Shown: piece by piece, positions 1 through 64,000 of the stretch
How the letters are laid out: each line of letters begins with the position of its first letter
Position numbering within the stretch: position 1 is the first letter of the stretch
Assembly: GCA_963842845.1 (NCBI GenBank)
Contig: CAWJHZ010000007.1
Coordinates: forward strand, 139,281-203,280
Source of the DNA: an uncultured Chloroflexia bacterium
GTDB taxonomy: Bacteria > Chloroflexota > Dehalococcoidia > DSTF01 > JALHUB01
Direction of reading: 5' to 3'
DNA length: 64,000 nt
Notes under the pieces: model-generated
What the model saw: only the letters and a program-made list of their open reading frames with translations
What the model was told of the DNA's origin: nothing
Databases searched by the model: none
Translations under genes and position numbers: made by a program

Positions 1-45
1 GGTCGCAAAGATTAGAATGTAAGGAGTCTTTCGGTCGGGCCGGAC

Positions 46-1413
46 ATGAGGGGGATAGGGATGACATTGGAGGGCGGGCCTGAGGGCACGAGCAGCAACG
101 CGGATAGCGTCGCGAAGCTGTTCGACCTGCATTTCGATCGCGTATACGATTTCTGTCTGCGAACGCTGGGGATGCCGGAAGCGGCGCTGGAATCGGCGGA
201 GGAGGCGTTCCGAAAGGCGCTGACACCTTCCGCGCCGGCGCTGGCGACCGCCACGTTTGACGTACGACTATTCTCCGCCGCCCTGGATGCGATGGAGCCG
301 CGCCTGAGCCTGCGCCATCCGGGCTCGATTGGAAGCAACCCGCTGTTCCATCAGGTGGACGTTGACCGTCTGGGCGACACCACACGGGCGGCCTCGGCGC
401 AGGAGACGGCGGCAGTCATCTGGGAAACGGCGTCGCGGCTGGACCCCGCGGACAGCGTGCTGCTCGACCTCCACTACCGGCAGAACTTCGCCGAAGCGGA
501 CCTGGCGACGATCTTGAGCACGACCGAGAGCGCCATCAGGTCCAGGCTGTCGAAGCTGGTAAAGAAGATCGAGCCGGAGCTGTCGGCGCTTATCGTCGGC
601 AGGCGCGGCAGTCGCAACTGCGACGGGATGCGGCGCGCGATGCTGGGGCTGCCGATTGCGGCGACGCGCGGCCAGGTGAAGAAGGTCGTTGATAAGCACG
701 CGCGCTCCTGCCCGCTGTGCACGGCGACGCGGATGGGAATGGCATCGCCGCTGGCGGTGCTGGCCGCGTTCTCCATCGTCGCGCCTTCGGCCGGTGAAAG
801 CGACGCGGTGAAGGAACGGCTGATGGCGGCCGCGGCATCGCTGCCCGCGGTGGCGCTGCCGGTCGCGGCGCCGACGCCCAAGCGAACGCCTGTTGCGCCG
901 CCACCACCACCATCGCCGATCGTGATGGGCGGGGCGGCAGGAGGAGGCGGGCCGCCGGGGATATTGGTCGGCCTGGCGTCGCTGTGGCGTAATCTCTTCG
1001 GCGGTTTGAATGTCTCCGGCAACAAAGCACTGCCGATTATGGGCGGGGTGTTCGTGATCCTGGTGGCAATCGGCATAGCCTTCGGCACGGGTGTGCTGGG
1101 CGGCGGAGGCGGCAGCGCAGCGCCGACTCGCACGCCAACGGCGACGAGGACGGTCACTTCGACGCCTTCTCCGAAAGTGACTTCGACGCCGACGGAGGAG
1201 GCAACGGAAACGCCGGAAGAGGCTACGGCGACGGTCGCGCCGACGGCAACACCACCCACGGCGACGCCGTCACACGCCGCAACCGCGACGCCGAAGCCGA
1301 CGGCAACGCCACGGACGCCGACTGCAACGGCGGAGGCGACGGAGACGCCGACAGAGGCTCCCACGCACACGCCGCTTCCAACGAAGACGCCCACGCCAAA
1401 TTCGACGCCCTAG
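46..1413 (+). CDS. Fused ECF sigma factor / anti-sigma factor (zf-HC2-like Cys/His motif, one TM helix) with a Pro/Thr-rich extracytoplasmic tail
   Basis: The N-terminus has sigma-70 region-2-like (DLHFDRVYDFCLRTLG) and region-4 HTH-like (DLATILSTTESAIRSRLSKLVKK) segments. These are followed by an H-x3-C-x2-C motif (HARSCPLC), a hydrophobic TM segment (GGVFVILVAIGIAFG) and about 120 aa of PT/TPT low-complexity tail. Confidence 0.6.
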   Translation: MRGIGMTLEGGPEGTSSNADSVAKLFDLHFDRVYDFCLRTLGMPEAALESAEEAFRKALTPSAPALATATFDVRLFSAALDAMEPRLSLRHPGSIGSNPLFHQVDVDRLGDTTRAASAQETAAVIWETASRLDPADSVLLDLHYRQNFAEADLATILSTTESAIRSRLSKLVKKIEPELSALIVGRRGSRNCDGMRRAMLGLPIAATRGQVKKVVDKHARSCPLCTATRMGMASPLAVLAAFSIVAPSAGESDAVKERLMAAAASLPAVALPVAAPTPKRTPVAPPPPPSPIVMGGAAGGGGPPGILVGLASLWRNLFGGLNVSGNKALPIMGGVFVILVAIGIAFGTGVLGGGGGSAAPTRTPTATRTVTSTPSPKVTSTPTEEATETPEEATATVAPTATPPTATPSHAATATPKPTATPRTPTATAEATETPTEAPTHTPLPTKTPTPNSTP

Positions 1414-1761
1414 AGCCATCGCTGAGGGGTTTTCAGCTCTCCACGTTGAACTGCAGCCTCTGTTAATGCTGCGCTGGTTGGGGCCGTTCGGCAACCCGAA
1501 CGGCCCCAGAGACCACGCCGCTATCTCGAATGAAGCCTCATGATACGTCGACCTTCCATGTCGTCTTCGCAACGGCAGTGAGAGGAGCGCTGATGGCGTT
1601 TCGGCCTGCCTGCCGGTAGGCAGGTTGCGCTCCTTGCCCGTCCGGGCTCATCCACCTAACGGCGGACTCGTCGCGCCGAGTTCGGGCGACTCACCTCGAC
1701 GAACCCGACCGTGTGTCCCCCTCCTGACCCCCAACCCGTAGCGTGTTATACTCGTTTAGGC

Positions 1762-3633
1762 ATGTATGTAATTGGCACCGCCGGGCACGTCGACCACGGC
1801 AAATCGGTCCTCGTCAGAGCCCTCACCGGCATCGACCCCGACCGCCTCCAGGAGGAGAAAGACCGAGGGATGACCATCGACCTCGGCTTCGCCTGGTTGA
1901 CCCTGCCCAGCGGCCGCGACGTCAGCATCGTCGACGTGCCGGGGCATGAGCGCTTCATCAGGAATATGCTGGCCGGCGTCGGCGGAATCGACCTCGCCCT
2001 GCTGGTCATCGCCGCGGACGAAGGCGTCATGCCTCAGACGCGCGAGCACCTGGCGATCCTCGACCTCCTGCAACTGAAGGGCGGGATCATCGTCATGACC
2101 AAGAAGGACCTGGTTGACGGCGATTGGCTCGACATCGTAGCGGAGGACGTGCGGGAGGCGGTCAAGGGCAGCGTGCTCGAAGGGGCGCCGCTGGTCGCCT
2201 GCTCCGCCATCACGCGCGAAGGGCTCGACAGCCTCGTTGCCGTTATCGATCAGAAGCTCGAGGAGACGCCGCCTAAGCGGGACATCGGCCGACCGCGCCT
2301 GCCTATCGACCGCGCCTTCACCATTGCCGGCTTCGGCACGGTGGTGACAGGAACGCTGATCGGCGGCAGCTTCAGCGTTGGGCAGGAAGTGACGGTCGTG
2401 CCGGGCGGGTTGCGCGCACGCATCCGCGGCCTCCAATCGCATCGGCAGAAAGTGGAGCGCGCGTCGCCGGGGACGCGGACGGCGATAAACCTGTCCGGCG
2501 TACCGGCGGACGAGCTGCGGCGCGGTCAGGTGATTGCGCCGCCCGACACTCTGCTGGCTACCACGGCAGTCGACGTGCGATTGCGCGCTATCCGGGCGTT
2601 GCGTCGCCCAATACGCCATAACGTCCGCCTTTCCTTCCACAGCGGCGCCAGCGAGGTCTGGGGCAAGCTGCGCCTGCTCGACGGGGATGAGCTCGGGCCC
2701 GGCGAAGAAGGCTGGGCGCAGATATGTCTCGACGAGCCGGTGGCAGTACTGGCCGGCGATCTCTTCGTCGTGAGGGATGCTAACGACACGCTGGGCGGCG
2801 GCCAGGTAGTCGAGGCGCAGGGACGGCGGCACCGTCGCCACGACGTCCGCACACTCGACGCGCTTTCGTCGCTCCAAGCGGGTTCGCCCGAGAAACGGCT
2901 CGTCACAATCGTCGAACAGCGGCAGCCGCTTGAGCAGGAGGCGCTCCTCAAGCAACTCGGCCTGCCGGAGGAGGAGGCACTGAAGCTGCTGGCGCGGCTG
3001 GTCGAATCGGGGGAAGTAGTGGCGCTTGGAGGCGGGCCGGTGGGTGACGGCGCGGCGCTGCTCACCAGAGAAGCGTTCGCGACGCTGGCTACGAAGGCCG
3101 ACCTATCGATATCACATTATTACAAGGACCACCCGCTGCGTCTGACGATGCCGAAGGAAGAGCTGCGGAGTCGCCTCGGGCTGCAATCGCGGGTGTTCAA
3201 CGCAGCGGTGAAGCGTTGGCAAGAGGCCGGTCGGCTGACGGAGGCAAGGGCCGGCATGGGTCTGCCCGGGCACGAAGTTCAACTTTCGGCCGCGCAGCAG
3301 GCGAAGTCGGAGGCGTTCCTTCGCGACCTCCAGACGAACCCCTTCGGACCGAAATCGGACAACTGGCCAGATGAGGAGCTCCTGGCGTACCTGGTCGAAA
3401 AGCGGCAGGTCGTGGCGCTGGCGGAAGGCGTGGCCTTTTCGATGGCGGCTTACCGGGAGATGGTGGAGCGCGTCGTAACGCACCTGCGGCAGCACGGCAA
3501 GCTGACGCTGGCGGAGGCGCGCGACATGTTCGCAACGAGCCGCAAGTACGTGCAGGCGCTGCTCGAGCACCTCGACGCTGAGAAGGTGACGCAGCGCGTA
3601 GGCGAAGAGCGCGTTCTGCGACCGGGACGGTAA
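1762..3633 (+). CDS. selB: Selenocysteine-specific elongation factor SelB
   Basis: The N-terminus [23 protein letters not shown]...[10 protein letters not shown]...[46 protein letters not shown] matches the SelB GTPase domain, and C-terminal winged-helix-like repeats follow. The 1711 ATG in the ORF track would add an atypical 17-aa extension, so I place the start at ATG 1762. Confidence 0.85.
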
Positions 3634-3682
3634 CAGATGCGGGGATAGCGCGTTGCAAAGATTGGGGCGAAACTAGAATAGA

Positions 3683-4171
3683 ATGACTGAACTTAGAGTG
3701 CCGACCAGCCCCAGCGAGGCCGTGCTTTTCGTACGAACGCTGTACGGCAACCGGATCGTGCGCTTTGCGGCAGTAGGCGGCAGTTGCGGTGTGGTCCAGC
3801 TTTCGGTGCTGCACCTGCTGGTCGCCGGGTTCTCCGCCGAGGAGCACCTGGCGAACTTCATCGCCTTCATCATCTCGATGGAGTTGAACTTCACCTTCAA
3901 CCAGCTTTTCACCTGGCGCGACCGCTGGTCGAGCGAACTGACGCCGCACCGGTTCATTGCGCGTCTGCTGATGTTCAACGCCGGAGCGTCGGTGACGGGA
4001 ATGCCGCTCAACCAGGGCATCGCAGCGCTGATGGGCCTCTTCATGTGGTACCTGCCGGCGGCAGCCATCGGCATCTGCGTTGCGGCCAGCGCCAACTTCA
4101 TCCTTAACGACCGGCTTGTGTTCCGCCTCTGGAGTTCCGGCGGCGCGTCCGCTACAATAAGCGAACCATAG
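3683..4171 (+). CDS. GtrA-family membrane protein (polysaccharide synthesis/flippase-associated)
   Basis: A small 4-TM protein with GtrA-like motifs (RFAAVGGSCGVVQLSVLHLLV ... FTFNQLFTWRDR). It sits directly upstream of a GT-C glycosyltransferase. Confidence 0.7.
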   Translation: MTELRVPTSPSEAVLFVRTLYGNRIVRFAAVGGSCGVVQLSVLHLLVAGFSAEEHLANFIAFIISMELNFTFNQLFTWRDRWSSELTPHRFIARLLMFNAGASVTGMPLNQGIAALMGLFMWYLPAAAIGICVAASANFILNDRLVFRLWSSGGASATISEP

Positions 4172-4274
4172 GTTGCTCGCGTGGCAATGATGCGACCGCG
4201 AGTCTAGCGATTCGAACGTGGTAGGTAGGGCGGCGGGGGCTTCAGAGCTTGTCCTTCCTCCATAAAGATTTGCC

Positions 4275-6359
4275 ATGCCGATGACACACAAGGGGCAAAT
4301 GGAGAGCGCCGACTCCGACGGGGTCGGCGCATCGCTCGCGGAAACGGAGCGACCGGCGCGCTGGAAGAAGGCCATCCTTCTCGCTGCTCTTACGGCGACC
4401 AACTTCGCGGCGCTCTGGTACGGGTTCAATCAAGGCATCGCCAGGACTCCCGCGCTGACTGCTCGCGACGGATTCCTTTGGGTCGTGCCGACCATCTTCG
4501 CAGTCTCCACCGTGTTCGCCCTGACCGCGCCCTGGGCCGCCAAAAGAACAAGGCTTTGGGTCCGACCGATCCGCCTGATCGGCGAGATTCCCGTCATCTG
4601 GTATCCGTTGGCAAGCGCCTGCCTCACATCGTTCGTTGTCGGTCAGGTCGCCAACAGCAATCCCCCGCCTCATAACTTCTGGCCCCTTTTCGCCTTGTGG
4701 TTGATCGCTGTTGGGGCAGTCTTGGCTTGCGTGACTCCCGGGGTCAACCTGTCTGAGCTGCGGCCCGCCGCTTTGAAGGCACGCCTGTGGCCGTATCGAT
4801 GGGAGATCGCAGGTGTCGGGGCTCTCACAGTCGCGGCGGCGACGATCCGGGTGGTCATTCTCACGCATTTGCCGCTGCCTTTCGAGCAGGACGAGGCGGC
4901 CATGGCCCACGAATCGCTCTACGTCATCCAGGGCGCCACGAAGAACATGTTTATGTCGGGGCTACAGGGCCACCCGACGATGCAGTTCTTTGCGGAATCG
5001 GTCTTCCTTAGAGTGTTCGGGGTAAACGTATTCGCCATCAGGCTGATCTCCGCAATGGGAGGAACCCTGGGCATACCGTTGTTCTACATCCTGCTGCGGC
5101 AGATGTTCGGTAAGCCTATTGCGATCATTGGCGCAGTATACCTGATGGGATATCACGTCCATCTCGCCTACAGCCGGATCGGGATGGAGAACATCGGCGA
5201 CCCGTTGCTCATGACGGTGACCTTCTATTTTGCCTGGCGAGCAGGCCGATTCGGCAAGAAGAGCGATTTCGTCCTCACCGGTCTGGTGTTGGGGCTCGGC
5301 CTGTACCTGTACCAGGGTTCGCGCGTTGTCCCCTTGATTGTCGCGGCCTTCTTCGGCTACTGCGTCCTCCGAAGGCCGTCATCTCTGCGTGTGATGGTGC
5401 CGGGTGCCGCAATGTTGGCGCTGGCCTACGGCGCAGCGGCCTTCCCCCTGGCGATCTTCTGGTACACACACCATGCGGAGTTCATGGATCGCATCAACAC
5501 AGTCGGAATATTCCAGTCAGGCTGGGTGGACCAGCAGACAGCGGCCGGCCGCAGCTTGTTCTCCATATTGTGGCAGCAGACCTCCACCTCACTCAAAGGT
5601 TTCGTTCTCACCTCGGATAACGGTGTCTTCTACCGGGCGCCGATTCCTTACGTGGAACGCTTGAGCGTCGTTCCGTTCCTGTTAGGCCTAGCCTATGCCA
5701 TCTTTCACCTGCTTGACGACCGCTTCTTCTTGCTGCTGACCGGCTTCTGCGCGGTCATATTGACGGGCGGTGTTCTGACCATGGACCCGCCGCAGGCGTC
5801 GAGGCTCATCGGTACCGCGCCGATCGTCGTAGCATTTACGGCCATTGGCATCAAGCTGATAGCGGACTACGCCTCTCGGTGGAAACCCAGTGCCAGCTCC
5901 CTCGTCGCAGGTGTCGCCGTCGCGGCACTTGTGACCACGAACATCCATTTCTACTTCTTCCAGTACAAAGACGGCGGTTATTCTAGCGACATGCACAATC
6001 GTATCGCCGCTCAGGTCGTTAGCTACGTACGAACGCTTCCTGAAGATACGCGGCTCTTCTGGTACGGCGATCCTCAGATGTATCTCAGCGGCAACGGTCA
6101 CCCGGCGATGACGTTTCTCCTGCGAGACCGGCCACGGTTGGATGTTCTTCTGGACGGCACGGTGAAATCTGACCCGCCAGTGGACCTCACGGGCGACGCC
6201 CCAGCGGCCTTCATGTTCATGTCGCAGCGCCTCGCAGAGATGCAGCCGCTAATCGACTCCTGCCCGGGCGGAGACCTTGTGACTTACACTCTGCCCGCAG
6301 GAAGATATGGGCTTAGCGGCATTCAGACGACAGGCTCAGATCAGCTTCATAGCCTATGA
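4275..6359 (+). CDS. GT-C fold glycosyltransferase (ArnT/PMT-2 / family 39-like polytopic membrane protein)
   Basis: A 694-aa protein with many predicted TM helices. There is a DE motif in the first extracytoplasmic loop (FEQDEAAMAHESLY) and a YxLLRQMFG segment typical of the ArnT/PMT family. It is paired with the gtrA-like gene. Confidence 0.65.
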   Translation: MPMTHKGQMESADSDGVGASLAETERPARWKKAILLAALTATNFAALWYGFNQGIARTPALTARDGFLWVVPTIFAVSTVFALTAPWAAKRTRLWVRPIRLIGEIPVIWYPLASACLTSFVVGQVANSNPPPHNFWPLFALWLIAVGAVLACVTPGVNLSELRPAALKARLWPYRWEIAGVGALTVAAATIRVVILTHLPLPFEQDEAAMAHESLYVIQGATKNMFMSGLQGHPTMQFFAESVFLRVFGVNVFAIRLISAMGGTLGIPLFYILLRQMFGKPIAIIGAVYLMGYHVHLAYSRIGMENIGDPLLMTVTFYFAWRAGRFGKKSDFVLTGLVLGLGLYLYQGSRVVPLIVAAFFGYCVLRRPSSLRVMVPGAAMLALAYGAAAFPLAIFWYTHHAEFMDRINTVGIFQSGWVDQQTAAGRSLFSILWQQTSTSLKGFVLTSDNGVFYRAPIPYVERLSVVPFLLGLAYAIFHLLDDRFFLLLTGFCAVILTGGVLTMDPPQASRLIGTAPIVVAFTAIGIKLIADYASRWKPSASSLVAGVAVAALVTTNIHFYFFQYKDGGYSSDMHNRIAAQVVSYVRTLPEDTRLFWYGDPQMYLSGNGHPAMTFLLRDRPRLDVLLDGTVKSDPPVDLTGDAPAAFMFMSQRLAEMQPLIDSCPGGDLVTYTLPAGRYGLSGIQTTGSDQLHSL

Positions 6360-6410
6360 GGTTCTTTCCCCGAACATCTGCCTGCCGCTGACCGTTCACA
6401 CCCGCTTCCC

Positions 6411-6645
6411 TATCCCTGTTCGATGATAGGACGCGTGCGCTTTGGGAAGGCGCGGCACCAAACCAGCGAATAGCTGGCCGGGGCGTAATACCTCCGCTGT
6501 CTCTCCGGGCGGTAGGGGACGGAGTCTTATCCCTGTTCGATGATAGGACGCGTGCGCTTTGGGAAGGCGCGGCACCAAACCAGCGAATAGCTGGCAGAAG
6601 CGCAGTACGTCTGGTGTCTCTCCGGGCCGTAGGGAAACGGAGTCT
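6411..6645. repeat. Two tandem degenerate copies (about 117 bp, roughly 85% identical) of a unit derived from the 3' end of secF, immediately downstream of the secF stop
   Basis: The string TATCCCTGTTCGATGAYAGG... starts at 6411, at 6528, and again at 6646 inside the secF C-terminal codons. Each copy carries a CCAGC-TATTC-GCTGG hairpin followed by UUUGG on the minus strand. Confidence 0.8.
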
Positions 6646-7673
6646 TATCCCTGTTCGATGACAGGCCGCCGCGTGCGCTTGGGGAAGACGCGGCGGAAGA
6701 GGCGCGGGATGTCGCCTTCTTCCCACGTTACCAGGATCTGGCTGGCGACAAAGATCGAACTGTACGTTCCGGTTATCGTGCCGATGAGCATCACCACGAG
6801 GAACGGCCGGATCGTCACGCCGCCGATGAGTAGGAGCGCTACAACGGCCATGATGACGGTGAACGACGTGTTCAGGGAGCGTCCGATCGTCTGAAGGATG
6901 CTGTTGTTCACGCACTCGTGCAGCGGCAGGTCAGGGTAGCGCGTGCGGTTCTCGCGGATGCGGTCGAGCACAACGATAGTGTCGTGGACGCTGAATCCAA
7001 TTACGGTGAGAAGGCCGGTAATGAACATGGTGTTCACCTCCATGTTGAAGACCTTCCCGAAAATGGAGTAGGCGCCCATCACGAGAATGACGTCGTGGCC
7101 GGTGGCGACTGTCGCAGCGATTCCGCAGCGGAACGGGTTGGGAATGGAGCGGAACGCGAAGCTTATGTAAAGAAGTATGGCAATGGAAGCCGCGATGACG
7201 GCAATGGCCGCGTTCCTGCCGATCTCACGCGAAACGGTGCCGGAGACGGCGGACGACTGCACGGTCCAGGGAATCGGGTTGCCCTGGCTGTCTTTCGCCA
7301 AGCTGCCGTCGTCTTTGAGCATCGGCCCGAACTTGTTGAAGAGCGCCTGCGTTATCGATTGCTGCTCGCCGATGGGCTGCGGCGCGCCTTCGGGAGCCTG
7401 CGTTGCTGAGCCCTGAAGCTCCGACGTTCTCACTAGATAGCGGTTGACGCCTGTCGACTGCACCTTCGCCTCAGGATGGCCAAGGGTGGTCATCTCGGCC
7501 CGCATTTCCGATTCCTGGACGGTGTTCTGGAAGCTGACTTCGAACATGCTGCCGCTGGTGAACTCGATGCCCGGCTTCAGCCCCGGCGGGATGATAAGAG
7601 AGATGATGCCCGGCAAGAGCACCAGAGCCGACAGCAGATAGTACCAGTTGCGCCGGCGAACGAAGTCGAACAT
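6645..7673 (-). CDS. secF: Protein translocase subunit SecF
   Basis: A 342-aa polytopic membrane protein with SecF-family similarity. It overlaps the secD stop by 1 nt, the classic secDF arrangement. Confidence 0.9.
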   Translation of the reverse strand: MFDFVRRRNWYYLLSALVLLPGIISLIIPPGLKPGIEFTSGSMFEVSFQNTVQESEMRAEMTTLGHPEAKVQSTGVNRYLVRTSELQGSATQAPEGAPQPIGEQQSITQALFNKFGPMLKDDGSLAKDSQGNPIPWTVQSSAVSGTVSREIGRNAAIAVIAASIAILLYISFAFRSIPNPFRCGIAATVATGHDVILVMGAYSIFGKVFNMEVNTMFITGLLTVIGFSVHDTIVVLDRIRENRTRYPDLPLHECVNNSILQTIGRSLNTSFTVIMAVVALLLIGGVTIRPFLVVMLIGTITGTYSSIFVASQILVTWEEGDIPRLFRRVFPKRTRRPVIEQG

Positions 7674-9205
7674 CAGGAGCCGCCTCCCGCGGTGGGAACG
7701 CCGGCAGCCTCGCGCGGGCCGCTGTCCTTCTTTCCCGTCTGCGCGACCCAGAGGGCAGCTTTGCGCGATGCGGGAATGCTGATAACGATCCGCAGGAAGG
7801 TCCGCGTGACCAGGATCGCTGAGAACATGCTTATAAGAACACCTATCGCCAGAGTCAGGGCGAAGCCCTTGACCAGGCTGGCGCCGAACTGATCGCCGAA
7901 CCAGAAGAGGATAGCGCAGGTGATGAGCGTCGAGATGTTACTGTCGCGAATGGACGACCAGGCGCGGTTGAAACCTTCCTCCAGTGCGACGACAAGACTA
8001 CGTCCTATACGAACCTCTTCTTTCATGCGCTCGAATATCAGGATATTGGCGTCTACGGCCATACCGATCGAAAGGACAAAGGCGGCGATGCCGGAAAGCG
8101 TTAGAGTGACGGGCCAGAGCTTAAAGACGGCGAGCAGGATTGTCGCGTAGACCGACAGGGCTACCGCCGCCACGAAGCCCGGCAGGCGGTAGTACAGGAT
8201 CATGAAGAGCATGATGACGAGCATGGCGATCTCGCCGGCGATGACGCTCTTCTGGACGGAGTCATGACCGAGCGTGGCGTCGACGTTCTCGCTCTGGACG
8301 ACTTTCAGCGGGACCGGGAAGGCGCCGGCTTTGAGCAGCTTGGCAAGGGTCTGCGCGTCGGTCAGCTTCATGCCAGTGATCTGGCCGTTGCCCTTGATCA
8401 CGGACTGAATCGTCGGTGCGTCAACGTGCCCGCTGGCGTCTTGGATCGGCTTGCCATCGAGGAAGATGCCCATGGGCTCGTGGAGGAGACGGGTGGTGAT
8501 CTGCTCAAAGAGGTGGGCGCCCTCGCTGTTGAACGTGAAGTCGATGACGGGTTGGTTCGCCTGATCGGCGCTGAGGTAGGCGTTCGTAAGGTACTGACCC
8601 GTGAGCGGGACGACCACGCCGTCTTCGGTAGTCGCTGTCGCGGTCACCCAGTCGACACTATCGAGGCTGGGAATCTGGCTTTCCGGAACATACGTATCAG
8701 TGCCATCGGGCTGCACGATGGCGACGTTGCCGTTGGCGTCTCGCTTCATCTCGCGGAATTCCAGGAGGGCGGTCTTGCCAATCTCCTGCATAGCCTGTTC
8801 AGCCGTTAGACCCGGGATCTGGACTGCGATCCTGTTGCCCTGCCGCTGTATCTCGGACTCGGCGACACCGAACGTGTTGATGCGGCGTTCGATGATGTTC
8901 ATGGCGCTGCTGAGCGCGTCGTCGAGGCTGGTGCCAGCCGGCGCATTCGACAGGTCAGGTTCGAGCACGAGGCGCGTGCCGCCCTTGAGGTCGAGGCCGA
9001 GGGTCATAGCGCGACGCTTCAGGTCGACCTTCTGAATCGAGTCGCCGCTGAGCTTGACGAAGGGCATGTCAATCCCCTTGCCTTCAGGCCAGGGGATAGC
9101 GCCGGGCAGGTAGTGCCACGGCTCTGAGGGCCACATAACGATGAGTGAGAAGGCCGCGAGCAGGACGATGAATGCTAGCAGTATTCTATCGGTCGTGCGA
9201 TGCAA
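7673..9205 (-). CDS. secD: Protein translocase subunit SecD
   Basis: A 510-aa protein with an N-terminal TM helix, a large periplasmic domain and a C-terminal 6-TM SSD-like domain. Confidence 0.9.
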   Translation of the reverse strand: MHRTTDRILLAFIVLLAAFSLIVMWPSEPWHYLPGAIPWPEGKGIDMPFVKLSGDSIQKVDLKRRAMTLGLDLKGGTRLVLEPDLSNAPAGTSLDDALSSAMNIIERRINTFGVAESEIQRQGNRIAVQIPGLTAEQAMQEIGKTALLEFREMKRDANGNVAIVQPDGTDTYVPESQIPSLDSVDWVTATATTEDGVVVPLTGQYLTNAYLSADQANQPVIDFTFNSEGAHLFEQITTRLLHEPMGIFLDGKPIQDASGHVDAPTIQSVIKGNGQITGMKLTDAQTLAKLLKAGAFPVPLKVVQSENVDATLGHDSVQKSVIAGEIAMLVIMLFMILYYRLPGFVAAVALSVYATILLAVFKLWPVTLTLSGIAAFVLSIGMAVDANILIFERMKEEVRIGRSLVVALEEGFNRAWSSIRDSNISTLITCAILFWFGDQFGASLVKGFALTLAIGVLISMFSAILVTRTFLRIVISIPASRKAALWVAQTGKKDSGPREAAGVPTAGGGS

Positions 9206-9399
9206 TGCTGTTAGCCGGCTCCCATCTGATTATGAGCGGTTGTCGCGCTCCGATTCGCCCGTCCGTGGGCCCGCTCGATGCCGTCCTTCCCGCACCGTTT
9301 ACAGAACTACGATCACTACTATAGCGTCGCAAAGGCTTACGCGCCAGCCAACTTCCGGCTTTCTTTTGTTTGTAAAAACGCATCTGAAGGCGGTTGGTT

Positions 9400-10917
9400 T
9401 CAGCGAGAGGCTGCTTTCGGGGAAGAGGCTTCGGCGAGCAAGAGGCGGCGGGCGAGATCGAGCGCCTCTTCGCGCGTGGAGACTTCGCCCAGAGCGCGGG
9501 CTTCTTCGATGGCGGCGAGCATGCGTCCGACGAGCGGTCCGGGAGTGATGTCGAGCGCATTCATCACGTCTTCGCCGGTGACGAGGCGCGCCGGCACCGC
9601 AGGCGGCAGCTCCAGGTGGTAGCGCCCGAGAACGTAGCTCACGAAGGCGACGTGCTTTCGCCAGGTCTGGAGGAGCAGGCGCGGGCCGCGGGCAGCCAAG
9701 TGGTCGGCCAGCGTAAGGAAGAGGACGTCGAGCGCGGCGTCGGCGGTATCGCGGAAGAAGCGATAGACGGCGCGCTGGGTGGGCGGGCCTTCGTTGCTCA
9801 TCTGGCCGGGTCGCAGGTGGCTTTCGACGATTGTGGCGACGAAGCGCGTCTCGACGTTGCTGAAGCGGAGGCGCTGCATTATCGTTGCGGCTTTCTCAGC
9901 GCCGAGGTCGACGTGGCCCAGGAAGCGGATGCGGCCGGTGCGGTCGGGCGCCTTCGTCTCCGGCTTGGCGATGTCATGGAGGAGGCCGGCCAGCTTGAGG
10001 AGCGTGGCCCGCGATCTTCCTTCGACAAGCTCTTCGCGAAAGTGCTCGCGAACGCCGGGCAGCCAGGCTAGCTGCTCCCAAAGCTCGCGCCAGAAGGCGC
10101 TCTCGCGGCCATCGGCGGGCTCCTCTTCCGCGAGCATAAAGTCGAGCGCGACAACCGTCTCGATGAGGTGGTCGAAGACGTCCCAGTGGTGCTCCTTCGG
10201 CTGGGTGACGCCGCGACAGGCCGTTACCTCGGGCAGCACTCGCTCCAGCAAGCCGAGGCCGTCGAGCTGGCGGAGGGATCCGCCGGACTCGCGCGTGGCC
10301 ATGATGCGGGCCAACTCGTCGCGTTTGCGCTCCGCCGCGACGGGATCGAGGCAAGCAGCGTCGCGACGGACGAGCGCGGCGGTCGTGTCATCGAGGAAGA
10401 AGCCGAGCTCGGCGCAGAGGCGGACGGCTCGCAGGAGGCGCAAGCCATCGGCGGGAAAGACGCCGTCGGCCAGGGCGCGCACGAGCCCCCGACGGAGGTC
10501 GTCGGCGCCAGCGTGCGGATCGATTAGCGGCTGCGGCGCGCGACGGGACGCAGCGGCCAGCGGCAAGGCCATGGCGTCGACGGTGAAGTCGCGGGCCGCC
10601 AGGTCGGATTCGATATCGCCGCGAAGTCGTGTTATATCGAGGTAGCTGACGGCGGCGCCTTCGGGCAGGACAACGCGCATGATGCCGCGCTCCTCGTCGA
10701 GCGGGAAGGCGCGGCCGCCGGTGGCTTCGGCGGCAAGCTGCGCCAGCAGGGACGGGTCGCCGGCGAGCGCGATGTCGATGTCGCGGGCGCGGCGGTCGAG
10801 CAGAAGGTCGCGGATGTATCCGCCGGCGATATAGCCGTCGGCGTCGTCGTTGAGCCAGACGCGTCGCAAATCGGCGAGGAGACGGCGAGCGGGCGCGGGA
10901 AGTGATACGCGCGTCAT
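9400..10917 (-). CDS. cca: CCA-adding tRNA nucleotidyltransferase / poly(A) polymerase family with an HD domain
   Basis: GGYIRDLLLDRRARDIDIA is the Pol-beta nucleotidyltransferase motif. An HD domain is present (LLHDIAKPETK), followed by a C-terminal tRNA-binding region. Confidence 0.8.
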   Translation of the reverse strand: MTRVSLPAPARRLLADLRRVWLNDDADGYIAGGYIRDLLLDRRARDIDIALAGDPSLLAQLAAEATGGRAFPLDEERGIMRVVLPEGAAVSYLDITRLRGDIESDLAARDFTVDAMALPLAAASRRAPQPLIDPHAGADDLRRGLVRALADGVFPADGLRLLRAVRLCAELGFFLDDTTAALVRRDAACLDPVAAERKRDELARIMATRESGGSLRQLDGLGLLERVLPEVTACRGVTQPKEHHWDVFDHLIETVVALDFMLAEEEPADGRESAFWRELWEQLAWLPGVREHFREELVEGRSRATLLKLAGLLHDIAKPETKAPDRTGRIRFLGHVDLGAEKAATIMQRLRFSNVETRFVATIVESHLRPGQMSNEGPPTQRAVYRFFRDTADAALDVLFLTLADHLAARGPRLLLQTWRKHVAFVSYVLGRYHLELPPAVPARLVTGEDVMNALDITPGPLVGRMLAAIEEARALGEVSTREEALDLARRLLLAEASSPKAASR

Positions 10918-10938
10918 GATGCTTCCTGGGGACCGGCG

Positions 10939-11439
10939 CTACTCCTCGGCGACGGCGGCCTCTTCGCGGACTTCGATGCGCTTTAGCTGGTCGGGGCTGT
11001 CCAAGTAGTCGATATAGAGAACGCCGTCCAGGTGGTCCATCTCATGCTCAAGCGCCTGGGCAAGCAAATCGTCGCGGGCTTTGACGCGGAAAGGACGACC
11101 TTCGCGGCTGAGCGCCTTGACGGTGACAGCCTCGGAGCGCGTTATCTCGGCGGCGTAGCCCGGCACGGAGAGACAGGCTTCTTCGAGGCGTCGCTCGCCG
11201 GAGCGTTTGACGATCTGGGGGTTGATGAGGACGATGACTTCTTCTTCCGGTATGCCGATGACGGCGATGCGCTCGGACCGGCCTACCTGCGGCGCCGCCA
11301 GGCCGACGCCGTGAGCGTCATGCATCGTCTCGATCATATCGTCGATGAGGCGCTGGACGGAGGAGTCAATCTTGCGGACGGCGTGAGTCTTGTGCCGCAG
11401 AGCGGGGTCGCCGACGAGTCGCAGTGGCAGGACGGCCAA
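10939..11439 (-). CDS. def: Peptide deformylase
   Basis: The three Def motifs are present: GVGLAAPQVG, EACLSVPG and HEMDHLDG. Confidence 0.9.
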   Translation of the reverse strand: MAVLPLRLVGDPALRHKTHAVRKIDSSVQRLIDDMIETMHDAHGVGLAAPQVGRSERIAVIGIPEEEVIVLINPQIVKRSGERRLEEACLSVPGYAAEITRSEAVTVKALSREGRPFRVKARDDLLAQALEHEMDHLDGVLYIDYLDSPDQLKRIEVREEAAVAEE

Positions 11440-11649
11440 GGTTCGAAACGCTCCTTGTTGGTCTATACATCTATTGTAGCGGACAGTCGGAGGGACGAAA
11501 AGGAGCCGGAGCGTGAACCAGCAGCGGCGGGGGATTTCGGCACGACGAGTCCGCCAAAGGCGGACGAGGAGCGCAACGAGAACGCGATGAGCGCACGACA
11601 GAACGTCGCCACGAACGATTCATGGAAGGGAACTAGTCGCGAGAGGGGA

Positions 11650-12003
11650 CTACTCCGGGCGCGCCGTCGTCTTCTCCTTGATGCGAGCGGCCTTTCCGGC
11701 CAGGCCGCGGAGGTAGTACAGCCGGGCCCGTCGCACCTTGCCTCGCCGCGTGATCTCGATCTTCTCCAGGCGCGGCGAGTAGAGCATGAATGTGCGCTCG
11801 ATGCCGACGCCGTGCGAGAGGCGGCGAACCGTGACGTTGGCGCTGGGTCCGCCACGTCGCGATCGGATCACGACGCCCTGGAAGACCTGCGTGCGCTCAC
11901 GGTCCCCCTCGACGACTTTGGCGCTCACCCTCACGGTGTCGCCGATGCCGTAGGCGGCGATCTCCGGGTTCGTCTTCAGTTCGACTAGCGAGTTAGCATC
12001 CAA
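11650..12003 (-). CDS. rplS: 50S ribosomal protein L19
   Basis: [32 protein letters not shown]...[25 protein letters not shown] aligns to L19. The likely start is the TTG at 12003, 8 nt downstream of a GGAG. The annotated ORF extends to 12126, but that extra stretch does not match L19. Confidence 0.8.
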
Positions 12004-12035
12004 GGCCTTGCTCCGTAGCCCATAGAGTAGCAGAA

Positions 12036-12773
12036 TCAGTCCTTTTCCGCCAGCGCCTCCGCCGCGAGGCGTCGCTCGGCTTGCGACAGGGCGACGCGCT
12101 CCAGCAGGTCGGGGCGGCGACGGCACGTGCGCAGGACGCTCTGTTCGCGTCGCCAGGCGGCGATCTGGGCGTGGTTACCGGAGAGCAGCGGCTCCGGCAC
12201 CGACCAGCCGCGAAACTCGGCGGGGCGCGTGTACTGCGGGTACTCCAGCAGCCCCTGCGCATGCGACTCCTCGGCCAGCGAGTCCTCCGAGCCGAGAACG
12301 CCTGGCAGGCGGCGCACAACGACGTCGATTAGCACCATCGCCGGCAGCTCACCGCCGGAGAGGACGTAGTCGCCGATGCTGATCTCGTCGTCGACCAGGT
12401 GCTCGCGCACGCGCTCGTCGACCCCCTCGTAGTGGCCGCAAATGAGGACGAGGCGCTCGCACGCCGACAACTCATCGCCGACGGCCTGCGTGAGGAGGCG
12501 GCCCTGTGGCGTCAGCAAGACGACCCGCGCCTTCCTTTCGTCCACCGCGGCAACAGCCTCGACGGCGTCGAACAGCGGCTCCGGTTTCATGACCATCCCC
12601 GGCCCGCCGCCGTACGGATAATCGTCTACGATATGATGCTTGTCTTTGCTGTAGTCGCGGATGTTGTGCAGGACGATTTCCACCCGGCCGCTTTCGACCG
12701 CCCGGCCAAGGATGCTTGCCTGTAGCGGGCCGCTGAACATTTCCGGAAAGAGGGTGAGGACATCGATGCGCAT
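12036..12773 (-). CDS. trmD: tRNA (guanine37-N1)-methyltransferase TrmD
   Basis: [13 protein letters not shown]...[15 protein letters not shown] matches the TrmD SPOUT fold. An alternative GTG start lies at 12797. Confidence 0.85.
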
Positions 12774-12925
12774 GCTACTCCGTGCTGTCACCGTCACGGC
12801 CGCGGGCGGTGCGCAGGGCGTGCTCCAGGCCGGCCGTCATAATTCGAATCCGACCCATGATAGCACGGGCCCCGACAGGCTGAAAGGCGACATCATTTCC
12901 TCAAAATCAAGGGGAAATGCCCCCT

Positions 12926-12956
12926 TGACATGAAAAGGGTTTGTGGTAGCATGTGG
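12926..12956 (+). promoter_or_regulatory. Candidate sigma70-type mraZ (Pmra) promoter: TTGACA, 16 nt, TGgTAGCAT (extended -10)
   Basis: TTGACA is at 12926-12931 and TAGCAT, preceded by TG, is about 16 nt downstream. An AAGGGG-AAATG-CCCCTT palindrome overlaps the -35. Confidence 0.4.
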
Positions 12957-13024
12957 GGAAGTGTGGGAAGAAGTGGCAGGGAATGGCACGCTTGCCTCGC
13001 TGGCCCACCAGTCTGGGCGGGAAA

Positions 13025-13456
13025 ATGGTATTTCGCGGGACTTTCAAGTACAGCTTGGACAATCGGGGAAGGATCCCCCTTCCCGCCCGCTTCCGCGCGT
13101 CCTTCGGCAACGGCGTCGTGCTCGTAGAGAACCGGGAGGGATGCGTCCAGGTCTACAGCGCCGATGCCTACGAGAAGGAGGCGGAATTCCTCCTGAACCA
13201 GCCGCCGAACCGCCGGAAAGTGCGTCTGCTGCGGCGGGGGTTCTTCGCCAACTCCTTCGATGCGGACATAGACGGACAGGGCCGCATCCTGTTGCCGCCA
13301 CACTTGCGTCAGCATGGCGACCTCAACGGACAGGTCGTGGTCGTGGGCTGCGGCGGATACCTGGAGATCTGGAGTCCGCAGCGCTGGGCCGCCCAGCAAC
13401 AGGAGATAAACGCCCGGTACGACGCTGACCTGGAGTCGATGGAAGACCGGCCATGA
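13025..13456 (+). CDS. mraZ: Transcriptional regulator MraZ
   Basis: [20 protein letters not shown]... shows the MraZ double SpoVT/AbrB-like repeat. The ATG at 13025 matches canonical MraZ N-termini. Confidence 0.85.
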
Positions 13457-14385
13457 CGGTAGTGATGATGACAGCAATCCATATTCCGGTAATGGTGCGA
13501 GAGGTCCTCGACGGGCTGGCAGTGCGGCCCGGCGCCAACTACGTCGACGGCACGGTCGGCGAGGGCGGCCACGCCGAGGCCATCCTGGAAGCGGGCGGGC
13601 GGCTTCTCGGCATCGACCGCGATCCGGGAGCGCTGGCAGTCGCGTCGGAGCGACTGAGCCCGTACGGCGACCGCGTAGCGCTGGTTGAAGGGAACTACGT
13701 GGAGATGGCGGCCATATGCCGTCGCCACGGATTCGCACCTGTAGATGGGATTCTGCTGGACCTCGGCGTCTCGTCCTTCCAACTGGAGCACGGACGGCGT
13801 GGGTTCAGTTTCAATCGTGAGGGGCCGCTGGACATGCGTTTCAGCCCCACACACACGCTCACCGCGGACGACATCGTCAACGGGTACCGGGAGGAAGACC
13901 TGGCGGACCTGATCTGGCGTTTCGGAGAGGAACGCCGCAGCCGCCGCATCGCCCGCTGCATCGTTCAGCAGCGGCCGATCCTCACCACGACTCAGTTGGC
14001 CCGAGCCGTCGAGCAGGCCGTGGGCAAGAGGGGTCAAAGCGTTACCCACCCCGCCACCAGAACGTTCTTAGCCCTTCGCATTGCGGTAAACCAAGAGCTA
14101 GCCCACCTAGCTGCCGCGCTTGAAGAAGCCCACGGTCTGCTCGACGGCTCCGGCTCCCGGCTCGCGGTCATCTCCTACCATTCGCTGGAGGACCGCATCG
14201 TCAAGGAGTTCATGCGGAGAGAGGCAAGCGATTGCATCTGTCCGCCGGAAACTCCCACCTGCACCTGCGATCATCGGGCGACGCTGCGCCTCGTGACTCG
14301 AAAGCCGCTTCGGCCTTCGGACCTGGAGGTGCTGATTAACCCGCGCTCTCGCAGCGCCCGATTGCGAGTCGCGGAAAAGCTGTAG
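13453..14385 (+). CDS. rsmH: 16S rRNA (cytosine1402-N4)-methyltransferase RsmH (MraW)
   Basis: [13 protein letters not shown]...[16 protein letters not shown] is the SAM methyltransferase signature of RsmH. Confidence 0.9.
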
Positions 14386-14419
14386 GCAAGGATACTCCGC
14401 ATAGACAGGTCTGGCAAGC

Positions 14420-14857
14420 ATGTCCGCACTCGACCGGCTCATAGCGCGTCCACTGCCAAGGCCGCTTCCCCGGATAACGGGCGTTCGGCCGGCGCTGCTC
14501 ATCGCATTCCTGGTCGTCGCCTCCGTGGGACTCCTGCAGGTCTTCCAGATCAGCAACGCGACGACCAACGATTACACCCTGCAGCAGTTGGAGCAGGAGC
14601 AGTTTGATAAGCAGGCGGAGGTGCACCAGTTGGAGGCGGAAGTGTCGCTGCTGACGTCGATAGACCGAATCGATCAGGAGGCGCGCGGACGGCTGGGCAT
14701 GGTGCCGGCGACATCAACAATGACGCTGGAGGTGCACAAGCAGCCGCCGACGCAGCAACTGGTGCCGCTGCGGTTCATCACAACGAGCAGTACGGCGAAA
14801 GTCGAGTCGCGTTCCTGGTGGCAGAAGCTTCTCGATATGGTGCCTCTCGCGGGTTAG
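14420..14857 (+). CDS. ftsL: Cell division protein FtsL-like (septum formation initiator)
   Basis: A small bitopic protein with an N-terminal TM helix and a coiled-coil (QQLEQEQFDKQAEVHQLEAEV). It sits between rsmH and ftsI. Confidence 0.65.
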   Translation: MSALDRLIARPLPRPLPRITGVRPALLIAFLVVASVGLLQVFQISNATTNDYTLQQLEQEQFDKQAEVHQLEAEVSLLTSIDRIDQEARGRLGMVPATSTMTLEVHKQPPTQQLVPLRFITTSSTAKVESRSWWQKLLDMVPLAG

Positions 14858-14919
14858 ACGGAACGGCCTCTGCCTCGGCTCGGTGGGTCAGAGGGCGAAA
14901 TCGATAGCTGGAGCCTGAC

Positions 14920-16650
14920 ATGCCAGAACGAATGGCGCGGGTCTCCTGGCGACTCCTCCTGTTGGGGGCGATTTTCTGCGCCCTCAGCGTTTTCGTCGTC
15001 GGCCGCCTCGCACAGCTTCAGATACTCAGCCACGGCCATTACGCGGCGGAGGCGGAAAACGAGCACCAGGGCACCGACACGGTGCTTCCTCCTCGCGGCG
15101 CCATCCTGGACCGGAACGGCTATCCTCTTGCGCTCACCCTGGACACATATGATATCTACATAAGCCGTCAAGTATGGCAAGATCAGCAGGTGGCAGCGAA
15201 CGGCACGCAGGCGCTGGCTTCGGTGCTGGGCAAGACGCCGGAGGACATACAGTCGGCGTTGGGGTCGGACACTGAGGGCGACGCGCTCATCGCCGCCAGC
15301 GTCAGCTACGACGTGGGAAAGAAGATCATCGATATGGGCCTGCCCGGTGTCAAGGCAACGGCGGGGATCCAGCGCTTCCATCCGGAAGGCGACCTGGCAT
15401 CTGCCTTGCTCGGCTTCGTCGGAAAGGACGAGACGGGGCTCAGCGGGCTGGAGGCTGACCTTCAGGACGAGCTTGGCGGGCAGCCCGGCACGGTCTATTA
15501 CGAACGCGACAGCATGGGCAATCCGATCCCGTTTGGCTACACCCAGATTACGAAGTCGGAGCCAGCGTCGGACGTGCGACTGACTATCGACCGCTTCATC
15601 CAGCAGGCGGCAGAGCAATCGCTGGATGAGGCGATCCAGACGAACGACGCGTCGGGCGGGACGATTATCGTCATGGACCCGAAGACGGGCGCGATCATGG
15701 CTATGGCGAGCCGCCCCAGCTTCAAGCTGAGCCAGCTCGACCTGTCGAATGATAGCCAGGAGGACCTGTACCGGGACCGCGCCGTCACGGACCTCTACGA
15801 GCCGGGCTCCGTCATGAAGCTTGTGACAATGTCGGCGGCGGTCGACCTAGGGCTGGTCACGCCAGACACGACCTACGACGACACCGGCACGGCGTACGTC
15901 GGCGGCTACGCAATCCAGAACTGGGACTTCTCGGTCAACGGCACGACGACGATGACGCAGGTATTGCAGAAGAGCCTCAACACCGGCGCCGTCTGGGTCA
16001 GCCAGCTCCTTGGGCCGGACAATTTCTACCAATACATCAAGCGGTTCGGCTTCGGCGAGCCAACTGGCGTCGGCCTGAGCGGCGAAGCGGCGGGCCAGGT
16101 GCGCGACAGCGAGTCGCCGGACTGGACCCCTTCTGACCTGGCGACGAACTCTTTCGGCCAGGGCATAAACGTCACACCGCTGCAGATGATAACGGCCGTC
16201 GCGGCGATCGCCAACGGCGGCATGCTGATGAAGCCGTACATCGTCCAGCAAGTCGTCGGGCCGAATGGCACCAAGACGACGCAGCCGCAGCCGGTGCGGC
16301 AGGCGATCTCCGAGCAGACGGCCAGCACGCTGACGACGATGATGAACGCCGTGGTGGAGGGTGTGCCCGGGAACCTGGCGAGGATTCAAGGTTATCACGT
16401 AGCGGGGAAGACCGGAACCGCCTATATTTCGGTGCCCGGCGGGTACGCGCCCGACAGGGTTATCACCTCCTTCATCGGCTTCGCCCCGGTGAGCGATCCA
16501 CGGATGATCGTTCTGGTGAAGATCGATGAGCCGCAGGAAGCGCAACTTGGGGGCACTGTGGCAGCCCCGGTCTTCGCTGAACTGGCCCCGAAAATCCTCA
16601 GCTATCTCGGCGTTCCGCCCGATGCAGACGCGTCGGTGCAGGGCCAGTAG
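14920..16650 (+). CDS. ftsI: Peptidoglycan D,D-transpeptidase (class B PBP, FtsI/PBP2 type)
   Basis: It has an N-terminal TM helix, a PBP dimerisation domain, and a transpeptidase domain with the SxxK (SVMK), SLN and KTGT motifs. Confidence 0.9.
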   Translation: MPERMARVSWRLLLLGAIFCALSVFVVGRLAQLQILSHGHYAAEAENEHQGTDTVLPPRGAILDRNGYPLALTLDTYDIYISRQVWQDQQVAANGTQALASVLGKTPEDIQSALGSDTEGDALIAASVSYDVGKKIIDMGLPGVKATAGIQRFHPEGDLASALLGFVGKDETGLSGLEADLQDELGGQPGTVYYERDSMGNPIPFGYTQITKSEPASDVRLTIDRFIQQAAEQSLDEAIQTNDASGGTIIVMDPKTGAIMAMASRPSFKLSQLDLSNDSQEDLYRDRAVTDLYEPGSVMKLVTMSAAVDLGLVTPDTTYDDTGTAYVGGYAIQNWDFSVNGTTTMTQVLQKSLNTGAVWVSQLLGPDNFYQYIKRFGFGEPTGVGLSGEAAGQVRDSESPDWTPSDLATNSFGQGINVTPLQMITAVAAIANGGMLMKPYIVQQVVGPNGTKTTQPQPVRQAISEQTASTLTTMMNAVVEGVPGNLARIQGYHVAGKTGTAYISVPGGYAPDRVITSFIGFAPVSDPRMIVLVKIDEPQEAQLGGTVAAPVFAELAPKILSYLGVPPDADASVQGQ

Positions 16651-16664
16651 CCGGTGCATTTGCC

Positions 16665-18026
16665 ATGATCCGCGCAAGTGAGATCAGCAGTAGTCTTGCC
16701 TCCCTTCTACTGGAGACTGTGGGAGAGCCGCCGGCTGGCTTTCGACACGCCGCTATAGACTCGCGTGAGGTGAGGCGTGGCGACCTGTTCGTAGCGCTGC
16801 CGGGCGAGCATCGGGACGGGCATGACTTCGTCGCCGACGCGCTCGACCGCGGGGCGGCGGGCGTTCTGGTACGGCGGGCGCCCCAGGCTCTCCCCGAGGA
16901 AGCCGTCGCCTATGTGGTCGAGGACTGCCTGAGGGCGCTGCAATTGATAGCTGCGGGACATCGGGCAGCGCAGCCGGCGAAGGTGATAGCTGTCACGGGA
17001 AGCGTCGGAAAGACGACCACGAAAGAGATCGCGGCGTTCGTCCTGGGCCGGCGATACCGGCTGCTAAAGAATGAGGCGAACTATAACAACGAGATCGGCC
17101 TGCCGCTGACGTTGCTGAGGCTGACCCCTCGACACGACCGGGCGGTGCTCGAGATGGGGATGTACGCGCCCGGGGAGATCCGCCTCCTCTGCGAGCTGGC
17201 GCGGCCGGAGATCGGCGTGGTCACAAACGTCGGGCCGGTGCACCTGGAGCGGATGGGCAACATCGAAACGATAGCGGCGGCGAAGGCGGAGCTTGTCGAA
17301 GCGCTGCCGTCGAACGGCTTCGCGGTGCTGAACGGCGATGACCGACGCGTGCGGGCGATGGCGAAGAAGACGAAGGCGCGGGCCGTCCATTTCGGGACTT
17401 CGGACGGCTGCGAGGTGCGAGGGAGCGATCTGGAGAGCAAAGGGCTGGAGGGCATTTCCTTCACGCTTGAGTTTGGCGGCGAGCGTCTGCGCGTGCGGAC
17501 GAGGCTTCCCGGCCGGCATCTGCTGTCGAATGCGCTGGGCGCTGCGGCAGTGGCGCTGGTGGACGGGATGAGTTTGGGCGAGGTGGCACAGGCGCTCGCC
17601 GCCGCTCGCGTGCCACTGCGACTGCACGTTTTCCGCGGCCGCAACGACTCGACGATCCTCGACGACACGTACAACGCCAGTCCGGCCTCGATGATGGCGG
17701 CGCTGGAGCTCCTGGCGGACCTTCCGGGACGGCGGATAGCGGTCCTGGGGGACATGCGGGAGCTGGGCACGGAGGAGCAGGAAGGACACCGGCTCGTCGG
17801 TCGCGAAGCGGCGCGCGTGGCGCAGGTAATCTATGCCGTCGGCGATCTGGGGCATCTCATCGGCGAAGAAGCGAAGCGGGCGGGACATCCGGCGGTGAGC
17901 CTGTGGCGGTCGAAGGAGGAGGCGGCCCAGCGGCTGGCGTCAGAATTGCGCGTCGGCGACGTCGTGCTGCTGAAAGCGTCGCGGGCGATGGCACTGGAGA
18001 CGATTCTGCCGGAGTTGAAGGACTGA
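16665..18026 (+). CDS. murF: UDP-N-acetylmuramoyl-tripeptide--D-alanyl-D-alanine ligase MurF
   Basis: A Mur ligase fold with the GSVGKTTTKE P-loop. It sits directly after ftsI, with no murE in between. Confidence 0.85.
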   Translation: MIRASEISSSLASLLLETVGEPPAGFRHAAIDSREVRRGDLFVALPGEHRDGHDFVADALDRGAAGVLVRRAPQALPEEAVAYVVEDCLRALQLIAAGHRAAQPAKVIAVTGSVGKTTTKEIAAFVLGRRYRLLKNEANYNNEIGLPLTLLRLTPRHDRAVLEMGMYAPGEIRLLCELARPEIGVVTNVGPVHLERMGNIETIAAAKAELVEALPSNGFAVLNGDDRRVRAMAKKTKARAVHFGTSDGCEVRGSDLESKGLEGISFTLEFGGERLRVRTRLPGRHLLSNALGAAAVALVDGMSLGEVAQALAAARVPLRLHVFRGRNDSTILDDTYNASPASMMAALELLADLPGRRIAVLGDMRELGTEEQEGHRLVGREAARVAQVIYAVGDLGHLIGEEAKRAGHPAVSLWRSKEEAAQRLASELRVGDVVLLKASRAMALETILPELKD

Positions 18027-18027
18027 C

Positions 18028-18993
18028 ATGGTCTACGCACTGTTCGTCGGGACGGCCGCCTTCCTGGTGTCGATCATTTCCGGGCACTGGGTGGTCAACT
18101 ATCTGCGGGCGCGCGGCCTGGGCAAGCAGATCTCGCCGGATGCGCCGGCGTCGCACGCCGTCAAGGCGGGCACGCCGACGATGGGCGGCGTGCTCATTTT
18201 CGGCACCGTCTTCCTCGTCACGGCGCCGACGAACCTGTTCGACAAGCGTTCGATCTTCCTACCCCTGGGCATCATCGTCGCTACGGGCAGCCTGGGACTG
18301 ATCGACGATTTCCTGACGATTGAAGGCCGGGCGATGGGACGGAGCGGGCTAAACAAGCGGCTGAAATCAGCGCTGCTGCTCGGCCTTGGCCTTGCGGCGG
18401 CGCTGATCCTCTACTTCGGCCTGGAGGCGCGGAGCATCAACGTGCCCTGGGCCGGCAAGCACGAAATCGGGCTGCTGTACATCCCGGTCGCGATGGCTGT
18501 CTTCATCGGAACGACGAGCGCGGTCGCCGTGACCGACGGGCTAGACGCGCTGGCCGGGGGCACAACGGCCGTCGCCTTCACCGTCTTCGGGGTGATCGCT
18601 TTTCTCCAGGGCCAGACTTTCCTGGCGACGTTCTGCCTGACAGTCGTCGGCGCGACGCTGGGCTTCGTCTGGTACAACGCGAATCCGGCGCGGGTGTTCA
18701 TGGGCGATACGGGCGCGCTGGCGCTGGGGTCGACGCTGGCGGTAGTAGCGCTGATGACGGGCTGGTGGCTTGTGCTGCCGGTTGTCGGGATCGTCTTCGT
18801 CATGGAAGGCCTGTCGACCGTCATCCAGATCGTCTACTTCAAGCTCAGCGGCGGCCGGCGGATCTTCAAAATGACGCCGCTGCACCATCATTTCGAGCTG
18901 ATGGGGTGGTCGGAGCCACAAATTGTCACAAGATTCTGGTTAATTGGCATGGCCGGAGGGCTTTTGGGTATAGCGCTAGCCTTGACGGATTAG
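18028..18993 (+). CDS. mraY: Phospho-N-acetylmuramoyl-pentapeptide transferase MraY
   Basis: A polytopic membrane protein with MraY motifs (GTPTMGG, DDxxD-like region, HHHFEL). Confidence 0.9.
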   Translation: MVYALFVGTAAFLVSIISGHWVVNYLRARGLGKQISPDAPASHAVKAGTPTMGGVLIFGTVFLVTAPTNLFDKRSIFLPLGIIVATGSLGLIDDFLTIEGRAMGRSGLNKRLKSALLLGLGLAAALILYFGLEARSINVPWAGKHEIGLLYIPVAMAVFIGTTSAVAVTDGLDALAGGTTAVAFTVFGVIAFLQGQTFLATFCLTVVGATLGFVWYNANPARVFMGDTGALALGSTLAVVALMTGWWLVLPVVGIVFVMEGLSTVIQIVYFKLSGGRRIFKMTPLHHHFELMGWSEPQIVTRFWLIGMAGGLLGIALALTD

Positions 18994-19003
18994 CTAAAAT
19001 GCT

Positions 19004-20422
19004 ATGACGCATAAACAAGACTTCAGGGGCAAGCGGGTGACGGTGGTGGGGCTAGGCATCGAGGGCGTTGACTTGGCGCGCTACTTGGTGGGCAAGGGTG
19101 CGACCGTCACGATCAGCGACGCCCGTCCGGCGGAGCGGCTGTCGCAGCGTCTGCGGGAGCTGGACGGGCTGCCGGTGCGCCTCTCTCTCGGAAAGAACGA
19201 CCCGGCGGACACGATTGCGGCGGACCACGTCTTCGTCTCGCAGGGGGTGCCCATGGACATTCCGGCTGTGTCGACGGCGCGGGCGCGAGGCATCCCGCTG
19301 GACTCGATGATGCGGCTGTTCCTGGAGCTTTGCCCGGGGCCGGTCGTCGGCATCACGGGGAGCAGCGGCAAGAGCACCACGACGAGTCTGGTCGGCGCGA
19401 TGTTCGCGGCGGCGGGCAAACAACACGTGGTAGGCGGGAACATCGGCGTCGGCCTGCTGTCGCTTCTCGACGAGCTTACGCCGGAGACTTGGGTCGTGCT
19501 GGAGATCAGCCACACGCAACTCGAGCTGACGACGAAGAGTCCGCACCTGGCCTGCGTCCTCAACGTGACGCCGAACCACCTAGACCGCTACTCCTGGGAG
19601 AGCTACGTGGACCTCAAGCGCAACATCCTGCGCTACCAATCGACGGACGATATCGCGGTGCTTGGATACGACAACGCGGTGTCGCGGGCGCTGGCGTCGG
19701 AGACGCGCGGGAAGGTGGTCTTCTTCAGCGACGGCGCGGACCTGCCCGGCCCGGCGGCGCTGGTCGTCGACGAGGCGGTAGTGTGGCGCGAAGGCGGGGC
19801 GGACAAGCAGGTTATGCCGGTGGCGGAGATTCCATTGCGCGGGCGGCACAACGTGGCGAACGTCCTGGCCGCGACGGCGGTGGCGTCGGCCTGCGGCATC
19901 GGCGTCGAAGCGATAGTTGCGGCGGTGCGCGAGTTCAAGGCTGTGCCTCATCGCCTCGAGTACGTCGCCACCATCGACGGCGTCGCCTATTACAACGACA
20001 GCATAGCGACGACGCCGGAACGGACGCTGGCCGGGATGCGGTCATTCTCGGAGCCGCTGGTGCTGCTTCTGGGAGGTCGCGAGAAGAAGCTCCCGCTCCA
20101 TGAGATGGCGTCGGAGGCGTGCGAGCGCTGTCGCGCGATTGTGGTGTTCGGCGAGGCGAGAGAGACGCTTGTCGCGGCCGCCCTGGCGGCGAGCGACGCC
20201 GTTGGGTCGAAAAAGCGACCTGCCATCGTGGACGTCGAATCGCTTGCCGACGCCGTGTTGGCCGCCAGGGCGGCCGCGCGACCCGGCGACGTGGTGCTGC
20301 TTTCGCCGGCCTGCACCAGCTTCGATGCTTATGACAACTTCGAGGAGCGCGGGGAGCACTTCCGTCGCCTCGTCCTGGAGATGGCGCGTCGAGAAGGAGG
20401 GACCCACCATAGCGACGTCTGA
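19004..20422 (+). CDS. murD: UDP-N-acetylmuramoylalanine--D-glutamate ligase MurD
   Basis: A Mur ligase with the GITGSSGKSTTTS P-loop and an N-terminal Rossmann-like domain. Confidence 0.9.
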   Translation: MTHKQDFRGKRVTVVGLGIEGVDLARYLVGKGATVTISDARPAERLSQRLRELDGLPVRLSLGKNDPADTIAADHVFVSQGVPMDIPAVSTARARGIPLDSMMRLFLELCPGPVVGITGSSGKSTTTSLVGAMFAAAGKQHVVGGNIGVGLLSLLDELTPETWVVLEISHTQLELTTKSPHLACVLNVTPNHLDRYSWESYVDLKRNILRYQSTDDIAVLGYDNAVSRALASETRGKVVFFSDGADLPGPAALVVDEAVVWREGGADKQVMPVAEIPLRGRHNVANVLAATAVASACGIGVEAIVAAVREFKAVPHRLEYVATIDGVAYYNDSIATTPERTLAGMRSFSEPLVLLLGGREKKLPLHEMASEACERCRAIVVFGEARETLVAAALAASDAVGSKKRPAIVDVESLADAVLAARAAARPGDVVLLSPACTSFDAYDNFEERGEHFRRLVLEMARREGGTHHSDV

Positions 20423-20462
20423 GACGACCCGCGTCCGGCCGGGACCGCCCGATGCCGTCATC

Positions 20463-21599
20463 GTGACGCTCGTAGTCATGCTCGTGACCGTCGGGCTACT
20501 TGCCGTCTACAGCGCCAGCTTCGCGCTCGGCAGCCTGCAGTACGGCAGCCCGTACTACTTCGTGGCGCGGCAGGCGATGTGGGCGGTCGTCGGCGCGGGC
20601 CTGCTCGTCTTCATGATGCGCTTCGACTACCACCGTCTGCGCGCGATGAGCCCGCTGCTCATGTTCGGCGCGCTGGTCGGTCTGACCGCGGTGCTGGCGC
20701 CGGGCATCGGCGTGAACCACAACGGCGCCAGTCGCTGGATTGCGATGGGGCCGCTTCCGCCCGTCCAGCCGAGCGAGTTCGCCAAGCTGGCGCTGATCAT
20801 CTACGTCTCGGCGTGGCTTTCGGGGAAGAGCCGCAACCTGCGCAGCTTTGCCGCGGGCTTGGTGCCGTTCGTCGTGATGGTCGGGCTCGTGGCCGGCCTC
20901 GTCATGCTGGAGCCCGACATGGGCACGACGATAATCATCGTCCTCACAACCATCACGCTCTTCTTTGTCGCCGGCGGCGCGCTGAGCCACCTGTTCGCGC
21001 TGACGTCGATCGGCGGCGTGACAGCCGGCTTCCTCGTCCTGACGGGCGGCTATCGGATGGACCGCATCTTCGCCTTCGTCTCGCCGGAAGCGGATCCCGC
21101 GGGCAAAGGGTTCCACATCCTGCAACTGCTCATCGCCCTGGGCAGCGGCGGCGTGACCGGGCTGGGCATCGGGGCCAGCCGTCAGAAGTTCTTCTATGTC
21201 CCCGGTGCGCACACCGACGGCATCTTCGCCATCATCGGCGAGGAGATGGGGTTCATCGGCGCCATGGCCGTCATCCTGCTCTTCGCTCTGCTGATATACC
21301 GGGGGATTCGCATAATGCTCAACGCGCAGGACAACTTCGGCTCGCTGCTGGCGCTCGGCGTGACGAGCTGGATTGCCTACCAGGCGATCATCAACATCGG
21401 CGGCATCACGCGGACCATGCCGCTCACCGGCATCCCGCTGCCGTTCCTGAGCTACGGCGGCTCCGCGCTGGCGGCGACGCTGGCGGCGGTAGGCATATTG
21501 CTCAACATTTCGCGCTATTCGAAAGCACGCGCTCCCGTCAAAGAACGCCGGCCCGTCGCGAAAGCGGTGCGACGCCGGATTCGAGAGGAAGGAACTTGA
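20463..21599 (+). CDS. ftsW: Lipid II flippase / SEDS peptidoglycan polymerase FtsW
   Basis: A SEDS-family 10-TM protein (PSEFAKLALIIY, GIPLPFLSYGGSA). The ORF track extends the frame back to 20100 across murD. The probable start is the GTG at 20463 or the ATG at 20478. Confidence 0.85.
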   Translation: MTLVVMLVTVGLLAVYSASFALGSLQYGSPYYFVARQAMWAVVGAGLLVFMMRFDYHRLRAMSPLLMFGALVGLTAVLAPGIGVNHNGASRWIAMGPLPPVQPSEFAKLALIIYVSAWLSGKSRNLRSFAAGLVPFVVMVGLVAGLVMLEPDMGTTIIIVLTTITLFFVAGGALSHLFALTSIGGVTAGFLVLTGGYRMDRIFAFVSPEADPAGKGFHILQLLIALGSGGVTGLGIGASRQKFFYVPGAHTDGIFAIIGEEMGFIGAMAVILLFALLIYRGIRIMLNAQDNFGSLLALGVTSWIAYQAIINIGGITRTMPLTGIPLPFLSYGGSALAATLAAVGILLNISRYSKARAPVKERRPVAKAVRRRIREEGT

Positions 21600-21601
21600 G
21601 A

Positions 21602-22687
21602 GTGGCTCTCTCCGGCGGCGGCACAGCAGGCCACGTCTACCCCTGTCTGGCGGTGGCATCCGCCCTGCGAGAGCAACTCTCCTCTCACGGGGAGGAGCTT
21701 GCGCTGCTGTACCTGGGCATTCGCGGCCGCGTCGATGAGCAGTTGCTGGCGGGAGAAGGCATCGAGTTCGCACCGGTGCGGGCGAGCGCCCTGCGGGTGC
21801 GTTCTCCGTTGCGCTTTGCCGGCGGCCTTGTCGACCTGGCGCTCGGGACCTGGCAGGCACGACCCCTGTTGCGCCGCTTCCAGCCGCAGGCCGTCTTCGC
21901 GACCGGCGGCTACGCCAGCGCTCCCGTCGCCCTCGCCGCGCGCAGCCTGGGACGGCCGCTGCTGGTCTATCTGCCGGACGTCCGACCCGGCTGGGCGGTG
22001 CGCATGATGGCGCGCCTGGCGACCCGCGTGGCGGTGACGGTGGAGGGCTCGCTGCCCTACTTCCCGCTGCGAAAGGCGCTCGTGACCGGCTATCCCGCCC
22101 GACCGGACTTCGCGACGGCGACACGCCAGGAAGCACAGCGGCGCCTGGGCCTGGAGCCGGCGACGAGGACGCTGCTGGTAAGCGGCGGCAGCCTGGGCGC
22201 GCGCTCGATCAACAAGGCGGTCGCCGATAACCTGCCGTCTTTGCTGGAATTATGTCAAATCATACATCTGTCCGGCGCTGCGGATTTCGACTGGCTGAAA
22301 CAGCGTCGCGACGCCCTGCCGGACGAGCTGCGGAGCCGGCATCACCTGCACGCCTACCTGCCGGAGATGCCCTGGGCGGTGGCCGCCGCGGACCTCGCGC
22401 TCATGCGCGCCGGCGCCAGCACCCTGGGCGAGCTCCCGCTGGCCGGCCTACCGGCGGTCCTCGTGCCGGGCGCTTTTTCGGACCAGGCAGAAAACGCGCG
22501 CTTCCTGAGCGAACGCGGGGCGGCGCTGGCCTTTCCGGACGAGCGGGTTAGCGAGGCCGTCGAAGCGGCGAAGGCGTTGCTCCAGGATGACGAGCAACTG
22601 AAGGCGATGTCGAACGCGATGCGGGCGCTGGCCCGGCCGGACGCGGCGGACCGAATCGCCGGCATGCTGATGGAAATAGCGGCATAA
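21602..22687 (+). CDS. murG: UDP-GlcNAc:undecaprenyl-PP-MurNAc-pentapeptide GlcNAc transferase MurG
   Basis: VALSGGGTAGHVYPCLAVA is the N-terminal G-loop of MurG (GT28). The GTG start at 21602 is preceded by GAGGAAGGAA. Confidence 0.85.
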   Translation: MALSGGGTAGHVYPCLAVASALREQLSSHGEELALLYLGIRGRVDEQLLAGEGIEFAPVRASALRVRSPLRFAGGLVDLALGTWQARPLLRRFQPQAVFATGGYASAPVALAARSLGRPLLVYLPDVRPGWAVRMMARLATRVAVTVEGSLPYFPLRKALVTGYPARPDFATATRQEAQRRLGLEPATRTLLVSGGSLGARSINKAVADNLPSLLELCQIIHLSGAADFDWLKQRRDALPDELRSRHHLHAYLPEMPWAVAAADLALMRAGASTLGELPLAGLPAVLVPGAFSDQAENARFLSERGAALAFPDERVSEAVEAAKALLQDDEQLKAMSNAMRALARPDAADRIAGMLMEIAA

Positions 22688-22689
22688 GA

Positions 22690-24123
22690 ATGACGACGAT
22701 GACGCAGGAAGAGAAGAGCGCCAAGACGATACCGCAGCGGGTGCACCTCGTCGGCATCGGCGGCGTGCACATGTCCGCGATTGCGCACATCCTGATGGCC
22801 TGGGGCCACGACGTCAGCGGCTCCGACCAGCGCCTGTCGTCGTTCACCCAGCGCCTCGTCAAGCACGGCGCGAAGGTATCTCAAGGTCACGACGCGTCGA
22901 ACGTCGACGACGCGGGGCTGGTCGTCATCACCTCCGCGGCAACGAAAGACAATCCGGAGATAGTCGAGGCGCGGCGTCGCGGCATCCCGGTCATCAAGCG
23001 CGCGGACATGGTCGCGCGGCTAATGGAAGGGCACCGTTCGATAGCGGTGGCGGGAACGCACGGCAAGACGACCACCTCCGCGCTCATCGCTTTCATGCTC
23101 GTTGAAGCCGGCCTCTCGCCGACGTTCCTTGTCGGCGGCGACATCGTCAACCTGGGCACGAACGCGGCCGCCGGAGAGGGCGAGCACGTCGTCGTCGAGG
23201 CGGACGAGTTCGACGCCGCCTTCCTCAGCTATGAGCCGGACATTGCCGTCGTCACGAACGTCGAGGCCGACCATCTGGATATCTACGGCTCGTTCGACAA
23301 CCTGGTCGGCGCCTTCGCCCAGTTCCTCAAGCAGGTGCCGCCGGACGGCCTGATCATCGCCTGTGCCGACGACGACGTCGTCGCCGAGCTGCTGGGACGC
23401 GGCAAGGGCCCCGCGATCCCCCTTCAGACGCAGCGCGTGGAGCTATATGGCCTGGACACGCCCGTCGACTGGGTGGTCAGCCACCGGGGGAAGCTGAAAG
23501 ACGGCGGCCAGGAGTTCTATGTGGGGCTAAACGGCCGGCCGTACGGCGAGTTCCGCATCGGCCTGCCGGGGCGACACAACGTGAGCAACGCGCTGGCGGC
23601 GATAGCCGTCGGGCACCACGTCGGCGTGCCGCTAGAGGCGATGAAGAAGGCGCTGGCGGAGTTCCGCGGCGCCGGCCGTCGATTCGAGTTTGTCGGCGAG
23701 GCCCGCGGCGTGACGGTGATGGACGACTACGCGCACCATCCGACGGAGCTTTGCGCGACCATCGCGGCGGCGCAGGAACGCTTCGCTGGGCGACGGCTGG
23801 TCGCCGTGTTCCAGCCGCACACCTACAGTCGCACGCTCTATCTCCTCGAAGGGTTTCGCACCTGCTTCGAGGGGCTCGATGATCTCCTGGTGCTCGAGAC
23901 GTACGCGGCGCGGGAGCCAGTGGCCGCCGGCATGAACGCCGAAGAGCTGGCGCGGCAGATCGCCCGTCCCACGACGCGCTTCGTCGCGACGTTTGCAGAC
24001 GCGGCGGCGGCGGCGCTTGAGATGCTGCGGCCCGGCGACGTGTTCTTCACGCTGGGCGCGGGCGACGTGAACGAGGTTGGACCGCTGGTCCTGAAGGGAC
24101 TACGCAAATGGAAGGCGTCATGA
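22690..24123 (+). CDS. murC: UDP-N-acetylmuramate--L-alanine ligase MurC
   Basis: VHLVGIGGVHMSAIAHIL...GTHGKTTTSALIA matches MurC. Confidence 0.9.
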   Translation: MTTMTQEEKSAKTIPQRVHLVGIGGVHMSAIAHILMAWGHDVSGSDQRLSSFTQRLVKHGAKVSQGHDASNVDDAGLVVITSAATKDNPEIVEARRRGIPVIKRADMVARLMEGHRSIAVAGTHGKTTTSALIAFMLVEAGLSPTFLVGGDIVNLGTNAAAGEGEHVVVEADEFDAAFLSYEPDIAVVTNVEADHLDIYGSFDNLVGAFAQFLKQVPPDGLIIACADDDVVAELLGRGKGPAIPLQTQRVELYGLDTPVDWVVSHRGKLKDGGQEFYVGLNGRPYGEFRIGLPGRHNVSNALAAIAVGHHVGVPLEAMKKALAEFRGAGRRFEFVGEARGVTVMDDYAHHPTELCATIAAAQERFAGRRLVAVFQPHTYSRTLYLLEGFRTCFEGLDDLLVLETYAAREPVAAGMNAEELARQIARPTTRFVATFADAAAAALEMLRPGDVFFTLGAGDVNEVGPLVLKGLRKWKAS

Positions 24124-25055
24124 CAGGCGTGAACGAGAGTCTGGTCGAAGAGCTGCGGAAGGCCGGCGGCGTGCGGCTGAACGAGCCGATCTCGCGCCAC
24201 ACGACGTTCGGGATCGGCGGTCCGGCGGACATCTACACCATCGCCGATGATGCGATGCAGCTAAAGACGATGGTCACCCTTTGCGGCAGCCACGACGAGC
24301 CGTTCTTCATCCTCGGAGCGGGCAGCAACATCCTCGTCAGCGACAAGGGTATCCGCAGCGTGACCATCGAGAACCGGGCGCGGGCGCTGGAAGGCCCGCT
24401 GGCGGAGGAGGACGGGCATGCCATCTTCCGCGTCGGATCGGGCGCCAGCCTGGCGGCGACGGCGCGGGAGCTTTCCCATCGCGGTTTCGCCGGGCTGGAG
24501 TGGGCCGGCGGCATTCCCGGCACGATCGGCGGCGCGGTGGTCTACAACGCCAGCGCCTACGACGGCAGCGTAGCGGGGATCCTGCAGGGCGTCGGGATGC
24601 TTAGCCGCGACGGTCTGGAGTACGAACTGGCCGTTGGTGAGTTGGGTCTGGGCTATCGGGAGAGCGCCTTCACCCGCAAGCTGTTCACCGGCCACGTGAT
24701 CCTCCGCGCCAGCCTGCTGCTCCACCAGGCGGACGCCGGCGACCTTTCGGAGCGGATGGAGGAGCTGGACAGAAACCGGCAGGCTGCGCAGCCGCGCGGG
24801 CGAAGCGCCGGCTCCATCTTCAAGAACACACGCGAGTACCCCGCCTGGTGGCTCATTGACCAGGTCGGGCTCCGAGGCTATCGCATCGGCGACGCGGAGT
24901 TTTCGACCAAGCACCCGAACTTCATCGTCAACATCGGCCGGGCTACGGCCATGGATGTCCGGCGGCTCATGGAGCTGGCGGAGCAGCGGGTAGCGGACGA
25001 GTTCTCGATCAAGCTGCTGCCGGAGGTGGCGCTGGTTGGAGAGGACCTTACGTGA
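24108..25055 (+). CDS. murB: UDP-N-acetylenolpyruvoylglucosamine reductase MurB
   Basis: FAD-binding PCMH-type MurB (TTFGIGGPAD ... ILGAGSNILVSD). Confidence 0.85.
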   Translation: MEGVMTGVNESLVEELRKAGGVRLNEPISRHTTFGIGGPADIYTIADDAMQLKTMVTLCGSHDEPFFILGAGSNILVSDKGIRSVTIENRARALEGPLAEEDGHAIFRVGSGASLAATARELSHRGFAGLEWAGGIPGTIGGAVVYNASAYDGSVAGILQGVGMLSRDGLEYELAVGELGLGYRESAFTRKLFTGHVILRASLLLHQADAGDLSERMEELDRNRQAAQPRGRSAGSIFKNTREYPAWWLIDQVGLRGYRIGDAEFSTKHPNFIVNIGRATAMDVRRLMELAEQRVADEFSIKLLPEVALVGEDLT

Positions 25056-26137
25056 GCGGAGCAGGCGCTCGGAAGCTCAGACTAGGCGTCATATTCGGAG
25101 GGCGCAGCGGAGAACATGAGGTGTCAGTGGTGTCGGCGCAGTACGTGATGGCGGCGGTAGACCGCAGCCGCTTCGAGGTCGTGCCCATCGGGGTGACCAA
25201 GGCCGGCGCCTGGCTGACGCCCGAGGAGACGCAGTCGCAGATGGACGCGCCGGCGGCCCCGTTCAAGAAGACGCTCGTCGACGAGGCCGAAGGACTCCTG
25301 GGACGGCCGCAGGCGCTGTCGGTGCTGACGGACATAGACGTCGCGTTTCCGCTGATCCACGGGCCCAGCGGCGAGGACGGTGCGCTGCAAGGGCTGCTGG
25401 AGCTGGCGCGCGTGCCCTATGCCGGCGCCGGAGTGGCGGCCAGCGCGGCGGGGCTGGACAAGGCGCTGATGAAGGCGCTCCTTCGCGACGCCGGGCTGCC
25501 GGTGATCGACTGGTTGGTAATGACGCGCCCGCAGTGGGCAAAGGACGCGGCAGACCTGACGCAAAGAGTCGAGGCGGAGCTCGGCTATCCCTGCTTCGTG
25601 AAGCCGGCGAACGGCGGCAGCAGCGTCGGTATAACAAAGGCCCACTCGCGCGACGAGCTGACGAGCGGCATCGCCTGGGCGTTCCGTTTCGACCGCAAGC
25701 TCATCGTCGAAAAGGGCGTGGAGCCGCGGGAGATCGAGTGCGCGGTGCTCGGCAACGACGAGCCGGAGGCGTCGCCGCTTGGCGAGATCATCTGCGGCCG
25801 CGAGTTCTATGACTACGAGGCGAAGTACCTCGATTCGTCGACGACGCTGTCGATACCGGCGAAGTTGGCGCGCGACAGGTCGTCGCGAATTCGGGCGCTG
25901 GCCCTCGACGCCTACCGCGCCATCGACTGCTGCGGTATGGCGCGTATCGACTTCTTCCTCACGCCGCAGGGCGAAGTTTTCGTCGATGAGCTGAACACTA
26001 TTCCGGGATTCACGCCGGGCAGCATGTACCCGCGGCTCTGGCAGGTTGCCGGACTCTCGTACTCCGAGCTGATAAGCCGCCTCGTCGATCTGGGACTGGA
26101 GCGATTCGAGGAGAGGGAGCGCCTTGCGCAAGGATAG
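25052..26137 (+). CDS. ddl: D-alanine--D-alanine ligase
   Basis: ATP-grasp Ddl (VIFGGRSGEHEVSVVSA ... PCFVKPANGGSSVGI). Confidence 0.9.
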   Translation: MSGAGARKLRLGVIFGGRSGEHEVSVVSAQYVMAAVDRSRFEVVPIGVTKAGAWLTPEETQSQMDAPAAPFKKTLVDEAEGLLGRPQALSVLTDIDVAFPLIHGPSGEDGALQGLLELARVPYAGAGVAASAAGLDKALMKALLRDAGLPVIDWLVMTRPQWAKDAADLTQRVEAELGYPCFVKPANGGSSVGITKAHSRDELTSGIAWAFRFDRKLIVEKGVEPREIECAVLGNDEPEASPLGEIICGREFYDYEAKYLDSSTTLSIPAKLARDRSSRIRALALDAYRAIDCCGMARIDFFLTPQGEVFVDELNTIPGFTPGSMYPRLWQVAGLSYSELISRLVDLGLERFEERERLAQG

Positions 26138-26885
26138 TCGCAGGCAGATACAGCGCCGGGATGCGCCGCGGCTCGGGGAGCGAATCAAGCGCGGTTTGAA
26201 GCGCCTGACGCTGCTGGGCGTGCTCGTCGGGATTTTGGGCGCCGGCTGGCTGGTCTACCAATCGCCTTTGTTCCAGATCAGGACCGTCTCCGTAAGCGGC
26301 GCGGAGACGCTGGACCCGGCGATGCTGGCGAGCGTCTCCGGCCTCAAGGGCCAGAACATCCTCCAGGTGAACACGGAAGCGGCGAAGCAGCGCCTGCTGG
26401 CCCTGCCGATGGTGGCGGACGTGTCGGTGCAGAAGAAGTGGCCGGGCAAGATGGTAGTAAATGTAACGGAGCGGCACGCCTGGGGCTACTGGCAGATCAA
26501 GGACCAGACGTACGTGATCGACGACCAGGGCGTGGTCCTCGATGACGTGCGCCCGGACGACGGCGCGCCGACGATCGTCGAAATAGACAGCGAGCGACGG
26601 TTGGCCCCCGGCGACCAGGTGGATGCCGACGCCGTCGCGCTCTCGAAGCAGCTTATCGATGAGGCGCCGAGCGCGCTGCAGCGAAACGTCGCCGGCCTGG
26701 AATACAGCGATCACAGCGGCCTCACGGTCTCGTTCGACGGTGGCCTGCGGGCGACCTTCGGAGACAGCCGCGATCTCGATTACAAGCTGAGCGTCCTTTA
26801 CGTGCTGCTGGACAAGGCGCAAACGCAGGGACTGGCCGTCAACAGCGTCGACCTGCGCTTCGGCGAAACAGTCTCGTTCCAGTAG
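26124..26885 (+). CDS. ftsQ: Cell division protein FtsQ/DivIB (POTRA domain)
   Basis: A bitopic protein with a TM helix (TLLGVLVGILGAGWLVY) followed by POTRA-like and FtsQ beta-domain regions. It is positioned between ddl and ftsA. Confidence 0.75.
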   Translation: MRKDSRRQIQRRDAPRLGERIKRGLKRLTLLGVLVGILGAGWLVYQSPLFQIRTVSVSGAETLDPAMLASVSGLKGQNILQVNTEAAKQRLLALPMVADVSVQKKWPGKMVVNVTERHAWGYWQIKDQTYVIDDQGVVLDDVRPDDGAPTIVEIDSERRLAPGDQVDADAVALSKQLIDEAPSALQRNVAGLEYSDHSGLTVSFDGGLRATFGDSRDLDYKLSVLYVLLDKAQTQGLAVNSVDLRFGETVSFQ

Positions 26886-26942
26886 TGGCATCCAAGAGGG
26901 GGCGATATCGCGAGAGGCGCGCCCAGGGAAGGAGGAACCAAG

Positions 26943-28184
26943 ATGAGAGCGGACACCTTCGCCTCAGTTGACGTTGGCACAACGAAGGTCTGCACCGCCG
27001 TCGCAGAAGTCGGTGACGAGGGGGCGATTCGCATTCTCGGCGTCGGCGTCGCGCTGGCCGGCGGCTTCAGTCGGGGCATGGTGGACAACATCGCCGAGGC
27101 CACACAATCCATCCGCGACTCCGTCGACAAGGCGGAGCGCTCCAGTGGCACGCGCATCCTCTCCGCGCACGTCGGCATCACCGGCTCGCACATCCAATCG
27201 TTGAACAACCGCGGCATCGCCGCCATCGCCGACCGCAACCATCCTATCGGCAGCGAGGACGTGGAACGCGTGCTGGAAGGCGCGCGCGTCATCAACATCC
27301 CATCGAACCGCGAGGTGCTGCACGCCGTGCCGCGCTACTACGTCGTCGACGGGCAAGACAGCGTGAGCGACCCGCTCGGAATGCACGGCCAGCGCCTGGA
27401 CGTTGAGACGCACATCGTCACCGCCTCGACGAGCGCGATGCAAAACCTGACGAAATGCGTCGAGGGCGCCGGCGTCGAAGTGGAAAGCCTGATCCTGGAG
27501 CCGCTCGCCAGCGGCGAGGCGGTGCTGGAGGAGGAGGAGCGCAAGCAGGGCGTCATCGTCGTCGATATCGGCGGCGGAACGACGGGAATAGCCGTCTACC
27601 TGGACGGGAGCGTCTTTCACACGTCGGTGCTGCCGGTGGGCGGGAACCACATAACGCGCGACCTGGTCGCCGGGCTGCGCTGCCCCTACGCCGTCGCGGA
27701 GGAGGCGAAGGCGAAGTTCGGACACGCCATCCCGAGCATGGTGGACGCCAGCGAAAGCGTCGAACTGGACTGCTTCGGTTCCGAGCGCCAGAAGAGCGTA
27801 CCGCGGCGCCGGCTATGCGAGATCATCCAGGCGCGTTGCGAGGAGATCCTGGAGATGGTGATGAGCGAGGTGAAGCGCTCCGTGCACGACGACATCCTGT
27901 CGGCGGGCGTGGTGCTGGCCGGCGGCACAGCGAAGCTGCGCGGCCTCGACGTCCTCGCCGAGCAGGTGACGGGCCTGCCGGCGCGGATCGGCGTTCCCCG
28001 CCATCTGCAGGGACTTTCGGAGACGCTGGCGGACCCTGCCTACGCTACGAGCGTCGGCCTGCTGCAGTGGGCGCTGAAGGAAAACGGCACGCTCTACGGG
28101 AGCCAGCGCCTGGGGCCGAGCCTGGCCTTGAACGGGCTGTGGCGTCGGGTGAGCCAGTGGATGCGGGTGCTCATGCCTGAGTAG
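26943..28184 (+). CDS. ftsA: Cell division protein FtsA
   Basis: Actin-like ATPase with DVGTTKVCTAVAE and VVDIGGGTTGIAVY motifs. Confidence 0.9.
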   Translation: MRADTFASVDVGTTKVCTAVAEVGDEGAIRILGVGVALAGGFSRGMVDNIAEATQSIRDSVDKAERSSGTRILSAHVGITGSHIQSLNNRGIAAIADRNHPIGSEDVERVLEGARVINIPSNREVLHAVPRYYVVDGQDSVSDPLGMHGQRLDVETHIVTASTSAMQNLTKCVEGAGVEVESLILEPLASGEAVLEEEERKQGVIVVDIGGGTTGIAVYLDGSVFHTSVLPVGGNHITRDLVAGLRCPYAVAEEAKAKFGHAIPSMVDASESVELDCFGSERQKSVPRRRLCEIIQARCEEILEMVMSEVKRSVHDDILSAGVVLAGGTAKLRGLDVLAEQVTGLPARIGVPRHLQGLSETLADPAYATSVGLLQWALKENGTLYGSQRLGPSLALNGLWRRVSQWMRVLMPE

Positions 28185-28222
28185 GCATTCGATTCGATAG
28201 GAACGAGCGAAAGGAGGCGACG

Positions 28223-29308
28223 GTGACAGCAAGAGAGGACCTGGACAAGCTCCCCCCGATAAAGGTTATGGGTGTCGGCGGCGGCGGCGGCAACGCGCTC
28301 AGCCGGATGATGGCGGAGAACATCCCCGGCGTGCAGTTGGTGGCTGTAAACACGGACTCGCAGGCGCTGGCGCACACGGATGCCCACGTCAAGATCCGCA
28401 TCGGCGACCGGCTGACGAAAGGGCTCGGCGTCGGCGGCGATCCCAACAAGGGCCTGCGCGCCGCCGAGGAAAGCCGTGAGGAGCTCTTCGACGCCGTGAA
28501 GGGCGCGGAGATGATCTTCATCACCGCCGGAATGGGCGGCGGCACCGGCACCGGCGCGTCGGCCATCGTCGGCGAAGTGGCGCGCGAGGCCGGGGCGCTG
28601 ACCATCGGCGTCGTCACCAAGCCGTTCTCCTTCGAAGGCGCAAAGCGTCGCATGCAGGCGGAGGACGGCATCGAGCACCTGCGGGACAAAGTGGACACGC
28701 TCATAGTCATACCAAACGACCGCCTCCTTGCCGTTTGCACTCCCGACGTGTCCGTTCCCGAAGCCTTCCGCGTTGGCGACGAGGTGCTCAGGCAATCGAT
28801 TCAGGGTATCTCGGAGATCATCACCATGCCCGGCGACATAAACCTCGACTTCGCCGACGTGCGCAAGATCATGGGCGAGGCCGGGCAGGCGCTGCTCGCT
28901 ATCGGGCGGGCCAGCGGCGAGAACCGCGCCGTCGAGGCCGCGCGGGCGGCGATCAGGAGCCCCCTGCTGGACACGAGCATCGAGGGCGCGAAGGGCGTGC
29001 TGTTCAACATCACCGGCTCGCGCAGCATCGGGCTGCACGAGATGAACGCCGCCGCACAGGTAATCGCGGAGGTAGTGGACCCGGACGCGGAGATAATCTT
29101 CGGCACGGCCACCGATCCGGACCTGGGCGACGAGATAAAAGTGACGGTCATCGCCACGGGGTTCCAGCCGGCGCGGATGCTGGAGCAGGGTTTGGAGGAG
29201 GCGTTGGGTCGCGAGCACAGGCTGCGGCCGCTGCGGGTGGAGAACCTGAAGAACGTGGGCGATACGGACCTGCCGACCTTCCTGCGTCGCACCGTCTCGT
29301 TGCGGTGA
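28223..29308 (+). CDS. ftsZ: Cell division GTPase FtsZ
   Basis: IKVMGVGGGGGNA and the GGTGTGA tubulin signature are present. Confidence 0.95.
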   Translation: MTAREDLDKLPPIKVMGVGGGGGNALSRMMAENIPGVQLVAVNTDSQALAHTDAHVKIRIGDRLTKGLGVGGDPNKGLRAAEESREELFDAVKGAEMIFITAGMGGGTGTGASAIVGEVAREAGALTIGVVTKPFSFEGAKRRMQAEDGIEHLRDKVDTLIVIPNDRLLAVCTPDVSVPEAFRVGDEVLRQSIQGISEIITMPGDINLDFADVRKIMGEAGQALLAIGRASGENRAVEAARAAIRSPLLDTSIEGAKGVLFNITGSRSIGLHEMNAAAQVIAEVVDPDAEIIFGTATDPDLGDEIKVTVIATGFQPARMLEQGLEEALGREHRLRPLRVENLKNVGDTDLPTFLRRTVSLR

Positions 29309-29414
29309 GACGCTAGAGGGAAATATCAAATGAAGGGAGGGTTTCTGTCTAGCCGAGCAACCACGAGCCCCGGTGGATCCGGGATTTGAAGGTTGCCTCC
29401 CGGACGAGGCAATC

Positions 29415-29461
29415 GGTCGCGGTCGGTGATAGGGAGATGCGCCGACCGCGACCATTTTTGT
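29415..29461 (+). terminator. Rho-independent terminator after ftsZ
   Basis: A 12-bp perfect stem (GGTCGCGGTCGG / CCGACCGCGACC) with a 15-nt loop, followed by ATTTTTG. Confidence 0.7.
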
Positions 29462-29760
29462 CGATGGCGAGCGGTTGATCGCCGGTGTAGGAGCGCACAG
29501 CCGCCTTCCCGCCTGCGTAGCGGTGCGCCCGCACATGTGGATACACCACCGCAGCCTGAAGGCCGCGGTATGGAGAACGCCCGCTGCGTGTCGAGCGCGC
29601 TAGGGACCGGATCCGGTTGATGCCGCGTCCTTTAGGGCGCGGTGTAGAGAAGAACTCGTCGGAGGGTCTGCACCGGAAGGTTATGTTCAGGGCCCCGCGA
29701 ACCGGCGTTTTCGGGCGTCAGAATCGCCGCGGGTTGACAGAACGCGCCGCGCAACTTGAC

Positions 29761-29804
29761 CACAATATGTTGGGTTTTGCCCTTGACAGTCCCTATATGT
29801 TGTG
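29761..29804 (+). promoter_or_regulatory. Two NrdR boxes (CACAATATGTTGGG and CCCTATATGTTGTG, 30 bp centre to centre) flanking a TTGACA -35 upstream of nrdR
   Basis: Each 14-mer matches the published NrdR-box consensus (acaCwAtATaTwGtgt) at about 12 of 14 positions. The spacing of roughly three helical turns is typical of tandem NrdR boxes. They lie 14-57 bp upstream of the nrdR ATG. Confidence 0.6.
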
Positions 29805-29817
29805 CCAAAATCCCTCC

Positions 29818-30465
29818 ATGCGATGCCCCTACTGCACTTCTCAGGACACAAGGGTGATCGACTCGCGGGAGGCCGAAGACGGCATCCGGCGGCGGCGGGA
29901 GTGCGCGGCCTGCGGCGAACGCTTCACGACGTACGAGCGTCCGCTGGCTACCGGCCTGCTCGTCGTCAAGAAGGACGGCCGTCGCGAGGAGTACACGCGC
30001 GAGAAGGTGCTGCTGGGCATCCGCAAGGCTTGCGAGAAGCGACCGCTGGCAGTGGGGACGCTGGAGGCGGTCGTCGATGAGATAGAGGCGGTGCTCAACG
30101 AGCAGGGGCTCGCCGAGGTGTCGAGCCGCGACATCGGCGAGATGGTGATGGGGCACCTGCGGCAGTTGGACCAGATAGCCTACATCCGCTTCGCCAGCGT
30201 CTATCACGAGTTCGCCGACCTCGACGACCTGAGGGACGAGGTCGACGCGCTGGAGGCGACGCTGGGGACCGCGGAGGGCACAAGCCAGCCGCCGCTCATC
30301 CCGGAAGAGGAGTTGCAAGGCCTGGCCAGGTCACCGGCGTGGCGGGCCTTTCAGTACGGCAAGGGGGCAAAGACTCGTTATCGGCAGAGGCGGGCCGTCT
30401 CGGCGGCCGCCGGCGAGGCGAAAGGAAGCGCCTCGTCGTCCGCTCGACGGGGCGGCCCAGGATAA
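29818..30465 (+). CDS. nrdR: Transcriptional repressor NrdR (zinc ribbon + ATP-cone) with a C-terminal extension
   Basis: MRCPYCTSQDTRVIDSREAEDGIRRRRECAACGERFTTYE is the hallmark NrdR zinc-ribbon N-terminus. An ATP-cone follows, and a tail of about 60 aa is not typical of NrdR. Confidence 0.85.
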   Translation: MRCPYCTSQDTRVIDSREAEDGIRRRRECAACGERFTTYERPLATGLLVVKKDGRREEYTREKVLLGIRKACEKRPLAVGTLEAVVDEIEAVLNEQGLAEVSSRDIGEMVMGHLRQLDQIAYIRFASVYHEFADLDDLRDEVDALEATLGTAEGTSQPPLIPEEELQGLARSPAWRAFQYGKGAKTRYRQRRAVSAAAGEAKGSASSSARRGGPG

Positions 30466-30492
30466 TCAGGCAAAGGAACGCATCTCACCAAG

Positions 30493-30798
30493 ATGGAGTC
30501 GGAATACGGTCGTGACTACGGTCGGGTGCTGAACGGCGGCGGCGAAGTGCTGGCGACGGGCGCGTTCGAGATCAACAAGGAGCGCTGCGAGATCGTCTTC
30601 CGGCCCGTCGTCGATAGCAGCCTGCTGGACAAGGAGACCGGCCCGCTGATCATGGAGCTGGACGACGGACGCATGCTGGACATCGCCGGCAAGTACCTTC
30701 GCTTCCGTCTCCTCGGGCCCGACGGGGAGCGCCAGTCGATCTACCGCCTCCGCTACGCTGCGGGGCAGGAGGCCCGCGGCTCCCCCGTCTCCAGTTGA
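30493..30798 (+). CDS. Hypothetical protein (101 aa) encoded between nrdR and nrdJ
   Basis: Codon periodicity is strongly coding-like (GC3-rich) and an AAGGAA lies upstream of the ATG. I recognise no domain. It is co-oriented and tightly spaced with nrdR and nrdJ. Confidence 0.55.
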   Translation: MESEYGRDYGRVLNGGGEVLATGAFEINKERCEIVFRPVVDSSLLDKETGPLIMELDDGRMLDIAGKYLRFRLLGPDGERQSIYRLRYAAGQEARGSPVSS

Positions 30799-30894
30799 GA
30801 CACCGGCCAAAGAACGCTGCCCCCAGCCAGAAGGGGACGGCGCGCACGCGCTTTAGACCATTTCGGTCGGATTCCCGGGAAAGGAAAAGGGGCC

Positions 30895-33609
<2,715 letters not shown>

Positions 33610-33790
33610 CGTGTTTGGAAGCTGTCGGCGGACTCCCCCGCCACCAGCCGCCCGACAGCGATCTAGAAGTGGCGTCCCTGATTCGTCAGGGGCGCCACTC
33701 ACTATCTGCGCGCGACGGAAATGATAAACTGGATTTACCAAGAATCCGGACCAGGGAACCCTGGGTAGAGGACGACCCGGAGGTGCACCT

Positions 33791-36142
33791 ATGGCAAGCA
33801 AAGCTCACCCCGACTCCATCGCTCTCTCCGATAACGCGCGCGTAGTGCTCGAGCGGCGCTACCTGGCGAAGGACGAGCGCGGCCGCGCCGTCGAGACGCC
33901 GGAGCAGCTATTCCAGCGCGTCGCGCACAACATCGCCGGCGCCGAGAGCGCATACGGCGACGCGCCGCAGGTGGACTTCTGGGAGCAGCGCTTCCTCGAC
34001 GTGATGACAAGCCTGCGCTTCCTCCCCAACTCGCCGACGCTGGGGAACGCCGGTCAGCCGCTGCAACAGCTCGCGGCCTGCTTCGTCCTGCCGGTCGAGG
34101 ACTCGATGGAAGGCATCTTCGGCGCGATCTGCAACATGGCGGTGATCCACAAAAGCGGCGGCGGCACCGGCTTCTCGTTCAGCAGGCTGCGCCCGGCCGG
34201 CGACATGGTTCGAAGCACGGCAGGCCTGGCCAGCGGGCCGGTATCGTTCATGAAGGTCTTCGACGCGGCGACGGAGGCGATAAAGCAGGGCGGCACGCGT
34301 CGCGGCGCCAACATGGCGATCCTCAACGTCGAGCACCCGGACATCGAGGAGTTCATCCGCGTGAAGTCGGACATGGTGACGCTGACGAACTTCAACGTCT
34401 CGGTGGGCGTGAACGAGCGGTTCATGGAGGCGGTAGAGCGCGACGAGGAGTTCTCACTCGTCAACCCGCGCACACGGAGAGCGGTCGGCAAGCGACGGGC
34501 GCGGGCCATCTTCCGCCTCATCGTCGAGAACGCCTGGGGGAACGGCGACCCCGGCCTCGTGTTCATCGACCGGGTGAACCGCGACAACCCGACGCCGCGG
34601 CTGGGGCCCATCGAAGCGACCAACCCCTGCGGCGAGCAGCCGCTGCTGCCGTATGAGTCGTGCACGCTGGGCTCCATCAACCTGTCGCGGTTCGTTAAGG
34701 AAAGCGAGCGCGAGGTCGACTGGGAAGCGCTGGCGGCCACGGTGCCGGTCTGCGTCCGCTTCCTCGACGACGTCATCGACGTGAACCACTATCCGATGCC
34801 GGAGATCGCGGAGATGACGCTGAAGACGCGGAAGATCGGCCTCGGCGTCATGGGCTGGGCCGACCTCCTCTTCCGGCTCCGCATTCCTTACGACTCCGAC
34901 GACGCGCTCAAGCTGGGCGAGCAAATGATGTCGTTCATCCAGGAGAAGGCGGACGCGGCGTCGGCGGAGCTGGCGCAGGAGCGCGGGACGTTCCCGGCCT
35001 GGGAGGACAGCGTCTACGCGGCGGGCCGTGAGCGGCGCCCGCTGCGCAACTCGACGCGGACGACGGTGGCGCCCACGGGCACGCTGTCGATAATCGCCGA
35101 CTGCTCCGGCGGCATCGAGCCGGTCTTCTCGCTGGCGTTCACGCGGCAGCACTTCCTCGATCCGCACAATCCCAGGACGGCGACGAAGCTGACAGAGGTG
35201 AACAAGCATTTCGAGCGCGTCGCCAAAGAGGAAGGCTTCTATTCGAAGAAGCTGATCGACGGGCTCGCGGCCGGCGCCAGCCTTCGCGACCATCCGAAGC
35301 TCCCGGGCTGGGCAAAGGGCGTCTTCGTGTCGGCGCACGACGTCGCGCCCGAGTGGCACGTGCGGATGCAGGCGGCGTTCCAGCGCCACACGGACAACGC
35401 CGTGAGCAAGACGATCAACTTCCGTCAGGAGGCGACGCCGGACGACGTGGAGCGAGCGTACCTGCTCGCCTATCACGAAGGGTGCAAGGGGATCACGATC
35501 TATCGCGACGGGTCGCGGGAGATGCAGGTGCTGTCGCACACGACGGCGAGGGGCCCCGAGCAGCAGGAGGCGATAGCGGCGGAGCGGTCGCTGGGAGCGG
35601 GCCCGTCGTCGCTGCGTCCCGGCGAGCCGTATCGACGACGCCTGCCGGACCAAAGAGCGTCGCTGACGCACAAGTTCCAGGTGGGCGACCAGGAGGGATA
35701 CCTCACAGTCGGCCTGTACGACGACGGCAGCCCGGGCGAGGTGTTCGTCACGATCTCGAAAGAAGGGTCTACGATACGCGGGCTCATGGACTCGGTGGCG
35801 GTGCTGACGTCGCTGGCTCTGCAGTACGGCGTGCCGCTGGAGGACCTGGCGCGGAAGTTCGAAGGGACGCGCTTCGAGCCGTACGGATTCACAAACAACC
35901 CGGAGTTGCGTCAGGCGACGTCGCTGGTCGACTACATCTTCCGCTGGCTGGAGCAGCGCTTCGGCGAGGGGAAGAAGGCGCCCCCGCCGAGCGGGCCGTC
36001 GCGCGGTCGCAAGAAGGGGGCGCCTCTGCCGGCGAGCGGGGATATCAGCACAGGAGTAGCGTGTCCGGACTGCGGGTCGGTGCTGGTGTTCGCGGAGGGC
36101 TGCCTGGCGTGCCGCTCCTGCGGCTATGAGCGCTGCGCATAA
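33791..36142 (+). CDS. nrdJ: Adenosylcobalamin-dependent (class II) ribonucleotide reductase NrdJ, paralog 2 (783 aa)
   Basis: Typical NrdJ N-terminus (RYLAKDERGRAVETPEQLFQRVA...LPNSPTLGNAG), with NPCGEQ and CTLGSINL active-site segments and a C-terminal zinc ribbon (CPDCGS...CLACRSCGY). Confidence 0.85.
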   Translation: MASKAHPDSIALSDNARVVLERRYLAKDERGRAVETPEQLFQRVAHNIAGAESAYGDAPQVDFWEQRFLDVMTSLRFLPNSPTLGNAGQPLQQLAACFVLPVEDSMEGIFGAICNMAVIHKSGGGTGFSFSRLRPAGDMVRSTAGLASGPVSFMKVFDAATEAIKQGGTRRGANMAILNVEHPDIEEFIRVKSDMVTLTNFNVSVGVNERFMEAVERDEEFSLVNPRTRRAVGKRRARAIFRLIVENAWGNGDPGLVFIDRVNRDNPTPRLGPIEATNPCGEQPLLPYESCTLGSINLSRFVKESEREVDWEALAATVPVCVRFLDDVIDVNHYPMPEIAEMTLKTRKIGLGVMGWADLLFRLRIPYDSDDALKLGEQMMSFIQEKADAASAELAQERGTFPAWEDSVYAAGRERRPLRNSTRTTVAPTGTLSIIADCSGGIEPVFSLAFTRQHFLDPHNPRTATKLTEVNKHFERVAKEEGFYSKKLIDGLAAGASLRDHPKLPGWAKGVFVSAHDVAPEWHVRMQAAFQRHTDNAVSKTINFRQEATPDDVERAYLLAYHEGCKGITIYRDGSREMQVLSHTTARGPEQQEAIAAERSLGAGPSSLRPGEPYRRRLPDQRASLTHKFQVGDQEGYLTVGLYDDGSPGEVFVTISKEGSTIRGLMDSVAVLTSLALQYGVPLEDLARKFEGTRFEPYGFTNNPELRQATSLVDYIFRWLEQRFGEGKKAPPPSGPSRGRKKGAPLPASGDISTGVACPDCGSVLVFAEGCLACRSCGYERCA

Positions 36143-36852
36143 TGAAAAGCACGGCAACATCGAACGCAGGGGCCAGCGCCATCGCCGCAAACCTGCGGCG
36201 CGTGCAAGAACGCGTCGATGCCGCTTGCCGGCGCGTCGGACGCTCGCCCGCGGACGTCACGATCGTCGGCGTCAGCAAGGGCTTCCCCGTCGAGGCCGTC
36301 GTTGCTGCCTGGCAGGCCGGGCTGCGCGACATCGGCGAGAACCGCGTCCAGGAAGCAGCAGCGAAGCTTCCCACGGCGATGGCCCGCGGCGCTGCGTTCC
36401 GCTGTCACCTCGTCGGCCACCTTCAGACCAACAAGGTAAAGACCGCAATCGACCTGTTTGATATAATCCAGTCAGTGGATTCGCTCCGCCTGGCGGAGGC
36501 CATCAGCAGGACAGCCGGCAAGCCGATAAGCGTCCTGCTGGAGGTGAACGTCGCGGCTGAAGAGTCGAAGTACGGCCTGAAGCCGGACGACGTGCCGCAG
36601 GCGCTGGAGCGCATTCGCTCTCTGCCGAACATCAACGTGGTAGGACTGATGACCGTCGCGCCGGCGGCGTCCGACGCGGAGCAGGTGCGGCCGGTCTTCC
36701 GGCGACTGCGTGAGATGGCGGAGTCGCTCGGCCTGCCGGAGCTATCGATGGGCATGAGCGACGACTTCGAGGTCGCGGTGGAAGAGGGCGCGACGATGAT
36801 AAGGATCGGACGCGCTATCTTTGGGCCACGGCCCGAGCGGAGTGAAGAATGA
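36142..36852 (+). CDS. yggS: YggS-family pyridoxal-phosphate homeostasis protein (alanine-racemase-N fold)
   Basis: VTIVGVSKGFPVEAV...GENRVQEAAAKL...HLVGHLQTNKVK are YggS/PLPBP motifs. Confidence 0.85.
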   Translation: MKSTATSNAGASAIAANLRRVQERVDAACRRVGRSPADVTIVGVSKGFPVEAVVAAWQAGLRDIGENRVQEAAAKLPTAMARGAAFRCHLVGHLQTNKVKTAIDLFDIIQSVDSLRLAEAISRTAGKPISVLLEVNVAAEESKYGLKPDDVPQALERIRSLPNINVVGLMTVAPAASDAEQVRPVFRRLREMAESLGLPELSMGMSDDFEVAVEEGATMIRIGRAIFGPRPERSEE

Positions 36853-37649
36853 AGGTCGGATTCATAGGCGGCGGAAAGATGGCGGAGGCGCTTATCGGCG
36901 CCCTGCTCGTCAACGGCGTCTCCTCGCCGGAGGAGCTCGCCGTCGGCGAGCCGCTGCCCGCCCGGCGGCAGACGCTGGCGGAGCAGTACCACGTCCAGGC
37001 CTCCGCCGACAACCGCAAGACGCTAGCGGGCGCTGAGCTCGTTGTCGTCGCCGTCAAGCCGAACCAGTTCGGCGCCGTCGCCGCGAATCTGCAGGGGCAG
37101 CTTCAGTCGGACCAGACGGCCGTCTCCATCATGGCCGGGATTACGCTGAAGGGGCTGCGCGAAAGCCTTCGCCACGAGCGAGTCGTGCGGGTGATGCCGA
37201 ACCCGCCGGCGCAGATCGGCGAGGGGATGAGCGTCTGGACGGCGACACACGAGGTCGACGAGGAGGCGCGGCAGAAGGTGCGGCGGCTTCTCCAGGCGGC
37301 GGGCAAGGAGCTGTACGTCGAAGAGGAGCGTTTCATCGACATGGCGACCGCCGTGTCGGGCAGCGGCGCCGGCTTCGTCTTCCTGCTCATCGAAGCGTTC
37401 ATCGACGGCGCCGTGCACATCGGCGTGCCGCGCGACATGGCGCGCGAGCTCGTGGTCCAAACGTTCGCGGGCTCAGCGGCGCTGGTGGACCGCTCCGGCA
37501 AGACGCCCGGCGACCTGCGGGCAATGACGACGACACCCGGCGGCACCACGGCCGAAGGGCTGCTGGTATTGGAAGAGGCGGGAATCCGCGCCGCCGTAAC
37601 GGAAGCACTCATTGCGGCCTTCGAGAAGTCGAAGGCCCTGGGAGGTTGA
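36849..37649 (+). CDS. proC: Pyrroline-5-carboxylate reductase
   Basis: MKVGFIGGGKMAEALIGAL is the Rossmann N-terminus, with a ProC C-terminal dimerisation domain. Confidence 0.85.
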   Translation: MKVGFIGGGKMAEALIGALLVNGVSSPEELAVGEPLPARRQTLAEQYHVQASADNRKTLAGAELVVVAVKPNQFGAVAANLQGQLQSDQTAVSIMAGITLKGLRESLRHERVVRVMPNPPAQIGEGMSVWTATHEVDEEARQKVRRLLQAAGKELYVEEERFIDMATAVSGSGAGFVFLLIEAFIDGAVHIGVPRDMARELVVQTFAGSAALVDRSGKTPGDLRAMTTTPGGTTAEGLLVLEEAGIRAAVTEALIAAFEKSKALGG

Positions 37650-37656
37650 GCAATCC

Positions 37657-37911
37657 ATGCTCTTTGTCAAATTCGTCCAGGTATTCACGGACATCATGAT
37701 CGCGGCGATATTCATCCGCGCCATCATGTCATGGGTGACCAACGATCCGCGCAACCCGCTGATCTCGGCGCTCGATCAGATAACGGAACCGATCCTGGGG
37801 CCGCTGCGTCGCGTAATGCCGCGAATGGGCATGTTCGACTTCACGCCGATGGTCGCCATCTTCATCCTCTTCGCGATCCAGACCATCGTCACGAACGCTT
37901 ACTCGGGATAG
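37657..37911 (+). CDS. yggT: YggT-family membrane protein
   Basis: An 84-aa two-TM protein (MLFVKFVQVFTDIMIAAIFIRAIMSWV). GGAGG lies 8 nt upstream of the ATG at 37657. Confidence 0.75.
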   Translation: MLFVKFVQVFTDIMIAAIFIRAIMSWVTNDPRNPLISALDQITEPILGPLRRVMPRMGMFDFTPMVAIFILFAIQTIVTNAYSG

Positions 37912-38176
37912 CGGCCGCAAGGCGGGCTCGGGCCTCTTCCTCCGTCAGCCCCTCGACAGCGACGACCTTGTTGCGCTGCGTCTGCCCGACGACGAGCGTT
38001 AGCCGGCTTTGCGGCACGTCGAGGGCCCGCGCCAGGAGGCGGAGCAGCGCCTGATTGGCGCGACCTTCGACCGGCGGCGCAGCGACGCGGACGCGCAGGA
38101 CGTCCTCTTCCCAACTGACAACCTGGTCGCGCGATGCCTTCGGCGTCAGTCGGATCGACAGCCGGTATTCCGCCAT
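37889..38176 (-). CDS. DUF167 (YggU-like) protein
   Basis: MAEYRLSIRLTPKASRDQVVSWEEDVLRVRVAAPPVEGRANQALLRLLARALDVP is the canonical DUF167 sequence. It is convergent with yggT. Confidence 0.75.
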   Translation of the reverse strand: MAEYRLSIRLTPKASRDQVVSWEEDVLRVRVAAPPVEGRANQALLRLLARALDVPQSRLTLVVGQTQRNKVVAVEGLTEEEARARLAAAIPSKRS

Positions 38177-38345
38177 GCGGCCATGATAGCAGAACGGGGC
38201 CGCATCGCTACCCAAAGAAAGTCGAACATTTTTTCGTTTTTCGGGCGATTTTGTCTTGCCGAGGCCCTCAGCAGGTGCTATCATTCCGGAGAAACGAGCA
38301 ATTTGAGAGGTTACCTTAGCTATTTCAGGTACAGGAGGTTGGCGC

Positions 38346-39404
38346 ATGGCTGACAACGGAGACAAGAGTCAGGCGCTGGACTTGGCTATCGGCCACATCG
38401 AGAAGCAGTTCGGCAAGGGCGCCATCATGCGCCTGGGCGAGGCGTCGGCGCACCTGCAGATAGAAGCGATCCCGACCGGATCGATTTCGCTGGACATGGC
38501 GCTCGGCATCGGCGGGATACCGCGCGGGCGGGTGACGGAGATATTCGGGCCGGAGTCGGCGGGCAAGTCCACGCTGGCGCAGCACATCATCGCCGAGGCG
38601 CAGAAGACGGGCGGCACGGCGGCCTACATCGACGTCGAGCATGCCCTCGACCCGACCTACGCCGGGGCCTGCGGCATCAAGATCGACGACCTGCTCGTGT
38701 CGCAGCCCGATACGGGCGAGCAGGCGCTGGAGATCACCGAGGCGCTGGTGCGCAGCAACGCCGTCGACGTCATCGTCATCGACAGCGTAGCGGCGCTGGT
38801 GCCGCGGGCGGAGATCGAAGGCGACATGGGCGACTCGCTTCCCGGCCTCCAGGCGCGGCTCATGTCGCAGGCGATGCGCAAGCTGTCGGCGGCGATCGCC
38901 CGCTCGCGCACGGCGGTCATTTTCATCAACCAGCTTCGCGAGAAAGTGGGCATCGTGTTCGGCAACCCGGAGGTTACGCCGGGCGGTCGGGCGCTCAAGT
39001 TCTACAGCTCCGTCCGCATCGACCTGCGGCGCATCGAGAGCCTGAAGCAAGGGCAGCAGTTCATCGGCAGCCGCGTGCGGGCGAAGGTCGTGAAGAACAA
39101 AGTCGCGCCGCCCTTCCGCCTGGCGGAGTTCGACATCATGTTCGTCGGTAAGGACCTGGGCATCAGCCGTCAGGGCGACATCCTGGACCTGGCGGTGGAG
39201 ATGGGCATCGTCAAGAAACTGGGCGCCTTCTTCAGCTATGGCGAGCAGCGCCTGGGCCAGGGGCGGGAGAACGCGAAGGACTTCCTGCGCGACAACCCGG
39301 AGTTGACGGCGGAGATCGAGTCGAAGATCAGGAGCGGCGGCGGCGGGAACGGCGTCGCGGCGCCGGAGCCGGAGCTGGAAGAGGCAACGGAGCCGTCGCT
39401 GTAG
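38346..39404 (+). CDS. recA: Recombinase RecA
   Basis: [20 protein letters not shown] is the Walker A motif, and the L1/L2 loop regions are present. Confidence 0.95.
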
Positions 39405-39474
39405 AGCAGCTACGATTATGAGGTGAGGGGCCGGGCCTTGCTGGCACGGCCCTTTCACATCGGCGGAGACAATC

Positions 39475-40107
39475 GTGATCATCACCGGCGTCGAACGGCA
39501 GCGAGGGCGACGGCGCGTCAACGTGTTCGTCGACGGGCGGTTCGCGCTGTCGCTGGGGCGCAGCTTCGCGCAAGAGAAGGGACTGCACGCCGGCATGGCC
39601 ATCGACGAGGCAGGGCTGCAGGAGCTGCACGCCGAGGACGAGCGTCGCACGGCCTACGATGGCGCCCTCCACCTTCTTTCCTACCGACCGCGTAGCGAGA
39701 GGGAGATGCGGCAGCGCCTTCGTCGCCTCAACGTCTCGGCTGAAGCGATCGATGAGACGGTGGCGAGGCTGCTGGCGTCGCACTACCTGGACGACGCCGC
39801 CTTCGCCGAGTTCTGGCGCGAGAGCCGCGCTAACCTCAGCCCCCGCAGCCAACGTCTCGTCCGCAGCGAGCTCCTCTACAAGGGCGTAGACGCGGACACG
39901 GCGACGACGGCGGTGGACGTTCTCGACGACGACGAGTCGGCGTACCGGGCGGCGTCCAAGCGGCTGAAGGCGCTCGCGGGCGCGGACTACGACGACTTCC
40001 GGCGGCGACTGGGCGGCTTCCTGACGCGTCGCGGTTTCGGCTACGAGACGGTGCGCCGGACGCTGGAGCGCTGCTGGCGAGAAACGGGCCACGACGCATG
40101 CTCGTAA
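39475..40107 (+). CDS. recX: RecA regulator RecX
   Basis: A three-helix-repeat RecX-like protein immediately downstream of recA. Confidence 0.75.
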   Translation: MIITGVERQRGRRRVNVFVDGRFALSLGRSFAQEKGLHAGMAIDEAGLQELHAEDERRTAYDGALHLLSYRPRSEREMRQRLRRLNVSAEAIDETVARLLASHYLDDAAFAEFWRESRANLSPRSQRLVRSELLYKGVDADTATTAVDVLDDDESAYRAASKRLKALAGADYDDFRRRLGGFLTRRGFGYETVRRTLERCWRETGHDACS

Positions 40108-40144
40108 CCGCCTCTTCTAGCGCCTCCAGCAAGCCCCTCCTTCC

Positions 40145-40173
40145 TTGACAGAGCCATCGGCGAGACCTATCAT
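40145..40173 (+). promoter_or_regulatory. Candidate sigma70 promoter for rny: TTGACA, 17 nt, TATCAT
   Basis: A consensus-like -35 and -10 with 17-bp spacing lie about 65 bp upstream of the rny start. Confidence 0.45.
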
Positions 40174-40236
40174 GAGGGGCAGAAGTTTACCTTCTGAACC
40201 TTCACAATTTATCGGTTTTAGCTACAGGAAAGCGAG

Positions 40237-41775
40237 GTGACAATGCCCGCAGCCATCGCGATTATCCTCATTGGGATTCTAGCGCTGGCGGTCGGGGCTC
40301 TCGTTGGATACAACATACGGCTCAGGATCAATCAGACGCAGATCGCCGCGGCGGAGCGGAATGCTGCCAAGATCCTTTCGGAGGCACAGACAAGACAAAA
40401 GGAGATCCTACTAGAAGCCAAAGAGGAGGCTATTCGTGCCCGAGCTCAGGGCGAAGGGGAGATAAGAGAACGACGCGCTGAGCTGCAGAAGTCGGAGCAA
40501 CGCCTCACTCAAAAAGAAGAGAGCCTGGATCGCAAGATTGAGGCCCTGGAGCGTCGCACCAACGCCCTGTCCGACCAGGAGAAGGCGCTGGAGGAAACGC
40601 GGCAGGAGCTCCAGGGGCTTCACCAGAAGCAGTTAGCAGAAATAGAAAGAATATCCGGCCTTACCAGTCAGGAGGCCCGCGAGATCCTCCTCTCGGAAGT
40701 CGAGAACGAGGTCCGCGCCGAGGCCAACCGAAGGGTGAAACTGGTAGAGGCGGAGGTCAAGGAAGAGGGTGCCGAACGCGCCCGCAAGCTCCTCGTTGCC
40801 GTCATGCAACGGCTCAGCACCGACGTGACCTCGGAGTCCACCGTCAGCGTCGTCCCCATACCAAGCGACGACATGAAGGGACGCATCATCGGTCGCGAGG
40901 GGCGCAACATACGCGCTCTGGAGGCGGCCACCGGCGTCGACCTCATCATCGATGACACGCCGGACGCCGTAACGCTCTCCGCCTTCGACCCGGTGCGGCG
41001 CGAGATCGCGCGCGTCGCCCTCACGCGCCTGGTGACCGACGGCCGCATCCACCCCACTCGCATAGAGGAGGTGGTGGAGAAGGCGCGCCAGGAGGTGGAT
41101 GCCGACATCAAGCTTGCCGGCGAACAGGCGGCGGTAGACGCCGGCTGCCCCGGCCTGCACCCCGAGCTACTGAAGACGCTCGGTCGACTGCGCTACCGGA
41201 CGAGCTACGGCCAGAACCAACTGAAGCACGCCGTCGAGTGCGCCCACGTCTGCGGCATGATCGCGGACGAGATCGGCGCCGACGTGCGCGTGGCGCGACG
41301 CGCCGGCCTGCTGCACGACATCGGCAAGGCGCTGGACCACGACATCGAGGGCACACACGCCCTCCTGGGCGCGGACCTGCTGCGTCGATTCGGCATGAGC
41401 CCCGCCGTCGTGCACGCCGTAGCTGCGCACCACGAAGAGGAGGAGCCGCAGTCGGTCGAAGCGGTCATCGTCCAGGTGTCAGACTCCGTCAGCGGCGGAC
41501 GTCCCGGCGCACGGCGCGAGACGCTGGAGCACTACATCAAGCGAATGCAGTCGCTGGAGGCGGTCGCGCACGAGTTCAAGGGCGTCGAGAAGGCGTTCGC
41601 CATCCAGGCTGGTCGCGAGATCCGGATTATTGTCAAGCCGGAGGAGATCGACGACCTGGAGTCGATGCGTTTGGCGCGCGACATCAGTCGTAAGATTGAA
41701 GAGACGCTGGAATACCCCGGGCAGGTGAAAGTCACAGTCGTAAGGGAAACACGTGCTGTGGAGTATGCCCGCTAG
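40237..41775 (+). CDS. rny: Ribonuclease Y
   Basis: An N-terminal TM helix and a long coiled-coil are followed by a KH domain (IIGREGRNIRALE) and an HD domain (LLHDIGKA ... HH). Confidence 0.9.
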   Translation: MTMPAAIAIILIGILALAVGALVGYNIRLRINQTQIAAAERNAAKILSEAQTRQKEILLEAKEEAIRARAQGEGEIRERRAELQKSEQRLTQKEESLDRKIEALERRTNALSDQEKALEETRQELQGLHQKQLAEIERISGLTSQEAREILLSEVENEVRAEANRRVKLVEAEVKEEGAERARKLLVAVMQRLSTDVTSESTVSVVPIPSDDMKGRIIGREGRNIRALEAATGVDLIIDDTPDAVTLSAFDPVRREIARVALTRLVTDGRIHPTRIEEVVEKARQEVDADIKLAGEQAAVDAGCPGLHPELLKTLGRLRYRTSYGQNQLKHAVECAHVCGMIADEIGADVRVARRAGLLHDIGKALDHDIEGTHALLGADLLRRFGMSPAVVHAVAAHHEEEEPQSVEAVIVQVSDSVSGGRPGARRETLEHYIKRMQSLEAVAHEFKGVEKAFAIQAGREIRIIVKPEEIDDLESMRLARDISRKIEETLEYPGQVKVTVVRETRAVEYAR

Positions 41776-41855
41776 CAAGAGAGGGAGCGGAGTCGGTCGC
41801 TAGAAGCGGCGGCTAACCGAGGGATAGACCCGCTCCCTATCTCTGTGTCCGCGAG

Positions 41856-42635
41856 GTGCGCTTGAAGGTCCTGATGGTCGGCGATGCCGTGGGCCGGACT
41901 GGCCGCGAGGCGCTGGCGACGCTGTTGCCGGCGCTTCGCCGCGAGCTGGCGGTGGACGTCGTCATCGCCAACGGCGAGAACGCGGCTGCCGGACGCGGCC
42001 TGACGCCGAACGTAGCAGAAGAGATGCTCCGCTGCGGCGTCGACGTCATCACGACCGGCAACCACGTCTGGGACCAGAAAGAGATCATCCCTTACCTGGA
42101 CTCGGGCGCGCCGATCCTGCGACCCTTGAACTACCCTTCCGGCGCTCCGGGACGCGGCGTCTTGCAGCACGATGGCCTGACGGTTATTAATCTACAGGGA
42201 CGCGTGTTCATGGTCGATATCGACGACCCGTTTCGGATCGTCGACCGGGCGCTGGCGGAGTTGCGCGACGGCGCTGTCGTCATCGTCGACATGCACGCGG
42301 AGGCGACGAGCGAGAAGATGGCGATGGGCTGGTACCTGGACGGGCGGGTGAGCGCGGTCCTGGGAACGCACACCCACGTGCCGACGGCGGATGCGCGCGT
42401 CCTGCCGCGGGGGACAGCCTTCGTTTGCGACGTCGGCATGACGGGCGCGCGCGACTCGGTGATTGGCGACATGGTCGAAGGCGTGCTGCAGCGCTTCCTG
42501 ACGGCGATGCCGGTGCGGCTGCAGCCGGCCAGCGGGCCGGCCGTCCTCAACGCCGTCCTCCTGGACATCGATGAGCAAACCGGGCGGGCGCGTAGCATCG
42601 TCCGCGTGGACAGGGAAACCGGCGATGACCAGTAA
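41856..42635 (+). CDS. ymdB: YmdB-like 2',3'-cyclic-nucleotide phosphodiesterase (TIGR00282 metallophosphoesterase)
   Basis: MRLKVLMVGDAVGRTGR...VIANGENAAAGRG...TTGNHVWD. It follows rny, as is conserved in Firmicutes-like recA-rny-ymdB loci. Confidence 0.85.
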   Translation: MRLKVLMVGDAVGRTGREALATLLPALRRELAVDVVIANGENAAAGRGLTPNVAEEMLRCGVDVITTGNHVWDQKEIIPYLDSGAPILRPLNYPSGAPGRGVLQHDGLTVINLQGRVFMVDIDDPFRIVDRALAELRDGAVVIVDMHAEATSEKMAMGWYLDGRVSAVLGTHTHVPTADARVLPRGTAFVCDVGMTGARDSVIGDMVEGVLQRFLTAMPVRLQPASGPAVLNAVLLDIDEQTGRARSIVRVDRETGDDQ

Positions 42636-43473
42636 AGCTGACTTCCACACCCACACAAACGCCTCGGACGGCAGACTGACGCCGACGGAACTGGTGCGGC
42701 TGGCGGTGTCGCGCGGGCTCAGCATCCTGGGCGTGACGGACCACGATTCGACGGAAGGCATTCCGGAGGCGCTGGCGGCCGCGTCGCAGCACCCCGGCTT
42801 CACGCTGGTGCCGGGCGTCGAGATGAGCACGGACATCCCGGGCGACGAAGTGCACGTCCTCGGCTTCTTCATCGACCCCGAGGACGCCGCTTTTCAGAAG
42901 GCGCTGTGCGATCTGCGGATGGCGCGTCGGGACCGCGGGCGAATGATGGTGGAAAAGCTTCACGCTCTGGGCATCGACATTCCCTGGGAGCGCGTAGAGG
43001 CGGCGGCGGGCGACGGCTCGGTGGGACGGCCGCACGTGGCGGAGGTACTGCAGGAGATGGGGTACGTGTCGTCGTTCCAGGAGGCCTTCGACCGTTACAT
43101 CGGCCGGAACGGCCCGGCGTACGCGGAGCGCGTCAAGCTCACGCCGGCGGAGGCGATCGCGATGCTGGCGAAGGCTGGCACACTGCCGGTGTTGGCTCAT
43201 CCCGCCAGCCTGTCGAATCTCGACGACCTGCTCGAAGAGCTAAGGGCGGTGGGCATGGTTGGGATGGAAGTCTATTACCAGGACTACGACCGGAGTACTC
43301 TGGCCCGCCTGGCTGCAGCAGCCGAGCGACACGATCTACTGAAGCTGGGCGGCAGCGACTTCCACGGCATCGGCGGCCCTCGGGAGCGCCTCCCCGGCGA
43401 CATTCCTCTTCCCGACGAAGCCATCGAAGCTTTCATGTCGGCGGCGCGCCAGATGACGTCCGGACGAAAGTAG
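42625..43473 (+). CDS. PHP-domain metal-dependent phosphoesterase
   Basis: ADFHTHTNASDG...LGVTDHD are PHP motifs. Confidence 0.75.
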   Translation: MTSKADFHTHTNASDGRLTPTELVRLAVSRGLSILGVTDHDSTEGIPEALAAASQHPGFTLVPGVEMSTDIPGDEVHVLGFFIDPEDAAFQKALCDLRMARRDRGRMMVEKLHALGIDIPWERVEAAAGDGSVGRPHVAEVLQEMGYVSSFQEAFDRYIGRNGPAYAERVKLTPAEAIAMLAKAGTLPVLAHPASLSNLDDLLEELRAVGMVGMEVYYQDYDRSTLARLAAAAERHDLLKLGGSDFHGIGGPRERLPGDIPLPDEAIEAFMSAARQMTSGRK

Positions 43474-43476
43474 CCT

Positions 43477-44133
43477 TCAAGGCGCGTAATAGACGTCCAC
43501 GGGCGCCCAATCGAGGTAGTAGCTGCGGCTGCTGCAGCCGCCGCCGGTGCAGTTACAGGTGAGCCGGACGCGGAAGTTGGCGTTGCTCAGTTCGTCGATG
43601 GTCCAGCTATGGCCCCACGTATCGGCGGAACCGCCGAGAAGCGCCGTATGCTCCGTCGTGCTTTTGACGGTGTCAGAGTAGGGCGCGGTCCACGTGCTGC
43701 CGCCGTCCCACGATAGCTCGACGGACATGCTGGTGGCGTCGCTCATCGAGTCCAGCCACCAGTCCAGGCGCACTCCGATCCCATTTACCGTGCAGCCGCC
43801 GGGAACACCGACGTTGTAGTCGTAGAAGCGGTGGCGGTCGCCCGGGCCGTTGACGTTGCTGGCGTAGCCGCCGCCGTCCGCATAGGCGTTGGTCGGATTC
43901 AGCTCGAAGCCGTCGCCGTTGCCGCCGGTGTCCGCCGCGTTGGCCGACGGATCAAGCAAGCCGGTGCTGTTAGACCGGCAGAAGGACGCGGCGCTGGTGA
44001 AGGTGTTGCCGGAGTTGTCGGCCTGGTCGGAAGACAAGCCGAGGCCCTTCCCCGGGGCACCAGCCGTCAGACCGGTGCCCGCAAGGGCGAGCGCCAGGGC
44101 GATAAGCATTCCGGGCCGGACGAGCATAGGCAT
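43477..44133 (-). CDS. Secreted TasA/TapA-like protein with a SipW-cognate-type signal peptide (Cys-containing C-terminus)
   Basis: A signal peptide (MLIALALALAGTGLTAGA) is followed by DxxxNSGNTFTSAASF. The same motif occurs in the first gene of the operon, and it resembles the TasA/TapA xFxDxxxxxxTFASGT mature N-terminus. Confidence 0.6.
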   Translation of the reverse strand: MPMLVRPGMLIALALALAGTGLTAGAPGKGLGLSSDQADNSGNTFTSAASFCRSNSTGLLDPSANAADTGGNGDGFELNPTNAYADGGGYASNVNGPGDRHRFYDYNVGVPGGCTVNGIGVRLDWWLDSMSDATSMSVELSWDGGSTWTAPYSDTVKSTTEHTALLGGSADTWGHSWTIDELSNANFRVRLTCNCTGGGCSSRSYYLDWAPVDVYYAP

Positions 44134-44216
44134 CGCCTTCCCTTGACGCTACGACCCACAGCTCCAGGCAGCTGCCCCGGCTATCAGCGTGGAGGCGAGC
44201 AGGAGCTTCGCCCGGT

Positions 44217-44810
44217 CTAGCATTGAGGCTCCTCGCTGAAGTATGGACGCGGCGGGCCCTCCTTCCACGTTTGCCACAGGACGATTCCGGCTAGCAGCGC
44301 CGCTGGGATGAATAGGAGAAGGGTGCGGCCGACGGGCCCGCGGGCGAAATGCACAAGGTAGCCTGCCCAGGGAATGCTGAAGACGATTCGATCACCGGGG
44401 CCATAGAGGGCCACCGGCGAGTCTGGCTCCTTATTGGCGTCGCCGCGAGTGATGAACTTGCGCGTGCCGTCGCTGGTATCGATCCCAATGACGCGGTGCA
44501 GAATTGGGCTGGCGTTGGCGGACCTCTTGATAGCGACGATGTCGCCAACCTTGATCGCGTCGGGCTCAATCTTCCTGGTGATGCCGATGCTGCCGGTGCG
44601 GAGCGCCGAGCCCATGCTGCCGCCGTAGATGACGTAGGCGCGGTAGCCGAAGAAGGCCAGAATCGAGGGGACGACAAGCAGGACGATGATGGCCAGCGCC
44701 GCGACCAGGTACGCCCAGCCGGCAAGGGCGAGGCCCTTGCTCAGCGGGACAAGTCGTTGGCGTACGTCAGGGAACCAGCGCGGCATCCTTACCTCCAGCC
44801 CCTTGCCCAA
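44217..44810 (-). CDS. sipW: Signal peptidase I, archaeal/ER type (SipW-like, S26B)
   Basis: A single N-terminal TM helix, a catalytic Ser in YGGSMGSAL (compare SGSMEP), a conserved His in ILHRVIGI, an RGDAN motif and a C-terminal TM helix. Confidence 0.75.
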   Translation of the reverse strand: MGKGLEVRMPRWFPDVRQRLVPLSKGLALAGWAYLVAALAIIVLLVVPSILAFFGYRAYVIYGGSMGSALRTGSIGITRKIEPDAIKVGDIVAIKRSANASPILHRVIGIDTSDGTRKFITRGDANKEPDSPVALYGPGDRIVFSIPWAGYLVHFARGPVGRTLLLFIPAALLAGIVLWQTWKEGPPRPYFSEEPQC

Positions 44811-44817
44811 GCCTCTC

Positions 44818-45372
44818 CTACGGGTTGTTCGTCGTCTGCTCTGCTGCGAACGTGAACGTCGCGGTCGTGGCAGCGGCCTCAGGTCCGGTGGCGTCCGAAG
44901 GGAGCGTCACCTTGAAGCACAGGGCCTCGCTGGTGGCCGCATCCAACACTCGGTCGCCGGGGTCGCCGCCGGTCGCCGGATCGCCGATGGCGCCGTCCCC
45001 GAGCGATCCGCTGTAGAGTGTTGTGCCGTCGAACGTTGCGCAGTCGGTGCCCTTCTCCTTGATGACCAGCGTCAGAGCATCTGCGAGGTTCTTGCTGTCG
45101 ACGTTCGTGGCGACGGTCGTCATCGCATAGCGAAGCTGGAGCGTGCCGTCGTTGGAGATCGTCAGTTGGTCAGTGACGGTATCGCCGGGCGCCATGTTGC
45201 TCATCGTGATGAACGCGCTGGCCGGACTCGTGCTGATTATGACGCTGCCGCTCGTGAACGTGTTGCCGCCGTTGTCGACGCTCTGAGTGAACAGCGAAAG
45301 TCCTCCTCCGAGGCTTACGCAGGCGGCGAGCGTGCTGATGGCTACCATGCTAATGAGAATTCGCTTAATCAT
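44818..45372 (-). CDS. Secreted TasA/camelysin-like protein with a SipW-cognate-type signal peptide
   Basis: MIKRILISMVAISTLAACVSLGGGLSLFTQSVDNGGNTFTSGSVII. A good RBS (GGAGAGGGGG) precedes the ATG, and the gene is first in a three-gene minus-strand operon. Confidence 0.6.
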   Translation of the reverse strand: MIKRILISMVAISTLAACVSLGGGLSLFTQSVDNGGNTFTSGSVIISTSPASAFITMSNMAPGDTVTDQLTISNDGTLQLRYAMTTVATNVDSKNLADALTLVIKEKGTDCATFDGTTLYSGSLGDGAIGDPATGGDPGDRVLDAATSEALCFKVTLPSDATGPEAAATTATFTFAAEQTTNNP

Positions 45373-45657
45373 TGTCGTACGCCCCCTCTCCGGAGGGCTT
45401 GGCGGCTTCAGCCTCCTTCATGCCCGCGCCGGAAGCCTTGTGTCCCGTCTGCGGCCCCTCCCGGGGCGCCACGTCCGGGCTCACGACCTCCCTGTCGCAA
45501 AAGCCGCTCCCTCTCTCGTTTCTTGTCGAATCCTACGTTTTTTCCGGACTCGACCGATGAGCGTATGCCAATGGACATACGTCTTTCTGTTGGAGTATCG
45601 GCTGGGGATAGAGAATGTTAAGGGTGATGTTACTCAATTGTAGTGCGATAATAGCTA

Positions 45658-46179
45658 GTGAATCTGGCGACGGAATGGAGGCGGTTGAACGTGCAGTGCG
45701 CGACGCATCCGGGCGTAGAGACGGAGCTGGCTTGCAGCCGCTGCGGCAAGCCGATCTGCCCGCGCTGCCTGGTGCACACAGACGTCGGGGCGCGCTGTCG
45801 CGAGTGCGCCCATCTGCGTCGCATCCCAACCTACGACGTGGCACTGCCCTATCTCTTGCGGGCGATTGGAACAGCAGTGGTCGGCGGCGTTCTCGGCGGG
45901 ATTCTATGGTGGCTGCTGCTGCCGCGGCGGGGATCGATCATCTCCTATTTCGCGCTGTTCTTCGCAATCGGATTAGGGTACGGGATCGGCGAGGGGGTAA
46001 GCTGGGCTTCGAACCGGAAGCGGGGCGCCGTGCTGCAGGGGACGGCGGCGTGCGGCGTCGTCATAGCTTATCTGCTTCGGAACGTCCTTCAGGGATCCGG
46101 GCTGCTAGCGGCCAGCGACCTCTTCGGCTACGTCACCGTGGGGCTGGCGATCGTGGTGGCCATCGGGCGACTTCGCTAG
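45658..46179 (+). CDS. Membrane protein with an N-terminal Cys/His-rich zinc-ribbon (B-box-like) domain
   Basis: CATHPGVETELACSRCGKPICPRCLVHTDVGARCRECAH is followed by about four TM helices. The start is uncertain and may be the GTG near 45690. Confidence 0.5.
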   Translation: MNLATEWRRLNVQCATHPGVETELACSRCGKPICPRCLVHTDVGARCRECAHLRRIPTYDVALPYLLRAIGTAVVGGVLGGILWWLLLPRRGSIISYFALFFAIGLGYGIGEGVSWASNRKRGAVLQGTAACGVVIAYLLRNVLQGSGLLAASDLFGYVTVGLAIVVAIGRLR

Positions 46180-46246
46180 ATTTCTGGTCGCCAGAAGTGA
46201 AAAGCCGAGGCTTTCCAGTCTCGGCTGCTTTCTTCTCCCCAGGATC

Positions 46247-46519
46247 CTAGCGGAAGACGAGAGAGAGGACGATTATCAGCGTAAGCATGCAGGCCATGAA
46301 AACGAAGATGCGTCGGACTTCGGATCCGACGTAGCTGAAGTCCATCATGCCGGGCACGCGACGCGCTGGCGCCGCCAACGTCGTCGTCGACGTCGACTCG
46401 GCAACTTTCGTTGCGCTGGAGATAGGGGCGACCCGCGCGCGGGCTGCCGCAGGCGGCGGAACGATACGCCTTCGTCCTTTTCGTTTGTCTCGAGGCTTGC
46501 CGGCGGGCTGTCTGCTCAT
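46247..46519 (-). CDS. Small hypothetical tail-anchored membrane protein (90 aa, basic N-terminus)
   Basis: AAGGTGGAG lies 6 nt upstream of the ATG. The N-terminus is basic (KPRDKRKGRRR), and a single C-terminal TM helix (IFVFMACMLTLIIVLSLVF) follows. Confidence 0.5.
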   Translation of the reverse strand: MSRQPAGKPRDKRKGRRRIVPPPAAARARVAPISSATKVAESTSTTTLAAPARRVPGMMDFSYVGSEVRRIFVFMACMLTLIIVLSLVFR

Positions 46520-46617
46520 CGTTTCTCCACCTTGATCAACTTCTGTTGGGATTATACATCGGGAGGAAGCGAGGTTCAATGAAAGCAGCGGCCGACGGAA
46601 TGGACGGATCGATGGTG

Positions 46618-47081
46618 CGCCCGGCGGGATTCGAACCCACGGCCTGTCGCCTGAGGCGACCGCTCTATCCGACCGGAGGGGACCCAGCCGCGCCGGGGCA
46701 CGGGTCTCTGTCGCAAGGTATCGGTCGATGGTGCGCCCGGCGGGATTCGAACCCACGGCCTGTCGCCTGAGGCGACCGCTCTATCCCACCGGAGGGGACC
46801 CAGCCGCGCCGGGGCACGGGCCTCTGTCGCAAGGTATCGGTCGATGGTGCGCCCGGCGGGATTCGAACCCACGGCCTGTCGCCTGAGGCGACCGCTCTAT
46901 CCGACCGGAGGGGACCCAGCCGCGCCGGGGCACGGGTCTCTGTCGCAAGGTATCGGTCGATGGTGCGCCCGGCGGGATTCGAACCCACGGCCTGTCGCCT
47001 GAGGCGACCGCTCTATCCCACCGGAGGGGACCCAGCCGCGCCGGGGCACGGGCCTCTGTCGCAAGGTATCGGTCGATGGTG
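46618..47081 (-). repeat. 4 x 116-bp tandem array of truncated tRNA-Arg-like units
   Basis: Units start at 46618, 46734, 46850 and 46966. Their 3' parts are identical to tRNA-Arg (GGATAGAGCG ... AGGCCGTGGGTTCGAATCCCGCCGGGCGCACCA), and the anticodon arm is replaced by a GTCGCC-TCA-GGCGAC hairpin. The copies alternate A/B/A/B through two SNPs. Confidence 0.85.
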
Positions 47082-47158
47082 CGCCCGGCGGGATTCGAAC
47101 CCACGGCCTCAGCCTCCGCAGGGCTGCGCTCTATCCAGCTGAGCTACGAGCGCCCCAA
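47082..47158 (-). tRNA. tRNA-Arg (anticodon read as GCG)
   Basis: The hand-folded cloverleaf is GCGCTCG / CGGGCGC acceptor (one U.G), GCTC/GAGC D-stem, CAGCC-CTGCGGA-GGCTG anticodon arm, T-loop TTCGAAT, discriminator A, and an encoded CCA. Confidence 0.8.
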
Positions 47159-47212
47159 TCAACGTTCGGGCGACGGACGGTCCGGTCCGTCTCGATTCGC
47201 TTTTCAATGGTG

Positions 47213-47298
47213 CCGAAGGTGGGATTTGAACCCACACGCCCTTGCGGACACTACGCCCTGAACGTAGCGCGTCTGCCATTCCGCCACTTCGGCAGGGC
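47213..47298 (-). tRNA. tRNA-Leu (anticodon CAG), class II with a long variable arm
   Basis: Acceptor GCCGAAG / CTTCGGC, anticodon arm CTACG-TTCAGGG-CGTAG, a long variable arm, T-loop TTCAAAT, and an encoded CCA. Confidence 0.85.
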
Positions 47299-47308
47299 CT
47301 GCATGGTG

Positions 47309-47690
47309 GGCGGTACAGAGCTCGAACCTGTGACCTGTCGCCTCAGGCGACCGCTCACCACCTAGTCTGGTGGGCGGCACAGGCTCGAACCTGTGACCTG
47401 TCGCCTCAGGCGACCGCTCACCACCTAGTCTGGTGGGCGGTACAGGGCTCGAACCTGTGACCTGTCGCCTCAGGCGACCGCTCACCACCTAGTCTGGTGG
47501 GCGGCACAGGCTCGAACCTGTGACCTGTCGCCTCAGGCGACCGCTCACCACCTAGTCTGGTGGGCGGTACAGGGCTCGAACCTGTGACCTGTCGCCTCAG
47601 GCGACCGCTCACCACCTAGTCTGGTGGGCGGTACAGGGCTCGAACCTGTGACCTGTCGCCTCAGGCGACCGCTCACCACCTAGTCTGGTG
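47309..47690 (-). repeat. 6 x 63/64-bp tandem array of truncated tRNA-Val-like units
   Basis: Units start at 47309, 47373, 47436, 47500, 47563 and 47627. Each reads GACTAGGTGGTGAGCG + GTCGCC-TGA-GGCGAC hairpin + AGGTCACAGGTTCGAGCCCTGTACCGCCCACCA, which is positions 44-76 of the adjacent tRNA-Val including CCA. Confidence 0.85.
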
Positions 47691-47767
47691 GGCGGTACAG
47701 GGCTCGAACCTGTGACCTCTTCCGTGTGAAGGAAGCGCTCGTACCAACTGAGCTAACCGCCCGCTCC
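47691..47767 (-). tRNA. tRNA-Val (anticodon CAC)
   Basis: Acceptor GGGCGGT / ACCGCCC, D-arm GCTC-AGTTGGTAC-GAGC, anticodon arm CTTCC-TTCACAC-GGAAG, T-arm ACAGG-TTCGAGC-CCTGT, and an encoded CCA. Confidence 0.85.
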
Positions 47768-47863
47768 CGTTCACGATTCTATCCAACGAGGAGAGGGCCT
47801 GTCAACCGAAAAACCTCGATGACGAGGTTTGGCCGACGAAGGATCCGATTCGGGCTGCGTCGC

Positions 47864-49078
47864 CTAAGACGGGGCTGGCTGCGTCGCCTGGTAGTCGCGC
47901 CAGCGCTCCTCCAGGCGCGGGTCCTTCAGCGTCGCGAGGAGGTAATCGGTAAACTCAGAGCCTTTCACGCCGGTCGGGCGGCCGGTGACGACCATCTTCT
48001 TCTCGAACGTATCGCAGATTTCGAGAGCCATCTCCAGACGGCGGCCGCGGTCGGCGTAACCGATGTGGTTGAGGAGCATGGCGCCGGCGCGGATGAGCCC
48101 GCTAGGGTCGGCGTATTCCACACGCCCCTCTTCGACCATGCGGGGTGCGCTGCCGTGAATCGCCTCGAACATCGCGTAGTGGCGGCCGATGTTGGCACTG
48201 CCGGCCGTGCCGACGCCACCCTGAAGCTCGGCGGCCTCGTCGGTCAGGATGTCGCCGTAAAGGTTGGGCAGGACGACGACGCGGAAGTGGGAGCGGCGCT
48301 TGGGGTCGACGAGCTTGGCCGGGATTATGTCAATATACCAGTCGTCCCACTCGATTTCGGGATAATTGGTGGCGATGCTCCTGGCCGTCTCCAGGAACTT
48401 GCCGTCGGTGGTCTTGATGACGTTGGCCTTAGTGACGACGGTGACCCGCTTCTTGTCGTGCTTGCGAGCGTAGTCGAAGGCCATCTCGATGATGCGCTCG
48501 CTGCCCTGGCTGGTGACCGCCGTGAAGTCGAAAGCGAGGTCCTCGGTGACGTGGATGCCGCGGCTGCCCATGACGTAGGCGCCCTCGGTGTTCTCGCGGA
48601 AGAACGTCCAGTCGATGCCCTGCGCCGGAATCTTGACGGGGCGAACGTTGGCGAACAGGTCGAGGGCGCGGCGCATGGCGACGTTGGCGCTCTCTATGTT
48701 GGGCCAGGGATCGCCGGCGCGAGGGGTCGTCGTCGGCGCTTTGAGGATGACGTGGCACTGCTTGAGCTCGTCGAGAACGTCGTCAGGGATGGCCTTGAGC
48801 TGAGCGGCGCGGTTTTCGATGGTGAGGCCGTCGATTGTCTTGAAGACAATGTCGCCGCGCTCCACCTCGGGCGCGAGGATGTACTCCAGGACGCGCTGCG
48901 ATTCGCGCGAGATGTAGGGTCCAATGCCGTCGCCGCCGCAGACGCCGATGACAAGCGGTCGGAGCGAGGAGTAGTCGGCCCAGCCGTTGTCGGCCTTCAT
49001 GCGCTCGACGCGCGTCAGTTGCTCTTCGACGAGGGCTCCGAAGTGCTGTTTTGCTCGTTCGACGGCTTCTCTATCCAT
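47864..49078 (-). CDS. icd: Isocitrate dehydrogenase (isocitrate/isopropylmalate dehydrogenase family)
   Basis: A 404-aa protein with LPNLYGDILTD and GSAPRM motifs characteristic of the beta-decarboxylating dehydrogenase family. Confidence 0.75.
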   Translation of the reverse strand: MDREAVERAKQHFGALVEEQLTRVERMKADNGWADYSSLRPLVIGVCGGDGIGPYISRESQRVLEYILAPEVERGDIVFKTIDGLTIENRAAQLKAIPDDVLDELKQCHVILKAPTTTPRAGDPWPNIESANVAMRRALDLFANVRPVKIPAQGIDWTFFRENTEGAYVMGSRGIHVTEDLAFDFTAVTSQGSERIIEMAFDYARKHDKKRVTVVTKANVIKTTDGKFLETARSIATNYPEIEWDDWYIDIIPAKLVDPKRRSHFRVVVLPNLYGDILTDEAAELQGGVGTAGSANIGRHYAMFEAIHGSAPRMVEEGRVEYADPSGLIRAGAMLLNHIGYADRGRRLEMALEICDTFEKKMVVTGRPTGVKGSEFTDYLLATLKDPRLEERWRDYQATQPAPS

Positions 49079-49154
49079 GTGTCCCCTATCCTAGCACGAC
49101 TTCCCGTGAAAAGACCGCAAGCCTCCTAAGCTGACCGGGGCGGAAGAGGCGAAT

Positions 49155-49230
49155 TGGTGGCAGCGGAGGGATTTGAACCCCCGACCAAGGGCTTATGAGT
49201 CCCCTGCTCTACCGACTGAGCTACGCTGCC
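49155..49230 (-). tRNA. tRNA with a CAU anticodon (elongator Met, or Ile2/lysidine type)
   Basis: Acceptor GGCAGCG / CGCTGCC with a G1-C72 pair, so it is not an initiator. Anticodon loop CTCATAA. The anticodon stem and variable loop (GAGCAGGGGACTCATAAGCCCTTGGTCG) resemble tRNA-Ile2. Confidence 0.75.
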
Positions 49231-49323
49231 ACACCTTCGGCGAGTGCGCTGCCAACGAATAACGCTAACGGCGAATCGATGATAGCAAAGGCTTTCTGAG
49301 GGTGTCAAACCCGCGGAATCTGA

Positions 49324-49740
49324 TCAGACTGCCGGCGTCACCTCCGACGTGCAGTATGCGCAGCGACGCGCTTCGGCTGGTATGTTACTCAAGCACTCCG
49401 GGCATTTGCGGACTGTCGGGTCGGGCGGCGGCTCTTTTCGCGAGCGCGCAAGATAAGCGTTCAGCGGCACGACGATCAGGAAGAAGACCACCGCGCCTAT
49501 CATCACAAAGGTGATCGTTTTGTTGATGAAGTCGCCGTAGCGGAAGGTGCTGTTGTGGACCGTGAAGGCCAGGACGGAGAAGTCCTGCTGGCCACCGATG
49601 GCCGCGATCAGCGGCGTCACGAAGTCCTGGACCAACGCCGTGACCACCGCGCCGAACGCTGCGCCGATCACGACCGCGATGGCAAGATCGACTACGTTGC
49701 CCCTGAGCAAGAATGCCTTGAAGTCGTTGATGAGTTTCAT
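49324..49740 (-). CDS. mscL: Large-conductance mechanosensitive channel MscL with a C-terminal zinc-ribbon extension
   Basis: MKLINDFKAFLLRGNVVDLAIAVVIGAAFG is the MscL TM1, and a C-terminal CPEC...CAYC motif follows. Confidence 0.85.
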   Translation of the reverse strand: MKLINDFKAFLLRGNVVDLAIAVVIGAAFGAVVTALVQDFVTPLIAAIGGQQDFSVLAFTVHNSTFRYGDFINKTITFVMIGAVVFFLIVVPLNAYLARSRKEPPPDPTVRKCPECLSNIPAEARRCAYCTSEVTPAV

Positions 49741-49863
49741 GTTCTCCCTCCCTGGAGAATGTGCCAGCCAGCGCCGGCAGCGCCTTAACGACTGGATCCG
49801 CTGGCCGGGCTTGGCGACAGGCGCAGCAGCGTCACTTGAGACGGCATTGAGGCCCGGCCTACA

Positions 49864-51723
49864 ATGAGTATACCAATGATCGCGACCAAGCAACCCTTGA
49901 TCGAGCGCGTAGGCGCGCTGCCGAACAAGCCCGGCGTCTACATCTTCCGCAACGAAGAGGGACGCGTCATTTACGTCGGCAAGGCGGCGGCGCTACGGAA
50001 TCGCGTGCGCTCGTACTTCGGCTCGCCGCGGAGCATGGAGCCGAAGGTGCGGGCGCTGGCCTCGAGCATCGCCGATTTCGATTACATCGTCACGAACACG
50101 GCGCAGGAGGCGCTGCACCTGGAGGCGACGCTGGTCAAGCGGCATCAGCCCGTCTTCAACGTGCGCCTGAAGGACGACAAGCACTACCCGTACCTGAAGA
50201 TCGACGTGCAGAACAATTGGCCGCGCGTTGAGATTACGCGGCGGATCGAAAACGACGGCGGACGCTATTTCGGGCCGTACGCCAGCGCCAGCTCGGTGCG
50301 CCGGACGCTCGACGTAGTGAAGCGGCTCTTCCCCTGGCGGCCGTGCACCGAGGAGGTGACCGGCGACCGGCCCCGGCCCTGCCTGGACTTCTTCATCGGC
50401 CGCTGCATTGCGCCCTGCTCCGGCGCCTGCTCGGAGGGGGAGTACGACGAGGTGATCCGGCAGGTCATCCTCTTCCTCGAAGGGCGCACGGAGAACGTGC
50501 TACGGGCGCTGCGGGCGCAGATGGACGAGGCGTCGCGGAACATGCAGTACGAGCGCGCGGCGATCCTGCGGGACCAGATCCACGCTATCGAAAACGTTTC
50601 GGAGGCCCAGGTGACAGCGTATGCGCGGCCGACGGACGAAGACGTCTTCGGTCTGGCGCGGTCGGACGGCGAGGCGGTAGCGCAGGTGCTGTTCGTCCGC
50701 GGGACGAAGATGATCGGCGGCGATCACTTCCCGCTGGACGGCGCGAAGGGCGAGCCCGACGCGGAGGTGATGAACGGCTTCCTCAAGCAGTTCTACGAGT
50801 CGTCGACATACGTCCCGCGCACGGTCCTGCTGCCGCTGGAGATACCAGAGACGGCGGAGATCGAGGACTGGCTGTCGGAGCGACGCGGTGGTCGCGTGAA
50901 GCTGGTGACGCCGAGGCGCGGCAACAAGCGCCGTCTGATTGCGATGGCGACGGACAACGCCCGCGAGGCGCTCGATGTGGCGCGGTTGCTCTGGTTGACG
51001 GATACCGGCAAGACGCGGCAGGCGCTGGAGGAACTCCAGGAGGAGCTCAACCTGCCTGCCCTGCCGAATCGCATCGAGTGCTACGACATCTCCGATATCA
51101 TGGGCGCGCATCCGGTCGGCAGCATGGTCGTCTTCATCGGCGGGCGGCCGCGGCGCGCGGAGTACCGTCGCTTCCGGATCAAGAGCGTCGAAGGCGCGAA
51201 CGACGTGGCGATGATGGCGGAGGTGCTGCGGCGTCGCTTCAAGCGGGCGGCCCAGGCGGTAGAGGCGCAGGAGTCGGCGCAGGCGGAAGGCTGGGGCGCA
51301 CTGCCGGACCTGTTAATCGTCGACGGCGGCAAGCCACAGCTCAACGCTGCGCTCGACGTGCTGCGGGAGGCGGGCGCGCCGTTCATTCCGGCCGCCGGGC
51401 TGGCGAAACAACAGGAAGAGCTTTATGTGAAGGACGTTTCGGAGCCGATCGTGCTGTCGCGCACGTCGCAGGCGCTCTACCTGCTGCAACGCGTCCGCGA
51501 CGAGGCGCATCGGTTTGCGATCACGTACCATCGCAATGTGCGACAGAAGGCCGGGACGCGCTCGGTGCTCGACGCAATACCGGGCGTGGGACCGAAGCGC
51601 AAGCGGGCACTGCTGCGGAAGTTCGGCTCGGTGCGGGAGATACGAGAGGCAAGCGTCGACGAGATTGCGTCGACGGTTGGGTTCACGCGGTCGCTGGCAG
51701 AGCGGGTGAAGGAGTACCTCTAG
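49864..51723 (+). CDS. uvrC: Excinuclease ABC subunit C
   Basis: The N-terminus is a GIY-YIG domain (GVYIFRNEEGRVIYVGKA). A UvrBC-interaction region, an RNase-H-like endonuclease domain and a C-terminal HhH follow. Confidence 0.9.
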   Translation: MSIPMIATKQPLIERVGALPNKPGVYIFRNEEGRVIYVGKAAALRNRVRSYFGSPRSMEPKVRALASSIADFDYIVTNTAQEALHLEATLVKRHQPVFNVRLKDDKHYPYLKIDVQNNWPRVEITRRIENDGGRYFGPYASASSVRRTLDVVKRLFPWRPCTEEVTGDRPRPCLDFFIGRCIAPCSGACSEGEYDEVIRQVILFLEGRTENVLRALRAQMDEASRNMQYERAAILRDQIHAIENVSEAQVTAYARPTDEDVFGLARSDGEAVAQVLFVRGTKMIGGDHFPLDGAKGEPDAEVMNGFLKQFYESSTYVPRTVLLPLEIPETAEIEDWLSERRGGRVKLVTPRRGNKRRLIAMATDNAREALDVARLLWLTDTGKTRQALEELQEELNLPALPNRIECYDISDIMGAHPVGSMVVFIGGRPRRAEYRRFRIKSVEGANDVAMMAEVLRRRFKRAAQAVEAQESAQAEGWGALPDLLIVDGGKPQLNAALDVLREAGAPFIPAAGLAKQQEELYVKDVSEPIVLSRTSQALYLLQRVRDEAHRFAITYHRNVRQKAGTRSVLDAIPGVGPKRKRALLRKFGSVREIREASVDEIASTVGFTRSLAERVKEYL

Positions 51724-52024
51724 CACGGGGCTCTCAATTCCTCGCGACGATCCCGCCTCGGCGGACGAGGAGCATAGACAAGATCGCGCCATCGCACACC
51801 CCACTGCCGTTGCGAAGGCGACATGAAAAGTCGACGCAACATGAGGGTCGGCTGCTTGCAGAGCGGGCGTCGAGCACCGGCTCTCCTCGGGATTCAATGC
51901 CATCTGTATGTGTCCGGATATTGCTGAAGGTCTTGGGGTGGATAATACCACAACAATGTCCGCCTGTTGCGGTGGCGCACATTGATCGCGCGCCGAAGTC
52001 TCCAGAGGATCGGCGAAAAGGGGC

Positions 52025-52822
52025 CTAGGAGTTGATCGCTTCCTCCTCGTCATCCTCCTCGTCGTCGAGGTCCTCTTTGACCGCGAACGGCGTCACGTAC
52101 TCGCTTAGCGTCTTCGCGTTCTGGACGGCATAGGCGTTCGCATCGTTGTTGAAATACACAAACACCTGCCGGACGTCCTCGGGAAGATCGCGCAGGCGGC
52201 CCGCCCAAATCGCCAGATCGCCGTCCGGATAGGAGCCGCCGTAAACACTGTCGGCGCCGTGAAAGCGGAGATAGGCGAAGTCGGTGGTCGCTTCCAAAGG
52301 CGTCTCCCAGCCTGCCATATGGAAGGCGCAGAAGCCAGCGTTGTGCACTCGCAGCAGCGAGAAGACTTCGGCGTTGAACCAAGAGTCGTGGCGGAACTCG
52401 AAAACGTGGCGCATATCGGTCGGCAACAGCGAAAGGAACGCAGTGAGACGCTCAACGTTTTCCGTCTTGTAATGGAAGTTGGGCGGCAACTGGTAAAGCA
52501 CCGGACCCAGCGTGTGGCCGAGCAGTCGAGCGCGGGCGAGGAAGTTCTGCAGCGGCTCCTCGCAGTCCTTCAACCGCTTCACGTGAGTCATGTAGCGACT
52601 GGCCTTCACGGCGAACTGGAAGCCGCGTGGCGCCGACTTTCCCCACTTTCGCCAGGTGTCTTCTGAGGGCAGACGGTAGAAGCTGTTGTTCACCTCGACA
52701 GTGCAGAAGTGCTTGCTGTAGAACTCAAACCAGTAGCGCGCGGGCAAGTCCGGCGGGTAGAAAGAGCCGCGCCAGTGCTTGTATACCCAGCCGGAAGTCC
52801 CAATATCATAGTGTGAAGGCAT
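52025..52822 (-). CDS. DUF72 (YecE-like) family protein
   Basis: IGTSGWVYKHWRGSFYP is the hallmark DUF72 N-terminus. Confidence 0.8.
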   Translation of the reverse strand: MPSHYDIGTSGWVYKHWRGSFYPPDLPARYWFEFYSKHFCTVEVNNSFYRLPSEDTWRKWGKSAPRGFQFAVKASRYMTHVKRLKDCEEPLQNFLARARLLGHTLGPVLYQLPPNFHYKTENVERLTAFLSLLPTDMRHVFEFRHDSWFNAEVFSLLRVHNAGFCAFHMAGWETPLEATTDFAYLRFHGADSVYGGSYPDGDLAIWAGRLRDLPEDVRQVFVYFNNDANAYAVQNAKTLSEYVTPFAVKEDLDDEEDDEEEAINS

Positions 52823-52900
52823 CGTCGTCCACTCGCTCGAAGTATTTTCCCCACGGCGGCCGAAGGTCGCATTATATCATCGGTCGCGATTGGGGACCGC

Positions 52901-53614
52901 TTGAGCTTGTGCTATCGTAAGGGAAGAGTGGGAATAGAGTCGATGGAGTCTGAGATGGAGATCGATTTCGCCGGCGCTCGACTCGCGATGGTCGAGGGTA
53001 TGCGGTCGGAGGTCAGCGATGAACGCGTCTTACGGGCGATAGCCCGCGTCCCCCGCGAGGAGTTCGTTCCACCTGAATTTTGTCATCTAGCCTACGAAGA
53101 CCGTCCGATTCCTATCGGCCTCGGGCAGACGATATCGCAGCCGCTGATGGTAGCGACGATGACGGAGCTGCTTCATCTTAAGGGCAGCGAAAAAGTGCTG
53201 GAGGTCGGGACGGGCTCCGGCTACCAGGCGGCTATCCTCGCCGAGCTGGCGGCGCGGGTGGTGACCGTGGAGCGGCTGCCGGACCTGGCGGAGCTCGCCG
53301 CCGAGCGATTGCGCCGGCTCGGGTACACGAACGTCGTCGTGCACGTGGCGAGCGGAGCGCTGGGCTGGCCGGAGGAGGCGCCCTACCACGGCATCCTGGT
53401 AACTGCCGGGGCGCCGCGTATCCCGCGTCCGCTCGTCGAGCAGCTTGCAGTAGGCGGCCGGCTGGTCATCCCCGTCGGGCGGCGGCAAATCCAGCAGCTT
53501 CTGTCCGTGACGCGCGAGCCGGAGGCCGTCAGGGTGCGCCGCCACGGGCCATGTCGATTCGTGCCGCTCATCGGCGAGGAGGCCTGGCCGGAAGAGGAGT
53601 CGGCTTCGGGTTGA
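52901..53614 (+). CDS. pcm: Protein-L-isoaspartate O-methyltransferase
   Basis: ISQPLMVATM...VLEVGTGSGYQAA...GRLVIPVG are the PCMT motifs. Confidence 0.85.
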   Translation: MSLCYRKGRVGIESMESEMEIDFAGARLAMVEGMRSEVSDERVLRAIARVPREEFVPPEFCHLAYEDRPIPIGLGQTISQPLMVATMTELLHLKGSEKVLEVGTGSGYQAAILAELAARVVTVERLPDLAELAAERLRRLGYTNVVVHVASGALGWPEEAPYHGILVTAGAPRIPRPLVEQLAVGGRLVIPVGRRQIQQLLSVTREPEAVRVRRHGPCRFVPLIGEEAWPEEESASG

Positions 53615-53833
53615 GTCCGTCCCCCGCCTCTGCGGACTGGACTCGACATCGCTTATCCTCGCTTGTCGCCGCCTTCCTGAGCCCACGGTCACCCGCCGAG
53701 CCGCAACCGCGCCGTCGTCGCGAAAAATTACCATAATTTCCTCGCGCTCCATCATGGACAATGGTTAACGCTGTGGTAAAATGGGCTCGCTCTTCCCCAC
53801 CATTTCGAAGCAAGGTAAAGGCGAGGTGAGGTC

Positions 53834-54745
53834 ATGGACGACCAAGTTGGTCAGTTCCTTCACTATCTATCGGTCGAAAAGGGTTCCTCCGCCAACACAA
53901 TCGCCGCTTACAGCATCGATCTAACACAGTTTCACGGCTACCTCTCCGCCTCGCGCAACGGCAACGGCGATCCACTGTGGAGCGGCGTTAACCGCGCCGC
54001 CGTCGTCGAATACATATCCGACCTGAAGCGTCGCCAGTACGCCGAGGCTACAGTCGCCCGCAAGATCGCGGCGATAAAGGCCTTCTTCGCCTTCCTCCAC
54101 CAGGTAGAGGGCGTCGTCAAGCAGAACCCGACCGAGAACGTCGGCTTCCGCGTCCCCAAGTCGCTGCCAAAGCCCCTCTCGATCAAAGAGGTCGACGAGT
54201 TGCTCGAGCAGCCGGCCCGCTCCGCTACACCGGAGGCGAAGCGCGACAAGGCGATGCTCGAGCTCCTGTACGCGACTGGCATGCGCGTGACTGAACTCGT
54301 ATCGCTGGATATGAGCAGCGTTCACACGAACGCCGACGCGCCGCACGTTCGCTGCATGGGCAAAGGGTCGAAGGAGCGCACGATACCCATCCACAAGGAC
54401 GCGCTCGAGGCCATCGAGGAGTACCTGGGCGACTCGCGACCGCGGCTGGTACATGATGCGCATGAGCTGGCGCTCTTCGTTAACCGGCGCGGCGATCGCC
54501 TCACGCGGCAGGGGTTCTGGCTGATACTCAAGGGTTACGCGAAGAAGGCCGCGATCAACAAGTCGGTAACTCCTCACACCTTGCGCCACAGCTTCGCCAC
54601 CCATATGCTGAGGGGCGGCGCGCCTTTACGTAACGTCCAGGAGCTTCTGGGGCATGCAAACATGTCGACGACGCAGGTCTACACGAAGCTCACTGACGAC
54701 ATGGTGCGCCAGGTCTACGAGAAAGCACACCCTCGAGCGAAGTGA
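53834..54745 (+). CDS. xerD: Tyrosine recombinase XerC/XerD-type
   Basis: An N-terminal SAM-like core-binding domain with a C-terminal catalytic domain (HTLRHSFATHML...LLGHANMSTTQVYT, R-H-R-Y). Confidence 0.8.
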   Translation: MDDQVGQFLHYLSVEKGSSANTIAAYSIDLTQFHGYLSASRNGNGDPLWSGVNRAAVVEYISDLKRRQYAEATVARKIAAIKAFFAFLHQVEGVVKQNPTENVGFRVPKSLPKPLSIKEVDELLEQPARSATPEAKRDKAMLELLYATGMRVTELVSLDMSSVHTNADAPHVRCMGKGSKERTIPIHKDALEAIEEYLGDSRPRLVHDAHELALFVNRRGDRLTRQGFWLILKGYAKKAAINKSVTPHTLRHSFATHMLRGGAPLRNVQELLGHANMSTTQVYTKLTDDMVRQVYEKAHPRAK

Positions 54746-54785
54746 CAATACCGGCGGCAAGCCGGCTCTGAGCAGCCGCAACGTA

Positions 54786-56693
54786 ATGCGTTCGGCTGCT
54801 TTGCTTTTCCTCGGGCTGATCTTTGCCGTCGGCGCGGTCGCCTGCGGCAGCAGCGGAAACAGCGTTGCGACGCCCGTTCCGGCTACCGCCACGGCCGTCG
54901 CAACGCCGACGTCCGCGGTCGGGCCCACGCCCGAAACGGACACCCTGCCCTCCCGCGACATGCTCGACCTGGCGGTCCGGCTCAAGGGAGTGCAAACGCC
55001 GCCCGCCGATCCGGTCAACCCGCTGCCGCAGAGCCTGAGCGTCGGCGACAAACGCACCTTCAACCTTGTCTTGATGCCACAGCCGGGAGCCGCCGGCGAC
55101 CAGCCGCCGGTTGTGCAACTGGTCTCGGCCACGCTGCAACTGGTGACGCCGCACGCCTATTTCTACGTCCAAGACGGGCAGTCGGTCTCCTCCGATGACA
55201 TCAACACGGCCGGGGAGCGGTTTGAGAACGAAGTCTATCCTGTCGTGACGAGCACCTTCGGCAGCGAGCGCAGCCCGGGCATCGACAACGATACGCACAT
55301 CACCGTCTTCAACGGCCAGCTCGAAGGCGCGGCCGGCTACTTCTCGGACATAGATGAGTACCCGAAAGCGCTGGCCCCAATCAGCAACGAGCGGGAGATG
55401 CTTTACCTGGACCTGTCGCTGGGAATGGGCAGCGACGCCTACACCTCCGTAATCGCCCACGAGCTCCAGCATCTCATCCACTTCAACGGCAATCCGCGCG
55501 AGGATGTCTGGATCAACGAAGGCAATTCCGTGGTCTCGGGGGACCTCGCCGGGCAAAGCGACGACTTCCGCGGTCCGTTCCTCAAGCAGCCTGACACGCA
55601 GCTAACTGTCTGGAACCTTAACGGCGACAACTACGCCCACTATGGCGCCGCCGGCCTATTCTTCCGCTACCTGGCGCTGCGCAGCGGCGGCGCGAGCACG
55701 CTGCACGATATTGTCTTCGAGACGGCCAAAGGGATCAGCGGCATCGAGGACTTCCTGCAAAAGCACGACGAGCCAAGCTTCGACGACATCTTCGCCGACT
55801 GGACGGTGGCGAACTACACGGGCGGGCCGCAGGGCTACCTGGCGGCCGATCAGCGCGTTGCCACGACCACCACGCTCGACGGGCCGAAGAGCGCCGATAC
55901 GACGGTGCACCAGTTCGCGGCGAACTACGTCGAGGTCGATCTGCCGGGGCAGTCGGGGACGTTCACCTTCAACGGCGCGCAGACCGTGCCGCTGCTATCG
56001 GACCAGCCGCACAGCGGCACCGGCCAGTGGTGGTCCGGCCGCGGCGACGACATCGACACGACGCTGACGCGCGAGCTCGACCTGACGTCGGTGAACAAGG
56101 CAACGCTCAACTTCTGGACGTGGTTCGACATCGAGCACTGGTACGACTTCGGCTATGTCGAAGTGTCGACCGACGACGGCGCCACCTGGCAGGCGCTGAG
56201 CGGCAAACAAACGAGCAACGACGACCCGGTGAAGCAGGCGTACGGGCCGGCCTACAGCGGCGAGAGCGGCGGCGGCCAATCGCCGCAATGGGTCGCAGAG
56301 TCGATGGACCTCACGCCGTACGCCGGCAAGAAAGTGATGCTGCGGTTCGAGTACGTGACGGACGGCGGCGTGAGCGGAGAAGGCTGGGCCATCGACGACG
56401 TGAGCGTGCCGGAGATCGGCTTCTCGGACGACGCGGAGACGAACGGCGACTGGCAGGCGAACGGCTTCCAGCGCATCGACGCACCGATCGCGCAGCAGTT
56501 CGAAGTGCAGCTCCTCAACGTCACAGCGGGCTCGCCGGCGCAGAAGGTGCAACTGGACGCTTCGAACGACGCCACCATCCCGCTGGCCGGGTCCGCACAA
56601 GGACCGACGAAATACGTCATCATCATCGCGGCGGACAGCCAGGGCACGACCGAGGAGGCGCACTACTCCTACTCGCTGACCACCAGCCCCTAG
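54786..56693 (+). CDS. Secreted/lipoprotein zinc metalloprotease (HExxH)
   Basis: A signal peptide with a lipobox-like LFAVGAVACGSS, then AHELQHLIHFN (HExxH), then large beta-rich C-terminal domains. It may be M6/InhA-like, but the family assignment is uncertain. Confidence 0.6.
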   Translation: MRSAALLFLGLIFAVGAVACGSSGNSVATPVPATATAVATPTSAVGPTPETDTLPSRDMLDLAVRLKGVQTPPADPVNPLPQSLSVGDKRTFNLVLMPQPGAAGDQPPVVQLVSATLQLVTPHAYFYVQDGQSVSSDDINTAGERFENEVYPVVTSTFGSERSPGIDNDTHITVFNGQLEGAAGYFSDIDEYPKALAPISNEREMLYLDLSLGMGSDAYTSVIAHELQHLIHFNGNPREDVWINEGNSVVSGDLAGQSDDFRGPFLKQPDTQLTVWNLNGDNYAHYGAAGLFFRYLALRSGGASTLHDIVFETAKGISGIEDFLQKHDEPSFDDIFADWTVANYTGGPQGYLAADQRVATTTTLDGPKSADTTVHQFAANYVEVDLPGQSGTFTFNGAQTVPLLSDQPHSGTGQWWSGRGDDIDTTLTRELDLTSVNKATLNFWTWFDIEHWYDFGYVEVSTDDGATWQALSGKQTSNDDPVKQAYGPAYSGESGGGQSPQWVAESMDLTPYAGKKVMLRFEYVTDGGVSGEGWAIDDVSVPEIGFSDDAETNGDWQANGFQRIDAPIAQQFEVQLLNVTAGSPAQKVQLDASNDATIPLAGSAQGPTKYVIIIAADSQGTTEEAHYSYSLTTSP

Positions 56694-56730
56694 CGGCGCC
56701 GGCCTGACGTTCGACCACAGGAGACACGAC

Positions 56731-57297
56731 ATGAAGCGAGAAGAGGCCTGGGAGTTGCTCTGCGAGTACACGAAGAGCGATAGCCTGCGCAAGCACGGCC
56801 TCGCCGTTGAGGCGGCGATGCGCCACTACGCCCGCAAGTACGGCGATGACGAGGAGAAGTGGGCGGTCGTTGGCCTGCTGCACGACTTCGACTACGAGAT
56901 CCACCCGACGTTGGACCAGCATCCCCAGGACGGCGCGAAGATCCTGCGCGAGCGCGGCGTGCCGGAGGATATCATCCGGGCGGCGCTGAGCCACGCCGAG
57001 CACCTGCACCTGTCCCGCGATTCGATGATGGAGAAGACGCTCTACGCCGTCGACGAGCTTTCCGGCTTCATTATCGCGGTGGCGCTGGTGCGACCCAGCA
57101 AGAGCATCTTGGACGTGGAGCCCTCGTCGGTCCGCAAAAAGATGAAGGACAAGGCTTTTGCGCGGGCGGTCAACCGTGACGACATCGTCAACGGCGCGGA
57201 GGCGATGGGCGTCGACCTCAACGAGCACATCGCCGAGGTAACGGAAGCGCTGAAGGGGATAGCGGACGAGCTGGGGCTGCGCGGGACGCCCGTCTAG
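56731..57297 (+). CDS. HD-domain phosphohydrolase
   Basis: The H...HD...D pattern is present (LLHDFDYEIHPTLDQHPQDGAKIL). Confidence 0.7.
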   Translation: MKREEAWELLCEYTKSDSLRKHGLAVEAAMRHYARKYGDDEEKWAVVGLLHDFDYEIHPTLDQHPQDGAKILRERGVPEDIIRAALSHAEHLHLSRDSMMEKTLYAVDELSGFIIAVALVRPSKSILDVEPSSVRKKMKDKAFARAVNRDDIVNGAEAMGVDLNEHIAEVTEALKGIADELGLRGTPV

Positions 57298-57803
57298 TCT
57301 TCGACGAACTCGCTCTCGCGGCCCAGCAGCAGCAACGCGGCGCTAGAGACCAGGAACACGGCCGTCATGATGACGGCGGAACTCGCGCACCAGATGCACA
57401 CGGCGTCGATGACGAAGAGCTCCACGTAAGTGAGGTAAGCGGAGTAGGCGACGCCGGCGAGGCTCATCCCCCACACCAGGAGCAGCGGCCGGCCCTCAAA
57501 GCGATTGCCTGTGGCCAGCCAGAAGAGCGCGACCGCCAGTATCGCCAGGTAGCCAAGCAGCCCGAAAAAGGCGACCGGTATGCCGCCGATCCAAGCGTAG
57601 CTACTCTGGGCAACCGTCTCGCAGGTGTAGAAGCCGGCGCAGGCGATGGGCTTGTTGAACCAGTGGACGTAGGTCAGGTAGCCGGCGACACCAGTCCCAG
57701 CCACAGCCAGCAGCGCGATCAGGCCGGCGACCAGCTTCTCCCAGGGTCCGGCGGCGACCATGGCGCCGTCCTCATCCCCCACCACGTCGACCTCTCCCAT
57801 CAC
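57294..57803 (-). CDS. Vitamin K epoxide reductase (VKOR) family membrane protein
   Basis: A 4-5 TM protein with loop cysteines (CAGFYTC) and a CIWC active-site motif. It is co-transcribed with a DsbA-like gene. Confidence 0.7.
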   Translation of the reverse strand: MMGEVDVVGDEDGAMVAAGPWEKLVAGLIALLAVAGTGVAGYLTYVHWFNKPIACAGFYTCETVAQSSYAWIGGIPVAFFGLLGYLAILAVALFWLATGNRFEGRPLLLVWGMSLAGVAYSAYLTYVELFVIDAVCIWCASSAVIMTAVFLVSSAALLLLGRESEFVED

Positions 57804-58540
57804 GGACCCGCAAGCACCTTGTCGATGTCGGCCTTGAACACGCTATAGGCTTCGGCGCCGATGATCTGCGTTGCGCCGGGGAATGGGAGAGATTCGCTGT
57901 CGACGACGCTCGTCTGGCCCAGGTAGAAAGTGGGCGTGGAGTTGACGCCGGCCGAGAGGTCGCTGTTGGTCTCGTTGACGATCTGGTCCTTGTACTTATC
58001 GGAGTCGAGGCAGGAGTTGAAGGCGCTGGTGTCCAGGCCAAGGTCTTTGGCGTACTGCTTGAGATTGTCCTTGCTGTAAGGGTTGAGCGTCGAGAAATTG
58101 GCGAACAGAAGGTCATGATAGTCCCAGTAGTGGCTCTGTTCGCCGGCGCACAGCGCCGCCTCCGACGCCGTCAGCACATCACCGCTGAGCGCCAGCGGGT
58201 GAAAGACAATCCTCAGCTTGCCGGTATCGACGTAGTCTTTCTCGATGCTGGGGGCGGTGTTCTCCGTGTAGTCCGCGCAGTGCGAGCAGTCGAAGCGGAA
58301 GTACTCGATGAGCGTGGCCGGGGCGCTGTCCTGGCCGGCAGACGCGTCAGTTTGAGGCGCCGTGTGCGTTGGGCCGGGCGTGGCTCTTGTGGCGCTGACG
58401 CTACTGCCGCCGCCGCCGACAACGTTGCTCACAATCACGATCAAGACAACGACGAGGATGGCCCCCCCGCCAATAAGCGCTATGGGAACCCAGGCGCGCC
58501 CAGTCGATACTTGCTTCTTTTTTGCTCTTCGTGGTTGCAT
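57800..58540 (-). CDS. DsbA-family thiol:disulfide oxidoreductase, membrane-anchored
   Basis: An N-terminal TM helix and a thioredoxin fold with a CSHC active site (FDCSHCADY). Confidence 0.75.
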   Translation of the reverse strand: MQPRRAKKKQVSTGRAWVPIALIGGGAILVVVLIVIVSNVVGGGGSSVSATRATPGPTHTAPQTDASAGQDSAPATLIEYFRFDCSHCADYTENTAPSIEKDYVDTGKLRIVFHPLALSGDVLTASEAALCAGEQSHYWDYHDLLFANFSTLNPYSKDNLKQYAKDLGLDTSAFNSCLDSDKYKDQIVNETNSDLSAGVNSTPTFYLGQTSVVDSESLPFPGATQIIGAEAYSVFKADIDKVLAGP

Positions 58541-58585
58541 TCGTCTGCCTCAACTATCTAGTGTGCCGATTATACGGCCCAACGA

Positions 58586-59542
58586 TCAAGCTTGCACTTC
58601 GGCCGGCGGGCTCTCCGCGTTTTCGCCCTTCAGAAAACCGATTATAGTGCGCGAGCACGCTTGTGGCTGCTCCTCCAGGACCAGGTGGCCCGCTTTCTCT
58701 ATGAGCACGAAGCCGGCGCCGGGGATCAGGGCCCGCAGTTGTTCGCCGTGAACGAACGGCATCCAGCGATCGGCGGCCCCCCAGATGATGAGCGTCGGCT
58801 GGGTGATGGATGCGACGTCCAGGGGCGCGTCGAGGCGGCGGTCCACCATCAGCGAGCCGAGCGCGCGCAGGTGACCGCGGATGTGGGTCGGCGCCAGGTA
58901 GCCTTCCATCAGCTCCGGCGTGATGAACGCGGGGTCGTAGCAGGCGCTGCGAAGGGACACGCGGCGAAAGCGCTGGTTCTGCAGCGTGAAGGCGGCGACA
59001 ACCGGCAGCAGCGGCCGGATGAGGCGCGCGCTGCGGAGGCCGCGTCGCAGCTCGCTGTCGTCAGCGGCAGAGACGAGGATGAGCCGCTCGACCCGCTCCG
59101 GGTAGGCCAGGGCGAGTCGCATCGCCACGGCGCCGCCCAGCGAATGGCCGAGCACGAATGCTTTCTCTATTCCCAGGGCGTCCAGGAAGCCGGCGACAAG
59201 CCGCGCCTGCTCGCTGAGGGAATAGTCGCCGCCGGGGGGCCGGTCCGAGTAACCAAAGCCCTTGAGGTCGAGGGCGATGGTGCGGAAATGGGACGCCAGG
59301 TAGGGCATCAGCAGACGGAAGCTGAAGGTGGAACCGTTGAGCCCATGCAGCAGCAAGAGCGCCGGCCCTCCCCCCGCTTCGACGTGGTGGAGGCGGACGC
59401 CATCGACGTGGACCTCCCGGCCCGGCTTGCTGGCCGTCGCCAGGTCGGTGTCTTCCCAACGACGCATCCGCCGGCTGGAATAGCTCCAGGCGGTGCCGAG
59501 GGTTGCAGCGGCGAGCAGGAACAGACGCTTTCGTGACGTCAT
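58586..59542 (-). CDS. Alpha/beta-fold hydrolase
   Basis: HGLNGSTFSF and GHSLGG (nucleophile elbow) are present. Confidence 0.75.
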   Translation of the reverse strand: MTSRKRLFLLAAATLGTAWSYSSRRMRRWEDTDLATASKPGREVHVDGVRLHHVEAGGGPALLLLHGLNGSTFSFRLLMPYLASHFRTIALDLKGFGYSDRPPGGDYSLSEQARLVAGFLDALGIEKAFVLGHSLGGAVAMRLALAYPERVERLILVSAADDSELRRGLRSARLIRPLLPVVAAFTLQNQRFRRVSLRSACYDPAFITPELMEGYLAPTHIRGHLRALGSLMVDRRLDAPLDVASITQPTLIIWGAADRWMPFVHGEQLRALIPGAGFVLIEKAGHLVLEEQPQACSRTIIGFLKGENAESPPAEVQA

Positions 59543-59624
59543 TTCTTTACCTGAAGGCGCACCGTGGTTTCAAGATTCGGCGGCCTTCAGTATAACATCC
59601 TCGCGAAGAATTCCACGGATATGG

Positions 59625-59745
59625 CTTGACAAAGCCCGGAAGGCCGTTGTCGACGAGCCGTTCAGCGTCGCGGACGTGCAGCCACGTTTGCCGCGGCTCG
59701 GCCGGGCTACCGTCTTCGGCGATAAGCCACCGGTCGCAGCAAAGA
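59625..59745 (+). pseudogene. Truncated duplicate of the zur promoter and N-terminal coding fragment
   Basis: CTTGACAAAGCCCGGAAGGCCG is identical to 60837-60858. It is followed by a zur-like coding segment (VVDEPFSVADVQPRLPRLGRATVF, compare zur VVDE..DEPFSVADMQLRLPRLGRATVF). About 110 bp, including the -10, the operator and the start codon, are missing. Confidence 0.7.
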
Positions 59746-59758
59746 AGGCTCCGGCTGT

Positions 59759-60610
59759 CTAAAGCTCAGCGCGGCCTCTTGCCGGCGGGGCGTCAGCCGC
59801 CGGGACAGCCACCGGGGCCCGCCTCCCGCGGAAAGAGATGAGGGCGAGGGCCACTACGGATACGGCGATGACCGCCAGGGCGATCAGTTGGGCCATGCGA
59901 AGGCCGCCGAAAACTTCCTTGTCGAGGCGCATGAAGCTGATGCCAAAGCGCAACGCCGCGTAGAGCCCGGCGTAGAGGAAAAAGAGAATGCCATTGCGTT
60001 TGAACACCTTCAGTTTCCAGAGCAGCAGGAGGAGGCCCAAGATCAAGAAGTCGCCCAGGACTTCGTAGGCGGTGACGAACTGCATCGGCCCGCGCGCGAA
60101 GGCGGGGCTGTTGACGTTGGTGTACTCAACCGCGAAAGGCAGTGAACTGGGCTTGCCAAAGATGTCGCCGGTGGAGAGGCAGGCGATGCGGCCGACCCCC
60201 TGGCCGAGGATCCCTCCGAAAGCGGCGGCGTCCAAACCCACGAGGAGGGGCAGTTTCTTCCAGATGCCGTATGTAACACCGGCGCCGACCCCGGCAATCA
60301 GGGCGCCGTAAAGCGATATGCCGCCTTCGTTTATCCGAAACACATCCAATAGGTGGCCGGCGAACAGTTCCCTGTTTTCGAGGACGAAGAGAACGCGGGC
60401 GCCGATGATGCCGGCAGGGACACAGACGAGGGCGACGGCGTAGGCGTCGTCCTCGGTGAACCCGGCGCGGCGGGCGAACCACACGCCGACCCAAACGCCG
60501 AGGAGGATGGCGAGGGCGGTGATCATGCCGTGCCAGGTCAGCAGGAAACCCCCGATGTGCCCGATGTCCGGGTTGAGGCCGATCCTGATGGTCAAGAGCA
60601 GGTTAGCCAT
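59759..60610 (-). CDS. lgt: Prolipoprotein diacylglyceryl transferase
   Basis: A polytopic Lgt family protein (HGMITALAILLG ... GARVLFVLEN). Signature residues were not checked. Confidence 0.85.
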   Translation of the reverse strand: MANLLLTIRIGLNPDIGHIGGFLLTWHGMITALAILLGVWVGVWFARRAGFTEDDAYAVALVCVPAGIIGARVLFVLENRELFAGHLLDVFRINEGGISLYGALIAGVGAGVTYGIWKKLPLLVGLDAAAFGGILGQGVGRIACLSTGDIFGKPSSLPFAVEYTNVNSPAFARGPMQFVTAYEVLGDFLILGLLLLLWKLKVFKRNGILFFLYAGLYAALRFGISFMRLDKEVFGGLRMAQLIALAVIAVSVVALALISFRGRRAPVAVPAADAPPARGRAEL

Positions 60611-60838
60611 TGGTGCCCTCTCCGCCTCTCATTTCACGTCAAATGCCTTCTCCCACTCCGGCGTACCGGAATTCCCTATACATGCTACCAGTTCCCCTTG
60701 GCCAACGGCCACTGATTTGCCCCCGTTGCCGGCACAACACTGAATGTTAGCCCCGCAGCCATAGTGACCTGTCCGCCCTAAGTAACCTTGGGGTTGGGCT
60801 CGTCTTCGGGGGGCAGGTCAGTTTCCGCCTGGGGGGCT

Positions 60839-60889
60839 TGACAAAGCCCGGAAGGCCGATCTATCTTGGGGTATTGATACCAGGTATCA
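60839..60889 (+). promoter_or_regulatory. Candidate zur promoter (-35 TTGACA) with a perfect palindromic Zur/Fur-box-like operator TGATACC-A-GGTATCA
   Basis: A 7-1-7 perfect inverted repeat at 60875-60889 sits immediately upstream of the zur ATG (60895) and downstream of the TTGACA at 60839. Confidence 0.55.
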
Positions 60890-60894
60890 CTTCA

Positions 60895-61317
60895 ATGAAG
60901 ACGAAACAAGCCACTATTGAGGAACTGCTGAAGGCCAGGGGGCTACGGCTCACCGCCAGCCGTCGCGCCGTTGTCGACGAGGCGTTGGCGGGCGACGAGC
61001 CGTTCAGCGTCGCGGACATGCAGCTACGTTTGCCGCGGCTCGGCCGGGCGACCGTCTTCCGTACCATCCGGCTGCTCGTCGAGCTCGGCCTGATCTGTCG
61101 CGTACTGCTGGAAGACGGCACCCCCCGCTACCGGCCGAGCGCTGCGGCTCACCACCATCACCTGGTCTGCACCGGCTGCGGCAGCGTCGAGGACTTCGCG
61201 GAATGCGACCTTGACGCCGTCTCGGCGGCCCTCGCCGGCCGCACGAACTACGAGATCCTGGGGCACCGACTGGAGCTGTTCGGGTTATGCCCCACCTGTC
61301 AAGTCTCAGCGTCGTAG
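60895..61317 (+). CDS. zur: Fur-family metalloregulator, probably Zur
   Basis: A winged-helix N-terminus (LRLTASRRAVVDEAL) with C-terminal HHHHLVCTGCG...CPTC metal sites. It is followed by znuACB-like genes. Confidence 0.75.
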   Translation: MKTKQATIEELLKARGLRLTASRRAVVDEALAGDEPFSVADMQLRLPRLGRATVFRTIRLLVELGLICRVLLEDGTPRYRPSAAAHHHHLVCTGCGSVEDFAECDLDAVSAALAGRTNYEILGHRLELFGLCPTCQVSAS

Positions 61318-61337
61318 CAATTCAAGGAGGATAGGTC

Positions 61338-62258
61338 ATGGCGCGGGTGGTCGGCATTCTCTCTCGCAAAGCTGTTCTGGTAGCTATGATAGTCCTGGTG
61401 TTCCCGGTCATGGCGATTTCCTGCGGCGGAAGCTCCGGCAAGAGCGCCTCCGGCCAGGTGCGGGTTGTGACGTCGCTGAACCTCTTCGCCGACCTCATCC
61501 AGAACGTCGGCGGCGACAAGGTGCAGGTCACCGCGCTCGTTCCGGCGGACGCGGACCCGCACACCTACGAGCCGGTGCCGTCGCAGGTAGCGAAGGTGGC
61601 GGACGCCGACCTCGTGCTGATCAACGGCTTGAATCTGGAGCAGACGCTGCACGACCTGATCTACAATAACGTGCGCGGCGGCGTGCAGGTGGTCGAGATG
61701 TCGTCTGGCCTGCCGACCCTCGCAGGGAACGCGGCGGAGGGCGAGGCGAGCAACCCGCACCTGTGGCTGAACGTGCAGAACGCAATGCACTACGTCGAAA
61801 GCATAAGAGATGCGCTCATCGCGGCGGATCCACAGGACGCCGACACGTTCCGCGCCAACGCAACCGCCTACCTTTCCGAGCTGGACGCGCTGGACAAGGA
61901 GTTCGCAGCCGCGATCCAGACGATACCGCCGGAGAACCGCAAGCTGGTCACGTTCCACGACGCCTATCCTTACCTGGCACAACGCTACGGCCTGCAAATC
62001 TTCGGGTACGTCGTGCAATCGGAAGGCAAGGAGGCGAGCGCGCAGGACATCGCCAACCTGGTCGACGAGATCCGCGCCCAGCACGTCCCGACGGTGTTCG
62101 CGGAGCCCGAGTTCAATCCGCAGCTCCTCGACACGGTGGCAAACGAGGCGCACGTCCAGGTGAAGCAGCTCTTGAGCGACGCCTACACCGGCGACGTTCA
62201 CTCTTATGTCGACTTGATTCGCTTCGACGAGCAGAACCTGGTGGATGGATTGAAATGA
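61338..62258 (+). CDS. znuA: Metal (Zn/Mn) ABC transporter substrate-binding protein, TroA/ZnuA family
   Basis: A lipoprotein-like signal sequence (AISCGGSS) and a cluster-9 SBP fold with metal-binding His/Asp (DPHTYEP, NPHLW). Confidence 0.8.
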   Translation: MARVVGILSRKAVLVAMIVLVFPVMAISCGGSSGKSASGQVRVVTSLNLFADLIQNVGGDKVQVTALVPADADPHTYEPVPSQVAKVADADLVLINGLNLEQTLHDLIYNNVRGGVQVVEMSSGLPTLAGNAAEGEASNPHLWLNVQNAMHYVESIRDALIAADPQDADTFRANATAYLSELDALDKEFAAAIQTIPPENRKLVTFHDAYPYLAQRYGLQIFGYVVQSEGKEASAQDIANLVDEIRAQHVPTVFAEPEFNPQLLDTVANEAHVQVKQLLSDAYTGDVHSYVDLIRFDEQNLVDGLK

Positions 62259-63058
62259 GGCTGCTGCCATCCAGGCAAGCGACTCAGCCCGCCGACGGCA
62301 TGGCGGTGGCGGTTGAGGACGTGTGGGCGGGCTATGGCAACCGCACCGCACTGCAGGGAATCGCGTTCGAGGCGCCGGCTGCGAGCATGGTGGCACTGGT
62401 GGGCCCGAACGGCTCCGGCAAGTCGACGCTCATCAAGGTCATCATCGGCACGCAAGGGCTGTGGCGGGGGCGCGTCCGCATCTTCGGTCGCGAGCCGGGG
62501 AGCGCGCGTCGACTCATCGGCTACACGCCACAGACGGAGGCGGTCGATTGGGACTTCCCTGTGACGGTGCGCGACGTAGTGACGATGGGGCGCTTCGGCC
62601 GGCTGGGGCCGCTGCGCTGGCCCGGCGCGGAGGACAAACGCGTCGTCCAGCAGAGCCTGGAGCGCTTGGGCATCACCGACCTGGCCAAGCGTCAGATCGG
62701 CGAGCTGTCAGGCGGCCAGCAGCGACGCGTCCTCATCGCGCGGGCGCTGGCGCAAGAGCCGCTGGTGCTGCTGATGGACGAGCCGATGGCCGGCCTGGAC
62801 GCGACGATCCAGCATGAGCTGCTAACGCTATTCGAAGGGCTGCGCGACGAGGGGAAGACGATTGTGATGGCAACGCATGATCTCTCTTGCGTCGACTGCT
62901 GCTTCGACCGCGTCCTGCTGATGAACCGGCGCAAGATAGCCTACGGCGCGCCGGAGAAGACGTTCACCAAGGAGCTTCTCGACGAGACGTTCGAGAGCCA
63001 TCTGATAACGCTGCCCGTCGAGGGCGGATTCTACGTGGACCATCACGGCCATGCATGA
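62255..63058 (+). CDS. znuC: Metal ABC transporter ATP-binding protein
   Basis: Walker A GPNGSGKST, the LSGGQQRR signature and Walker B LLLMDEP. The ATG at 62255 overlaps the znuA stop. The 61763 start in the ORF track is an upstream extension artefact. Confidence 0.85.
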   Translation: MRLLPSRQATQPADGMAVAVEDVWAGYGNRTALQGIAFEAPAASMVALVGPNGSGKSTLIKVIIGTQGLWRGRVRIFGREPGSARRLIGYTPQTEAVDWDFPVTVRDVVTMGRFGRLGPLRWPGAEDKRVVQQSLERLGITDLAKRQIGELSGGQQRRVLIARALAQEPLVLLMDEPMAGLDATIQHELLTLFEGLRDEGKTIVMATHDLSCVDCCFDRVLLMNRRKIAYGAPEKTFTKELLDETFESHLITLPVEGGFYVDHHGHA

Positions 63059-63956
63059 CATCTGGATCTGGCTATCCGACCCCCTTCAGTACACTTTCAT
63101 GCAGCGGGCGCTGCTGGCGCTGGCGATGGTGAGCGTTGTGAGCGCGGTCATCGGCGCGTTTGTCGTGCTCAAGGGGCTCGCGTTCATCGGCGACGCGCTG
63201 GCGCACGCTTCGTTCGGGGGCGTCGCAATCGCATTTGTGCTGGGCGGCAGCATCTACCTCGGCGCGATGATCGCGGCAATCGCGACGGCAATGGCGATCG
63301 GCTACGTGGGGCGCCGGGCGCGTCTCAGTCTCGACACCGCCATCGGCATCATCTTCGTAGGCGTGTTCGCGCTGGGCATCGTCGTCATCAGCCATCAGAG
63401 CAACTACACGGTAGACCTGTTCAGCTTCGTCTTCGGCAACGTCCTCGGCGTTGGGCGGCACGACCTCGTGCTGATCGCGTCGATGGCGGCAGGGATCATC
63501 GCCGTCGTCGCCATCTTCTACAAAGAGCTGCTCTTCTACGCCTACGATCCCGAGATGGCAGCCGCCTCCGGCATCCCGGTCCGATTCCTGCACTACGGCC
63601 TGCTGGCGCTGATCGCAATCGCTGCTGTCGTCGCCCTGAAGGCGGTGGGGATCATCCTCGTCGTGGCGATGCTCATCACGCCCGCTGCCACGGCCGCGTT
63701 GCTGGTGCGGCGGCTCCATCTGATCATGATCGGCGGCGCGCTCCTGGGGTTCGTATCGTCTGTCGTTGGGCTCTACGTCTCCTACTACGCTTCCGTCGCA
63801 TCCGGCGCGTCGATAGTGCTGGTGGCCACAGCTTTCTTCACGGTAGCGCTGGTCTTCTCGCCAAAGCGCGGGCTGCTAGCGGCGCTGCGACATCCGGCGG
63901 CGCTCTACGAGACCGAGCCGCAGCCGTTGCCATCAACACCGCCTGATCCGGCCTGA
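63051..63956 (+). CDS. znuB: Metal ABC transporter permease (ABC-3 family)
   Basis: An 8-TM ABC-3 permease overlapping the znuC stop. Confidence 0.85.
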   Translation: MHDIWIWLSDPLQYTFMQRALLALAMVSVVSAVIGAFVVLKGLAFIGDALAHASFGGVAIAFVLGGSIYLGAMIAAIATAMAIGYVGRRARLSLDTAIGIIFVGVFALGIVVISHQSNYTVDLFSFVFGNVLGVGRHDLVLIASMAAGIIAVVAIFYKELLFYAYDPEMAAASGIPVRFLHYGLLALIAIAAVVALKAVGIILVVAMLITPAATAALLVRRLHLIMIGGALLGFVSSVVGLYVSYYASVASGASIVLVATAFFTVALVFSPKRGLLAALRHPAALYETEPQPLPSTPPDPA

Positions 63957-64000
63957 CTCCTTGCCCCCGTTCGCTCGACTCAGGTAAGATTAAGAGTGAG

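Follow-up and report, generated by a model that had tools for sequence, protein, structure and literature searches.

The analysed window is a stretch of 64,000 nucleotides of Dehalococcoidia DNA, and all positions are counted from its first letter. Between 43477 and 45372 it carries three genes, here called P1, P2 and P3, which lie on the minus strand in the same orientation and in this order, as a preliminary description had stated. In the direction of transcription, the locus comprises the following features:

45594..45621, minus strand: promoter-like site, a sigma-70-like match with -35 element TTAACA, a 16-nt spacer and -10 element GATACT
45373..45593, minus strand: conserved 5' leader of about 220 nt (nhmmer, covariance model)
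44818..45372, minus strand: P1 gene, an ORF of 184 aa for a TasA-superfamily protein and predicted major fibre subunit (PF12389 and TasA profile matches)
44217..44810, minus strand: P2 gene, an ORF of 197 aa when counted from the TTG at 44810
44217..44786, minus strand: P2 from its likelier start, an archaeal/ER-type (S26B, SipW-like) signal peptidase I (TIGR02228, SEC11A/C alignments)
44149..44223, minus strand: ORF of 24 codons, MLDRAKLLLASTLIAGAAAWSCGS, with an ATG that overlaps the stop codon of P2
43477..44133, minus strand: P3 gene, an ORF of 218 aa for a secreted accessory protein (alignment, AF2 model, Foldseek)

The arrangement is not peculiar to this genome. Synteny bears it out: the order P1-P2-P3 is found again in no fewer than 17 genome loci of Chloroflexota, many independent contigs carry the trio in the same order and on the same strand, and the order P1-SipW-P3 is kept across differing genomic contexts. 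At the 3' side, a PHP-domain gene ending at 43473 is convergent with the operon, and a search for a terminator 3' of P3 found none. The VKOR (57294-57803) and DsbA-like (57800-58540) genes that the preliminary description had noted about 13 kb away, both on the minus strand, are real and pass their Pfam thresholds. The specific link then drawn to the operon did not stand, the sole overlap being the predicted disulfides in both substrates, and the pair is a general housekeeping module.

Upstream of P1, the site at 45594..45621 is the only sigma-70-like match within positions 43200-45900, and a CCGATA[AC]T box is found 5' of P1 orthologues, in register in more than 30 loci. The leader that separates this site from the P1 gene is 180-230 nt long across loci, and its covariance model has matches 5' of the P1 gene in 34 of them. 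Directly after the predicted transcription start it forms a hairpin, GUAUGUCC..GGCAUAC; it also contains an invariant GCAGGGA, more hairpins further on, and a CCCUCC stretch complementary to the Shine-Dalgarno sequence GGAGAGGGGG. A known riboswitch was rejected, as the window and five related loci gave no Rfam match at E ≤ 1. An upstream ORF of 18 codons inside the leader was also discarded, because its ATG is missing from relatives.

The leader is a candidate for a new cis-regulatory RNA of a matrix or fibre operon. It is possible, if doubtful, that the region is instead a promoter followed by a palindromic operator for a repressor, as in the case of SinR on tapA, and not an RNA element. The first hairpin can indeed be read as an inverted repeat, GTATGYC-N4-GGCRTAC, right behind the -10 box; moreover, RNAalifold run on plain MAFFT alignments returned shifting structures with almost no covariation, and the hand-drawn leader helices numbered P2-P5 were not upheld on the MAFFT columns. 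An operator, however, fits poorly with a conserved region of about 200 nt that reaches the start codon and includes the anti-Shine-Dalgarno stretch. Furthermore, several stem positions vary by way of G-U pairs (U-G, U-A, C-G), a pattern that keeps RNA pairing and not DNA symmetry. Usable counts came only from the alignment fitted to the covariance model, which is biased in favour of the structure that the model was built from; in it, double changes occur in 20 of 37 pairs against at most 6 in slid controls, so that covariation appears to lend the RNA reading moderate support.

The first protein of the operon, P1, belongs to the TasA/camelysin family, as had been proposed. It matches PF12389 (Peptidase_M73) with 39.5 bits against a gathering threshold of 22.5, the match joining P1 residues 3-95 to profile positions 3-93 of 196, that is to the N-terminal half only. 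Nearly all P1 relatives carry a precomputed PF12389 match, and relatives bear the NCBI name 'TasA family protein'. The profile of the P1 family finds TasA itself (8AUR/5OF1, E 2e-6) in an alignment that spans the TasA donor strand and the first strands. At the level of narrower families P1 falls below the cut-offs, both for the TasA equivalog NF046066 (29.8 bits, cut-off 450) and for the BsaA family TIGR04090 (22 bits, cut-off 60); sub-threshold matches to these models occur in 34/34 and 25/34 P1 relatives, respectively. With a predicted signal peptide at residues 1-26, mature P1 would be a protein of 158 aa, about 16 kDa and pI 4.05, and the invariant Cys111 and Cys152 are predicted to form one conserved disulfide. 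AF2 predicts a core made up of beta strands throughout (pLDDT about 85 for residues 55-180, compared with 69 for the whole model) and an unstructured segment at residues 13-51. Foldseek comparison with the PDB gave weak matches that include the donor-strand filament subunits 7pnb, 6erj and 7ueg, and TasA (5OF1) is not among the top 50 for this query model of pLDDT just 69. Asn37 and Glu149 are invariant across the family. An isopeptide lock of the BsaA type was nevertheless rejected, because the P1-family alignment has no conserved Lys column and the N-E-K triad is therefore incomplete.

The second protein, P2, is a signal peptidase of the archaeal/ER Ser-His type and not of the bacterial LepB type, in agreement with the earlier assignment. 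It scores 82.2 bits with TIGR02228 (cut-off 51.85) and remains below the cut-off of the LepB-type model TIGR02227 (29.7 bits, cut-off 47); its relatives in the PDB are SEC11A/C only, with LepB absent from the matches. The motifs GGSMGS, ILHRVIG and RGDAN, named in the earlier assignment, are all present. In the SEC11A/C alignment GGS57MGS corresponds to SGSMEP, ILH97RVI to IVHRVI and RGD116AN to KGDNN, giving a catalytic pair of Ser57 (codon 44616-44618) and His, not Lys, 97 (codon 44496-44498), plus the conserved Asp116. The enzyme has two hydrophobic segments, at about residues 15-54 and 150-174. Its likelier start is the ATG at 44786, with GGAGGT just 5' of it, which yields 189 aa; the orthologue in locus L001 has 190 aa. 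With the Bacillus SipW equivalog NF046067 it reaches 73 bits (cut-off 190), and to judge from these scores P2 is the same enzyme type as SipW, short of an orthologue-level match. The ORF of 24 codons that begins at the P2 stop codon shows homology to the first part of the P3 signal peptide of related loci (also P0007 and P0032), and the P3 orthologues of L086 and L010 begin MLGRAKLLLASTLIAGAFA. The ORF is probably left over from an alternative or earlier start of P3.

In the third protein, P3, a signal peptide (residues 1-32) is followed by an N-terminal strand like that of P1 and then by a globular domain:

43480..43980, minus strand: P3 globular domain, residues 52-218 (alignment, AF2 model, Foldseek)

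The preliminary description called P3 TasA/TapA-like. This could not be maintained for the globular part: P3 has zero Pfam or NCBIfam matches, TapA (YqxM; TIGR04087) included, and no relative by sequence in the PDB, and its model is CBM-like. In the AF2 model residues 50-218 reach a pLDDT above 90 and the N-terminal extension is disordered, and Foldseek places the model among CBM jelly rolls (CBM4/16/22/35-like; E 1e-4 to 1e-3, TM 0.35-0.55, identity 11-16%). The domain is thus confidently modelled as a jelly roll, neither of the TasA nor of the TapA Ig-like fold, and its similarity to CBMs is weak. Trp, Asp and Arg are frequent among the invariant residues of the family alignment, and E77, D99, R100, H101, W125, W142 and D208 belong to the invariant positions; recognizable motifs are a Gly/Asp-rich loop AADTGGNGDGFELNP, GDRHRFY, an Asp-box-like ELSWDGGSTW and LDW near the C-terminus. 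The Cys-rich segment reported earlier, LTCNCTGGGCSS, is present, and the predicted disulfides are C52-C114 and C195-C200, leaving C193 unpaired. None of the 661 relatives of P3 has a protein name. The domain as such forms a family of 6015 cluster representatives at 50% identity, for which there is no Pfam model. Elsewhere, one or several copies of it follow Pro/Thr linkers at the C-terminus of proteins that begin with a PF07963 prepilin segment and are encoded within a pilus gene cluster, and it is also found behind PF07811 TadE N-termini, with PA14, GLEYA, Big_1 and CARDB domains alongside in such fusions. This grafting on pilin and TadE N-termini points to display on filaments.

What connects P1 and P3 is their N-terminus, in which two segments correspond to each other:

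45247..45294, minus strand: P1 residues 27-42 (LFTQSVDNGGNTFTSG), predicted donor strand, aligning with TasA 28-42
43990..44037, minus strand: P3 residues 33-48 (LSSDQADNSGNTFTSA), mimic of the P1 donor strand, identical to it at 10/16 positions

The spacing to the N-x-F motif is equal in the two segments. The aligned stretch of TasA includes its donor strand (28-38) and F39; in TasA, the donor strand is formed by residues 28-38, and F29, I32 and F39 are buried (PMC9674648). Comparison of the P1 and P3 family profiles with hhalign gave E 2.7e-7 and a probability of 93% over N-terminal columns only, the common part being the signal peptide end and about 16 mature N-terminal residues, nothing else. 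The common post-signal motif already noticed in the flanking proteins, DNGGNTFTSG in P1 and DNSGNTFTSA in P3, has no further match among ORFs of at least 80 aa in the window. Together with the recurrence of the trio, the hhalign similarity indicates an arrangement beyond chance. The assignment of these signals to the SipW-cognate class TIGR04088 failed, given that neither P1 nor P3 matches the model at E ≤ 1; 4/34 P1 relatives and 2/33 P3 relatives do so weakly, at E about 0.003, and the family consensus G-L-A | L-F-T-D ... N-T-F-T-S-A resembles the class despite the lack of a model match here.

On these grounds, the operon most likely encodes a TasA-like extracellular protein fibre, made of a subunit, a dedicated signal peptidase and a terminal accessory protein. 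In its full form, the reading that we consider probable is that of a SipW-dependent TasA-superfamily fibre held together by donor-strand exchange, in which P3 would nucleate in the manner of TapA or form the terminal adhesin or anchor. The analysis shows the family memberships, the common N-terminus, the synteny, the fold class and the domain distribution; the cleavage sites, the polymerisation, the position and role of P3 and the function of the leader are inferred. Specifically, P1 and P3 would enter the Sec pathway, and the membrane-bound Ser-His peptidase P2 would cut their unusual signal peptides, with predicted cleavage after Ser26 in P1 and after Gly32 in P3. Mature P1 would then polymerise, with the N-terminal strand (LFTQSVDNGGNTF...) of each subunit entering the beta-sandwich of the P1 subunit that follows. 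P3 could donate its strand to a P1 subunit and would accept none, since its jelly roll is already complete and unrelated to P1. Such a protein would be present once per fibre, at one end, where it may nucleate assembly like TapA; a P1-strand mimic on a complete domain, encoded with sipW, is a TapA-like trait, and the nucleation role is suggested by analogy. Its CBM-like domain would act as terminal adhesin or cell-surface anchor. Finally, the conserved and probably structured leader, able to mask the ribosome-binding site, likely controls expression. There are precedents for such an accessory protein: TapA has a TasA-like N-terminal strand, which it donates, and nucleates TasA fibres (PMC9674648, PMC10151520), and tip proteins of varied fold adjoin SPase I in TasA-superfamily loci (bioRxiv 10.64898/2026.01.04.697558).

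Less easily reconciled with the data, and in our opinion unlikely, is the view that P3 stands by itself outside the fibre, as a carbohydrate-binding or matrix protein whose secretion depends on SipW, having only the export and cleavage signal in common with P1. The segment common to P1 and P3 does overlap the region recognized by the signal peptidase. In addition, the P3 strand is here less hydrophobic than that of P1; it has no aromatic residue at mature position 2 and an Ala where P1 has Val (LSSDQA vs LFTQSV), and is consequently a weaker mimic than in many relatives. The CBM-like fold of P3 would suit a matrix protein, and most of the 150 best representatives of the domain family are large secreted proteins with ordinary signal peptides. 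On the other hand, the similarity of P1 and P3 runs about 16 residues beyond the predicted cut, far above what the peptidase needs, and covers exactly the residues of the TasA donor strand. Within single loci the mature N-termini can be near-identical, as in L015 (16/19 positions), and TapA and AbpB provide a precedent for a strand-sharing accessory protein (PMC9674648, PMC9245690). Over 37 cognate pairs, the P1 and P3 19-mers agree at 7.38 positions compared with 6.13 +/- 0.21 after shuffling, a difference inflated by shared ancestry; this co-variation could also stem from common recognition by the peptidase and not from a common acceptor groove.

That P1 is a monomeric surface protein and not a fibre subunit, either a lipoprotein via Cys18 (residues 15-18, L-A-A-C, fit a lipobox, and the closest 12 of 34 relatives retain Cys18) or a camelysin-like protease, as the PF12389 label 'camelysin metallo-endopeptidase' still says, is very improbable: the remaining relatives have F, L or S in place of Cys18, which makes the lipoprotein a minor rival only, a SipW-type cut downstream would remove this residue, the family alignment has no conserved metal-binding motif and the peptidase label is held to be a misidentification (PMC11580942).

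Peat, sediment and groundwater are rich in members of the Dehalococcoidia class of the Chloroflexota, most of them uncultured, and a genome of 95% identity is present in the SPRUCE peat samples. Hardly anything is known about the way in which these bacteria adhere to surfaces or to one another, and the locus offers a concrete three-protein candidate for a fibre of attachment or biofilm in this class. The operon type is already known, as are Chloroflexota PF12389 proteins and SPase-linked loci with variable tip proteins, which are published; the P3 domain and the conserved RNA leader are so far undescribed. With the fibre reading, the principle known from TapA, that of a donor strand borrowed from the major subunit by an accessory protein, would be extended to a new accessory fold. 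The P3 domain, a very large family without annotation that recurs in several phyla, both on pili and on large surface proteins, merits a Pfam entry. A bolder idea, to be taken as tentative, is that this domain is a widespread filament-tip adhesion module that evolution has shifted among three unrelated filament systems, namely TasA-type donor-strand fibres, type IV pili and Tad pili, and that the Dehalococcoidia operon is in addition switched by a new riboswitch-like leader masking the ribosome-binding site.

The system that first comes to mind is the tapA-sipW-tasA operon of Bacillus subtilis, in which TasA builds donor-strand-exchange fibres nucleated by TapA (PMC9674648, PMC10151520); the 'amyloid-like' fibres of the preliminary description are superseded by this understanding of TasA fibres as donor-strand-exchange polymers (PMC9674648). 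Both operons place an ER/archaeal-type signal peptidase between two secreted substrates and have a major subunit in PF12389, and P3, like TapA, has the N-terminal donor-strand sequence of the major subunit on an unrelated complete beta domain. The gene order is however not that of tapA-sipW-tasA, as had been suggested, but tasA-like gene, sipW, accessory gene, with the gene of the major subunit in front and that of the accessory protein at the end. Mature P1 has about 158 aa and a conserved disulfide, compared with the 234 aa of TasA, and P3 has a CBM-like jelly roll where TapA has a V-set Ig-like domain, with no sequence relation between the two. Unlike in B. subtilis, there is no adjacent sinR/sinI, and a long conserved 5' leader is found instead.

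The archaeal and bacterial TasA-superfamily loci of the AbpX/AbpA type, which combine SPase I with variable tip or minor subunits and of which homologues have been reported in Chloroflexota (PMC9245690; bioRxiv 10.64898/2026.01.04.697558), resemble the present one in having a small acidic major subunit (pI about 4) beside a TIGR02228 peptidase, and an adjacent protein predicted to join by donor-strand complementation. They differ in that the AbpX-linked enzymes are reported to have 10 transmembrane helices and P2 has 2 hydrophobic segments, in the Gln at position 4 of P1 in place of an acidic residue, and in that no DUF5305, SLH, LPXTG or sortase gene adjoins the operon described here. Similarly, the sipW-bsaA-bsaB-bsaC operon of Clostridium perfringens combines SipW, TasA-like subunits and an adhesion-type accessory protein, large in that organism, and BsaA forms 'exchange and lock' fibres with an N-E-K triad of donor-strand Asn and acceptor Lys and Glu (PMC11580942). 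The N-x-F of the donor strand is N35-x-F37 in BsaA and the invariant N37-T-F39 in P1. The accessory domain is of the von Willebrand A type in the Bsa operon and CBM-like in P3.

A last parallel comes from an unrelated filament system. Modular type IV pilins and TadE-like pseudopilins carry grafted adhesion modules, for example PilB and PilC of Streptococcus sanguinis, and the P3-type domain is likewise grafted elsewhere on the N-termini of filament proteins. Unlike in modular pilins, the domain is joined here to a TasA-type donor strand and a SipW signal, and not to a pilin helix.

The proposed fibre module consists of three consecutive genes, which encode a TasA-like secreted protein (P1), a SipW-type signal peptidase (P2) and a secreted accessory protein (P3):

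44818-45372, minus strand, P1 ORF, 184 aa
44217-44810, minus strand, P2 ORF, 197 aa when counted from TTG
43477-44133, minus strand, P3 ORF, 218 aa

All three minus-strand reading frames, together with every motif quoted in the preliminary description, were recovered. The more likely start of P2 is the ATG at 44786 rather than the TTG, since GGAGGT precedes this ATG and the resulting 189 aa are near the length of the 190-aa orthologue on the related contig L001. P1 and P2 are separated by 31 nt, P2 and P3 by 83 nt. A PHP-domain gene ending at 43473 converges with the operon, and genes flanking the locus encode RNase Y, YmdB and a member of the isocitrate dehydrogenase family. The window has a G+C content of 60-68% and shares ~95.3% nucleotide identity with a contig from 'SPRUCE 355', a Dehalococcoidia MAG, which places its source among the uncultured Chloroflexota of this class. 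The P1-SipW-P3 order, on one strand and with short gaps, recurs in related loci: the proposed synteny check found it kept in at least 17 distinct genome loci, and the trio is also present in ~20 metagenome contigs. In particular, it has identical flanking genes on a 2.28-Mb Chloroflexota contig and lies amid other flanking genes in locus L003. P1 and SipW adjoin every P3 relative that has a P1-like N-terminus and sufficient upstream sequence; they were not found in loci L002/L026 and L016, where the contig end falls just upstream of P3. Four loci (L008, L009, L024, L091) carry a tandem pair of P3 paralogues.

Beyond the operon, a divergent 173-aa protein is encoded on the plus strand at 45658-46179, whose Cys-rich N-terminal part (CSRCGKPICPRC...CREC) resembles a zinc ribbon and whose C-terminus has hydrophobic segments; a Pfam scan of it gave no match, and L001 keeps a similar-sized counterpart beside the operon. 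Tandem arrays of tRNA-derived pieces occupy 46596-47175, where a 116-nt unit is repeated ~4 times, and 47255-47765, where a 64-nt unit is repeated ~6.5 times (units 97-98% alike); they are abutted by genuine tRNA-Arg(gcg), tRNA-Leu(cag) and tRNA-Val(cac) genes. Two 95-nt 'tRNA-Arg(ccg)' ARAGORN calls inside the first array find no support from the Rfam tRNA model.

The peptidase passes the archaeal/ER-type signal peptidase I model TIGR02228 with 82.2 bits (cut-off 51.85) and stays under the cut-off of the bacterial LepB-type model (29.7 bits, cut-off 47). Human SEC11A and SEC11C are the only solved structures related to it, and their catalytic positions align with P2 Ser57, His97 and Asp116 (ATG numbering). 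The archaeal/ER-type assignment is thus upheld, and the enzyme is not of the Ser-Lys type that would have spoken against it. P2 carries two hydrophobic segments, one N-terminal and the other C-terminal. Since it passes TIGR02228 and aligns with SEC11 but misses the equivalog cut-off of Bacillus SipW (73 bits vs 190), it is, on sequence grounds, an enzyme of the SipW kind without an orthologue-level match. In more distant trios (L019, L024, L028, L033) the SipW homologues measure 313-458 aa, far longer than P2 of the window, and may be fused to an accessory domain, in analogy with the Anaerolinea SPase-DUF5305 fusions reported in the AbpX preprint (10.64898/2026.01.04.697558).

P1 is a member of the TasA/camelysin family, as originally proposed. 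Specifically, PF12389 matches residues 3-95 with 39.5 bits (threshold 22.5), and a 34-relative profile matches TasA (8AUR, 5OF1) at E 2e-6; some of its 580 relatives are already named 'TasA family protein [Dehalococcoidia bacterium]' by NCBI. The profile alignment places A-T-F39-A-S-G of TasA under N-T-F39-T-S-G of P1. The donor strand of TasA spans residues 28-38, with F29, I32 and F39 buried in neighbouring subunits (PMC9674648), and the corresponding segment of P1 carries F28, V32 and F39. In the AF2 model P1 forms a beta core and residues 13-51 are unstructured, as expected if this segment pairs with another subunit; a Foldseek search of the model returned weak matches only, which include the donor-strand filament subunits 7pnb, 6erj and 7ueg and from which TasA is absent. 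The predicted mature protein has 158 aa and a pI of 4.05, and Cys111, Cys152, Asn37 and Glu149 are invariant in the family. A BsaA-type isopeptide triad (PMC11580942) was considered for P1 and rejected as incomplete, no conserved Lys being found in the family alignment. The P1 signal peptide also contains a lipobox-like L-A-A-C (residues 15-18, window 45319-45330), whose Cys is conserved only in the closest 12 of 34 relatives.

P1 and P3 are the sole two ORFs in the whole window that carry the D-N-x-G-N-T-F-T-S-[GA] motif. In a profile-profile comparison, the similarity between the two families is confined to 42 N-terminal columns (93% probability, E 2.7e-7), corresponding to the end of the signal peptide and ~16 residues past the predicted cleavage site, which falls between LS and LFTQSVDNGGNTFTSG in P1 and between LG and LSSDQADNSGNTFTSA in P3. 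The predicted mature N-termini are identical in 10 of 16 residues, with equal spacing to the N-x-F motif. Moreover, cognate P1/P3 19-mers share 7.38 identical positions vs 6.13 +/- 0.21 in shuffled pairs (p about 5e-5; 37 pairs from independent contigs), a statistic inflated by shared ancestry among loci; this sequence-level excess points the same way as the N-terminal relation, and in locus L015 the identity reaches 16 of 19 residues.

The remainder of P3 is of a different nature. P3 matched no Pfam or NCBIfam model and no PDB sequence, and its 661 relatives, none of them named, come nearly all from Chloroflexota/Dehalococcoidia MAGs. AF2 models residues 50-218 as a beta sandwich (pLDDT above 90) and residues 19-44 as disordered. 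The best Foldseek matches are carbohydrate-binding jelly rolls (CBM4-2, CBM16, CBM22, CBM35, CBM6), a weak fold similarity (E 1e-4 to 1e-3, TM 0.35-0.55). The fibre-module interpretation is partly supported: it stands for the peptidase, for P1 and for the overall kind of system, but has to be given up for the TasA/TapA likeness of P3 in fold or family and for the TIGR04088 match of the secreted proteins. Many Trp, Asp and Arg residues are invariant in the P3 alignment, which also displays a Gly/Asp-rich loop (AADTGGDGDGFELNP), the segment GDRHRFYNY and LSWDGGTSW, which resembles an Asp box. Cys52 and Cys114 are both present in 24 sequences and both missing in 8, with one alone in 1; for Cys195 and Cys200 these counts are 22, 9 and 2, and Cys193 varies independently. 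From this co-occurrence, Cys52-Cys114 and Cys195-Cys200 disulfides are predicted, and the Cys-rich tail, present as quoted, amounts to a short loop closed by a disulfide, with a single cysteine left over.

An exhaustive profile search with the P3 domain retrieved 6015 cluster representatives at E <= 1e-3 (2287 at E <= 1e-10), in proteins of 175 to 3109 aa with 1 to 11 copies; Pfam models leave it uncovered in every protein scanned. For example, a 665-aa ORF of contig L004 (4948-6945) starts with MRAKRGERGFTLVELLVA, passes PF07963 (type IV prepilin) at its N-terminus and ends with two P3 domains behind Pro/Thr linkers, within a pilus gene cluster, between T2SSE/T2SSF genes and a PilM gene. A protein of L031 resembles this arrangement, and those of L063 and L077 have TadE (PF07811) N-termini. 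Other partners are PA14, GLEYA, Big_1, CARDB and cadherin-like domains; in many other members an ordinary signal peptide directly precedes the domain, and among the P3 orthologues some contain the domain twice in tandem or end in a tail rich in Pro/Thr. In our reading, filaments and surface proteins display the P3 domain as a module whose role is most likely binding. At 44149-44223 (minus strand) lies a 24-codon ORF (MLDRAKLLLASTLIAGAAAWSCGS, then a stop codon); its ATG overlaps the stop codon of SipW, and its sequence corresponds to the first part of the P3 signal peptide in loci L086 and L010. It seems that, in the lineage of the window, P3 acquired another signal peptide and the ORF is a leftover of the earlier one; one member of a tandem pair of P3 paralogues may have been lost beforehand.

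From the family assignments, the N-terminus common to P1 and P3, the class of fold, the synteny and the presence of the domain on other filaments, we infer a mechanism in which P1 and P3 would both be exported by the Sec pathway and cleaved by P2. P1 would polymerise via donor-strand exchange and P3, giving one donor strand, would cap one fibre end, where it could act as nucleator and as adhesin or anchor. The main rival holds that P3 is just another SipW substrate, polysaccharide-binding and never in the fibre. The segment common to both proteins speaks against this by its length and position, a case weakened by the window P3 strand (LSSDQA) being less hydrophobic than that of P1.

Expression of the operon may be controlled by the region upstream of P1:

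45373-45621, minus strand, promoter-like site and ~220-nt leader, upstream of the TasA-like P1 gene

The single sigma-70-like site of this region lies on the minus strand, its -10 box ending at 45594. The leader shows 87% mean column identity with L001, in a four-row alignment of which two rows are copies of the L001 contig, whereas the P3 protein is only 75% identical to its L001 counterpart. Searches with nhmmer and a covariance model recovered it ahead of P1 in 34 loci. Its recurrent elements are a hairpin just past the -10 box, the sequence GCAGGGA, which is invariant, a CCCUCC stretch that complements the Shine-Dalgarno sequence, and a long hairpin in the same place in two subgroups, with wholly different sequence. 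In the model-fitted alignment, biased towards the structure used in building it, 90% of cells pair, and 20 of 37 pairs have changes on both sides; shuffled controls give 11.3 +/- 1.6 such pairs and slid controls 6 at most. Most double changes come from a subgroup with weak scores (18-26 bits). When the leader was aligned with plain MAFFT, RNAalifold gave almost no covariation, and an Rfam search with it matched no family. We regard the leader as a moderately supported candidate for a cis-regulatory RNA; a promoter combined with a palindromic operator is a live alternative.

Two further genes, which overlap each other and both pass the Pfam threshold, lie ~13 kb from the operon:

57294-57803, minus strand, VKOR gene
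57800-58540, minus strand, DsbA-like thioredoxin gene

They are a general extracytoplasmic disulfide-forming pair. The suggestion that they could service the Cys-containing substrate is right as to their distance; disulfides are predicted in both fibre proteins, but nothing ties the pair specifically to the operon.

The N-terminal relation of P3 to P1 is exactly that of TapA to TasA in Bacillus: the TapA N-terminus resembles the TasA donor strand, TapA has been proposed as first-strand donor, and its own fold is already complete (PMC9674648; PMC10151520). A genome survey had already recorded PF12389 homologues in Chloroflexota (PMC9245690), a 2026 preprint describes TasA-superfamily loci in which a TIGR02228 peptidase accompanies minor subunits and tip proteins that differ in fold, and includes AbpX-clade homologues from Chloroflexota (10.64898/2026.01.04.697558), and in the bsa operon of C. 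perfringens sipW stands together with TasA-like subunits and a vWA protein (PMC11580942). Given these precedents, the module belongs to an already known type of system and its novelty is modest; the P3 family and its domain, the sharing of this domain with pilin and TadE proteins, and the leader are undescribed, and the unannotated domain family and the leader merit a further look.

Follow-up and report, generated by a model that had tools for sequence, protein, structure and literature searches.

The window, by which we mean the whole 64-kb stretch of DNA analysed, carries on its minus strand a group of tRNA genes with two tandem arrays of tRNA-derived units. In minus-strand order these are tRNA-Val, six Val units of 63/64 nt, tRNA-Leu, tRNA-Arg, and four Arg units of 116 nt (Table 1). 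ARAGORN and Rfam confirmed all three tRNA genes on this strand. Tandem Repeats Finder returned a period of 64 nt with 6.5 copies and 97% matches for the Val array (47304-47718) and a period of 116 nt with 4.3 copies and 98% matches for the Arg array (46609-47109), bearing out the original prediction of two arrays beside their parent tRNAs. A single promoter serves the tRNA genes and both arrays, and no terminator-like site was found on the minus strand inside the arrays, so tRNAs and units probably share a transcript. The tRNA/array transcription unit is delimited by the next promoter-like site.

Table 1. Features of the tRNA cluster and its arrays in the window
Feature	Position	Strand	Basis or remarks
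Sigma-70-type promoter, TTGACA-18 nt-TAGAAT	47776..47805	-	11/12 consensus matches
tRNA-Val(CAC), intact, parent of Val array	47686..47762	-	ARAGORN and Rfam tRNA model, 66.2 bits
Val units, ORF-less, n = 6	47304..47685	-	Sequence, Tandem Repeats Finder, unit alignment; each unit GACTAGG + D-loop remnant TGGTGAGCG + hairpin + variable loop, T-arm, acceptor 3' strand, CCA
V1	47622-47685	-	Val unit
V2	47558-47621	-	Val unit
V3	47495-47557	-	Val unit
V4	47431-47494	-	Val unit
V5	47368-47430	-	Val unit
V6	47304-47367	-	Val unit
Val hairpins	47337-47351, 47400-47414, 47464-47478, 47527-47541, 47591-47605, 47655-47669		Plus-strand coordinates; TGA loop on tRNA strand
tRNA-Leu(CAG), intact, without units	47208..47293	-	ARAGORN and Rfam
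tRNA-Arg(GCG), intact, parent of Arg array	47077..47153	-	ARAGORN and Rfam, 67.2 bits
Arg units, ORF-less, n = 4, 116 nt each	46613..47076	-	Sequence, Tandem Repeats Finder, unit alignment; each unit 58-nt spacer + GGATAGAGCG + hairpin + variable loop, T-arm, acceptor 3' strand, CCA
R1	46961-47076	-	Arg unit
R2	46845-46960	-	Arg unit
R3	46729-46844	-	Arg unit
R4	46613-46728	-	Arg unit
Arg hairpins	46646-46660, 46762-46776, 46878-46892, 46994-47008		Plus-strand coordinates; TCA loop on tRNA strand
Next promoter-like site, TTGAAC-17 nt-TATAAT	46551..46579	-	For downstream small ORF

All 10 units carry the hairpin GTCGCC-TSA-GGCGAC exactly at the position of the anticodon arm, where it substitutes for nucleotides 27 to 43 of the parent tRNA between the GAGCG of the D-stem and the AGGYC of the variable loop. 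The string GTCGCCTSAGGCGAC occurs 10 times in the 64-kb window, in the arrays only, compared with 0.04 occurrences expected from shuffles. The original prediction had read this anatomy correctly, both in the one palindromic hairpin common to the two families and in the retained T-arm, acceptor 3' strand and CCA. Its claim of perfect identity to the parent held for the 3' part of the Arg units (33/33 nt) and did not hold for every Val unit, the Val units matching at 28 to 33 of 33 nt: V3 and V5 each lack one T-loop C, giving a T-loop of 6 nt, and have an A>G change, and V6 has a C>T change. Likewise, the alternating order of variants that it described is present in the Arg array (A-B-A-B, two SNPs); the order in the Val array is A-A-B-A-B-A'. 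The hairpins are perfect in 10/10 units despite the SNPs elsewhere. The 58-nt Arg spacer, which matched no ORF and no fetched locus, is possibly what remains of a tRNA 5' half, degenerate and with its D-loop expanded.

The units fit poorly into established classes. They have neither a 5' acceptor strand nor an anticodon arm, as a canonical tRNA gene or pseudogene would. Between 45500 and 49500, Rfam (E <= 1) called only four true tRNAs and no unit; the best near-match, Tymo_tRNA-like, was below threshold (23.7 bits versus a gathering score of 40), and no Rfam family covers modules of a pseudo-tRNA plus hairpin. ARAGORN placed two odd 95-nt "Arg(ccg)" calls within the Arg array. As originally argued, the arrays are not CRISPR arrays: the entire unit is what repeats, and an array has identical sequence between its hairpins in place of unique spacers. 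The REP/RAYT pattern was not found within the window either, where the hairpin is confined to the arrays and no Y1 transposase is present among the flanking ORFs.

A wider search for the hairpin, proposed with the original prediction, located it at the corresponding position of tRNA fragments that span many isotypes and phyla. Scanning a genome collection returned 111 loci with the hairpin; by our own estimate, from ~37 bits of pattern information over 1.2e12 positions, ~9 loci would be expected by chance. About half of the loci (~50) are tRNA fragments lying <=700 nt from an intact tRNA (Val, Ile, Ala, Arg or Pro), and ~30 matches, which look like chance, fall in ordinary coding sequence. Fragments downstream of their parent have the 3' part in common with it (28 to 33 of 30 to 33 nt), and fragments upstream have the 5' part in common (24 to 27 of 28 nt). 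The exact hairpin-context match was not found in viral contigs. Hairpin matches in a Ruminococcus MAG were rejected as members: they form a REP-like repeat of their own, whose variable stems surround a CTGAG loop and which is not accompanied by a nuclease gene.

Clustering of the neighbouring genes identified the commonest neighbour, present at 21 loci, as a gene for a GIY-YIG nuclease of ~80 aa belonging to the UPF0213/SLX1 clade, and a profile search added a few decayed GIY-YIG remnants. The neighbour ORFs matched Pfam PF01541 with E values of 7e-17 to 1.5e-13, and the closest solved structures were those of the UPF0213 proteins 1zg2 and 1ywl (E = 3e-13 and 3e-12) and of SLX1 (1e-5). A degenerate tRNA 5' half supplies the 3' end of the ORF, which often reads ...GCG GTC GCC TGA; at five loci (L074, L082, L084, L086, and L141), the ORF ends ...GTC GCC TGA within the hairpin, with the stop codon in the loop. 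This combination of gene, tRNA duplicate and hairpin occurs in Chloroflexota, Patescibacteria, Planctomycetota, Elusimicrobia and other phyla. With regard to homing, in which the nuclease cleaves the empty allele and the gene is then copied in by repair, what was observed in the family is presence/absence polymorphism, pseudogenes and distribution over multiple isotypes. We found no description of the architecture or of the element family in the openly accessible literature searched, and the family is apparently undescribed.

The association was also seen in a sample chosen independently of the hairpin, comprising 80 metagenomic loci picked by N-terminal peptide motifs; a 4-sequence subset of the protein alignment was used for back-translation because the 13-sequence alignment was too diverse. 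The ORF adjoins a same-strand tRNA in 63/80 cases. An upstream duplicate of the tRNA 5' half with the hairpin was present at 24 of the 42 distinct loci with the order ORF-then-tRNA, and the hairpin lay beside the ORF at 37 of 70 distinct loci. Its stem is invariant and its loops are variable. The ORF often stops earlier than the hairpin loop, at the tRNA's own TAG (U8-A9-G10), so the idea that a stop codon in the loop explains the hairpin proved only partly true. These early stops, together with the variable loops, indicate that coding constraint is not the explanation of the invariant stem.

Decay of the element can be followed at an orthologous tRNA-Val(GAC) site in three Dehalococcoidia with identical flanks, of which one has an intact ORF (L110), one a frameshifted ORF (L080) and one an ORF-less unit of the window type (L060). 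Other ORF-less tandem arrays were found at L077 (3 units) and L099 (2 units). A locus 86 to 91% identical to the window, L044, has one Val unit and no Arg units, against six and four in the window, and L003, with the same operon, has no Val units and a 5' Arg fragment instead. In 10/10 window units, a pseudo-tRNA with the hairpin stands beside the intact parent, as in the GIY-YIG element, and no ORF lies between the two. We detected no GIY-YIG homolog within the 64-kb window (tblastn best E = 0.16; none by hmmsearch) and, by profile search, no ORF remnant inside its units. The lack of a homolog suggests that the window holds remnants and not a complete element; taken with the single Val unit and missing Arg units of the close relative, it argues that the arrays are decayed and amplified.

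We therefore consider it very probable, judging from these sequence comparisons, that the arrays are tandemly amplified ORF-less remnants of a small selfish GIY-YIG nuclease element. Of the readings originally offered, that of an element footprint leaving a palindrome came closest, although the element appears to be a mini GIY-YIG nuclease gene and not a transposase of the RAYT/IS200 type. In its intact form, the element consists of a GIY-YIG gene, encoding the catalytic domain only, between a functional tRNA and a disabled duplicate of that tRNA in which the anticodon arm (nucleotides 27 to 43) has been exchanged for the hairpin GTCGCC-loop-GGCGAC. The degenerate 5' half of the duplicate encodes the final codons of the ORF, which often stops in the hairpin loop. 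The ORF would have been lost by deletion in the window lineage; this step is deduced from the relatives, because the window units hold no ORF remnant and the Arg spacer matches nothing fetched. Deletion would have left the D-loop remnant, hairpin and 3' part directly behind the parent tRNA, creating a direct repeat of 33 to 49 nt, from which unequal recombination or replication slippage, perhaps with nuclease cuts as a stimulus, could have generated the six Val and four Arg copies. The alternating SNP pattern suggests that amplification proceeded partly as two-unit blocks. The units most likely have no function of their own, and the arrays are probably inert.

Alternatively, the units may be non-autonomous but active copies, comparable to MITEs, at which a nuclease encoded elsewhere cuts the hairpin or pseudo-tRNA and repair expands and contracts the arrays in trans. 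There is a phage precedent, in that SegB drives tandem amplification of the tRNA-segB unit by double-strand breaks and homologous recombination, also in trans (PMC13096335). ORF-less arrays recur in other genomes, the stem is invariant while the loops vary, and the hairpins stay perfect in arrays that bear SNPs. In the older L077 array, 3/3 hairpins are perfect despite SNPs elsewhere, where ~3 changes would be expected and none was seen, although the statistics are weak. The perfect hairpins in the window and at L077 suggest that the remnants could be under some constraint and not fully inert. However, the 64-kb window contains no nuclease gene, and unequal crossing-over between 33-nt repeats would suffice without one. 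We regard active copies as possible but rather unlikely.

The original prediction had proposed a closed, anticodon-less tRNA-like molecule, in which the 5' segment of each unit could pair with the acceptor 3' strand, and had raised the possibilities that RNase P or Z releases the units as small RNAs and that they act as decoys or competitors for T-arm/CCA-recognizing factors or toxins. The location of the arrays in a tRNA operon that has a strong promoter and is not interrupted by a terminator, a T-arm, acceptor 3' strand and CCA identical to those of the parent in most units, and the minimum-free-energy fold of the Val unit, which keeps the T-arm and hairpin, are all compatible with this. However, in 10 ORF-less units from 9 loci, made up of units from the window and 8 others, the closing helix does not exceed in length those of shuffled spacers (P = 0.117 to 0.99), and single units do not fold with unusual stability (z = -1.7 for the Val unit and +0.5 for the Arg unit). 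The T-loop is damaged in V3 and V5, no Rfam family matches, and units of the window type vary in number or are missing in the close relatives L044 and L003. At the L060/L080/L110 site, moreover, the same type of unit is demonstrably a decayed ORF element. The helix and fold proposals were thus not borne out, and functional small RNAs are improbable.

Repeated integration and excision by a tyrosine integrase at tRNA 3' ends, leaving att-type scars, is a very remote prospect: direct repeats of the tRNA 3' part immediately downstream of an intact tRNA resemble attR, and tRNA fragments at the att sites of integrative elements are a general phenomenon (PMC9897764), but the repeat runs through the substituted anticodon arm into the D-arm, unlike att duplications, the recurrent-neighbor analysis links the hairpin to the GIY-YIG gene and not to integrases, and mirror-image 5' fragments upstream of tRNAs would be unexpected for 3'-end integration. 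There is no island, and, as had been noted at the outset, no integrase is adjacent; Pfam detected neither integrase nor transposase among the 10 flanking ORFs, within ~5 kb of the arrays. The accompanying argument from a lack of cargo fails, because related genomes still have cargo at the same kind of site. Mis-expansion of repeats during assembly is just as hard to credit; the source is probably metagenome assembled, and tandem repeats are presumably error-prone in assembly, but the units carry ordered SNP variants, assemblers usually collapse and rarely expand repeats, the units were found independently at L044, L060, L077 and L099, and the unit would be real even if the copy number were wrong.

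Beyond the remnant interpretation, a bolder proposal, which we hold to be a long shot, is that the invariant-stem hairpin is a protein-binding handle for the SLX1-like nuclease, which has no DNA-binding domain of its own, that the flanking tRNA-matching segments confer target specificity, and that the window arrays are active non-autonomous guide/handle copies. Pseudo-tRNA copies, as transcripts or single strands, would base-pair with the parent tRNA gene; the region of the anticodon arm would stay unpaired and offer a branched substrate for structure-specific cutting. If true, this would constitute a nucleic acid-guided homing system targeting tRNA genes.

The arrays are probably inert themselves, yet they pointed to a coherent and widespread element, in which the 5' half of a tRNA or pseudo-tRNA is overprinted by a minimal SLX1-type GIY-YIG gene, whose stop codon often comes from the U8-A9-G10 of the tRNA or from the hairpin loop. 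If confirmed, selfish residence in tRNA genes would provide a role for a large family of unknown function (UPF0213 and related proteins) and would explain misleading tRNA-like fragments, such as "tRNA-Ser(tga)," "tRNA-Glu(ttc)" and the 95-nt "tRNA-Arg(ccg)." It would also raise the question of how an 80-aa nuclease that has no DNA-binding domain finds tRNA genes of many isotypes.

Several known systems share individual features with the arrays or the element. The tRNA-like domain of tmRNA, the bacterial Y RNA YrlA and viral tRNA-like structures combine a T-arm and a CCA-ending acceptor 3' strand with a replaced anticodon region; in them, the closing acceptor helix is conserved, as are the genes themselves. 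In contrast, the closing helix of the window units does not rise above chance, and relatives have not conserved the units. Solo LTRs, MITEs and REP/BIME sequences are, like the arrays, gene-less leftovers that keep terminal or structural sequences, palindromic and open to tandem amplification. The window differs from REP/BIME in that its hairpin occurs only in tRNA-derived units and is not dispersed, and no RAYT/IS200-type gene is implicated. Fragments left by integrative elements likewise place a partial tRNA copy beside an intact tRNA that stays functional, and they confuse tRNA finders (PMC9897764). The GIY-YIG element, however, has no integrase and has one ~250-nt ORF or nothing as cargo; nearly the whole tRNA is duplicated, with its anticodon arm swapped, and duplicates occur on both the 5' and the 3' sides.

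A 2006 survey described the UPF0213/Slx1-like clade as a stand-alone catalytic domain (PMC1564403), as is the element protein. We found no role assigned to this clade in bacteria in the accessible literature, and the papers covered make no mention of tRNA embedding, ORF/tRNA overlap or the hairpin. SegB of T-even phages is a free-standing GIY-YIG homing endonuclease encoded in a tRNA gene cluster (PMC2330249, PMC13096335). The two systems are alike in having a GIY-YIG gene among tRNA genes and microhomology of the nuclease gene's 3' end with the 5' end of a tRNA, and they would share selfish inheritance and nuclease-dependent tandem amplification. No report was found of SegB leaving a pseudo-tRNA with a swapped anticodon arm and a conserved hairpin. 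The SegB system has its nuclease, whereas the window has remnants only, and SegB is phage-borne with a DNA-binding extension, whereas the element resides in cellular genomes and encodes a bare catalytic domain of ~80 aa from the SLX1/UPF0213 clade.

Within a single tRNA operon, two tandem arrays of partial tRNA copies lie downstream of a strong promoter, each next to its parent gene; their units are designated V1 to V6 (Val) and R1 to R4 (Arg), numbered from the parent tRNA outward. As the original prediction held, the anticodon arm is replaced in every unit by a shared hairpin, GTCGCC-T(G/C)A-GGCGAC, which lies exactly at parent nucleotides 27 to 43. It is flanked on one side by the D-stem 3' strand (GAGCG) and on the other by the variable loop and T-arm, followed by the acceptor 3' strand, discriminator, and CCA of the parent. 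The window contains 10 such hairpins, all confined to the units, versus 0.04 expected. The identity to the parents proposed earlier was perfect in most units, but V3 and V5 each show an A>G change besides the loss of one T-loop C, and a C>T change is present in V6. Strict alternation of the SNP variants A and B, also proposed, was found in the Arg array (A-B-A-B), whereas the Val order is A-A-B-A-B-A'. No terminator-like sites were detected within either array, and the arrays are probably transcribed. A search against Rfam recognized the true tRNAs and none of the units. ARAGORN made false calls in R1 and R3 and none in R2 and R4, whose false anticodon region differs from that of R1 and R3 at one base; these calls illustrate how remnants of this kind can raise the number of tRNA genes counted. 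A nearby tRNA-Met gene lacks units. The neighboring genes have housekeeping functions (PHP-domain protein, signal peptidase, isocitrate/isopropylmalate dehydrogenase, MscL, and canonical UvrC), with no recombinase among them.

Features of the tRNA operon and its surroundings (window positions)
Feature	Position	Strand	Remark
Promoter	47805-47776	minus	strong; 11/12 consensus matches; upstream of tRNAs and both arrays
tRNA-Val(CAC)	47762-47686	minus	parent of first array
Val array	47685-47304	minus	six 63/64-nt units
tRNA-Leu(CAG)	47293-47208	minus	
tRNA-Arg(GCG)	47153-47077	minus	parent of second array
Arg array	47076-46613	minus	four 116-nt units
ARAGORN tRNA-Arg(ccg)	46961-47055	minus	95 nt, within R1
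ARAGORN tRNA-Arg(ccg)	46729-46823	minus	95 nt, within R3
Next promoter-like site	46579-46551	minus	
tRNA-Met	49155-49230	minus	without units
Canonical UvrC	49864-51723	plus	own GIY-YIG domain; about 2 kb from arrays

The pattern GCR-GTCGCCTSAGGCGAC-RG was run against bacterial and archaeal genomes, one per species, and gave 111 loci versus about 9 by chance (our own estimate), in phyla including Chloroflexota, Patescibacteria, Planctomycetota, and Elusimicrobia. The matches occurred in tRNA fragments where the hairpin takes the place of the anticodon arm, at the apex of an element of about 42 nt (CCCGCCT...GGCGGGCAGG), in a REP-like repeat family of one Ruminococcus MAG, and scattered in coding sequence. 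About half of the loci have an intact tRNA gene for Val, Ile, Ala, Arg, or Pro within a few hundred nucleotides of the hairpin. The motif was found in no viral contigs, and no Rfam family covers the pseudo-tRNA and hairpin modules. The Ruminococcus repeats were judged unrelated, their stems varying around a CTGAG loop. In this MAG (CAYSKU01; L009, L012, L030, L042, L051, L061, L063, L075, L076, L078, L089, L106, and L108, L numbers denoting loci fetched from other genomes and metagenomes), they are dense, genome specific, and often tandem, with one to several GC hairpins of constant loop followed by GGCAKKCATCGGCG...GAAAGATATCCCACGACAAT; no GIY-YIG gene was found near them. The element of about 42 nt has the form CCCGCCTGCA-GTCGCCTGAGGCGAC-AGCYGATGGCGGGCAGG and occurs repeatedly in Patescibacteria and MAGs labeled Gammaproteobacteria (L094:4790-4884, minus strand; L024, L026, L032, L047, L048, L049, L052, L062, L090, and L105; also L055, with a variant apex). 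The copies in L094 and L032 lie within the T-loop (TTC/GAAT) of a partial tRNA copy.

We aligned both flanks of each tRNA-linked hairpin to the neighboring tRNA. Downstream copies, to which the window units belong, retain a near-perfect tRNA 3' part (28 to 33 of 30 to 33 nt) and little of the 5' part beyond the D-stem; upstream copies retain the 5' part (24 to 27 of 28 nt), followed by no more than the variable loop and T-stem 5' strand. Clustering of all ORFs within 1.5 kb of hairpins identified a protein of about 80 amino acids as the most recurrent neighbor (21 loci; about 22, including pseudogenes, by profile search). It consists of the GIY-YIG catalytic domain alone (Pfam PF01541; E = 7e-17 to 1.5e-13), and the nearest solved structures are UPF0213 BH0048 and EF2693, then SLX1. 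No homolog of this nuclease was found in the window, where UvrC belongs to ordinary repair and has no relation to it.

The arrangement of these loci is constant and takes two forms. In the downstream type, the ORF starts 0 to 25 nt past the 3' end of the intact tRNA, and a degenerate tRNA 5' half supplies its final 15 or so codons, with the acceptor 5' strand within conserved G-x-G-R codons and the D-arm often expanded. At five loci (L074, L082, L084, L086, and L141), the ORF ends ...GCG GTC GCC TGA, so that the hairpin loop is the stop codon. Past the loop follow the second hairpin arm and a variable loop, T-arm, and acceptor 3' strand identical to those of the parent. In the mirror type, a tRNA 5' half, hairpin, variable loop, and T-stem 5' strand run directly into the ATG, and the ORF ends within the 5' half of the intact tRNA. 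Some elements occupy the tRNA-Ile/tRNA-Ala spacer of rRNA operons. One such spacer (L113:60-760) reads tRNA-Ile, tRNA-Ala 5' fragment, ORF (290-538), pseudo-tRNA-Ile, tRNA-Ala, and 23S rRNA, the ORF being flanked on both sides and the pseudo-copy being a full, hairpin-bearing tRNA-Ile (501-589) that ARAGORN reports as tRNA-Glu(ttc). A 3' fragment with a genuine Val anticodon arm (a partial tRNA in Rfam, 32.1 bits) follows tRNA-Val(tac) at L094:2280-2800 (minus strand); next comes an ORF of the same GIY-YIG family ending in a different palindrome, CATGCC-TAG-GCATG, with the stop in the loop.

In order to remove hairpin selection bias, 80 metagenomic loci were picked by two N-terminal peptide motifs of the protein; the motif search gave 449 candidate stretches and 212 confirmed relatives. 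A same-strand tRNA was directly abutted by 63 of the 80 ORFs. The ORF followed the tRNA at 22 loci, many ending in a hairpin-bearing pseudo-tRNA, and at about 48 its 3' end overlapped a tRNA 5' half, the stop often being the tRNA's U8-A9-G10 TAG; a few of these overlapped "tRNAs" are hairpin-bearing pseudo-copies called Ser(tga) or Glu(ttc) by ARAGORN. An upstream duplicate of nucleotides 1 to 26 of the same tRNA plus hairpin, extending into the variable loop and T-stem 5' strand of that parent, was present at 24 of 42 distinct ORF-then-tRNA loci. A hairpin adjoined the ORF at 37 of 70 distinct loci (background, 12 matches in 253 kb). The stem was GTCGCC/GGCGAC in 38 of 42 hairpin occurrences, with 17 kinds of loop of 2 to 5 nt. 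That the stem is fixed and the loop free speaks against a stem serving purely as RNA structure, where covariation would be expected, and against a duplex palindrome read at fixed spacing; the pattern would fit sequence-specific recognition of the folded hairpin. In the commonest arrangement (L115-L135, L148, L152, and L183, among others), the ORF overlaps a real tRNA and stops at the U8-A9-G10 TAG of TAGCTCAG. Processing by RNase P at tRNA +1 would thus strip off the stop codon, yielding a non-stop mRNA, and may act as an inherent brake on nuclease expression.

Further hairpins accompany these modules. At tRNA-Gln-linked nuclease loci (L158, L166, L167, and L172), the GTCGCC hairpin is followed by a CCCGCC...GGCGGG hairpin, and from this tandem placement the two seem to travel together. 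Pseudo-tRNA D-loops often carry extra GC-rich hairpins, also in AT-rich genomes (TCCGCC-AGA-GGCGGA, TCAGCC-TCC-GGCTGA, and CCAGCCAG-ACC-CTGGCTGG; upstream pseudo-tRNAs of L001, L013, L018, L037, L116, L132, and L144, and L077:2021-2346).

Three related Dehalococcoidia share, by alignment, an orthologous tRNA-Val(GAC) and its downstream flank. At this site the ORF is intact in L110 and frameshifted in L080, and L060 has a unit without ORF (...GTTAGAGCG, hairpin, 3' part) of the same type as the window units. ORF-less units are decayed elements. The original prediction of an element footprint was right in spirit, but the element carries a GIY-YIG gene rather than a REP/RAYT-type transposase. The same operon in L044 (Dehalococcoidia MAG SPRUCE 654; 86 to 91% identity to the window over about 6.7 kb) carries a single Val unit, whose loop is TCA and whose spacer differs slightly, and lacks Arg units. 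The Val-Leu-Arg operon of L003 has no Val units and an ORF-less 5' Arg fragment with hairpin upstream of tRNA-Arg. By this comparison, the window most probably derives from a member of the Dehalococcoidia, and its arrays are lineage-specific expansions. Other ORF-less arrays comprise three units of about 96 nt with 93% matches (L077) and two units (L099). Directly observed are the type of element, its decay to units without ORF, and its presence/absence polymorphism.

The alternative that the units act as RNAs, closing into tRNA-like molecules or serving as decoys, fared poorly. The proposed helix between 5' segment and acceptor 3' strand was longer than in shuffled spacers in none of 10 ORF-less units from nine loci, and single-unit folds were unremarkable. 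These results, the damaged T-loops of V3 and V5, and the missing arrays in close relatives disfavor a conserved tRNA-like sRNA and the decoy idea alike. The hairpins are perfect throughout the window and the older L077 array, though SNPs occur elsewhere in the units, which hints weakly at continuing constraint on the hairpin.

Our best view, held with considerable confidence, is that the window arrays are debris left by a selfish element and then amplified. In the window lineage, the elements at tRNA-Val and tRNA-Arg would have lost their ORFs; remnant and parent would form a direct repeat, because the 33-nt 3' part is duplicated; and the remnants would have multiplied by unequal recombination or replication slippage, in part two units at a time, to judge from the A/B alternation. 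The element family to which the arrays point is a more interesting result than the arrays themselves. Full-text searches of literature outside subscription-only sources gave no account of a mini GIY-YIG gene embedded in tRNA genes and paired with a pseudo-tRNA whose anticodon arm is swapped, and prokaryotic tRNA gene fragments have been attributed to CRISPR activity or integrative elements (PMC9897764). Nuclease-stimulated amplification of the arrays is plausible by analogy with SegB, a GIY-YIG nuclease of the T-even phage tRNA cluster, which drives recombination-dependent tandem amplification of a tRNA-segB unit and is able to act in trans (PMC13096335; PMC2330249).
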